DNA of 64,000 nt. Source: Balanoglossus misakiensis. Taxonomy: Eukaryota; Animalia; Hemichordata. Position 1 is the first letter of the stretch; each line of letters starts with the position of its first letter. Below, one piece after another: positions 1 to 64,000 of this stretch. Made by a program: the position numbers and the translations under genes. The notes beneath the pieces are model-generated. The model was not told the DNA's origin and searched no databases. It worked only from the letters and a program-made list of their open reading frames with translations. The stretch lies in contig CM082592.2 in assembly GCA_040954595.2 (NCBI GenBank), positions 10,316,731-10,380,730 on the forward strand, read 5' to 3'.

Positions 1-3000
1 GATCCACCTCGTTGACATTTCCCCGCACCATCCTACACCACAGTGTGGTGTATTCTAAACCCTCGTTGGGATATGGGCTGAAAATAGGTACATATTGTCA
101 TGAGTGGAAGGGACTTTGAAATTATGTGTAGGATATCTTACAGGGGCATGCAGCTGACGTTATGATTCCAAATAAAAAGTTCTGTGCACAGACGAAAGGG
201 ATTTTGTTTATTTCTATAGAAATGCCTACATTGTTATTTCCAACACAAATGGTACCAAAGTAGTGGATAGTGTCTACAGCAGTATATTTCTCCCCATTAT
301 GTACTCACCTTTCATTGTCAATGTCTCTCATCTGTTTAACAATATTATCTTTCCCATGCAGAGTTTCATCACATATCGCTGTGAATTCCAATTCCTGCAG
401 TGTCCATGTCAGCAATGCCTGTCGCATGGGCGTAGTCTTGTAAAGCTGTTTGGATCTCTTCATGTAAATGTCAACATTCTTCCTGTCTAAGGAGTCGTAC
501 AGCTCTTCAATTTTATTGGCTGCAACATGAGTATGAAATCATACAAACATTACACTGATATTGACACATTCAACCAATCATAGCGCACAATAATTCCACC
601 ACCAAACCAGGTGCACTATAATTATTGTTACAGTCACTCACCAGGCAGTAATTCTCCATGAGCTTGTCTTAATTCAGCCACTTTATTATCCAATAATTCT
701 TTTCTCCTTTGACTCTCTTCGCGTTCATCTCTCATAAGCTGCAACGGAAACAAACCATGAAGAACTCAACTGCCAAGTTCATGTGCCAATGAAACAGCAT
801 ATTACATATTCCCATCAACTTTATTCTTCATTAAATGAAATTAATTCAATGTTACCTCATAGTTGTCACCAAGTTTGACTTCAAATGTATTATCAACCAG
901 TTTGAAAATAGCACTCTGAAACAAAAAATAAGAATAATGATTACAGGTTGGACTTTTATCAGAGCATAAACCCGACCTTGACTTTAAAATTAAGGACATC
1001 TTACCTTGACTTGCACCAATAAATCTGCAGATAGTTTTCCACTTTTTCTTCGTTTATGCACAATTTTTAACCACTTGAAAATATTGATTATCTGAAAACA
1101 GCAATGGCAAACAATTGTTAATAAGAGTATTGGAAAATGTGTCACAATATGTGGTAAATGGGCATATTCCCCCGTTGGATGATGGATGATGGAATTTTAA
1201 TTTTAAAAAGAGCAAAATACTATAGCATACCTGATCATAATTACCAGCAAAGTCATATTCATGGGGGAAGACAACATCCAAGGAACCAATGAAAACACCC
1301 CTGATTGTGAAAACAAGAATAATACAGAGTTATACACAAAATATGGCGATGTATGGAAGACACTGTAGCCAAGTGGAATGCTACATTACTGCTATCTCTG
1401 TCCTCCAATTAAATCAATGTGGATGAGAACTTCAAAAAACTGAACTAGATTTATACGCATGTTTGACAGACGATCTCTGACCCAGTCAATTGAGATTCGA
1501 TAAGGATTGTACAAATGAGACTGCCTACTTACCACCCAACATTGGATTTGTTTTTCAAGTTTTCAAAGCTGTTTCTATCCCTCTGGATGCTTATGTTGTT
1601 GTGCAGTTTCATGATGCTTGTTTTCTGAAAGGAATTTGTCAGTGCATTTCTTAGAACTTGCAGTAATAACATACAGCAATCTCCAACTCATCTTAAAATT
1701 GAAATCATTTTGTCTATACAATGTGGCACGCAAAATTGTCACATCTAACATGAACTGCCTGTAATCTGAAACATCAAGCTCATAATAAATACTATAATTG
1801 CCCACCTCCAGTGTTATAACCGGGTGTTCATCAAAAAACAATACAGCATCCGGGGCCGATACTTGCATGGTATTTCTGTCCTTCTTGACTTCCAGTTGGT
1901 GCACATGAATTAAGTTTCTGAAAATAGACATTATTCTTGGTTTCTGCTGTATCATTCATTATTCTAATTCTTTTATTCCTCAAGTAATCATGTATTTTAA
2001 CGGAGCTTTTAACATATCTCTATGTAGTATTGTGTTGTGTGGGGGAGCTGTGTTGTTTTATGGTATTTAAGCTGGGTTTTTTCTGAGCTCACTGTGCAAT
2101 ATATGACAGAAAGATGCCCCAATGAGGTTGGTATGCTGTACGCACATGTACTATTGTATCATTACTACAAAGATGGGAGTTTACCTCTGTGTCCGTGATA
2201 TGGTGTAGTGGAATAACAATTCATGGACTTCAATAGTTGCATCGATGCCACTGGCAGACTCTGGAAGAGGCATTTCCTCCGTAAGGAGTTCCCGAGAAGG
2301 AGATCTGGGAATGCTGGCTTTAATGTTACTGATGTGCTCCAGGATTTCTTTGGTACTGTGGTAAATGGTCATGTGATCAGTGGGGATCCAATTGATGCAG
2401 AATTTGTGAGATATTTGGCAAAAAAGCTCCTGGAAAATGAAGAAAAAACTTCATTAAAACAAACCCCCATGATATATATATCAGCAAATGTACCCATTAC
2501 TTCTTTCATTTAGTAACCAGAGACTCACATTAACCTCTATATTCTGCTTGCAAATCTCTTCATTTTCACTTAACTTGTCCACCACTTGGGAACATGGAAT
2601 GTTTAATTAGTAAAACTTGTTTGCCTTCTCTAAAATGAATGTACAATATATATATATCGCCCTCTCACGCTCACAGTTGTTTGTACCAACCTTGGAACGT
2701 TGGAATTTCCATGTCATCTTCTCCATATTGAGAATACCCTGTGTCAGCTGATGAAATGGAACACAATCGTGATTCTGGGGAAAGTGAAAAATAAGTGCCA
2801 TGAGTCAGTTCACTCAATCAAATCTAATCATTACAGTTTTACATCCATTTAGAAAGAAAAACCTTGTCTATGAGTGAAACATCCAGCCAAGAACGAAATG
2901 CCACCCAATTTAAACTGTTGGTGACGCACACAACTCAACCAGTGAAAGATGTGCACAAACCTTGTTTAATTTTTGCACTCTGCTGAAATGAATGCCATCG

Positions 3001-6000
3001 AAATATCCCTGAGATAGACCTCCACTTGATACAGCTGATACACTGTCAAGTCTCAGCATCAAACATTCTGTAATAGACACAAGAAACGCTGAATGAGGTC
3101 TTAATGAAATAAGACTGTTAAATACAGTTGATTGCAGCTTCATGGGACAATTCACAGGGTACATGGTCAGTACATGCCAAGTCATCACTCACAATGTCAT
3201 AGCTCATACATCCACACTTGGCCAACTTACCGTTGACAGAGTTACACACAAAAGCATTGCAGTCTCTTAACTTGAACTTGACTTCTAGACTCCTGGCCTT
3301 CTTGATGGATTTCTTAGTTGGTGATGTCGGCAGGGGGGACTGTGCCAAGGCGGTCTCCCTCAGCATCTTAAATGTTCCAAGTATCTGCTCTGTCAGATCT
3401 AAGATCTCATTGGAACATTCCAACTGCAAAAACTGTGTCTCTGCCTCCAATTCGATCTTGTTTTCAGAATAGCCAAACTATGAAATTAAGAGTACCATAA
3501 TTAATAATTAAGACATTCAATATGATCTCATCTTGGTTCAAAAACACTGAGTTAAATCTGTACAAGAGATGTTTCTGAAATAATATAAGGATCATTGCAA
3601 TTACTTTGAAGCTTTATAAACTAGCTGTGAACAAACTGAAGTACTCTTTTTGAGTAAAAACCATCATTGATCTGGTTTCCAGTGTAATCATATACATGAA
3701 CTTACATTGATATCTATCTGATGCATTGCATATGGTGTTCCCCAGAGATGTTTATTAATGGAGAAATGACCTGAGTATTTGGCAGCTTCACCCACGTAAC
3801 AATACAATTGTTCACCATGAATTTTGCCTCTGAAAAGAAGACGGAAAAAGTTTAATACTAATTTATATAAAATCCATAGAGTAAAGACAGCATTCGGTGG
3901 CCATTTTGAATTACTGGCCACATTTTCAATGTCTTTTCTGGTTTCCCACCACTGCTTCTTGTGAAATCCTTAATCAACTTACCTGCTACATCGATGTAGT
4001 GTTGAATGAGTGCTCTCAGTACGAATGTGTGCTTCTGCTTGCACAGTACTGGCCACGGCTGAAAACTTGGGAATATCCGGCTGACTAACTGAAGCTGATA
4101 AATTATATACATTGACTTCTAGGTCTATGGGTAGCCTCAAACCACTTAAAATAGACTTGGGCCTACAAAAAAACAAACAAACAAAAATAATTGCACATCA
4201 TTTGCAAGTACCAATCTGAAATCATCTCCGATTATATATTCTGAGTTTTGGATTCATAAATTGCATCATGATATGAAGTTTTCAGTCAAATGACGGCTGC
4301 CAATATTGCACTACATGTACACCAATTGATGAGAACAGCTGGGATTAAAAACATAAAACCAGAGATGAGCAGTAAATAATTACTTTAATTTTTCAGCAAT
4401 TTCATTCATCTCAAGCTGTTCCTCTGTCTGTTTCCATGGTAACATAAAGCTGTCCAGCAGCTGGTACCAGAAAGTCACTTCATCTTGTAAATATTGCACA
4501 TGACACGAATCCACCAAGAGCACTCCACTCCCATTGCTGTCTGTTAACTGTCAAAGAAACAATTCTTTTGGTGTTAGCGAGACTCAAATAATTAAGGCAG
4601 TCTCCATGGTTCAAGACTTCCCAGGAAATAGATTTTCCATTGTGAATATAATATCAGGAAAACACTTCCATGGAAACTAACCCAAGATGGAATTTAGGTT
4701 ACATCTCCATGGTAATCAAGGTTTCTCTAATTACCACACTGTCATGCTTCAAAGTAACACGTTTCAACCTTTCATAAAAAATATTTTTTCTAACATTTAC
4801 CTTGATATCTGTCTGAATTTTTGTCAGAGAAAATAACTTCAACGGTGACATGTTTGTAAGTTCAATATCTGTAAGACAGAAGACAATATAATTTTCTAGT
4901 GCAATTGGCCAGCCAGCAGTGTTTGTGTTTAACAAGATGTAGAGTGTTTAGATCAGTGTGTATGCACGAGCCTTAGAAACACTAGAGCATGTTGTGGACA
5001 TTGCTCCTTAAAATAGATGTGAAAAACTGATTTTTTGGCAATAATGCCCGTGATAATAACACCACCAACCTGAAAACACAGATTGCAGAGTTGTCTTTGG
5101 TAACATAAGATCCTCCGCCACACCCATCACCCCTGCTGAAGTGGTATCTACCTCACACACCAAGGACATTGTACCCAAATGAAGGCACAGAAATCTGTAT
5201 TTTGATAATAATTGAAATAAAATCAATATGGTGTCATGCAGAAATAAGAAGACTGTGTCAGAAAAATAGCATATCGATTTATTAGCAAAGGTATTTAGTT
5301 GCACTAGTGATAAAGCATCTTCCCTTAACTATGGCTGTCTCAAGGTTGTTGACACCTGCAATAGAGTGAATGTCCGCTGTACCCATGGCAACTACATGTA
5401 TATTAGTCTGGCCAATCGTTACGGGTGTGCTGACGTCAATCTTAGAAACGACACGTTCATGTGACTTGTTGAGTTTCCTTTGTGAGAGCTTTAATAGAAG
5501 ACCTTTATGTTCAACGCCCCATGTTCAGCCTGTCATATATAACACATGCTGCTTCACATTGTGTAACGTACCTGTTTTTACTCTGCACTGACACCTTAGC
5601 TGAGGCAGCATTCACGTCCACTTTAACAGACTGGCCATGCAAGGAAAATGACAAAACGTGTTAATCATAAAACACTTGACATTAAAACTGATGATTAAAT
5701 TCAGATCAAGTTGATAGACCAACAGTGCCCTTTGAGTCCCCTTGAAAAAATATGAATTCTTTTCACCTCTGATAGAGCAGGTGTCATCATTCATTGGTGT
5801 CTGAAGGTGTGTGTGTGTATACAATGTAATGTATTAACAGACACTTTAGCCATCAGACAGACAGACATATGGACTTACCTGTGGAAGTAATTTCATGAGA
5901 TTGTTCAGTTTGTGAGCATTTCTTATAGACACCGTCTCAACATTATTTGGTATTATTTCTGTAAGAGATTTAGAAAACAATGACGTAAGATCAAAAATAT

Positions 6001-7693
6001 GTACAGTTTAAGTGTACTGGGCTTGAAAAATTACAGGGACATTCGCTGTAACTTTTAGCTTTATTTTCAGTATTTTTGTTCTGTGTACCAAATGCAACTT
6101 CTTGTTCGACTCCAAAAAGCATGCTAATACTGTAAACTGGGAAGATTTCACGAACGATAAATGTTCACGCACTACGCAACAGCCAAAAATCGCAAACATA
6201 AAAAGTTGTGAAAAAATATAGTCACGAATGAACAATGTGTGATTTACATCTTGAAATGTATCATCATACCCACTGGCATAAGGTACAATATCGCTCAAGC
6301 ACAAAGGTGCTAGAGCGCTATTGTACAGATACTTGTCACTCTAATCATCTTGCAACCTTACAAATACGTCATTGTCACCTACTTATTCATTGATTGCAAG
6401 CAATCAAGGCTGATGCAAAAAACAGACTTCAAACCATTAACAGCTACTTATCAGTGAATCTGTTGCTATCAAGACCACAAATGTGGGCTGCAATCATATT
6501 GAGATATAGCCCCTGATATACTACATCAAGGATGTTAATGCGTATATATGACTATAAGGAGTTTTAACTTACCTTCAATCGGTGCAACTTCAGAACCAGT
6601 TTTAAAGTTTGTGTGGAGAAAACCTACACAGACACAAAAGATTTGATAAATATCACACAAGTATACTGATGCTCCAATCAGAAAATTATAATTCTACACT
6701 GTAACAACAATGCATATACCTTACAGATATGGAAATTACATGACAAATGCGGAGAACAGCTGAGAATACACTACTCATCACAGAACACTTGGTGTATACG
6801 TACCTTCATATAATTCTACACTGGGTTTACCAATTGCAATCTGCACATACTGAAATGAAACACACAGAAATAGTTTACATAACTTGCAATGGTTATACCA
6901 GGTTCATTGCTATATCACAATACACACACATCATGATTTCTGATTACTAGTTTTTTTAAGCCTGAAGAATGAAAGGGTGAATGATCTCAACCAATCTCAT
7001 CTCAGAACCTAGAAAATGATCTGTACGTACTACTGCATCATAACAAGTAGCTAATTCAGCAATGTGATTAAAGTAGCAAATGGAAGCAGTTCCTCTTCTT
7101 CACAGATCACTGAAACTAGCGCCAACCAGATGTACCTACTAGAATTAACGTAATGATATTTCCTTATGGTGGACAGCACACAAACTAATTGTACATTGTG
7201 CATGTACATGGCACTTACTGTAGGAACTCTTTCAATCAAATCCACACCAAACGAAACTTGAACAGTACACGAAAAATCTGCAATACAAGCACCTTCGGGG
7301 CCAGCCTAAAGACAAACATTGAAATTAAATATCTGTAACAGAGTCCTGACAAATTTCTAAGGTTTATTTGGGAATTTTATCATATACAATTTTGTATTAC
7401 CAGATACAGAAGCACATGGCCACTTAGCCCCAAAATCTTGAAATACAAGTCGATAATTGATTGTACAGATACTCACAGGCTTACTGCTTTTCAACATCTT
7501 GCATGTGATTTGGTTGGTTATGACTTCTGCTGAAAAGAATCTGTGATCAAAGGAAAACACATATTTTGGCTTTAAAAATTGGCTGTCAACATTGGCAATG
7601 CATGTTTGCTTGTGTAAGGGTTTCATAGTGTCATTACTTGCAAGAAAAACACCACCATGGCCAAGTTTTTCGTACTCTCAAATTTCAGAAATG

Positions 7694-7729
<36 letters not shown>

Positions 7730-10700
7730 GGTATATTCTGATTCATTGTCACAAGACATATGTTAGCAGGTTCTAGCATTTCACATTTTGAGTAACTCCA
7801 GTAACTTTCCCTTGCACACCCAGTACCCTCTCGTCTCTGTGGCAAGTACTTTGTGCAACGTCTGTCGCCTGTAATTTAATTAACTTCTGGGAAGTTCAGA
7901 CTTATAGGGTTTCCTAGCTTAATTAATATAGGCGAGGTGTTGATCCGTTTAGCAACAGAGGTTAAAAAGCGTGACTTGTGGTTTCTTTTGTTCTCTGCGG
8001 TAGATACGCATCCATCTTCCCTTCTTCTGATTTAACCTTACCTGTCATCTTTATTACTTCCACTCGCTTGGAGATCTTTTATTGTGAAATGAATTAAGGC
8101 ATCAGATGTGACTGCTTTTAGCAGCATAATATTGAAAGACTCCACTCTGACTGACATAAACTAAAAAAAAAAAAAAAAAAAACTTACGAAATGTTGACAA
8201 TATTTCATATATTACACATGTCCACATTGAGGAATAATGCAGCATATGTGAAAAGCACCAACATATGTTAGCCTGGTATCTATCTAGCCTTTTCTCAGCA
8301 CAAGCAAGTACATTGTTATTTGATTAAATAATGTGCTTCATTGAGAGTGACGGATGTCTGGTCCTCGAATTTCATAGTATTTCGGATGTGTGTACATGTA
8401 CATACAAAAGTAAACACAAAAGCTCTGACTATACTATTCATACATACTGACTGTATATCAATATTCAGACAGTGCATCATGGGAAATATGCTTGTCATGT
8501 CATCTTTATCACCATAGCTCACCACATGTACACTACAAAATGGTATTCAAACAACAGAGCAAATACCAGTGTGCGGTCATGCGAAATGCTGGCATTTAAA
8601 AACCCACCTGTACAACCTTTTTGATGACCATCACATGCCAAGATTTCAGAGTAAAACCTGAAAATGAAATAAACATTTACGGTATATTACTGACAAATGA
8701 TCAAATATTGAAAGTGTTGTTAAAAGAATTGTCAGAGTAACCATTGTGTGTCTCAGCAAAAGATAACAAAGCATTTATGATTCTCAAAGAAGCATCATCT
8801 GGCTTATTATCTTCGCTACTTGATACGGGCAATCATATCTGTTATATAGAAACTAATGAGGCTGCCATTAATAGCTCATCTTCTTCACTGAACTAACGAA
8901 ACTGCCACCCCAAAGTAAGTATTACCAACCCTGGTATAGCCTATCATCTTACTGAGCACCGAGGCTGTAACCCACAGGAAAAGTACTGTAAAACGGGAAA
9001 TTTTCGCAAACTACGCGAGAGCCCAGTAAAAATGTTTTTCAGAAATAACAATCTAGTGAAATACGAGAACACAAAAATTAATCATCACATAACAGTTGCT
9101 GCTTTTGATATTATGAAAATTTCCTATCGCGAAAATTTCCCGTTTTACAGTATTATTTTGTATGGCATCTTTATTAATTACCTTTACTGGGCATCTCATA
9201 GTGTCGTGTTTCAGACTGGTCGCTGTTTGGTTTGATTTCAGCTTGAAGTCGGATGTCACCAATACACAATGCCAACAAGTGTCTAAAACAGCAGTTAAAC
9301 AACTCATTTAAAGTTTTCTCTCATTTCTCAAAATTCGTCAATGACACGAATTTTGGTGGCTTTGTAATACAATGTACTGGGTAAAGTAGCATGCTGTTTG
9401 AAGTAGAACAAGAAACTGCATTTGATACATGGAAAAAAATACTATATATATAGCCAAAATTACAGCTAATGTCCCTTTAATAAATCCAATTGAGAAGATT
9501 CCTAGGACCTTGCAAAGTCAAAGCAACTGGATGAGTATTTTCTAAAAATTGGATTTTTTTTACAAAGAAAGACAAATTTTGCAGTTGTCACAAAGTGTGT
9601 ACAATGAAGACACTGCAATATGTTGTGATGGTGTGTTGTCTCTTATTTTAATGTTGTTTGTGGTGGTTGCTCTATATAGTCAGTTTTTGTGTGTGTGTTT
9701 TTCTATACAAGGTGGTTAGCGAGTCAGGATCAATATTTGAAAGCTTTGGAAGAGTGGGCCTTTGATTGAAAGGTGTTAAGTGATGGATTTACATAACAAA
9801 TGACAGTGACTGAGATGACATCATTTTCACTTGACCTTATGAATATTCAAATCACAAACTCAACAAAAGAGAGTGGGATGCTGAGAACAATGGCTGGGTC
9901 ATATTCAAATCACAGGCCCAGACACCTGGGAAGTTTGTACCAAAAATTCCTGAGCTTGCAGGGAAGATATAAAAGACACACACGGGTCAGTCACAGCCAG
10001 CAGAACCAGAGCTGCTCAAGGAAGTGTAAGCACAGTCCCATGGAGGAACAGTGATACAAAGCAGTGCCTGATTTCTGGGCTGGTTTGGACTACACCAGAG
10101 AAAGTGATTCCATCAGATTCATATACCCATGAAAGACTGAGCTACCGAATGCGTTTACATGCTGTACTTCCTACCAAGAACTAATTTCCAACCATGTGTG
10201 CATGCACTGAATCTGATCTACAGGACTGTCACTTGGCTAACAACTTCATGACTTCAACCATCATTAGCAAGGTTAGGACATACATGCAACACCACCTCTG
10301 ATGTCTATGAATGTTTCTATGCTGTTGCATCTCTTTGGTAGTGGTGTGTTTTTGTGTGTGTTTAGCCTGTCCTCAAGCTCATGTTTTCGGTCAACTCCTA
10401 GTGGAATAAATGTACACGCTTTCATAAACTTGAAACAACTTGTATGTTTTTGGTTTTGTGTACTACAACAGGGGTCCCCACCTCAAATGTAAACAAGTGG
10501 TTGCAGGTGCTTACATGTACTTGCATACTTACTTTTGTTCCGGATTGAAAATTCTCCATGCTAATCGTATGTTGTCAACAACCTATAAGAAAGATGAGAA
10601 ACAGACATAAAAGGATGGGTTGGTCAGATATGTACACAAAATGTGCTACAACTTATTTAAAATCACAGTAACATTTTGAATTCACCTACCATACTGCATT

Positions 10701-11549
10701 TCTCCATGGTGATACAGACATTTTGGAATGAAAAAAAACCAACATAGTCAATGCTGATGTTCTTCTTCAAAATCTTACTCAAGAGTTTGGACAGAATAAT
10801 TGCTTGGATTCTGTAAATTGGCAAAGAAAAAAACTTGGTATAAGTGGTAGTTAAAGAGTCTTAGGAGGAAGTTGGGGTCACAAATAGCCATTTTATGGGG
10901 TCTTTAATGGTCTGCCAAATTCTTGCAATGGGGGGGGGGGTGTACACATACTACTATCCAGACTATGCTATACCACTAACACAAATGGCGGACAACTATA
11001 CCACATATTATACCATTAAAATGGGGATTAATTTGTGGAACATGGAGAAGCTCTATAAGCCTAAGGGAAACCTCTCCTTTATCATCCATGCTTAATAACC
11101 AAGATATATTTTCATGTACAACACACTTCAGAAAGTGTGCTATTTTAAGTACCTTACATACAACACTCATTCAATTTCATTGTCTTGAACCTGTCATGTA
11201 AACAAACAAAACAATACATTCACAGTCCTATTGTTCGTATGGCTATGAACTTTACCGTCAACGACTAAACATTTATGAAAATAACAATTCTGTAATTCAC
11301 TCCACACACTGATTAAAACCGAAACTTTCAGAGCAGCTACGGGAGGGAGGAACCAGTAGAATGAATGAGACTACCCCACTGCACTACAGCTACCACCGTT
11401 GTACTTGTAAACAAAAATTAAGTACTTGACGTACTGTCACGGTCGCCATTGTGCTTTTAGCACTCAAAAAAGGATGCCATATACCTGGATATTGCCACGA
11501 CAACGACGACAATGAGGGTCACATAGATAAGTAACGTCAACAGCCACAT
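1..11549 (-). CDS. BLTP2: Bridge-like lipid transfer protein 2 (KIAA0100/hobbit), multi-exon, 5' part; continues beyond window start
   Basis: Exon 1 11485-11549 encodes hydrophobic anchor MWLLTLLIYVTLIVVVVVAISR. Later GT-AG exons give HLLALCIGDIRLQAEIK (~9182-9282), FMSVRVESFNIMLLK (~8042-8160), INWIPTDHMTIYH (~2350-2390), DVVFPHEYDF (~1250-1280), VDNTFEVKLGDNYE (~856-900), LMRDEREESQRRKELLDNKVAELRQAHGELLP (~642-740), ANKIEELYDSLDRKNVDIYMKRSKQLYKTTPMRQALLTW (~400-520) and PYPNEGLEYTTLWCRMV (~20-78). These are collinear with recalled human KIAA0100 segments. Not all exon boundaries resolved. Confidence 0.93.
6031..6126. repeat. Dispersed repeat fragment, inverted copy of 9387-9480
   Basis: The reverse complement (TAGCATGCTTTTTGGAGTCGAACAAGAAGTTGCATTTGG...ACAGCGAATGTCCCTGTAA) aligns by eye with 9387-9480 (TAGCATGCTGTTTGAAGTAGAACAAGAAACTGCATTTGA...ACAGCTAATGTCCCTTTAA). 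A related piece lies near 32665-32700. The TTAAAGGGAC-like end suggests a non-autonomous DNA transposon. Confidence 0.65.
7697..7728. repeat. (CAT)n microsatellite
   Basis: Directly visible, in a BLTP2 intron. Confidence 0.95.
8986..9150. mobile_element. MITE with 22-bp perfect TIRs and TA target-site duplication (Tc1/mariner-pogo-like)
   Basis: TA|CTGTAAAACGGGAAATTTTCGC ... GCGAAAATTTCCCGTTTTACAG|TA, in a BLTP2 intron. A degenerate related end lies at ~6128-6155. Confidence 0.85.
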
Positions 11550-12579
11550 TTTTAAAGGTGGCGAGTTGAACACCTATCCGGAACAGAACACAGCGTAACC
11601 TTTATACGTCAACCATATTTACACGGAATTATGGGTAAATAACCCAAGCGGGTCATTGACATCAGGGACTAGAATTGGAATCTTATACATGAAAGTTTAA
11701 TCACAGAAAAGAGAGGGTTGACAAAATGTCCCATCTCTCCAGCCAACTTCCAACCCCATCAAAAAGTCCCAACACAATGACTTGTTAATTGAATTAGGCT
11801 TACTCAGAACGAGATATTACTCCCACTGTGTTTGTTTGATTTTTCGCTCTGTGCACAACTAACTACACTGGGTGTTAGATGGCTTCGATAAAATACGACA
11901 GATCTCATGGAGCGTTGATAAATTGGCTTCCTGTTTGCTCACAATGAGTCATACGTGACAAATATAACGCATTTGGAGGTTCAGAAAGCGGAACGATTGA
12001 TAAAATATTTTAATTCTTAGAAACAAAATTCTGCTAATGTCATTTTCCTGGACCTTTGCACATGGCATAATCAAAAGAAATGGAAAGTCAACAGGTTGGT
12101 TAACGAAATACTGTATAGAATGTAGAACAAACCCTGACTTGATCATGTCATAATAGGGTATACCATGGACGTAAAAAGAGACGTGTTTCCCTCAGACCTT
12201 TGATAAACTATCCTTTTTGATACAAATGTAATTATATGCTGTGTGCAAAGCCTTATCACTTCTGTTCCCTTACAGTCTCGCCTCTTTTCTAAACGTTGTA
12301 TGTTTAATTAATAACAACTGTATTTTTATGGCTTTCCAAACAAACGTTATTTACCTGCCGAAATTACTTTTCACGGAAACATCAAATTTTAACTTTAGAG
12401 TAAATGTCAGACCATGCCCCCTTCTGTGCCGTTCGTGGTCTTAATACTACCCTGTCGGGCAGTTTTTCATCAGTGTGTGTCTACAACTCTGCAGATATAG
12501 CAAGCAAGCAAGCTTACTCGCCGTTGATATTCTCGTTTCAGAAAACTCCGCTGCCGCGCAAACGATCGGACCCGTTGAC

Positions 12580-14185
<1,606 letters not shown>

Positions 14186-14945
14186 GACCGAACAGGATTC
14201 TATGGCTACAGTGACGGTTGTGTCAGAACGACCCTTCTTCGCCAATTTTACAAATTTCATTTTTTCTCTTCAAACTGATATTCTATGTAGCTATGCTGTA
14301 CGTTCGCGGGAATAGTTGTTGGGGTTGACTTTAAAAAATAACATTTTCCTACCATCCCCAATGGCAATGGGATACTGTAAAATTTCATGGTAATAAATTA
14401 TGTTTTAACAATATACCCTTTCGCTTCCAGGGTCTAGTTTTTTCAGCTTAAAACATTCAAGGGTTGAGACTGGAGTAAATGTTAAACATTTGTTTATCAT
14501 TTCTACGACAGCATGTTGTAAAAGTATGCTTATGCGTCAATATTTCTTCTCCGTGAAGGCGAGGTAGTTTTAGAACATTACCATGACGTTCGATTCATTA
14601 GCGCAAGCTTCAATTCTCTGATTGATATTAAAGATCTGTAACATCTTCACTGTGCCATCAGGGACGGGCTCTTACCAGGGCTAAAATCCGAGATACATGT
14701 AGTGTCAATTTAAAGACTTGAATAAAGAGATTCAACATGCACATGTGCAAAAACTGCACATGTGCAAAAACCCCGACGATGAGCTAGAGACGTACCATTT
14801 AAACCAGGGGGTTGTTGAGGGACAAATTGCATTGCGCCCCTACGCACACTAGTACCTGGTTCTACACACACGTACACAGGTTAATAAAAGATGCGTACCT
14901 TTGAATGAAAAGCTGACTCTGTTTTGTCTACCAAGTCGTCTCAAC

Positions 14946-16172
14946 ATGTCACTGGACGGGACAGAAGTTGCTATTGAAGGGTTCTGTGTTGTCCTCTACG
15001 CTTTAATCACCATCTTTGGTATCCTTGGAAACATTGTGGTGTGTCACGTTGTCGTTGCCAACAGAAGAATGAGAACGCCGAGCAACTACCAATTGGTCTC
15101 TCTGGCCATTGCAGACAGTATGGTCTGTATCGTTGTATCGCCAATGCGCTTAATCCTCACCGTCAAAATCCTGCGTGACAATCAAGACGAGCTGTTGGAC
15201 AGCTACGTAACCCTGTGTAAAGTACAGACATTTGTGATCAACGTTTCTGGCATCATCAGCATAGTTACTTTGGCGTCGTTGAGTGTGATACGGGCTCTGG
15301 CGATCGTTGGGAAGTACCAGAAGCAGACACTGAAAACGCTGATCAAAATATTCATCATTTTCAGTTACGTGATCGGTTTTGCCGTGGGTTGCATAAAACT
15401 GGGCACCGGCGACCAAGCCTTCATATCTTGCTTCATCCCAACGGATGAATCCTCTACAAGTAACTCTATGAATTATCTGATTATGATCATTGTACTCACG
15501 TGCCTGATCCATATTACAGTAGCCTATACTTGCATTTCGGTGTCTACAAGATGCCACCAGCGATCCGTTGTCCCTTGGCTTCAGCAACACCAGAACCAAG
15601 CGGCCTCTCAGAACCGCATGGACATTGCTACGTTCAGGGTGTCCATCACAATAATCCTCTGCTACTTCTCCACCTATCTGCCTGTCGCCGTGTACTTCTT
15701 TGTGACCGAAAGCCCGGTTCTTCAAGTAAACACACACTATGTCAACCTTCTGTTGATGTTGGTGTGTTTCGGAAGCGTTGCCAACCCGTTCGTGTACGCG
15801 CTGATGTCGAAAGCCTTTCGGCGCCATCTAAAACGCCGAGACCTCACAAATCAGTCTACAACCACCGCTCCTAACAGATCGAGAGAAAATCGCGTGTGTC
15901 CGGCAACGACTGTGGAAGAATTGACGACGCCTCCCAACAGAGGAGGACTGGCGCGCAATTTTAAGAGTGACGGGATCTTGCCCTCGACATCTATGGACAG
16001 CACCAATGTAACCAAAATTTCGACTGACGAGGCGAGCTTTCGGTCGAAAAGCCATACCATACGCGAATGTGAAATTTCATGCGTAAGCTCTCAAGACCTG
16101 GAAGATATTTTGGGAGTCGACCAAGTTCTAGGCCCTGAACATTCACAATTTCGAACTGAAAAACTGTGTTAA
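14946..16172 (+). CDS. Intronless class A (rhodopsin-like) GPCR, orphan, ~408 aa
   Basis: First ATG at 14946 (the track's 14901 start is TTG). Seven hydrophobic segments: TM1 GILGN, TM2 SLAIAD, TM3 Cys (TLCK) and IRA at the DRY position, ECL2 Cys (FISCF), TM6 TYLP, TM7 NPFVY. Helix 8 SKAFRR and a Ser/Thr-rich tail follow. AATAAA at 16861. Confidence 0.92.
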   Translation: MSLDGTEVAIEGFCVVLYALITIFGILGNIVVCHVVVANRRMRTPSNYQLVSLAIADSMVCIVVSPMRLILTVKILRDNQDELLDSYVTLCKVQTFVINVSGIISIVTLASLSVIRALAIVGKYQKQTLKTLIKIFIIFSYVIGFAVGCIKLGTGDQAFISCFIPTDESSTSNSMNYLIMIIVLTCLIHITVAYTCISVSTRCHQRSVVPWLQQHQNQAASQNRMDIATFRVSITIILCYFSTYLPVAVYFFVTESPVLQVNTHYVNLLLMLVCFGSVANPFVYALMSKAFRRHLKRRDLTNQSTTTAPNRSRENRVCPATTVEELTTPPNRGGLARNFKSDGILPSTSMDSTNVTKISTDEASFRSKSHTIRECEISCVSSQDLEDILGVDQVLGPEHSQFRTEKLC

Positions 16173-18746
16173 TGACCAATAAGCATGCGGCTGACCAATC
16201 GACCAATTTCTCTGAACGGAAACGACTCATCATCAGGTTTACGCCTAGATGGCAAATTTACAACGCGACTAATTTATTGTACTGTCGTAATGATATGCTT
16301 ATAATTAGCGAAAGCAATTTTTGGAACGTACTAGTACATTTGTCGCGTCATTTTGTATGATAACTGACTCAAACTATTCTGTTTTATTTTAAAGGTACAA
16401 TGTATTGATTTTTTTTCTATATTCAAGTTCTTGGCATGTAGTTATCAGAATGTTTACGCTATGTAGCAGGCATATGCCTATTGTTCAGCTTCAAACGTGC
16501 CGTGATTTGTTCAATCAACTTAATGAGTCCGATTTCAAATATTACATCTTTCAAACCAGCACATTTTTTGGAGGAACTACTAACAATAGGTTTTTACAAG
16601 AATGGCGTATGTAGTCCAACCATTCAGTTAAAAAGGAAATCATTACGAAATAATTCATTGTTATAACGGATACTTATCATATTTGCGCATTTTATCTAGC
16701 GAAAATGTCGTTGCGCTTCTTGATTAAACAATCCTTTGAATGACCAAGCATTGCGTTATTTTTAGACTAAGAATTTGCACATAAACATTTGTTATGTATT
16801 CATGCTTGTTGAGATCGGAATTACTGGAAGAATTGTCGATGTACGCGATATGTAATATATAATAAAGAAAGTTATGTTTTTGGGCGTCTTTATTCAAATT
16901 TATGCCACCATTTATATTTAGATTTTATATTTAGATATTACGAATAACAACGATAATTTATAAGTCGCATCAGGGAGCTATACCACCTGTGGTAGCGCCA
17001 TAGTCGCGTATACACACATGTATAATTCATTAATTGCTATACTTTCAATGACGTCAGTAGCGCAAGTATAAGATAGGGAGAAGTGCTATTAGTTATAACG
17101 ATTTTCAGCTGTGCAAGGATTCAACAAACATTATCACAGAACAAACTAGAACCAATTGTTTATGCATAGGCTATTTCTACCAGCCGATGACCCATAGCCA
17201 ATATTTTACCTGACTATATAGGTATTGCATACGGGAGTCCTGGACAGAAGTTCCAAAATCGAAACTTTTTTTTTCCAGAAAATTTTATCATTCTGTGCTC
17301 TGGAAACTGCATGATAGTTAGGATTTGTTAAATTTATTTTAATGAAGAAAAGTGACATTTTATCTTTTGATCGCTTCTCAATTTCGTGACTGGAGGCGTA
17401 TTTTCTTTATCCATTTTTGACATATCGAGATAAATGTCAAACGGCATTCGTTAAACCATTGATTTGTTCAGACAAATATAATCTTTCGGCCTAGGAGACT
17501 AAAAATGTAGTTGTACGATATTGGATTATACCTTAAAGTGGCCCTGAAGCAATAATTAATGGTGCATAGAGTATCAATTGACTTCAATTTGTCCAAAAAA
17601 TAAGGAACTGCGTAATCATTAATTCATCAACATGAAATTTTACTTCAGACACGACATTTAGAAAAAGGGAATCTTTCTAAACATAAGTGACCGACGGGCA
17701 AGTGCCGCCAAAAGTAAAACCGCATCATATAGAAAATCATCAACATCTGTACATGAATAGAAATGAATTTTGCAAAAGTTCTAAAATTCAGTAATCATGA
17801 GGGGTTTCAGAGGAGGTGTTTACTGATCTAAAATCAGATCATTTGCGATAGCGGCAGTTAAAATAGTGTAAAATCATGAAGCTGTAATCCAGTGAAGTCA
17901 CTGAATCCAAAATTCGATTTACAAAACTCAAAAGGAGGCGAAGTGCAGCTCTCCCTGGATTCATGGTTTCAGAAGTCACCACCCAGCAAGTAGCAATGTT
18001 GGCTGGCCGGTACCCTGCCTCGATCAGAGACAAGCGTGTATATATACGAGACGCGTCTTGCCTGTCTAGTCACTTGAGACGCAGTATTCAGCGATGTAGC
18101 AACGCTGACCGAAAAAAAACCGTCGCTGGAGGCGCTAGCTGAGCTCAGGGGGGGGGGGGGGGGGAGTTCGTGTGTAAACAATACCCGAGGGCCATTTATG
18201 TAAATGTCTTAGGGAGATGACCAAATATACACCATTTGGTCGCAGACATGCAGGCATGTATGCATAGACATACAGACAGGTATACAACAATGAGATCGTC
18301 CATAATGTAGAGATTCACAAGCATGGTGGCATGTTTTATGAACAAAACTCTTTATTTCATTTGAAGAGAAGTACAACTCTTTGATTAAGACCTAAGACAG
18401 TCAGTAGCTAGGGCAGACAAGAAACCAACTCATTATTCGGCCTACAAAATGTTATTCATTCACTTAAAACGCTACTGTTTGAAAATGTCCTACGACCGGC
18501 ATTTCCTTTTCAATGCTCGGTTATAAAAGTATCACAAAATCAGCTTATAAAAATATTATTTTCGTTTAACATAGGTTAAGCTTATGTTGAAAACTTTAAC
18601 ACAAGCTGTGAAAACGTTGCTACCTTACAATAATGACGATGACATCCCTAGTTTAAAGTACTTTCAGGTTAACATACTAGTATATAAAGCGTAGGTTATG
18701 TCAAAGTAATGCACGTTCACAGATCTGATGGTGCAAATGTTAACGG

Positions 18747-20274
18747 CTAACAGTAAAGGATGTAAGTACAGCGACGATACCACCATCCGTCTCCCAAGTA
18801 GGTATATCTGCAGTATCTAATCCAGAAGCAGCCACGTTTCTCAACATCTTGATCGCCATGTGGAAGTGACGTCAGCCAGTAGATGTTTCTTCCTTCACAC
18901 TTGTTGCTGATAGTTTCGCCCACAACAGCTCGATTTATGATTGGTCTGCCAGCCAGAGTCAGGAACTCGTCCTTTTCGTCCTTCTCTGAATTATCATCCT
19001 GAAAAATATCAATGTAATATTGGTGTTAACGAGATGATTTCTGGAAAAAAACATACAAACGGCAACGCGTTGTTTGGAGTAAGTTAGAACATGTTGGTAT
19101 GATGTGGCGCTTTTGAATATAAGGAATAAACACATTGCGTCCACTTGCTGTACTCTTTGTTGAAAACACATCTTGATTGACACTTTAGTTTTGAGTTACT
19201 TGACCGCGTCCATGTTCAGAAATGTCAATGGCAACACCCTCAGTACATATTGCGTTTTTTCTTACCTCCGACTTGGAGTTTTCTTCGAGACCTGATTTCA
19301 AGTCGGATGGCGGGACGTCGTCATTGCTCAATGGCCTCACGTAACAGTTGTCGCCGTCCTTAGGAATGATGGCTTCAAGTCCCTGTAAGAAAGGTACACG
19401 AGATACGACATTGAGATAGGAGTCTGCTTTCATTTTACACTTATGCGAAAACAGGTGAACGTGGGGTTACGAAACACAATACCCTCCTCAGATGTGGTTG
19501 TCAGACCGTAAGCTGCGAACACTCGATCCGCTAAAAATGACAACAATTAACACTTCTTTGTTGGACTCTTCGGCAGAGTGATTTGTACGCTCAAGGGTTT
19601 TTTGGCGCGATGAAGAAATGGACTCTGATTTGAAACAATCTTGTGCTGTTTTCAGCAGATTTGACCGACTCATCCTTTTTTAAAAATAAAAATGAAATAT
19701 TTTGGCTTGATCTCTTGTAAAGCGTAAAACTAACGTCGATGCCGCATTGAACGGTATACTGGCAGTTTGAACATTAAACCAGCTGAAATTTATAAAAAAG
19801 TGAAAAGTTCATATTAATAATACACTTGAATTGACATGCTTACCGTGTTAAAGTCTTCAACAATGTCTGCTTCATCTGAATCTACAGATTTAAATATTTC
19901 TACGTTCTTCTCTTCATCAATGATGACTGTTTCTTCTCTCTCTTTGCCATCGTTCTTTACAACGATCGTGTATGTGGTTTCCTACAAAAGGGACAGAAAA
20001 TCGTTAACTGAATATGTAGTTTTCAAATTCAAAGAAAATCAAACTTGAAGTTCGCTTCGATAAAAAAATGCTATGGTAAATTGGAACTGAAAAAAAAACG
20101 TTTAGGCGATTGGCTCGCAAGACTATCAAAACGAAAAAAAATATAACCAGTAAGTTAAACTCTTAGCTTTAGCACAAATTTAAAAAATACCTTGGAATCC
20201 TCAGATTCTTCTGTAGGAGCGCAATGGACAGCCACTACCAAAAGACAAGCGACGGCAATCACCAAGGTTTTCAT
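18747..20274 (-). CDS. Secreted BRICHOS-domain propeptide precursor B (196 aa) with C-terminal 28-aa arenicin-like peptide
   Basis: Exons 20191-20274, 19844-19981, 19266-19382, 18747-18998, all phase-0 GT-AG. Signal peptide MKTLVIAVACLLVVAVHCA. BRICHOS motifs IVEDFNT/GLEAIIPKDGDNCYVRPL and NRAVVGETISNKCEGRNIYWL. Ends VEKR|GCFWIRYCRYTYLGDGWWYRRCTYILYC*. Minus-strand AATAAA at 18351-18356. Confidence 0.9.
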
Positions 20275-20349
20275 ATTGTCAGTGATGGTTGGTTTCTCTG
20301 CTCAAATTTTCGTGGTCGGTTGAAGCTTCTTCAATCTGCTTGGCTCAAA

Positions 20350-20384
20350 CGATGACAGTTTGCAGGGCATGGCACGCTTATATA
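20350..20384 (-). promoter_or_regulatory. TATA box and Inr-like site of BRICHOS gene B
   Basis: TATATAAG (20384-20377) with a TCA Inr-like A at 20353, 31 nt downstream and ~80 nt before the ATG. Confidence 0.6.
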
Positions 20385-22289
20385 CATTTTGTCCACCAGG
20401 AAATAAGGGGAAAAAGTCTCACGCGTATCGTGATGGTAATTAAAGTTGTTGTTTTTTTCACATTCTTTGACATTGAAACAGCAAATCCGGGTTGTGTCCG
20501 GGTTGCAATGCTGCCCGATTGTTAAAGTTCGCGTAATTTTTCTCATCCGGGCATACGCCTATGGTATATTGTTTACTCTAACAAAGCTTTACATTGAAGT
20601 CTCGGTTGAGTTAGCATCGGGAAAACACCGTCTGTGCACCGTACGTGCACCGTACGCCGCAATAGGCACGCAACATTCCCGTTATTCTATTCACATTTCG
20701 GACACAGGTAGCGACACACCTACTTGCGCCGTCTTTTCCTCGAGTACAACAGTAAAACGCATCTTGAAAACTTCACAGCTACTGAAATGCACAATTTACC
20801 TTAATTTCACTTTAAAAAAACGTTTTGAAGCCCTGGTGAAACAGTCCAATGAAAAACGTAGATACCAACGGGAGGAAAAGTTTTCGTGCAATTCTCGATA
20901 AAGTCATTATCATATTTGTACGATTTGAATTTAGGATGATTATCTATATATTCTCATTAATTTGCACAATTCTCCCCAAATCGGCTAAATTGGTACTGAA
21001 AACTGAGAGAGTCGTGAGGTTATGAACTTTTTCGAAATACGAGGAGTTGAAAATCTTTAGAAAACAATTGAACAGTAAGGTTTGCACGTGCAATAGTGGG
21101 CGTTTGCCAGAGTGACCGTAAACCTTTAAATAACTCGGATACCTGGAAATACGATCTCTGAGCACAACACAAACCGGATCTACCAAGTCAAGGGACCATT
21201 CAATTCTAACGATAAACTACATGTATAAGGAAACGTAGGACTGATTAACATATGAAAGAGCCTCACGCCATTCATCCGGGTTCATCATGGCAGACATCTG
21301 CAGTGCACTCACTCTCAGTGTCAAATCTGCAAACACAAAATTGCGTACGACTAATGCAATACACGAAAACAGGTTTTACGAAAAACAACCTCATTTCAAG
21401 AACCATCAAAGTGTTTTCAAGACAACTAATGTTCTTTTACGGACGACATTGAACCAAAAAGTGGTAAAGCACTTTGTCAATCAGGCCACCCATGTGAAAA
21501 TAGGCAATCCAGGCAAAGCTGATCCTTTTCACTAATGGTTTGAAGCATGTCGAGGGTCAAGTCATACAATTCCACTGACACCAATAGTTTTCATATTTAT
21601 ACAAAAAACGACTACACGCAATTAATAGTCTTGAATCCAGACTCGTGACGAGCGAAAAACACACAACTCAGACTTAGATTCCAGACTTAGATTTGTGACC
21701 CCTTTCAGGAAAATCAATGTCAGTGTTATTGGATAAAAACACGGACAAATATCCAGGGAAAATACAAGCGGTATACCACCAGTGACGTCAGGTAGATTTT
21801 ATTGTCACAGTTATCGACAGAAATGCAGATTATCGGTGAAAAGTGTTTTTTTCACATTATCATGTGGACTGAATACGAAAACTGCTGTGTGAACTGAACA
21901 TTTTTCATAGTGATAATTAAAAGTAACTTTCTAAAAGTAAATACTAGACTTTGAAGTGTGTTCCAGGTGGCCCCCATATCCATGTCAAATGAAGTCGAAC
22001 CAGCTGTTCGACGGATAAAACTTGTACCACTCTTTCACTAGTTTGTATCCGTGATAGCACCCACGTGGCATGACGTCAAGTTGTTGCTGGGGGCAATGCA
22101 TTGAGATTATAATGAAGGTACAAATATGTGCAAGTATATAGACAAGTATGGTGTCATCGCTTAGAGACATTACATCAAAGTGATCAATGGCGAAGATATC
22201 GAGATTAGGCCACAACCACTATAACTTGGGATATACATTGTGTAGTAAGTCGGAAAGGTTGGCTTTCCAGGATTCTTTTAAGTATAAAA

Positions 22290-29355
<7,066 letters not shown>

Positions 29356-29519
29356 TGTAGTTCAAAGCACACGTGTACTCTTGAAGAACAGCGAACAGTT
29401 TCGGAAAAGAACAGCAACTGATAGCTTCTTTTTCTGTCCCCCTTCTCGCCACGTCACTTCAATTCACTCCCAGAGCTCTTCGTGAAAGATTCGACGCAAC
29501 CCTGTACCCTCCAGAGCTT

Positions 29520-29695
29520 GGACGGTGACGCGTGACTTGACGTGGCGCGGCGACGCTGCTTCCGAAGGGGACTGCAGGTGACCAGTTGTCAGCACGGCGA
29601 GCTTGCGGATTGGCTGAGCATGCTCAGACAGGCCAGGTGAGAAACTTCATATGCAAATGTACATTGATTGGGGCGTGTCATTTTGCATATTACAT
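29520..29695. promoter_or_regulatory. GC/CpG-rich proximal promoter region of the protease gene
   Basis: TGACG half-sites, two GATTGG (CCAAT) boxes, octamer ATGCAAAT at 29651-29658 and TTTGCAT at ~29682, all within 350 bp of the ATG. Motif-level evidence only. Confidence 0.4.
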
Positions 29696-32600
29696 TTCAA
29701 CTCTTCTTTTATGAAGTCATCTCAAGGAATTCTCGGACATTTTGATGGACGCCACCTACGTTGAAATGTGTCTTGTTTTATCACTTTCAGTTGGCCTGTT
29801 GGTGGCGGTTTGCGATTAGACTGACGCAGGGTTGATGCGAAATTAGACTCTGTGCATTAACAGAGCGTTGTAGGCGTAACTTACTTCAAAAAATTATATT
29901 GCAAACCTCTCCTAGCTTTCGGCAGTTACATCAACTTTTCCCCGTTCAAATGACAAATACACTGCAAAAACACAGCCATAAATAAATGATGGGCGAGTTT
30001 TAAAAGTAGAGGGATCAAGAAGGACGAGTTGTGGTATTATAATAGAAAATTTATAAGACGCCCGAGGGGCCAGGATCCCATTTTCAACTTGAATTGTGTG
30101 AGTCGAAAAATGGTGATCGCTTTAACTGGTCCAGCTATAAAGAAGTCGGTCATGATTTGTGTAATTTTCGTACGCGTACTTACGCTTGCATGGCTGGGAG
30201 CGGCCCGAAAATGACTTAGAACTTGGTTTATAGACAAAGTTATTGCGATTTCCGTTCGCAGTTGGGTATATCGGGATCGAAAACCTCCCATGGAGAAAAT
30301 TCCCCGGAGAGGCGGCAGAGAATTTATGATGACTGGAGAAAATACAGGTTGTTCATTATTTTATTAGTGAGATTAGGGACAGCAGAACACACTTCTGTTT
30401 TTAAACTAACATACATAGCTAAATGGAAATTTCGATTACAACAGAAAGTTTTACCCTCCACAAGTCGTAACAGAGAAAACTTTGGAACAAGGTGCACGGT
30501 GATCTTGTGTATCACGTGGTCCTCTACGCAAAGACTGTGATGTGATAAGAGTATATAGTCTCTGAAAATCTAGGAAATTCACCGGAGTTGCAGTTCATTG
30601 GTTTGTGGATAATTCTTTATTATTATTATCACAAAATCTCAATTTTAATGCGTCTCAGAGAGAAAAGTGCTACTTTTCGTGAAATTTTAATGCACAATGA
30701 TACGGCGACGGTACTCAACGGTGTATCAGTAACTCGGAATACGCGCATTTTTGCTTCTTGAATTATTTAATGATAGTCAGAACGCACAGGTAAATATTTA
30801 ATTCATGTTCATCAAAATCTTCGCCACTGGCAGTGTTTTTTTTCCGTCTCGTCTACAATGCGGGAATAAAACCTAATATAGGAAAGACAGTTTACTATTA
30901 TTACGAGTATCGTCCTTGTGATTCTTCAATGCTGGGGTTCATTCATTGTTGAAAAAAAAATCTGTAAAATTTACCACCAACGGAGATCAGTCTATGGGGA
31001 CACATTCTAAGAAAAGCGCAACCTGCTACAGTTTTCTAAAATAAATGTAGTATTAGTGAACGAGCATCGATCAGAGCTTGCATAAAATTTTGTCAAAATG
31101 TTTGTTTGAAAGTTTATGATAGCTTCCATCTTTTAGGATACGCTACGAGATAAAATTTCTACATGACTGGCTTACACAAGTGTATCGGTGCATTTCTCGA
31201 TATACTTAAAGTACAAAAGCGTGATATAACTTTACTAATAGTAGCAATTTGATTTGCTTCATTGCTATTGTCATCACTCGCGCTTTGACCATGTATTGTA
31301 CGTGCAGAACAGAACTCGGGCCCTCAAGCGAAAGGAAAAGTTGGGGAGACAAGCTGGGTTTCACTGCTGCCACATTGTCAACTGACAAGGTTAATAGGGG
31401 TCACCCACAGATGTGTTTTCACGACAGCCATCTCTCTAATATTACAGCCACACGACCCATGGGCATCCCATTTCATGGGTGTTCTATTTCTCCACTGAAA
31501 GCTCCCTACAGAAATCGCCATAATCAGATGATGTACACTGAATAGCAAAGTCGACCGTCGGACTGTCGAGTACTACGACTGTATATAGCCTGAGGGTTAA
31601 ACAATTATATTGGAAATTAACATGAATAGAACTGCTCTGATAACTATATAACTACGTTTTCATATTCGCGTGTCGAGATTGTAGTTGTAGATAAAAAGCC
31701 CCGGTGTATTAGATTATCATTTAATGGCATTTGCTCCAACCATGTGATGACTTTGTTGGTTTTAGCAAAGTTGGCGTTCAACGCCCTTGGGATGTTGCTG
31801 GTTTATGTAGCTGATGGCTTGACCATCCATTACCCTCGCTGATCTCAAACAGAACAAGATTGAATTGATTTAGCAAACCGGTCTATCTGATGTTTCCGTG
31901 AGATCGATGGGAATAATTGCATAAATGACATTTCAATCTGGTGCTGAAGCTAAGCCCGGGGCCACAATTACCTGTATTTGCCATTATGAAGTGTTTTCAA
32001 TCACGTACCGATCACCTGCCTTCATATTATTTTACCTTTTTGTCCATTTCTACTTTGACTCTCTTCTTTGCATGGAACTTTTTTCTTCTTCTCGAGTCAA
32101 AGTTCACAGCGTTTTATGCTTTGAGTAACCCGCCGCGAGGTATAAAAACACAAGTCGAATTTTCCAGAACACGCCACAGGTGGAAAGATAGAGGCCGAAC
32201 CCGCCCCGCTGACATGACATATGCCGAAACTTAATGGGAAAATAAATTATATATAAATTTCACAATCAGATCAATACAAGGGAATGTGCATCTGTATTTC
32301 AGGCAAACAGGCAAAACACGGGTATGCACAGCTCAAGTATTTCTGCAAAGCACCCACGTGTCCATACTGATCAATGACAGAAATTCCTTTCTCATCTGGA
32401 ACCCAAACCACACAACTAATGACCCCCTCTCGCGTCAATGAGGAAACTAACTCAATCAAGAGTACATGGCCATGAGTCTTTCTCTGTATTGGACTTTGGT
32501 GGTAAAATGAATGATGCGTACACGCGTGGAGACATTGGCTACCATTTTTCCCGTCAAACTCCAACATTAGCATTCAATTTAACCATTTCAGGTACGGCCT

Positions 32601-35384
32601 TCACCTGTCTGTGCAAACTATTATCTTATCAAATAGGAGGCCTTAACCTGTTAACAATGTATGCTTAGAACAAGAAGTTGTAGTTGGCACACGTAACAAA
32701 GGTTTTTTTTAAATATCCAGAAGTTGCACGTACATAGTCTAATCAAGACTTGGCAACCGTAACTTCTACCGCCAAGTAGCCGTAACGGTAGCCAATCATA
32801 TACAGAGTACAGGGCCTGCAGGGAGTACACTTATTATTTATCTGCCGCCAAACTACGAAGGTTTCTATATTCATACAACTGCAAGCGTCTGGCAATGGGG
32901 TCACAAATGTCAGGGCGGGAACAGGGTGGATCCATCTGTCGGCCACCTGTGTATCTTTGCCCCATTAAAAGTCAAGCCAGAGTAGGACCAACCACTGCCG
33001 TCTGTGCTTGCGAAAATAGCAACCTAATCTGCTCGCTGGTGGAGGCTTTTCGGTATCCATAATTATGCCGTGTTTACCTTTATGTTGGTATAAACCGATT
33101 TATTGTAACTGTTCTAAATAAATCAAACTGTAAACGTGCGTGTTCTTTTGAGTTAGACCTTTGATCAGTATATTTGTTAGCGCCTTTACCTTGCCATTGC
33201 TATAGCAACGCCAGGTCAACAACACCGCGCATATGTATTCTGAGCGCATCATTTTTAGATTCACTTGCTTTACATAATGGGAACTTCTTGTCTGCAATCC
33301 GATATGGCTAACCTTACTGTCTATCTGAACAGAAATGAACATGTCAAAATGTCAATCAACGTGTACGTGGTCCCTTGTAACAATACAGGACATAGTCTTG
33401 TCCGGGTCGCTGTGTTTGCGCGCGCAGCCTGTTTTGACTGTGAACGAGGTTAGTGACCATTTGCCAACATGTCCTAAAAACCTTGAATCATTTATCGTCC
33501 CGTCGTTTACCCCATGGGTCACGTGAGTGGGCTGGTAGTAGACACATTATGCTGAAAATATTCATACCCACTTTTGGTTCTATTTTAAACAGTGATACGA
33601 AGTCTGGGGACAACACAACATGGGACCATAAAAATTTTCGTGTATTCGCTGGGGTCGGGGGGGGGGCGTGAACAATGCAGGGTACAATCATACAAGTGGC
33701 GTGTTTTTTGCAAATGATATATATACCGTTCAAGTATTGGGTCACTTTTCCCGCCATATTATGATCGGTAGGTACAGGGCGTGACCCTCGGAGTCACAAA
33801 AAGCAGAAGTTGTAGAGCAATATGTGTCACCCCTATAGTAAGAATTGCGGTTTTCTCTTTGTACTGCAGTGAGTCACAGCTATATTAATTCGCGTGAGTC
33901 ATCACCGCCCTACATGTGTGGGTATAGCCTTTCAAATCGTATATTCCAGAATTTTTTCTCTCTTGCTCACACTTCATAGATTCCAGTTACCGGGCAAGGA
34001 CTTTTTTTGCGTTATGTCACGATACAATTTCACCTACTGTATAACTTATCAGATTTATCGAAGTCGCATTGTTGTTGGAATCGCAAAAAAGCTCGGCTCT
34101 TGTCACAAGATAACCATTATTTGATACTGTGGCAATTTTATCCCTTTAAGAAGGGCATTTCATCCGTAAGCGTTAGCGTCAATTTATACTAAGATAGGTT
34201 GGACTGACGTTTGATGGCGACAAAACTGTAACCTAGTCCATCTGGGGTGATGAAACTCTAGTACGTGATTGCCAATAAGACAGTATTGAATTGCCATCAG
34301 ATTTAACAAGGTGCGTGTCATCACGGGTTCCCGCCGTTTCTGACAGAGTGATTGTCACAACACCGCCAACCGTTGCCCTGACAACCACTCTTAAAGCTAC
34401 CAGATGCGTTGTCGTGGTGTGATTTGATTGTACTTGTAATAAAATGCTAAAACAGTTATTGGGACATATTTTTCCCGTCCAGGATAAATGCTCAAATCAG
34501 TCCCAGGTCTGCCCAAACCGTAATTACTGCCACATTTCGCACAAAGTACGTATCTTTCAATGTGATATCTATTACCAGTTTGACAATGCGTCGCACTTGT
34601 AATTATTTCAGCGGTTCGCAAAGCCCCAGTTCCAAAACGGTAAACCTATAGGCTGTTTTATTTCATTCGGTCATTGCTATTTTCCCATTTTGTGTTACTG
34701 TTTATTTCCCGAGGTTATCGGCGAAAACCAAAAGAAAGCTTTTGTCTGGACCGGACCAAGCTATATTCTTCATGCGCACCTATTACTGCTTTGACGTGTG
34801 GCTGACGGAACTTGAACCTTGTGACTTTATTTCTGATGTTGTCGTTATTATATAGGTTATTGGAGCATTGACCTGGCGTCAGCGCTGCAGACTGAACGCG
34901 TGACCGCCTCGAAATGTTTGGCCTCTAGCCAGGGCCTAAAGATGCAAATATAACCATCACATAATACATGTACGGTGCTTCGTTGAGTCCGTGAATTTTA
35001 AGACCCTAGATAGATAGTACACCCAGGCTACTAAATTACTGGTACTATATTGATAATGCAATGTTCAGTGTTGTGTTGTCGCGTGTTGCGATGTGGTGTG
35101 ATGTTTCGAGGGCAATGGTTTTAGAGATTTGAGACAAGTCAGGATACTGTCCTTGAACAAAGTACATCCATATACCTCATACGGAGAGCGACGTGCGCAC
35201 ACAGTAGGACAGCGAACACCGTGAATGTATTTAACTCTACTGTGTGTCTAAATCGCTCGACATGCCAACTTAGTGTCAAATTCTCCCAGGGTGTTCAGCG
35301 TATCTAACAGTCCAGTGAGCAAGAACAATATAACGGTATAAGAGTGCTGAGCATTTGACATGTGCGTGTATGCCAAATGTAGAA

Positions 35385-35400
35385 GATGATGATGATGATG

Positions 35401-35429
<29 letters not shown>
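35385..35429. repeat. (GAT)6(CAT)9 self-complementary microsatellite
   Basis: Directly visible; palindromic around TGATCA. Confidence 0.9.
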
Positions 35430-35431
<2 letters not shown>

Positions 35432-38400
35432 CTAATACTAGTAATAGACCAAAATGGAATTTCTCGATACGGTACGAAACTGACATTCTTGACGCATTTC
35501 TGTTTGCGGTATCCATGGGGCGATCAGTGTTACCAGGGAAACTTTACAGTTGATTTCAGTTGTGTGTAGAATGTCAAGATAGGGACTCAAGATTCCTTGC
35601 ACTCTTTGAGATGAGGGTCGATAATGTCTTGCATTCTTTCGGTTGTCTGAACTGCAAAAGTTAATGGGAGTGACTTTAATGAAATACTATCAGACGGCTG
35701 TGGCCAGGGGTGTCCTTATTGTCTGCCATGACACCGCGTTACTCTGACGTCACGGACTGTCCCCGCTAATTGACTAATCAAGCGAGGACGGGTGGCAATT
35801 GGAAAATATATGCTTCAGTCCCACCATCACCAAGACAACCTATTGCATTCTTAGAGTTGTCGATCGACACGATTCTTGTTCAGGTGTTATCGTGTTTTTT
35901 TCGTGTGATCGCCATGATAAAACGCATCTTCACATGTGATTCCATTAGAGTAGTCTCCGGTTTTGATCATTGCCGCTGATGACGATATACGATATATGGA
36001 TCTGAAAACCATCCTCCCAAAAAGTCGTGAAATCTCACAATAAAACGAAAGGATAAGAGGATAACGAGGTATTATAAAAATGTCAATTGGCGGCATTCTG
36101 GAAAGGGTCTTCAGTCGTACTTTTCTGGATTGTCTGTATGATAGAAGGGAAAGTGTTAAAACCAGGCTCGAAAGATAGACTATTATTTCAAGAATGATAT
36201 AGCCATATCCCGCATGTAAATGCTGTTTTAATGCACCTTGTAGTGTAAATAGGCTGAATGTTTTATAGGTGTGGCAACTTAGTTTTCGTAATTAGGTTTT
36301 TGACCTTCACGTTACAGTTCGCGTCTGTTCACCTATGATGTCAAACTGTCTTCAATAGGGCAGGGTTTGTTGACTGTGGTTGTGACCTTACTATTCTTTC
36401 GAGTTGGTCGCACCGACAGATATTTCCGTCAGAGACGAAAATGGGCCGAGACTCGCGACTGAAAGCCCTCACGTGAGTTTTCCCACGAAATCAGTTGGTA
36501 TATGACGTTCGTTAATACAAGTTTAGTGTTATACCTGTATCATGATTTCGGATACGTTTCAGCGACTGGCCGCCAAGTGTCACCTTGGGTCACAGTCAGC
36601 GTTCCCGAGACACAAAGCGAATTATTTCTATAGTTATACACGTCGAAGAATACGTTACCCCAGACTGTGCACTGTCTTGTCGAAAAATTCAAGTTCACAG
36701 CGCTTACATGTTAGTGTACCTCCTGTAGAAAGGGCCGCGATAGCACAACAAATGCTTGGTCTGCTATCAAAAGAAAAAAAGTGCATTACAATATGACAAT
36801 ACTCAATGGCGAGCTATCGTTTCCAGAGATAAAAATATGAAATACATTATTGGAAAACTGTGCAGACAAGACAGTGAAACACACGTGCATTTTTTTCTCA
36901 AGTTCCAAGGGAGTTTTATCGGAGGATCGCCACGCAATAGTACATTGTACATTTGTTCGGGTCTCTGCTCCATGTTTGTAAACATAATGTTTTGTGAACT
37001 GGTCCACTTTTCAGATAGAGATCACTGAGGGGATTTGACGATAAAAGTGGACTTCCTTTTATTTAACCGCCAAGAGATGTGATCAAAACTCAAATGCCGT
37101 GTGTGGTCAGACATATGCAATCAAAAGGTCAACGAAACCAAAATATCGTATATTGTTTTGGAATGTTAACAATGATTTTAATGAAGTTGTAACGAGTGCA
37201 AAACGCCTCTCTCACCTCTCTTTAATCTTACCGCGAGAGATTTTATTATTGTTCCCGCCATCACATTTATTGTTTGTGACGGTCGCAGTAAAAGTCGGTA
37301 ACTTTGAAGGGAGAGCAAAGCAGCCATCTTCCTTAACGGCGGTCGAGTTAAAAGCGTCAACCTGCTGAGGTGTGTCGTTTAGAGTAAGTGCAACCAAGTG
37401 ACCCTTTTTTGATCAGACGGCTTTATTGAAAGTAAATACGCACCGTTCTGACAGGCAACACCCAACAAAGCAAACCGTCTTGTGTTCCAATGCCTCATCG
37501 ACCTTGAGACATCTGTGCGCCATTATTTAATTGTACACGCGCGGGACCCTTGAGACTTGCCGCTGCGCCGAACGCGCCACGCAGCGACACGCAATTTGAA
37601 TCTGAAGTGTGCCACCAAGTCACGTGACCACCTCTAATTAATGGGAGTGGGAATGCCCCCGATCAGTAGTGTTGCAGTTAATTGTATTTCACAAATCCAT
37701 TACAACAAATTTGTCAGCAAGCACTGAAATGAATGTAGTCACGCCTTGAACAAACTTCGATAATGCAGAGGCGGAAGTTTGCAAAGTCCATTTATGATGA
37801 AACAACCAGATTGTATAGTCACTGCTATATCTGGTTAAAATTTGTAAATGAAAATTGGATAACGGTCGAATAGATATAATGGATGTGATGTATCGTTACT
37901 GCTGAAACAGTCCAACCTTATGACCGGCAAATAAAAAGAAATTATTGATCGTTTTTCGCCGCCAAGCTAACAATCTTAAAACCTCGTCCCTTTTATCCGC
38001 GAGATCTCGTTTTTCTTAAGTCGCCGGTGCGAGCACATCAAAGAAGTCGGCACAACACACACGACTTTTAGTATTACTAGCTTTTATTACACTTAATTGC
38101 GCATAAATACATCGCTACTTTAAACAGAGTATGAATCATCATAGACTGCGCGTGCGCAGCTGTATCATTAAAGCATTTTTCTCTGTACAAAGATACAAAT
38201 CATATATGACATCACGATGTCATTTTACAAGTCAAAATTGGTTTAACTTCGGATATGATTGTCAACTTGATGAGTTGTGCGGGGATACAAAACATTTAAG
38301 CGATTTACACTGTTTGGCAAAAAAACTGCCTGATGAAAATAGCTGAATTGGCAGGAAAAAAATAAATGCGTACAAATATTTACACCTCGTGACTGGACTG

Positions 38401-38836
38401 CATTCTGGTAAATTGATTAGCGAACTTGTCGGCAAATGTTTACATGTATTTAATATTCATGAGTGCCGGTGACGTCATCAGAGACACAAGCCAATCAAGT
38501 ATGCAGATACGGCGCCTTATTCTATTGCACTCTTACTAATGTTTGGTTCGCTTCATAAGTTCCTTCAATAGGGAATGTTATCTGGAACGTTTTAACGTGG
38601 AAATTGTCGAGGTTATTTGACCTGGCGTTGCAAATCAGGTACTTTGCCACCAGCGGCCGACAAAAGTGTTGTCACTGGAAGCAAAGTTGCCCAGAGCAAC
38701 CTTAATCAATCTATAAACTAAATATAAACGTTGTTGATTCTGGAAAGCAGTGTTTGATCTTATTGCCTATGAAATAACAAAATAGAATTATCTCTGTTAC
38801 AAAGTTATCAGGTTGGTAATAAATTGCCTATTAATG

Positions 38837-38864
38837 CAATCAATCAATCAATCAATCAATCAAT
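38837..38864. repeat. (CAAT)n microsatellite
   Basis: Directly visible. Confidence 0.9.
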
Positions 38865-39130
38865 CTTTCATTCGATTGAGGGCAGTCATCACAAACTTTA
38901 ACACTAGAACGGTTGTCTTAGAATTGTCATACTTATTAGCACTCTTGCATGGAATATTCTGAATTATATTATACCAGTATATTGATGGTGTAAATCACGC
39001 TATCTGATTGGTCGAGACACGACACGTGACCGTGATATATTAGCCATATACCACAGTCATATATCATAGTTAAAGAAAATGCCTTTTAAAATGTTTTATG
39101 CAAAGTTTCAATATACTGGCATAATATAAT

Positions 39131-39273
39131 AGCAATAAAACACCCCCAGCCATGGTATACCACTCGATTTTGACCAGTTCAACTCCATATACGCACTCGC
39201 TATCGCTCGTGCGTATATGTCGTGAACTGGTCAAAATCTCGTGATATACCATGGCTGGGGGTGTTTTATTGCT
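39131..39273. mobile_element. Foldback/palindromic element (probable non-autonomous DNA transposon part)
   Basis: AGCAATAAAACACCCCCAGCCATGGTATA..GATTTTGACCAGTTCA pairs with TGAACTGGTCAAAATC..TATACCATGGCTGGGGGTGTTTTATTGCT; inner stem CATATACGCAC/GTGCGTATATG. Confidence 0.75.
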
Positions 39274-42200
39274 TAAGTAATCATCAAACGTGTGATTCAT
39301 ATCATTTCTAATGTAGAATCATCAGCTGCAAATCTATTTATCATTACACTCATTTGCAGAAAAAAAGCAGTTTGATCCAAACAGATGGAAACTCTCTGAT
39401 TTACTAAGAGTTCGCCCGTTTGATGGCAGTCAAGGCAAATGCCCAAGTTCACGAGAAAAAATGTTCACAGACAAGTTCAAAACCGTTCAAAGTTCACAAG
39501 AAAGTGTTCAAAATTCTGGATGCAAAGATGGAAAATGACAGTTCGGTTGAGTGTAGGAAAATACAAGTTCACTGTCAGCGGAAGACTGGGTTGTCAAGTT
39601 CAAGTTCAATACCAAGCTGGTCAAAACACCAGAGGCACTGGTGACACAATGCCAAGTTGAGGTATAACCAAAATGAAGAAACTATTTGATGAAAATGCTG
39701 CAAACTACAAGTAAACATGTCAGAAAAGATGTGATTCTGGCGTTTATAATAAAGGGTCTCACCCTATGCAGATATAAGCCCGTAACTGATTTGAACTTCC
39801 TCGATACAGTTAACAGACAGAGTTGTCTTTGGAAAACAGACAGGAATTTAATTAAACAATAATTATTCAATGTTACAAAGTCTTAACAAACTCAGCTGCT
39901 CACCACTGTGTGTTTGGAGAATTTTTTTCCTGGTAAAACAATGTGATTTGCCAGTTAAATATATGACACTTTGGATAGAATATTTTATTCTTCATGTCAT
40001 AATTTGGTTTGATAAAATATTTTATGAGGAGTGATATTAATACATTTCACCTGCCTTTCGTCAAATAGTCAAATAAATAGATGTGATGCGGTTTATTTAA
40101 CCACACTGGCCTTCTTTTTAAATCAAAATATTATACATATAAATACATCTCAGAATGAACACTTTAAGTTATTTTTCAAACTCTTAAGTTTTCTGTTCCA
40201 TAACTGGCAGTGTCCGAAATATGGGCAGTTCCGTTGATGGAAATTATAAATTACGATCAATAACGGCACGGCAGGGGGCCACTCTATGGCCCCCTGATCT
40301 TTTCATATGGTTTTAAGTTTTCATCAAAGAAAATGCGCTTGCGCTTCCTGCTTGGACTTTCAAACTTCAGCCAGTTCATCCAGCCGAAAGCACTCTTGTG
40401 AAAAGAAAATTGGTTGGCAGTTGGCATTTACCGGACTTCTTTTGTCAAGAACTGGCCTTGCATGACGTCAGAATGAACCGTCGCGTGCCAAACCAGACGT
40501 CTCATTTCCGTGACGGATAGGAGGGCCTGCAGCCGCTTCCAGTCTACACGGGTCGGGCTAGGCTCTCAGTGCTGAAATGTTTATTACTCAGAAGTATAAA
40601 CTTACACAAAGCTTACGCTCCTATAGTCAATAACATTCATCCAGCGATTGAGGTCACAGCGCGGTCATTTGAAGTCGCACTTTGGCGGAGCGGTCTCTGC
40701 TCTCATAATAGTAGACAGCCAGACGTTGGGTAAACACAATCACGGGCAGAACCAGAACCGGGCGAGGATTGGGTTTCAAAGACAGACGACCAGCAAACAA
40801 GTCCAGGAAACACAGAATTCTCTGCTTTTGAGGCTGACAAAAATTAGTCAAAACTGTTTGTTTTTGGTGTTCAAAATTAAGCACTTTTTGACGAGGTAAA
40901 GTTCCTGGTACAAGGAAAAGTTTCTATCGTCTCCAAGTTCTTGAGATTATGCGGGAGTCATTGCATATGTTGTTGTTGTTGTTCGAAAACTTTCACTGGA
41001 AATATGAGATGATTGGATTTAACTCTCAGGTTTGTGGTAGTTGCCTGAGCATAACCGAACCCCTACTGTAGTGAGCATTTGTTTTTAAATCAATGTAGAA
41101 ATCACAAGAAGTGTATGAACAGTAAGAATTTACAGCAAATGTACACACAAGAAAAATAATCATATAAACAATATTGACATTGAAGTCACGATTAGGCTGT
41201 TCACTGTGACAAAGTTCAAAGGTTGATATGCTAAAAGCAGAAGTTGTAAATGACAAAGCCAAAGTTTGTACAAAATTTACTGTCAAAGAGGAGAAAAGTG
41301 TTCGTAAGTATACAAATTTTAAGTAATGCACAAAGTTGTAATCTTAGTAAAGTTATATGTACAAAATTCTTTGGTTGTAAAGGAGTGTTCTTGTAACGTG
41401 TTAAGTAGCGTTTGTTCCAGGTTTCACCGGTGCTGAAAAAATCCTGCGCTTTTCGGAGCGCCATTGTTTGCATCTTGTCCATGCACAGACGGCTTGACGT
41501 CATAGTAACGTGACTGGCCAGACAGCAAGCTTCACAAATGAGCATGATTGTCCAGTTGCCATGGCAATGCAGCAAGTGGCAGTAGGAATGCTTCTGGAGT
41601 AACTTTTTCGATGAAGTACTGGATGTTCTTTGCAAACTTCTGCTTCGTTCTGTCTTTCTCGATCCCAGCCAAGAAGAAGTAACAGCAGCTACCTGGGGGT
41701 GGAAAATAATCGGTCGATTAGTGTTCTGAATGAACTACAACAACAACAGTAAATCCGAGAGTTGTCAAGTGACCTGACCACTGTTTAAGATCTTTGCTCT
41801 GTTTTCTTTTGGACGCGTGTCTGACGCACAACGCGCCCGACTTCGGCAGGCTCTGCGGGTTGAGTGACCTCCGGTGTCGCCAAAACTTAATCCTAGAACT
41901 TTTGGAACATGGAAAAGTTCCCACAAAGCCTCGTCATTTAAAACAGAAGTCCTTTCAGCGTCTTTATCAACTTTGCAAACTTGACAGTGCCAGTTTTTGC
42001 TCATGAAATCACAGTCCGACTGTGATGAAATCAAGGCCGTTGCCTTTGTTTGCAAATTTTAGTTGCGGTGATACACTGGTATCAGGAATGGAATGTCATC
42101 ATGACGAACATTGAATTTATGGAGTATTTATATTGCAATAATAATTATAGCAAGTTATACTTTTCTACGTGCCCTGTTTCAGTTGACATCCTAACAGACT

Positions 42201-43678
42201 CTGAAGTTTCCTGGGTTGCTTAGCAACTAGCAAGGGTCTGGGTATAGCAACGGTATCGCACAATGGAACCAGAATTAGGACCCTGGGAGTAAAATCGCCC
42301 AAGGTACCCACTCTTTTGTCAACAAAGAGCTCGCGCTAGTTCGGGGTGCTCTTTAAGTTTTTTTTTGCGCGCGTAGCCTTGCCCATTGTGTTCTGACCGA
42401 ACAAATTGCAGTTTCGAAGATACGTTTTTAAGGACTACGAAACTATTTACAGATTTGGTTTATCAACAACTGTAGCGAGTAAAAGAATATAGGCCTATCA
42501 CTGCCGTAGAAGACGTTGCTAAGAATCCATACTCTATTTATAGCTCTGGTGTCGATTATCATACGCCCCCGCATTCGAGAGTTTGTCTGGCTGGAGATCG
42601 ATTGGGCCGTCAATCGGTACACGTGTTATTCCCCCGTAATAACATCATTACAATACTTAAACAAAGGGTCTTTCCGCAGCATCGCTACAGTCATACGTGT
42701 AAATACTTTTGATTTGGCGAAGATTTCGCAACCTCATTCATGTCACCTGACACGAGCCTGGCGCACGCACTACGGCAGCGCAGATCCTCGACGTCACGGA
42801 CTGACTCGAGGTTGTACAGTTTGGCCATGCGCGGTGTGATGTAAACGTTTTCTCAGACGTTTGTTGATGACTCATCAACTGTTTATATTGTGAACGACAT
42901 CTTCAACACTTAGCCCATTCATCCCAACACATAGCATCGGTTTGCTGTATCTCTTTAAAAATTAAACAAAACATCTACCTCTTTTTGGACCATAGCTGTA
43001 CTTAACTAGCATGAAATCTCTAAGACAGTGTGTCGTTTCCGGTTACGGATGGAATTTATAATTATACACATTCTCACAAAAGCGTCAATATTCGTAAACC
43101 TGAATCTAAAGTGATAATTTTGAAGAGACATATCACGGCAAGGCAGACAGAGTGTCCTCCGAAACACAGCAGGTAATCCGTCTTGTCCTTGATATTAAAT
43201 ACTCCTTTATGCCTTTATTGATTACCTTCTAGTTTTACGTTGGTGTCGTAAAGCCACACTTGCTCGCCAACAATCATAATATTTCCCCCCGAAAGCCTAT
43301 CTACATATACTACAACTCATGACTGTTCTCTCCCTAAACCGGCGTCTCACTATGTTTGTTCATTTCCTAGCAATCGAGGTTTGTGCAACCGACACACGAA
43401 GACCGACATTTTCGTACAGCAAGTAGCTAACATATACGAGGCGCCTTAAGGTGATACAGAATCTCACAATCTCAGCCACTGCAGAAATAACAGTTGATAC
43501 TCTGACCGATAAAATACGTCTCTTTTAAATGTTGGCAACGGACCCACTTTATTATCAGATATCACGACTGAACTGCGCTCTCCATGCATGTCGCCATTTG
43601 AAACGGCCCTGACCAGAGTATATTGTGAAAAGGTTGACTCACCTTCTGGGTTGCAGTGCATCATCATCCGATCAGACA

Positions 43679-43909
43679 TCATCTTTTCATCACATAAACT
43701 GCAGCAAATATATGACACACGAGTAAAACACCGTCGCATGTTTTGCATAAATATCGCACACTCTGCCGAAGGCATTGTTCCACTACGTCCTGCACTGAGG
43801 GCATTTTCCTGTGTGCATATTTCGCGTCCATTTCATCGCCTATTTCCCTTAGTCGCCTGGCAACATCTTCGGCTGTATTGTCCATTTTCACGCCGCCACT
43901 GGAGTCCAT
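43679..43909 (-). CDS. Small BH3-only pro-apoptotic protein (76 aa), HRK-like by position
   Basis: Strong Kozak context GCCGTCATGG. Sequence MDSSGGVKMDNTAEDVARRLREIGDEMDAKY...GVLLVCHIFAAVYVMKR*, with a canonical BH3 (A..L..IGD.MD) and a C-terminal hydrophobic tail followed by basic residues. An upstream in-frame ATG at 44065 would give 128 aa. Confidence 0.78.
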   Translation of the reverse strand: MDSSGGVKMDNTAEDVARRLREIGDEMDAKYAHRKMPSVQDVVEQCLRQSVRYLCKTCDGVLLVCHIFAAVYVMKR

Positions 43910-44068
43910 GACGGCTACATAGGACGGTGAAAACTGAGGAGAGATTATGCAGAGACCTGTATAAGTATGATGCAAATGGATGGTTGCAATTCTGCGTGAC
44001 CTGATTGTCCACGTCAACATGCGACGATGATCATGAGGAGCGGATGATCGCGTTTCGGCGATCATGTA

Positions 44069-44103
44069 GAATGAATTTAGTGTTCACGGCAGCGATTTTT
44101 ATA
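44069..44103 (-). promoter_or_regulatory. TATA box and Inr of the BH3-only gene
   Basis: TATAAAAA (44103-44096) and TCATTC with its A at 44072, 31 nt apart; CCAAT box at ~44275-44280. Confidence 0.6.
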
Positions 44104-47100
44104 ACGGAGCCCCGTCTTGCGCGTGAGTCCCACTACCCGGTCTCAGTGTCTCTCTGCCGCTCTTTGTCTCGCATGTATATTATGCTTGTTTGTTGACATC
44201 ATTTTTCAGTTCAACTCTTGTCTGCGGTTTTATTCATAAGTCGGTATAAATAGCGATGATGAAATGGCGTCGTTGATTGGCCGGCGAAGTTGGCACCACG
44301 CCCAAATTGCGTTTGCCGTGTTGTCAATCATTTAACAGGTAGGCAATTCTACAAGTGGCCCTGCCAACATTGAAAAGTGTTGGTAAACAACAAGTTTCAC
44401 AACATAGCGGGCATCATCGTGATATACTTTATGAAGTCACACTCCCCTTTTTAAAGAAAATAGAACAGCCGTCGCCATCTTTTGAATTGCGCTCTAATGA
44501 CATTTCCTGACCGCAAAATGCATCGTATCACTGAAACCTAAAGCTAATAGCCTTGTAAACTGAGCGACTGGCTACTATGGGCACTTCACCGTTGAAAAGC
44601 AAGAGTTACTCTACACTTTCGCGTTAGAAGTTTGTGTGAGCAAAGCGAAGTAGGTGACACTTGATTGACAACTACCAATCCGAAGAAACACAGAGATGGT
44701 GGCCAGATAAAATGAGCTCACACTGACATTGCCAACCTTTCTGACTTTGATGAACGCACAACAAAATCCAAAGGTTTCCATGCGGAGCGGGGAAGGGCAT
44801 GAGTTGCGCCAGATTTGGTGGCGGGGTGCCAAAATTTAGGCCAGCAAACAATCGCATGTAGTTCGAGGCACGGTTTTTTTGAAGGACAAGTCTTTTGCAT
44901 AAGTGGGTGACTTGGACTGTCCGGGCACGCGACCGCGGTGAGTTTGAATCTTTGCCAGAGTTTTTTTTCTCTCTCCAAAAGTACAATTTAAGTCATTCTC
45001 GCGAGATTTCGGATATCTCTGCTTTCTCGTGATCTAGCCCCTTTTAATTCCTGTTATTCAGTGTAAACCAGTATGCGAAAATTCGCGAAGGAGCATGAGA
45101 AAACAGCGATACGCATTTGCAAGGTTTAGTGTTCCCCATACGTTGGAAATCCCTCATATAAAACGCACGCAAGCCGGCACAGTCAATCAATTGAAAGAAG
45201 CTAGGCCAACTCGACAAATCGCCTGAAGACAATACGTGATAACAAGCAGACGTGTAATTTAATTAAAACGAAGGAAATGAACCACATTTCTCTTTAAAAT
45301 TGTTGTTGAGTGTATCCGACGCGATGTAAACCATTGGGAGAACGGTAGTCAGCGACAATGACTGGAAGGCGCTCTTTGCACGCGTCTGACGACATCGGGC
45401 GTGTGCCGCGCATAACGCGGTGGCCCGTGTGACAACCTGCCGCGTGTCGGTCATTAGGACTGCAATGGCACAGTCGCACTTTGTAAAAATGGGCGACGAA
45501 GCTTACCACTGTCGCTGGTTATGTCACGAGGGAGTTTCTTATATACGTTATGTAATATGTACTTTGACGGAACATTCTTGCTAATTACAAAAGATAAATC
45601 ACAGACGAATAAACAGATACAATGTACACGTATGACAATGAAATTGAGCAAAGGTGATCTATGGACCCACGCCTCCCGTTATCGCTGAACTAATTTGACA
45701 GGTGTTGATATTTAGTGCCATGTTATCGCTAACATTAGCTTATAACTGTCGATAAACCAAACAAAATCGATTAGTTGTCGCGTGCCAACCCGACGCCGGC
45801 GTGCGCGCGTGGCGACCCAGGGACAATTGAAGGCGAATAGCAAGCCTCGGACTCGAGGCGAAAAAGTCATTTCTCGGTCAAGATCCCTCACTCGTGTATG
45901 TCGGCTGATTTGCCTTTATGCTGTTTTTTTAATCCTTGACATAACGCCCGACAGAATTATTTTAATTATGTATAGTACGCAATTACAACAAGTGTTTTCC
46001 TGTCTTTTATGTTGTCGGCTTCGTCATAATTAATCCTTAGTTACCGTCATATACAATCTCCGCCTGTTTGTCGCATTGAAATGATTCCGTTTAGATAAAC
46101 CATGGAGCCAACCGACAACATGCGAGAAATCCATTTCATCCATGAACATCCGCAGATACGCACTTTCCGATACACAACTTTTTTGTTGACTTAGTGACAG
46201 ACACAGTGGGGATTTTCTTTCGGGGTGAACGGTCTCTAACTCTTGATGCTCTGCCAAGTTTCGGGCGTCGTTTTACATCAATGGGATATATTTTGAAAAC
46301 TTTCGTGATATATTTAGATGTGTGCCTCATGATATATTAACACGGTTTTTGGCGGCGGCGATGTTGGTGGTTCAAAATCGCCAGGTTCCACGACATGACC
46401 AGGCGATCTGACGTGACGTCGCGACGGACCAACGACGTGCGTCTGTTGGCGCCGCATCGCATTAGACCACGCTGATGGCTGCTTACAGGCGACAGAATGA
46501 GTATGAAAAACGGTGCCGCAAAAATGAACTCCCCTCCCGCGAAGACTAGGGCAATCTGATATACCTATCGCATATGCCTTAAGATACTTTAATATCATGA
46601 TTAGGTTAGCAGCAGAGGTTACTCTGTGATTTATTGTGTAACGAACAAGTATCTGTGTATCTAATGACATTACTGCAAGGATAAAAGTGGAATAGTGACA
46701 AGCACACATCAGTGACGATTTGAAAGTTGCCTTTCACCAGTCAACTGTGATGAACACGATGCGTGTCGAATGCCAACCGGTCGTCCGTCCGCGAGCCAAT
46801 TTCACCCTTCTTGTATAGATATCAATCGATGACGCAATTTGTTTGCGCTGATCTCATTTAAGCAACGCTGATAAATATCCCTGGGTGACGTAAAATATTT
46901 GCGCAATCATGAAATGAAGACAATTTTGCTAGAAAGGCTTGTGCATAATCAATCCAGCATGTTCCCGTATAGCAGATAGCGGGTGTTGAGAGCCTTGTGA
47001 TTTCTCGCGATGAAATTAAAATGAGATAAAATATCATGACTTTACTAGTGAATCTGCGGTGCCCAATTACCTCATGGTATTTGCGGATAGCTAAAGCCTG

Positions 47101-49478
47101 TCTTGGACGGTTTCAGCTCGTGCCTGGATCAAATTTACATCAATCAAACTACTGGATACAAGTGAGTTTTAGTTTGCTGCGTTACTTATGCACTTCATAA
47201 GTTACTAGGAGTCCTACACGTGCGTGTTTTCCGTCTTTACTGATAACCTGCTGGTCCCTGGTCTACGGTGAATGCAAGATAAAGGCCTACGCCTCCACAC
47301 ACAAAGCAGTTGGCAGTTTATGAAGTATTTCTCAGGACTTAGAGCTATCTATGAAATTTGCATATATTATCGAAGTGCTAGACTTGCGATGACAAATCCA
47401 AAGGCGGAAAGAAAGATCTCGGACTGTACCTTTCAAAAAATAAACAATAAAAATTGGACGCGTGCCAAGGCCACAGTGACACAAGCCCTATCACGTTCCA
47501 TCGATCTTTTCCGAAAACTCAAGGCTAGCTTTAGCCCGTTCAACTTCAGATAAAAAACTTCATGAATTCTTTATGAACTTTAGCGAGTCAGAGTTGTGAC
47601 AAATGGATCGATCTTCACCTCAGAACAACAGCAGACTTTTCAGAAAGTAGTGACCTTCAACCTTTCATCAGGCTGGTCCGCAGCGACACGCCTGCCAACA
47701 GTTTGGAGTTGGAAAAAAAAGTGACGGCGACACACGAGAAATACAAATTCGAACTTTGTGGAAAAAAAATCTGGAGGCTGAAGAAGCGATATTTTGCGAT
47801 TCATATAACATCATCAATATTATCGCAATAACTTAGAAAACGTTTGACTTACATGAAACTTTCTTCTGGATTGCTGAGAGTTTAAAATTCGCGAAATAAA
47901 CGTTTCCTTCAGTGATACTTTTGCTGTTGTGACGGGCTGCATCGAATCCGAGGTACTGCTTCGGTCAACGGAGCTCAGCGTGAACTGTTTACTATATCAC
48001 CCATCTTTCAGACTATTGTTTCACACGCATCTGGCACGCAGCCAAACAATGACGGACTCCGTACCAAAACACGACCCCCTTTGTCAAGATGTTGATGCTT
48101 AAAACTTCGTCGCGCACGCGTATACTGACTACTGTGGCAATTTCGATGGATAATATAAAATGTCAATATCTACTTCAGCATCATGAGAGGAACTTTCTCA
48201 CGATTTTAGGTCTCAAGTCGCCCGAAACTGATTAAAAAGTCCAATTGCACCTAGTTTTGTCTATTTTTATCGATGTGACAATGTATTTTTTTTATGTCCG
48301 GACTGCTCGCGGACGAACCCCGTTTCCTATCATGAAAAAAATGGAAGAGTCCAGGCTCCATGGTGACTGGGGCAACAGAGTAAACAAAATTCGTGACAAA
48401 AAGGGAACATACTTCAATCTCGATATTGCGCTATATTTAGAGGTTACTGCACATGACTGTACATTTCATGTTTGAAAACAAGGCAAAATTCGACAGCAGG
48501 TGCTATCCCAAGTTGCAAGGAGTTATGCGTCCGGCGCCAAACCAGATGCTAATGAGGTTTACTCATCCCTGGATTTGTGGCTAAGCGAAAGATCATAGTC
48601 AGCATTGTCTATAGTATGATTAACAAGGTGCACATGTAAATTTCATACTCATAGCGCGTTTAGCATTTGTTTAGGGGCGCGTTTAGGAGTGTGTCTGCCA
48701 CGTGCGTGAAATGTGACTATTCCCTAATGGCCCATCAACAATAACGCTGAAATGATACGGCTGGACCTCCCAATGTACAATTTTTTTAATAAAAAGTAAC
48801 TCGACCCTTTAAAATACGATCCTGAAACCGAAGAAGCCGATATTAATGCATCATTGACACTCGGGCGCTTTAAAGTAAATTCATTGTGTCTGGGGTGCTG
48901 CAAATAGCAAATTTATCATCGAGGTTTTGACAAATGCTACAGAAAAGTGTCTATTTTGGAGAAACAATGAGTTTATTTCTAGCAATGGTTGTAATTTTAG
49001 CAGTACTTCAGTCTGATGAATAATGCTTTTTATTTTTTCACCCACTGACAGTGACAAGGATGGTGTGTTTCTCCAAATTATCTTAGAAATTAGAAGTGAG
49101 TATGGTCTGCTTTTTGGCCGGCTGGATTTCTTTCTGGTATATTGTAGTTAGTTTACATAGACCTTTCTGGAAAGGTGGGAAAAGATTCCGTAATATATCA
49201 ATTAAAACGACGGATAACGAAACGGGAACTTTTGCATATGCAAGGGGACCGTGGACGCGTATCTGGGACTTTGTTGACATTGCCAGTGACCAACAGTGAC
49301 CCATTTTTCGGGTCACGTCTTTAATTCACGCATGCGTATATTTGCATATAACGGTTTTGCAGGACAACATGGCGACTGCCATAACGAAGGACCGCCGGTG
49401 ACACGAACGATGAATCGGCGAAATCTAGCGAAAGATTTGTCACTTTGTACCGCTCCAGGGGTGTAATTGAGACCGGAG

Positions 49479-52400
49479 ATGATAAACGGACAAGGTGAAC
49501 TTGAAGAATTTCGCGATCGGTGGCGACATGAGCTCCATCAGCGACACGACCCCGGAGGAGCGGAAGAGCGCAGAACGCTTCCTGGTGCGGCACCGGCAAT
49601 CGTTGATGATGCCGGGTGCATTGATGATGATGGGAGAAAGCGACGAAAGACTGAAGGGGACCCGCCAGATCGCAGCGGATATGATATTGGTATTGTAAAT
49701 GAAAATTTGAAAGGTTTCCCCAATCCCGAACGAACATCCAGGACAGTTGGAACTGCGGGCGGCCTGTTGCAAGGGGCGACTGGATGTTTGGCTTTGGTTG
49801 GAAAATATGGCAAGTCTGGTCGTGGAATTGAGAACGCCGGTATCGGCTTCAGCAACAAACATGATTCAGCGGACAAGAAAAGGGAAATTTCAGCAGGACT
49901 GAGGAAAAAGAATCAAAGCGAAAATCTTCTAGACAAGCTGATTTCTGATTTGGTAAGAACTGATCCCATAAATTACATCATCCTGATGTAATACCCCAAA
50001 GTAGAATGTAGTTACAATTTTCCAGAGGGAGAATGCAGTATGGAGAAATGCTCCGATATAGCTGCAAATATTTGAAATCGGAAAAGCTATCTGATGTCCT
50101 TCATATCAGCCCTTATATCGGCATGAGCATTTTCTTGAAATTTTAGAGAAAAAATGACACAATTTTGATCAGTGACCCAGTTTCCTACTTTGCAGTTTGC
50201 TGAAAGACCTTACCTATAAAACTATCCGAACATTTATACACTCATCATGTTGGCCTCACTAACATCTTTATCATACGGTTTGTCATCACGATGACGCAAA
50301 TGTCGTTTAAGAAAGTGCTCTCTGTTATCACCCGTGGCCCGCCTTTGGGATTTGAGCCCCTTTCTAAAAAGTACTACACCATGTTCGTTTCAATGGTGGG
50401 TGTGGCCAGAATGACGTGGTCACGTAGTGCATCTACTCCCCGTCATCACGAACTCACAACATCCATGAAATGTACATGTACATAATTTTTACAATCACAT
50501 TTACTGGCATGCGTGTATTTATAAAGTACTTGTAAATTCTCATTTTTCTGGTATATTATGCATTCATTTTCTAATCAAAAACTATCATTGTAGATAAATT
50601 GTACTTTTTTCATGTTCCAAATTAATCAGATGATGTTTCATACATCATTACACGATCGAGACTGCACCATGAATTTCCCTGTATGTAAGCCCTAAAGTGT
50701 ATGTAATGTGAGAAAAATGTTTCATCATGACAGTGGTACTACATTGTGCTTGTAGTGCATTGTATTGAGGATGAGTAAAAAAAAAATTGCAAAATACAAA
50801 TTCATGATGAAAAAAAAATTACGCAAAACTACAATAAGGTACAAGCATGAATAAATTTTCTCTTACCATATCCATTTTCTTATCCGCTATGACATGTTGA
50901 AGGCACGATAGCCTGTTGAACTGCATCTGTGGTTTTCCGAGAGACAGTGTTATCATTGCTGTGATTGTAGGAGAAATGCTGAAATGTGAAAGAAACAGGC
51001 ATCTTTTCAAGGGATGTTTTGGCAACACCTGAGATGCTTCATCCTGGTGATAGCCAAGAGACAGAAAAGGGAGTTCATGGATAAACAACTGCTGTGACAA
51101 GGTCTCTACTCATAATGATTCACCCTGCCATGGACGTGACCTCTGCTTGTTGCCATAGCCACTGCCTTTGCAAAATTAAACCACATTGTTGAGTCGTAGC
51201 AAGGTGGGATGTTCGATTGGTAAACAACAATAGCGGGAGACTGCAGTACTGAGCAAAACAAATTTATTTAAAAAATATTTATCTCTTGCGACTTTTAAAT
51301 TGTTGACTTTGACCTGTATGGCTGACTGGAAAAAACCTGCTGATTCAAATCATACTGATAATTGCTAGTAGTATTTTTATTTTACTACAACATGTTTCTG
51401 AACTGGTCAAGGGATTTATTCATGTATGTACATGTTTGCTATCATAGAAAAAAGTTTGAATTCACAAATAATTATTTATTTGTTTGTCAAGTTCCGGCAC
51501 AGACCCAATATGAGTATCTCACAAAATAATCAAATGTCTCAAATAAGGATGACAGTTATATTTTCAGGAAAAACATAAAAACTAGAAAAATCATAAAAAT
51601 TAACAATGGTAAAATTGTGAAGACAAAATACAGGATTAAACAAGGTTGATAAACAGCTCAAAAATGATTATAAGAAAATTAAACATGATTTCATAATCAA
51701 GTAAGCATAAAGTACACACTCAGTGATATTGATACAAAATAAATGGTGATTAATTCATTTAGTAACACTGTTGCTTTAAGATCTCTCTTGTAACAAAAAA
51801 CATGTTGTTTTCGAAATGAGATTCAAAAATAGCAGTTGACACTTGAAATATGGTGGAAGTGTTCAAGGATTATGGAATTGTCAAGAAGGCACATCATGTC
51901 AACACTGAATGACATTGCTTGATATTTCCTGAGAAAAGATATAGAAATTTCATAAAAAATACAATTTTCACATTTTTGATCGGCAGTCATGGTCAAGTCA
52001 AAAGTAAGAGTTATACCCATAAGGGAGTAATTACAAGTTTTCTTTCAGAGTTTCTGTGAATGTATTTTTGAAGTGAATAGCAATGATCTCGACAGAATGA
52101 ATGTAAATTATGGGGGAGGGGCATGCTGTACTGCACATGTGTAGCTTTTCTGTTTACAAATACGAAGTCAACATTACGCCAAAGTTCAGGGAGATGTACA
52201 TGTTACATCAAATTAACATTGGAATGTGATAACATGTAACAATGGATTGTTTGCGGTGATGCGCTGCGAATATCTTAAAAGTGCTGTCGACCGCATCCAA
52301 TACATTTAAATACAATTGCTGCTGCTTACTGTGAATCATACAGACTATTTTTCACCAGCAAATATTGATTGAATATCACCCCTGTCTGTGATGTGATGTG

Positions 52401-54347
52401 GTGTGTCACTAAACCACGTAGATTTCATTCTGAATTATGAATAGAGCAATGTGCAGATTCGCCCAAGGGTGGCTCTCTGAATTACCCAGGCTGTTCAAGT
52501 TTGTAGAATTGCCTGGCTTGATATCAACTAAGTAGAATTCATAGAGTCAGTTACCCATCATGTCAAGTGGAATAACCACCACGCCTAATCCATAATACTG
52601 GTTGAAACCGAAATCAAGCTACAAGTTCAAGAATACAGTCACGAGTGAAAAAATCAATTATTATATAAGACAATATTACTTGAAGGATGGTGTCAAAAGT
52701 TCAATGTAAGATAGCAGAACGCAATTTCTTCATTTTCCCTGAAATCCTACGCTTTTAGAAATTTAATCCTCTTTGTATTGAAGCTGTCTCATATGAGTGA
52801 TATATTAAAACTGAATTGTCAGGTGCAATTGACAACGATAGACTGTGGTTTGATGGGAAAACTGGGTCACTTGGGAGTGCATTTCAACAGAAACAAAAAA
52901 TGTACATTTCTACTTAATTTTTCAAATTTTAAATCCTATATTTATTTTTTAAGTTGTTTAATTGTATTTCTTTATTTGTTTTATTGTTTCTAGAAGCACT
53001 TGATTTTAAATTAATTATATGTAACAAATGTTTATTGTTATCAAAATGACATTTAAATCACCCACTGAATTTCAAACAAAAATGTACATAGTTTTTCAAA
53101 ATTTAACTATTTGTTTAAAAGTCATTTATTAGATTGCACTTTATAAGTTGTATTGTTACAAGAAACATTTGCTTTGAGATCAATTTTGTAACAGTGCTTG
53201 TTGTTTTCAAATTACTTTTAAAAATACCAGTTGACGTTTGAATTATATGATATATAGGATTGATGATTTATGATCTATGGTTCAAACTCCATGACCTACA
53301 TGTACATGTACTAAGTACCTAGCAATAATTGAGTCAATGCTCAGAAAGACTTAGTCTCATCATCATCATTACAATATTTTCACGTAGCAGTTCATTTCTA
53401 CAAGAAAGACATGTTTAACATTGTAAATACTTAGTTTAAGTACATATATTGCATTTGTAGTGGTCAAGAATGTAAACAAGTCAAGTTAAAAGTTCAAGAG
53501 TACAACCATAAGTAAAAATCAATATGTCAAAAATGTTAGCAGCAATGTCAAAAGTTCAATGTACAATAACAAAAAGTTAAATTTCCCCACCCACCTCTTT
53601 TAGAAATGTAATTGGCTTATTGAAAGCTCATGTATTACAACTTCATCAAAAGCAGAGGTCAACAGTCTGCGTTTTGATCAAAAAACTGGGGCAGTGTCGT
53701 TGAATTTCAATATAAACATCGGTATCCTGAGTTTTAAACAAAAGCACACTGTTCATTTTTCAAAATTGAATTCCAGCACAACAGTAATTAAATTGATTTG
53801 TTGGAAAAAAAACTTCTTTTTGCGGTTTTAACTGTCATCCCACACAGAAGGAATGAAGCCTTTTATCTGACATTGAACTTTTGACATTTCTATTGTAAAT
53901 ACGCAAAAAGAGAGGGCAGTGGCTGGAGTGTAGTGTCAACAAGGTGGGAATATTTCAATGAGTCATTATGTCCTTTTTATACAACACACGTGACATGGTC
54001 AACAGCACGCATTCTCTACGTTGACCATTTGCTGACCCCTACATGGGCTTACGTCCTGGTATTTTTGTTTAATATGTGGTGTTCAAAATTTATTTTGTGG
54101 CAAAACAAAGTGAATGTTTGCTTGAAAGTGAGAATGTTGTTGATCTTTATGGTAAGTGAATCAGATTCATTAACCACAAAAATACCAGGATGTGAGGTCA
54201 TTTAGGGGTCACAAAAATGATCTCATTATTCATGTCAAAATTAAGAAATGGTCAGTGTAATCTTGTTAAGTCCAAGTGCACATGATATCTGCTGTTTGTT
54301 GTAAGTATTTTTCATTCATATTGGAAATGTATTGTTCAACACAAGTC

Positions 54348-54423
<76 letters not shown>

Positions 54424-54484
54424 TTCATTCATTCATTCATTCATTCATTCATTCATTCATTTATTTATTTATTCATTCATTCAT

Positions 54485-54519
<35 letters not shown>

Positions 54520-57500
54520 TTTGTATATATATATATTTATTTATTTTGGGGAATAAACTTATTATTTTTCTTTCATCAATTCTGTGTGGAATTGTTATAT
54601 TTTTCTGCTTGTTGTTTAGATTGCCATTTGGCGTGACTCCAAAAGTACATGTATAAAATACACATGAATTTCATATCCCTCACTATGATTACAGACTGTG
54701 TGAGGATTTGAATTTACAAGTGTTTACGGCTTCAGCAATGCCTTGGTTATACAACATGTACAGGTGTGCTTATTCTTTCATGGACAACCACTTGACATTG
54801 GATTCACTGATAAATGTCGGGGATCAGCAATCTATGCTGACTTTTGTTGTCCTTTAGAAATCCCAAATGAAATGGATAGATAATCCGTCTCTTTCCACAT
54901 TTGTTTTATAAAAGTAAATTTTTTGTATATTTCTATGTGAAGGATGAAATCAATGACATACCGTTCTTCGATATTGAACTACCAAGAGAATTGGCCATGA
55001 AGATATTTGAAGTCTTGGATATGAAAGATCTCCTGAGTTGCGCTCAAGTAAGTAGTGAGTACAGACTGGTTTTGGCACACTTAAGCTTGCATGATCTTGT
55101 CACTTCTTTTGCTATAAACACACTGCAAATTACAAAATATAATCATGATAAATTTGTTTTTATCAGGGGGGTTTCTTTTTAAAATAATTGGTAATGTTGT
55201 TTTTATAAATCGGAAATATGCATGGTTTCTCGCCAATTTCGACACATTATTTTCCCACATGCTGGAAAATTCAATAATAACATGACACAATTTAGATTGC
55301 ATATCTGTGCCATGGTAAATTGCCCCCATGTCAAGGTTGAATTAAATCGGTTTAGGCAAATGAGCATCTGCTGTATTGAGTGAAAAGGATGGCGTGATCG
55401 AAGAGTTGATGTTGAAGTTGACGTACATGTATGCCAAGATGTTGCCTGAAAAGCTTCTGATGACATCATTTCTGGCATGGTCCATAAATTATATCATTTT
55501 ATTTCTTGCATATGAATAAATTGAACGCTCGAACAACTGACCATTCAGTATGTTTTGTGACAGTGAATAACATATGCACAAATGAGACAAAGAAAGAACG
55601 CAACTCACTGATGTAAAAAGAGATTGTAACCTTATCCTTTTAGTCCAGAGAAATGTTTCAATTTCATACTAGGTTAGCACAAGTTGGAGAAGCCTGGCGG
55701 ATGATGATATCCTATGGTGTAGAGTGTGTCATCAACTGGGATATTATTGTGATACACCAGCCAGTGAAAAGAAAAACTGGAAGAACGTTGTCAAGAATTG
55801 CCTTGATGAAGACACTACATTACGAGCCAACTGGAAGGTATTCAATGTTTTACTCTCTTCAAAAGGGTTGAGGCATCGACGTTTAACTTTCTGGAGTTAG
55901 GTAGTTTTTCATTTTAATGGTAGATATTATTTTACATCAGCTATTAAAGATGGAAGAAAGAATATATGAATGTATTAATGCGAGCAAAAATTGCTGGCAT
56001 GAGTCCAGATGTCCTGCCGTGTTCGGAGCGAAATGATCGCACTTGAACGTGAGGTTGCTATCGTTTTTTGACATCATCAAACAGAATTATAAACACTGTG
56101 GTTTCAACCACCAAGTGCAATCAGTGTTGATTCCAATTGAAAATGACATTTTCTGATCTTTGTTGGGGAAGTTGCGATGCCAGTCAGCGCTGGAAGTTTA
56201 TGAATGACAGATTTACAGAGCAATAGGTGAAGGCAGAGAGAGAGAGCAATTGGATGAGTTGTACACTTGTGATCAATACGGAATGACACTACCCGAAGGC
56301 TATTACGATACTTCAGTGGTTATTGTATTTGACCCAGGCTTTGACCTTCCTCGATGGGCTGAGGTGTTCATTACTCTGCATTAAATCAGCGGCATTTTGT
56401 GAAAATCAGGGGGTGTATACCCTAGACAAGTAAATGTCAGTTTCAGGGGGTGTCTACCCAGACAATGAAATATAGCAACATTTACATAGTATACCGGTAT
56501 ATGACAGAACATGTTTGTATAAACTAGTCAACAAGCGGCTTCAAAATTTCATCATACGCAATTGCATGTTGTTTTCCCAGAGAAAAAATAAGGTCATCTG
56601 TAACAAATGTGTAATTTGTTTTGTGAATATTTCCTTGCACTTCTAACCTGTCCTTGGAAAAGAAATGATAATTGGATCGTGGAATGAGAAAATGGCCCTT
56701 TCTACAAATTTACATAACGATGAAACATTGTCAGCAATGTATATCAATTGATATCAATGATTCATTTCTTTGGTTTGAAATTTTGTTAGGGTTTATCACA
56801 ACTGGGTATGATATCAGGTTGTTGAACAGCGAATTGCCGCATCTAGTGTTTGCTTCATAAATCGTAAAGTAATTGTCATTGTTATCATCGAGATAAATGT
56901 GGGGATACACGTAAGCTCATGAAGATGTGGTCAATGTGTATGAATACACGTAACCAACATATGCCGTCATCCAAAGTATGGTCAGTGCATTTAGATGTGG
57001 ACGAGAGCCAACAACTGTCAAAAAAAGGTTTTCACCTGTGAAATGTTTTATTATTGGATGTGTGATTAGGATGAAAATGCATCGATTAATTAAACACTAT
57101 GACTCAAACGATCTTTACATAATGCATCACTTTTGCATGTCTGCCCGGGTGTCACTCTGTCTCAGAAAAATCTGTATGCAATTACTCAGGTGACCTATTT
57201 TTCGCGTCTACAGTGACATTTGGGTAATGAAGTCAACATATATCTCTGGCTATTAGAACATTTGTCTTCTGTTGTAAGACATTGACTCACAAAGGTTTAC
57301 CTTGACTCAATTTTGTATTTTGCGTACTGACTCAAACAGATTTTTCACAATTTCTCAGATTGAGTCAAACATTTTCGAAAATTACGTGTGGTTGGAGAGA
57401 ACACTCTTAATGCATTGTTTGCGTAATTCTGCACGTAGACACACACCTAAGTGCATTGTTAATAGACAGATACGTTTGTATTAGGATTTGTAAATTCATT

Positions 57501-59101
57501 GGAATGTGAATCAGCTGTGTGTATTTCCACAGGAAAATATCAATGTGTCTTTCCTTTATGTTTGTCTTTTGCTGTCAGTTGAAAATGACGTGACAGAGCT
57601 CATAAGTACGTTTGTATCTTGCGTATGTTCTGATGATAAAATCTTGATTTGTTTGATGCGTAATATGCACGTACAGAGAAAATAAGCTGGAACATACAGC
57701 ATGTCAGAATACCTCAATTATTTGGTTGTTTTCTGTTAAAATGAAATTGTCTTCGTATGAAACCTCACTCAAGCTGTCACAAGCAATGTGTTCTCATTTC
57801 CACAATTCAAACAGGGGATTTAGAATTATTGAGGTGGATTTGGGATGATTAGGTGAAAGTCAGTGGTTCCATCACACACTGAATCCCCCTGTAATGATTG
57901 AGGCGTCGTCGGGTGTGGCGTGACAAATTGTGTAATTCGTACAGCCTTGAGGAAACACAGTGTGTCACGTGACTTCCATAATGATTAACTAATGATTCTG
58001 CATGAATCAAGCAAAAGCTTACATCATACATGTATGCACTGTGGCATCGGATTGACTCAAATGCATTCTCATGAAATGTCGAAATGAATCAAACATCTTC
58101 AAATCTTGTGGTACATGTAGAGGTGGCCACACATACATGTACATGTATAATGTATAGTCCTGCTTCTCAGTTTACATACAATTTCAGTTTCTGTATCTTT
58201 AATATGAAATGTCCCATTTTCTGATACAATGTGCATGAGTATATTTCTGTGTGTTCTGTGTCATAATCCACCTGGGTTTTGTTCTCATAAAATAAAATAA
58301 AATGAAGAGAGGAAAAGCTATATATTACTAACTGTGGTATGCATAATGAATAATGTAAATGTTATTGGTTTGTTCCAGGGTCGTATTGGTGGCTTAATGA
58401 CATTTGAATATGTCAGAGGTGGAATTCTTAATGCTGTACAATCCTATGGTGATAAAATCATCTCAGGGTAATATAATTATTATTAATATCCACGATATAT
58501 GTCAATGTTGATATTTCTAATATTGACAGAGTGATATAAATATTATTGATATTGACTTGAGGGTTTTCTTTTTCTGCTGAAATGTAAATTGATGTGGAGG
58601 CTGTTAAATTGCTGCTGATGAAATTGCCGAGTGTGCCAAATACATATCATGTTGTGATGTATATAGAAAATCAAGAAGCACATATACACTATTCAGCAGG
58701 CGTTGTGTGCGTATTGTGTTTTATATCCTGCCGATGAATTACTGTAATATGCCATTAAGAGATCATATTTCATACAATGCACTGCATTGAAAACGGATAA
58801 TGGGGAGAAATGATTGAACCTGGAGCCACTTACGGCTGCATAAATGGCGGACTGAGAGACGTGCATAGATTTGACCTACTTCGCTTGTCACTGAAGGTCA
58901 CAGCACTCTTATTAATTTGTTGAAGTGAGCATCTTGTGAGCAAAATTGAACAAATGGCAGATTTGAACAGGGAATTAAAAACTACATTGTAGTTGTTAAC
59001 TGGGCTGTACCACAGAAACTCAACAGCATTAATGTTTTATGTCAATAGAATGTATGTAGCAGCCTCCATTGAAATATTTTTTGTGCCAATCTTCCTTCTT
59101 T

Positions 59102-59145
<44 letters not shown>

Positions 59146-59763
59146 TGATTTGGACAGACAGATGGACAAGACAGATAGACAGTTATATACAAATGTAGAT
59201 AGATAGATTAATAAAGGTTTATCTTGAGGTGTTTGATATTGGTTGACTGTCTATGTTCACAGCAAAATTAATAACTTTATTATGTGACGTGTTTATGATG
59301 TGCCAAATGTACCTAATGAATTGTCAGCATTGATGCATAAAACTTAGGAATGTCTGAGCTGTCAGACCAGATTCTCTGATTATCATAAAGGAATTTTATG
59401 ACTGTTATGACGAGTACTTTATACTGGACATATGTGTTGATATGTTTTATGAGAAATTGGTGTACTGGTCATTGTGCTGAGATATGATCATCAAAGGCGA
59501 TCACATTAATTTTGGATTTGTAATAAATCATCTGGATGACACCTGTGATGCATATTTCACAAAGGTATACTTAATGAGAGTGATGTTCGTTTTCTTTTGT
59601 TGAAGGTATTCTGGTGGCGATGTTAAACTGTGGGATATAAATAGCAATGACGGTGACTTGCTGCAGACATCCCATGAGTCAGTGGGTTTCGACCCCAGGA
59701 ATAGACCGGCTGTCAGCCATGTGGCGCTGAATGGCGCCGTTGCTATGGCAACCTACGAGAATG
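49479..59763 (+). CDS. FBXW8: F-box/WD repeat protein 8, exons 1-5; 3' exons apparently beyond the window
   Basis: Exons 49479-49952, 54943-55047, 55673-55837, 58379-58467, 59606-59763. Translation: ELEEFRDRWRHEL ... LLDKLISDL/DEINDIPFFDIELPRELAMKIFEVLDMKDLLSCAQ/VSTSWRSLADDDILW...LRANWK/GRIGG...KIISG/YSGGDVKLWD...ATYENG. Collinear with recalled human FBXW8 (LDEFRRRWQEEL; LVDQLIRDLNEMNDVPFFDIQLPYELA; GYTSGDVRVWD; AAYEDG). Confidence 0.93.
52560..53800. repeat. Diverged direct repeat (period ~0.85-0.9 kb) in FBXW8 intron 1
   Basis: Shared blocks AAGTTCAAGA.TACA, TGTCAAAAGTTCAATGTA and TTTTAGAAAT.TAAT at ~52620-52780 and ~53490-53630; inverted CATTGAACTTTTGACA at ~53871. Confidence 0.5.
54348..54545. 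repeat. (ATTT)n/(ATTC)n compound microsatellite
   Basis: Directly visible; explains the YLFI-repeat ORFs. Confidence 0.97.
59097..59146. repeat. (CTTT)n microsatellite
   Basis: Directly visible. Confidence 0.95.
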
Positions 59764-62700
59764 GTGAGTTTCCCCCTCGTGACCTTGATGGTGACATCTC
59801 GGGCGCAGTGACTGTAGGTTGCATGGAGATTTCTGATGTAAATAATAAAACGGTTTGTGTCAGAACTTGCCTGAGGATGCAGAAACCTGGAGGCAGTGAT
59901 GTCATTGCCTTGAACAATGGCTGACAACTCACTGCCTGCATGTCTGAACATGCAGTGGTAATTATTATGTCACTCGGTTCCTGCCTCCAGGTGGAGAGAG
60001 CTCGGAGAAAAACAACCCAGACAGTGACCACTATTTATAGAACCACTGACTAGATGGCCAGGGAATCCCCATTTTACTTGTTTGTTTATTTTAAGCAAAA
60101 AAACTGTGCCCCACCTAATGACCTTGTACCTAAAATATTTCCACCTTTATCACCTCAGTGATTATTGAGCAAATATTATGACCAGTTTATTGGTAATTTC
60201 AGGCACCTAATACCTGAAAATAAACTTCGTAATCTTAATCAAACAGATTTTGAAAGGGATAAAGAAAGCTGTACTTTGTCCTAAATTCAACTCTTGTACC
60301 CTGGTCTAGTTTTATGGGTTGAATGTTTTTATTATGGTGTGTGTGTAGGTGAAGTTTATTTTCATGGAACTGTGGCCAGCATTGATGGATGGATGCATAC
60401 ACAAAAACAAGTCATGTACCCATCATGTCTATTGCACTCAGTTGTGTAAGGAGTGATACTGTATGGCCGGTGATGGCAAAGTGTGTGGGTAAGTGTGCAT
60501 GCCTGCATGCATGCATGTGTGTATGTGGAAATGTGGAATGTGTATGTGCAAATATGTGAATGCTTGTGTGTGTGCATGTGCCCAGTTATAACCCTGGTGA
60601 AGTACCAGATATTACTTACAACTACACACGCAACAAAATTCAACACATCTGGCGTCATATCAAATAACCCCAGTTTATTATGTTTGTCTGGCCATCTCAT
60701 ATTTAGCCTGATGATATGGTAATATATGACTTTACATACAAAACTGCGCTCACACATGCAAAGACATTAAACAGTTATTTCATGAAAACAGAGGAGTATA
60801 CAGTGACAGAGATAAAATTGCTGTGAACTTTTATGAGGTTGAACACCGTGTAACTTTTAACATTTTTTTTCTGCAAAAAGTTTGTTATGTATCATCATAC
60901 AATATGTAGACATGTGCATTTTCTTATTCAACTCCATACCTGTGTTGAAGTACTTGGCTCATCAATACAGTTTTAATGGCAAACCTGATGAAGATGCTTA
61001 TAGTTGTATGTCAGTGAAGATTTTCGTCAATAAACTTTCTGAAATCCAGTTCTTTCATTTTGTTGACCTTGGCTGACATTAGCCTTCAGACATCAGTTTT
61101 ACAACCGGCAACAACATTTCAACTCCATGGCGATACTCGTTCGTGTTCCACAAATCAAATTCACTAAACAGCTGGAGTTCCATTTCGAATGGGCGATGAT
61201 GGAAAAGAGAATGATATTAAGCACAGCTCTATTTTTCTACCAAATTAAACGCCACAAATATCCATATCGATAATATACCCGTAAATTGTCCAGATCATAA
61301 ACTATATTACCATTTCTGTTGAAATTGCACGCTAATGCATTTTCAGACAATTCTGATTGTGTGGGTCGATCCAGGCAGACGTGAAATGAACAAAGGAAGA
61401 GTGCCTGAAAGCTGACAAAGTCATGATAAAAAGTAACACAGAAAGATTTAAGTGTCTGTGGTTACATGATATGATAATAGACACAGCAGTTATAAATTTT
61501 GATTAAATGTCTCCCTGGAGTCCGGGATGCAGCTTATATTAAGTAACGTTATACAAGCAGGCAACAGTAGCTAAACCGTATCTATAAAGCTATGAGTGAA
61601 TGTCATTAAATTTGTGCATGACCAGATGACAGAAATGTACAGTCATTAGGTTTACTTTGTGGAAAAAAAACCCACCTGTTTCAGCGAACAGTCTTGTCTC
61701 GGATGATTTAATTACGATCATAAAATTGATATTGGTACGGTTACAGGTAATAGTACTCTGCATTACTCATCGTGTGTTTTTTTTTCTCTCTCTGCATGTG
61801 TGGATTGTCTCCTCAAAAATTTTATGCGGTGTTTATTGCGAGTGTACGCTTGCAGTTACCACGAGTTGAAGCATCACGCTTCATAGATATATGCTGTGTG
61901 ACATAATTTTTTTTTTTTAAATCTCAGACAAGGAGGAAAGAAATCTTGCCTGTGATTTTTGATCGTCATTATTTGATCTCTATCATATATGGTCATGTAT
62001 AAAAATCATAAGCAGGCTTCCTTTCCTTTCCTTGATGTGTTAATTTGGAATTGTGCTGAGAGATGATGGATGGCAATGGAAGTAAACGACATGACAGACA
62101 AATTAAAGTTTATTAAAAGACCGAGCACACCTGTATATCTGATTTTAATGATATTGTGGCTGTGTGTGCATGGTAGCACTGAGAAGCATGGTGTATTGTT
62201 TTTAGGAACTGCAGCAACTTTGAGCCAAGCTTACAGCTTTTCAACTTTGTTACGGGGAGTGTTTTGCATCAACTGAATGGATGTTAAACCGTTGCAGTGA
62301 CTTCACTTTGATCACTGAACTGAAAGTTATGGCGTGACCTGCAGCGGTCGCCAAGTCTCTTTGTCAGTAGTTGAATTTCACTTTTATCTCTTGTGTTGAT
62401 TTTCTCAGTGTCGTTAAGTTTGATAGATGTGCCAAAGTACATGCAGGAAGTACATGGCCCTTTGAAGTTGATAAAATCAGGTTTACTTCTATGCAGAGAA
62501 TGGCGTATTCAGCTCTAGTCTAGAGTCCGGCCTTGTGGTTTTTTCACTAATGGCTCATAAAGGGAAAATCACAAGGCTAGATTCTAGACTAATTCAGTTC
62601 ATAAACCTCCCATGAACCACTTGCAAGTCGGGGAAATAAAATTGGTTTTGAAAGTTGTGGGGGATGGAATTGTAAAAAAAAGTTGCTCTGTGCAGTTTAG

Positions 62701-63650
62701 TGGCAGCATTGAGGTCAGGGGTCAGGCCAGGGTTTATTTTAGGGTCAAGGTTAGGATCAGGGTTTTCATTCAAAGAGAAAGAATAGCCATCATGTTACTA
62801 GTAGATATTCAACACACTGTTTTTAACAGTAGCACATAGAAGGACTTTATTTTTAGTACATGGTCATTTCTGTTGTTTGCAGCAGTAGATGAATATTTTC
62901 TGGTATTGACCAAAACTTATATGGTGGACGTGTTATGTCTACTCATTTTCAGAGAAGATATACTTTACATATACATGCTTTATTATGGTTTTATAGTGAT
63001 ATCTGTCTGATTTTACATATGAAAAGTTCCCCTGCATCGTTTCATATGCTAACAGAGAACTTTTATTTAAAACAGTGATGTCATATCTTTGAGTCTTTTT
63101 TCTAAAGGTGTTGTGATGATTGTACTGCAAAAGTACCGTTGAAACAGCATCTAAATTGGGATATGGTACCTGTCCTAGAAACTTGGCATCAAATCAGTTT
63201 TTGCAAATTGTTATGTACAAACCGATATGTACATATTACAAGAGCTGCTTGTGTAAATCTGAATATTGAGATAAGGATGTCCCCAAAATTAGGTGTGGCT
63301 TTGAATTTGAATTTTACAGCGATACCTTTTGTAGGACTATAATAGGTTATTTGTGTAAACAGAACAATTATAAAGGATTCATTGAAACTGGAACAGCAAC
63401 AAAGATTGAGAGCAATTATTCCTGTAACGGGACTACTGCATGAGTAATCAGTGTGCAATATATCACATGATGAATGTCGAACTTAGTCTATGACTAGTTT
63501 CTGTTAAATAGTCACTTTTTCACTCACTGCATGCAACACCTGTTGTTTGTACAGAGGTTGCACACACCTGGGTGTATACACAGACAAGGTCAGCCTCTTG
63601 TGGAAGACAATCGCTTATCCTTGTTCTCAAGTCTTGCCAAGCTATACACA

Positions 63651-63750
63651 AATCAGATTAAAATCAGATGTAGGGAACGGCAACATGGGTTTTTTTTATG
63701 CTGTCGCCTCACACTACGTCGCCTTCCCTACATCTGATTTTAATCAGATT
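63651..63750. mobile_element. Short foldback/MITE with ~33-bp inverted arms
   Basis: AATCAGATTAAAATCAGATGTAGGGAACGGCAAC ... GTCGCCTTCCCTACATCTGATTTTAATCAGATT. Confidence 0.7.
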
Positions 63751-64000
63751 GTACACAAATCAACTGCTTGTCTGCTATCAAAGTTTGGAGTTGCAGAAAC
63801 TTTCATGTTTTTATGTTGAGTGGCGATCTACTTAGGTTTTGATGGAGGATATCGTATTTCACGGGACACGAGTTATAGGCGACCTTTCCACTGACAGATG
63901 CATACCATACATGAAAGCCATTAACTGGGAACTGATGGATCGCCATAAAAAAACGCTTGAATCATCCAGATCCTTTAACTACTTTGCATACAATGCATAC

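What the first reader, a model, noticed from the sequence alone, without database searches (positions are those of the whole stretch)
18747..20274. Hidden BRICHOS precursor releasing an arenicin-like beta-hairpin peptide (candidate new antimicrobial peptide)
Seen: four phase-0 exons splice to signal peptide + acidic prodomain + BRICHOS + dibasic KR + GCFWIRYCRYTYLGDGWWYRRCTYILYC (coded at 18750-18833). Cys spacing is symmetric (C2-x5-C8-x13-C22-x5-C28) around a central GDG. The peptide has 4 Arg, 1 Asp (net +3) and 10 of 28 residues aromatic. The peptide exon is absent from the ORF track. Known: polychaete arenicins, alvinellacin and capitellacin are disulfide-stapled beta-hairpin AMPs made from signal-BRICHOS-peptide precursors, with BRICHOS chaperoning aggregation-prone beta segments. 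Inference: nested disulfides C2-C28 and C8-C22 form a hairpin longer than the ~21-aa arenicins, with membrane-active antimicrobial function. If the host is not an annelid, this extends the known range of BRICHOS-AMPs.
Basis: partly seen in the sequence, partly recalled or inferred. Interest (0 to 1): 0.88.

Follow-up and report, generated by a model that had tools for sequence, protein, structure and literature searches.

The report
Acorn worm self-chaperoned hairpin peptide gene
This intact four-exon gene, likely from an acorn worm, encodes a protein with a built-in folding helper (BRICHOS) that is predicted to be secreted and cut to release a 28-residue two-disulfide hairpin peptide, which is likely an antibiotic of a kind so far tested only in segmented worms.

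Summary
Observation confirmed. Four phase-0 GT-AG exons give an open 196-residue precursor: signal-like start, acidic linker, BRICHOS, KR, then a 28-residue tail (Cys 2/8/22/28, net +3, 10 aromatics). It is 60-64% identical to Ptychodera flava RefSeq models named 'arenicin-1-like'. The neighbouring GPCR matches only P. flava genes on the same chromosome, so the host is likely another acorn worm. Models give a hairpin, and dock it on a P. flava BRICHOS (0.86, best control 0.02). P. flava holds 16 retrieved relatives; among close ones the tails diverge faster than the pro-regions. A second BRICHOS gene lies at 12580-14185. Antimicrobial activity is untested (about 0.6). Against it: low charge, anionic Saccoglossus relatives, an inactive human BRICHOS hairpin (Bri23), and a cleavage site lacking the furin arginine. 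The peptide is not an arenicin, and BRICHOS-plus-hairpin precursors also occur in coral, bivalve and axolotl records. The scan earlier noted a different BRICHOS peptide gene in a clam. No paper joining BRICHOS with acorn worms was found. Verdict: new, untested member of a known kind, in a new phylum.

The parts
20191..20274 (-). Exon 1: start codon, predicted 18-residue signal peptide (20221-20274), start of acidic linker
   Evidence: hydropathy up to 3.4 over the first residues; matches residues 1-29 of P0003; signal cleavage is inferred by eye, SignalP not available
19844..19981 (-). Exon 2: extra beta-strands before BRICHOS and start of BRICHOS, with the conserved Asp71
   Evidence: 64-75% identity to P. 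flava proteins; Asp invariant in alignment A1
19266..19382 (-). Exon 3: BRICHOS middle, first BRICHOS Cys (Cys87)
   Evidence: Pfam PF04089 profile 15-44, 16.7 bits
18747..18998 (-). Exon 4: BRICHOS end with second Cys (Cys147), linker, dibasic site, peptide, stop
   Evidence: Pfam PF04089 profile 54-91, 15 bits; 67-70% identity to P0001/P0002
18834..18845 (-). Predicted convertase site V-E-K-R (no P4 Arg)
   Evidence: cleavage not tested
18750..18833 (-). Predicted mature 28-residue peptide, C-x5-C-x13-C-x5-C, net +3, 10 aromatics
   Evidence: two-strand hairpin in the model of exon 4 (strands 58-69 and 72-82)
20379..20384 (-). TATA-like hexamer about 105 bases upstream of the start codon
   Evidence: weak, consensus match only
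12580..14185 (+). Second BRICHOS gene of the cluster: five exons (12580-12636, 12880-12990, 13104-13214, 13651-13786, 14043-14185), 185 residues, 42-residue tail with 8 Cys in two repeats
   Evidence: Pfam BRICHOS 20.3 bits on exon 4; best match P0014 = XP_070572755.1, 91 identities, paired at SH-aLRT 98

Best explanation
An intact acorn-worm-type gene encodes a BRICHOS precursor that is predicted to be secreted, to cradle its own aromatic beta-hairpin tail during folding, and to be cut at KR to release a 28-residue, likely two-disulfide peptide that likely kills microbes by damaging their membranes. Steps: (1) splicing to 196 residues: shown from the sequence and from homologues, no RNA of this species seen; (2) entry to the secretory path: inferred from the hydrophobic start; (3) the hairpin lies in the BRICHOS sheet groove, which would keep it from aggregating or hitting host membranes, with the acidic pro-region masking its charge: predicted; (4) disulfides C2-C28 and C8-C22: inferred from symmetry and the modelled strand register; (5) cleavage by a dibasic convertase: inferred; (6) membrane damage through four Arg and ten aromatics: inferred by analogy with polychaete BRICHOS peptides.
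For: Open reading frame with canonical splice sites. 118-126 of 196 identities to eight P. flava 'arenicin-1-like' proteins. Two P. flava isoforms differ by a two-residue insert just where exon 1 joins exon 2, which suggests a shared intron. An unnamed 61%-identical relative sits intron-free on 1.1-1.4 kb contigs, as a spliced transcript would. BRICHOS Asp and two Cys are present, with the 16-residue Asp-Cys spacing of ITM2A D144-C160 (PMC2751770 passages). A family profile hits Bri2 BRICHOS at E 2.5e-11. AlphaFold2 gives a two-strand hairpin for the window peptide (pLDDT about 88) and for P0001. Complex model of the window peptide with P. flava BRICHOS: score 0.86, best of 3 controls 0.02, runs agree in at least 95% of contacts, partner pLDDT at least 82. 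That mark was reached by 51 of 78 solved and 2 of 108 mismatched pairs (eukaryotes: 39 of 65 and 2 of 126); peptides are untested in that calibration. Of 8 relatives with the same 5-13-5 spacing, 7 are cationic, +4 to +6. In 14 of the 17 P. flava pairs whose pre-pro parts are 82% or more identical, the tail is more divergent (each p<0.01, uncorrected; e.g. 150/167 vs 11/29), as expected of host-defence peptides. Every tested polychaete peptide of this layout that the reviews list is antimicrobial (PMC6780910 passages; PMC13001179 parts 1-3), apart from nicomicin-2.
Against: No activity, expression or cleavage data. Net +3 is at the low end: arenicin-1/2 and alvinellacin are +6, arenicin-3 +4. 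A Saccoglossus relative with identical 5-13-5 spacing and 10 aromatics is net -1, and two more relatives are -2 and -4, so charge is not what the family keeps. Both hairpin faces carry two Arg and several aromatics, so it is not cleanly amphipathic. Human Bri23, a BRICHOS-released hairpin, has no antimicrobial activity, and nicomicin-2 is inactive (PMC6780910). The site lacks the P4 Arg found in 15 of 18 relatives. Across species the tail is as conserved as the pro-region (21/28 vs 103/165 to P0001), which does not fit runaway diversification. The paralog pattern rests on amino-acid counts and could also come from gene conversion of the pro-region. The complex model used a P. flava stand-in for BRICHOS.
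Confidence: 0.58

Rival explanations
1. The peptide is released but is not a membrane-lytic antibiotic. It would be an aggregation-prone aromatic hairpin that polymerises outside the cell (mucus or burrow-lining structure, or microbe clumping), with BRICHOS holding it until release.
For: The family keeps Cys and Tyr/Trp but not charge: tails range from -4 to +6. Both faces are aromatic. BRICHOS cargoes are described as naturally aggregation-prone (PMC9714404 part 1). Bri23 is not antimicrobial.
Against: 7 of 8 relatives with this spacing are cationic and Arg-rich, matching the Arg enrichment of beta-hairpin AMPs. Tails diverge fast among close paralogs.
Confidence: 0.2
2. The peptide is a signalling or regulatory ligand with a protein target, as is proposed for some vertebrate BRICHOS cargoes, rather than a defence molecule.
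For: Tail conserved at 75% between the window and P0001. Nearest Atlas clusters for P0001 include gastrokine-2. An orphan GPCR lies next door in both species, which is proximity only.
Against: Many copies with divergent tails in P. flava. Ten aromatics with four Arg look membrane-seeking.
Confidence: 0.1
3. This copy is made but poorly processed, because it has lost the furin-type Arg, and acts mainly as an uncut secreted chaperone-peptide complex.
For: V-E-K-R here against Arg at P4 in 15 of 18 relatives.
Against: All 3 Saccoglossus relatives also lack P4 Arg. Xaa-Lys-Arg is the motif reported for most polychaete precursors (PMC9410094 passages). The tail stays conserved.
Confidence: 0.08
4. 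The gene is a silent copy or the model is an artefact.
For: No transcript of this species was examined.
Against: No stops or frameshifts over 196 codons, canonical splice sites, 60-64% identity along all four exons.
Confidence: 0.03

Closest known systems
Ptychodera flava RefSeq 'arenicin-1-like' proteins (XP_070572722/723, XP_070572756-759, XP_070572761, XP_070544431), with relatives in Saccoglossus kowalevskii and Glandiceps talaboti
   Same: Same layout and length, 60-64% identity, same C-x5-C-x13-C-x5-C tail in most, up to 21 of 28 tail residues identical, same neighbouring GPCR family on the same chromosome.
   Different: Automatic names only; no paper found. The window copy has lower charge (+3 vs +4 to +6), an Asp in the turn, no residue after the last Cys, and no P4 Arg.
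Polychaete BRICHOS-related AMPs (arenicin-1/2/3, alvinellacin, capitellacin, abarenicin, HfBRI-25/-29)
   Same: Signal peptide, acidic pro-region with BRICHOS, dibasic site, C-terminal Arg/aromatic hairpin with nested Cys; multigene family as in Alvinella.
   Different: Other phylum; 28 residues against 20-25 for tested hairpins (HfBRI-29 is a predicted 29-mer); other Cys spacing; lower charge; three coding introns against five in alvinellacin; in P. flava the tail varies and the pro-region is kept, the reverse of alvinellacin; activity untested.
Human Bri2/ITM2B and other vertebrate BRICHOS proproteins
   Same: Homologous BRICHOS domain (E 2.5e-11 to 8rnu); cargo predicted to lie in the sheet groove, as in AlphaFold models of most human members (PMC9714404).
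   Different: Signal peptide instead of a type II anchor; four-Cys, Arg/Tyr/Trp-rich cargo; Bri23 is not antimicrobial.

Membership tests
BRICHOS superfamily | BRICHOS domain (PF04089) | tested here: met
   Exons 3 and 4 hit the profile in order, each below cut-off; 60-64%-identical full-length relatives pass it; profile hit to Bri2 and proSP-C BRICHOS chains. The joined protein itself was not scanned against Pfam.
BRICHOS superfamily | Conserved Asp and two Cys | tested here: met
   Asp71, Cys87, Cys147; invariant in 23 of 23 rows of A1; definition from PMC2751770 and PMC9627735 passages.
BRICHOS superfamily | BRICHOS fold by structure search | tested here: inconclusive
   Model of P0001: Foldseek best hit Bri2 BRICHOS at E 0.066, none at 0.001; VIA-align Z 4.7 and 4.4 to proSP-C and Bri2 BRICHOS, tied with LolA at 5.0.
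BRICHOS-related AMP precursors | N-terminal hydrophobic region (signal peptide or anchor) | tested here: met
   Hydropathy 2.0-3.4 over the first 12 windows; no dedicated predictor was run.
BRICHOS-related AMP precursors | Acidic pro-region, dibasic site, C-terminal peptide | tested here: met
   40 D+E against 18 K+R in 148 residues; KR directly before the tail.
BRICHOS-related AMP precursors | Peptide is released in the animal | not testable with these tools
   Needs peptidomics.
BRICHOS-related AMP precursors | Antimicrobial activity | not testable with these tools
   Needs MIC assays.
Beta-hairpin AMP class (PMC13001179) | Single hairpin with disulfides, cationic +1 to +8, Arg over Lys | tested here: met
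   Hairpin predicted; +3, 4 Arg, 0 Lys; disulfides inferred, and the review asks for experimental proof beyond models.
Beta-hairpin AMP class (PMC13001179) | Length 11-25 residues, as seen in all listed members | tested here: not met
   28 residues against 11-25; a descriptive range, not a hard rule.
Arenicin family proper | 21 residues with Cys3-Cys20 (plus Cys7-Cys16 in arenicin-3) | tested here: not met
   28 residues, Cys 2/8/22/28.
Arenicin family proper | Orthology of the precursor to polychaete preproarenicins | not tested
   No named annelid precursor was among the rows of the tree.

The most novel reading that the evidence does not exclude
BRICHOS-chaperoned hairpin antibiotics are not a polychaete speciality but an old, animal-wide defence platform. 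Acorn worms carry an expanded, fast-changing cluster of them, and this 28-mer would be the first such antibiotic from a deuterostome and longer than any tested single-hairpin AMP in the 2026 review.
Probability: 0.5. Interest if true: 0.66.

Novelty: new member of a known kind. Interest (0 to 1): 0.46.

Why it matters
[quoted passage not shown] If the peptide is active, the family extends to deuterostomes, a new C-x5-C-x13-C-x5-C scaffold is added, and the question of whether vertebrate BRICHOS cargoes descend from defence peptides becomes testable. Natural relatives with the same skeleton run from -1 to +6 in charge, which gives a ready comparison set. Surprise is limited: BRICHOS mining is a standard route to such peptides and RefSeq already labels the relatives 'arenicin-1-like'.

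Tried and rejected
RNA runs: no RNA holder listed; no evidence either way. No whole genome is held for this window, so copy number beyond the window is unknown. PDB sequence search with the peptide: only a fibrinogen stretch at E 0.65, taken as chance. ESM Atlas with exon 4: no usable hit; with P0001: BRICHOS clusters, commonest Cnidaria and Chordata. Fold searches did not single out BRICHOS. Further BRICHOS copies in the window: only two genes found. Host as P. flava itself rejected: best identities are 64% (BRICHOS) and 57-58% (GPCR) to its RefSeq models. Host as annelid rejected: both genes tested match acorn worms first. The careful tree did not finish, so only the quick tree was read; no clade test was run. 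Paper searches: BRICHOS with Ptychodera 0, with acorn worm 0, with Saccoglossus 0; Ptychodera + antimicrobial + mucus 0; no paper with all of BRICHOS, antimicrobial peptide and hemichordate among 30 of 92 listed; none of 25 of 168 listed held BRICHOS with hemichordata, enteropneust, Glandiceps or Balanoglossus; searches listed nothing on point. Supplements of PMC9627735 and PMC13001179 held no Saccoglossus, Ptychodera or hemichord text, but the tree figure of PMC9627735 is a picture and could include such sequences. Subscription journals are mostly not in the library, and AMP databases (APD, DBAASP) could not be searched. Scan notes by place and by sequence: nothing.

Full report
Observation. 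On the minus strand, exons 20274-20191, 19981-19844, 19382-19266 and 18998-18747 are each a multiple of three, joined by GT-AG introns, and give 196 residues with no internal stop. The first 18 residues are hydrophobic. The pro-region holds 40 acidic against 18 basic residues. The tail at 18750-18833 has 28 residues, Cys at 2, 8, 22 and 28, four Arg, one Asp and ten aromatics. Exons 3 and 4 hit successive parts of Pfam BRICHOS, each under the cut-off. The exact tail pattern was seen once in the window and in 0 of 200 shuffles, a looser one twice in 200 (the strict pattern is post hoc).

Relatives and host. Exon 4 found two proteins among 22 candidates, both Ptychodera flava 'arenicin-1-like'. 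Further look-ups gave 16 P. flava proteins, 13 of them on one 44.0-Mb chromosome, plus Saccoglossus kowalevskii and Glandiceps talaboti members. The window protein shares 118-126 of 196 residues with the eight named 'arenicin-1-like'. Full-length relatives pass the Pfam cut-off. The single-exon GPCR at 14946-16172 found three proteins among 2,407 candidates, all P. flava, 57-58% identical, on that same chromosome. So the host is likely an acorn worm other than P. flava, with conserved gene neighbourhood. In a quick tree of 59 whole proteins, the window protein sits in a 12-row group (SH-aLRT 97) with ten P. flava rows and one unnamed row. Left out of that tree: proteins under 130 or over 399 residues, five fragments or repeats (P0013, P0022, P0046, P0049, P0063) and near-duplicates. 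No named annelid precursor was in it. One unnamed row, P0040, has a tail that looks by eye like capitellacin; it is only 28% identical and lies outside the acorn-worm group.

Splicing support is indirect. Two P. flava isoforms differ by a two-residue insert at the point matching the exon 1/2 junction. A 61%-identical unnamed relative is encoded without introns on 1.1-1.4 kb contigs.

Second gene. A second BRICHOS gene lies on the plus strand at 12580-14185, five exons, 185 residues, no stop. Its 42-residue tail has eight Cys in two repeats and net +1. Its best match of 86 proteins is P0014 (XP_070572755.1), whose accession directly precedes four of the 'arenicin-1-like' ones. A family profile found no third copy in the window.

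Structure. AlphaFold2 on P0001 with 23 aligned sequences gave mean pLDDT 79.9, a BRICHOS sheet-and-helix pattern, and a terminal hairpin (strands 170-182 and 185-196). The window's own exon 4 gave strands 58-69 and 72-82, pLDDT about 88 there. This register places C2 opposite C28 and C8 opposite C22, so nested disulfides are inferred; the tool does not report bonds. A complex model of the window peptide (with four upstream residues) and P0001 residues 28-160 scored 0.86 against a best control of 0.02; runs agreed in at least 95% of contacts and the partner pLDDT was at least 82. That mark was reached by 51 of 78 solved and 2 of 108 mismatched pairs, and on eukaryotes by 39 of 65 and 2 of 126. 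Peptides are untested in that calibration, the BRICHOS was a stand-in from another species, and likeness to known BRICHOS proteins may help the score. The tightest pairs set peptide Y7, R9, T23 and I25 against BRICHOS sheet residues, and one strand against residues 124-126. This agrees with the groove binding described for most human BRICHOS cargoes (PMC9714404, part 1 of 3 read). Fold searches were inconclusive, but sequence profiles hit Bri2 and proSP-C BRICHOS chains.

Mechanism. Most likely the precursor enters the secretory path, BRICHOS holds the aromatic hairpin while two disulfides form, a convertase cuts after KR, and the free peptide attacks microbial membranes. The first steps are well supported; the last is analogy. 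For it: 7 of 8 relatives with the same Cys spacing are +4 to +6. Among P. flava pairs with pre-pro identity of 82% or more, 14 of 17 have clearly more divergent tails; the other three pairs are near-identical throughout (78 pairs compared, p uncorrected, gene conversion not excluded). Against it: +3 is low beside arenicin-1/2 and alvinellacin (+6) and arenicin-3 (+4); Bri23 and nicomicin-2 are inactive (PMC6780910 passages); a Saccoglossus tail with identical spacing is -1; both faces of the hairpin are aromatic; the site lacks the P4 Arg of 15 of 18 relatives; and across species the tail is no more divergent than the pro-region. I put the whole chain at 0.58.

Comparison with what is known. 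It works like, and is laid out like, the polychaete BRICHOS-AMP precursors (PMC10745061 passages and section 2.1; PMC9410094, PMC6265681, PMC7761999, PMC5431198 passages). It is a BRICHOS superfamily member. It is not an arenicin: length and Cys spacing differ. Membership of the BRICHOS-AMP family waits on activity. The layout is wider than the literature on activity suggests: 30 of 59 representatives have a dibasic site and a Cys-bearing tail of 15-45 residues, 16 of them +3 or more. Named clusters among them include a coral (Oculina patagonica) and a bivalve (Tegillarca granosa); an axolotl protein has a Tyr/Cys-rich tail without the dibasic site. An earlier scan note on a clam BRICHOS peptide points the same way (an unchecked AI note, not support).

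Novelty. Reviews place BRICHOS-AMPs in polychaetes (PMC6780910; PMC11767717 and PMC12466427 passages). The 2026 class review lists no hemichordate and lengths of 11-25 (PMC13001179 parts 1-3 of 8). Searches joining BRICHOS with acorn-worm names found no paper, within a library that lacks most subscription journals; a tree figure in the supplement of PMC9627735 could not be read and may hold such sequences. The relatives already carry an automatic 'arenicin-1-like' label. Verdict: a real, untested new member of a known kind in a new phylum, worth a synthesis and assay. Interest 0.46.

Noticed in passing
window 12580-14185 (+): Second BRICHOS gene whose 42-residue tail is a tandem pair of C-x2-C-x8/9-C-x4-C units (8 Cys, net +1, no aromatics) after R-A-A-R; no Pfam hit for the tail; conserved in P. 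flava XP_070572755.1. A different cargo on the same chaperone.
   Followed up: partly
window 14946-16172 (+): Single-exon rhodopsin-family GPCR between the two BRICHOS genes; its only three hits are P. flava genes on the chromosome that holds the BRICHOS cluster.
   Followed up: partly
window about 22290-29160 (-): Multi-exon LDL-receptor-class-A repeat plus trypsin-like protease gene just upstream of the peptide gene; no link shown.
   Followed up: partly
window 43679-44083 (-): Frame with an L-x3-G-D motif that looks like a BH3 motif (recalled), followed by a hydrophobic end; possible BH3-only apoptosis gene. No Pfam hit.
   Followed up: partly
window 39131-39273: 143-base stretch 87.5% identical to its own reverse complement; possible MITE or hairpin element.
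   Followed up: no
window about 13280-13510: Compound GA/CA/GACA microsatellite in intron 3 of the second BRICHOS gene.
   Followed up: no
protein P0050 (XP_069480770.1, axolotl): RefSeq 'surfactant protein C-like' BRICHOS protein with a C-terminal Tyr/Cys-rich tail, which proSP-C lacks; a possible vertebrate hairpin cargo.
   Followed up: no
proteins P0066, P0009 (Saccoglossus): Tails with 10 aromatics but net -1 and -2; P0066 keeps the exact 5-13-5 spacing.
   Followed up: partly
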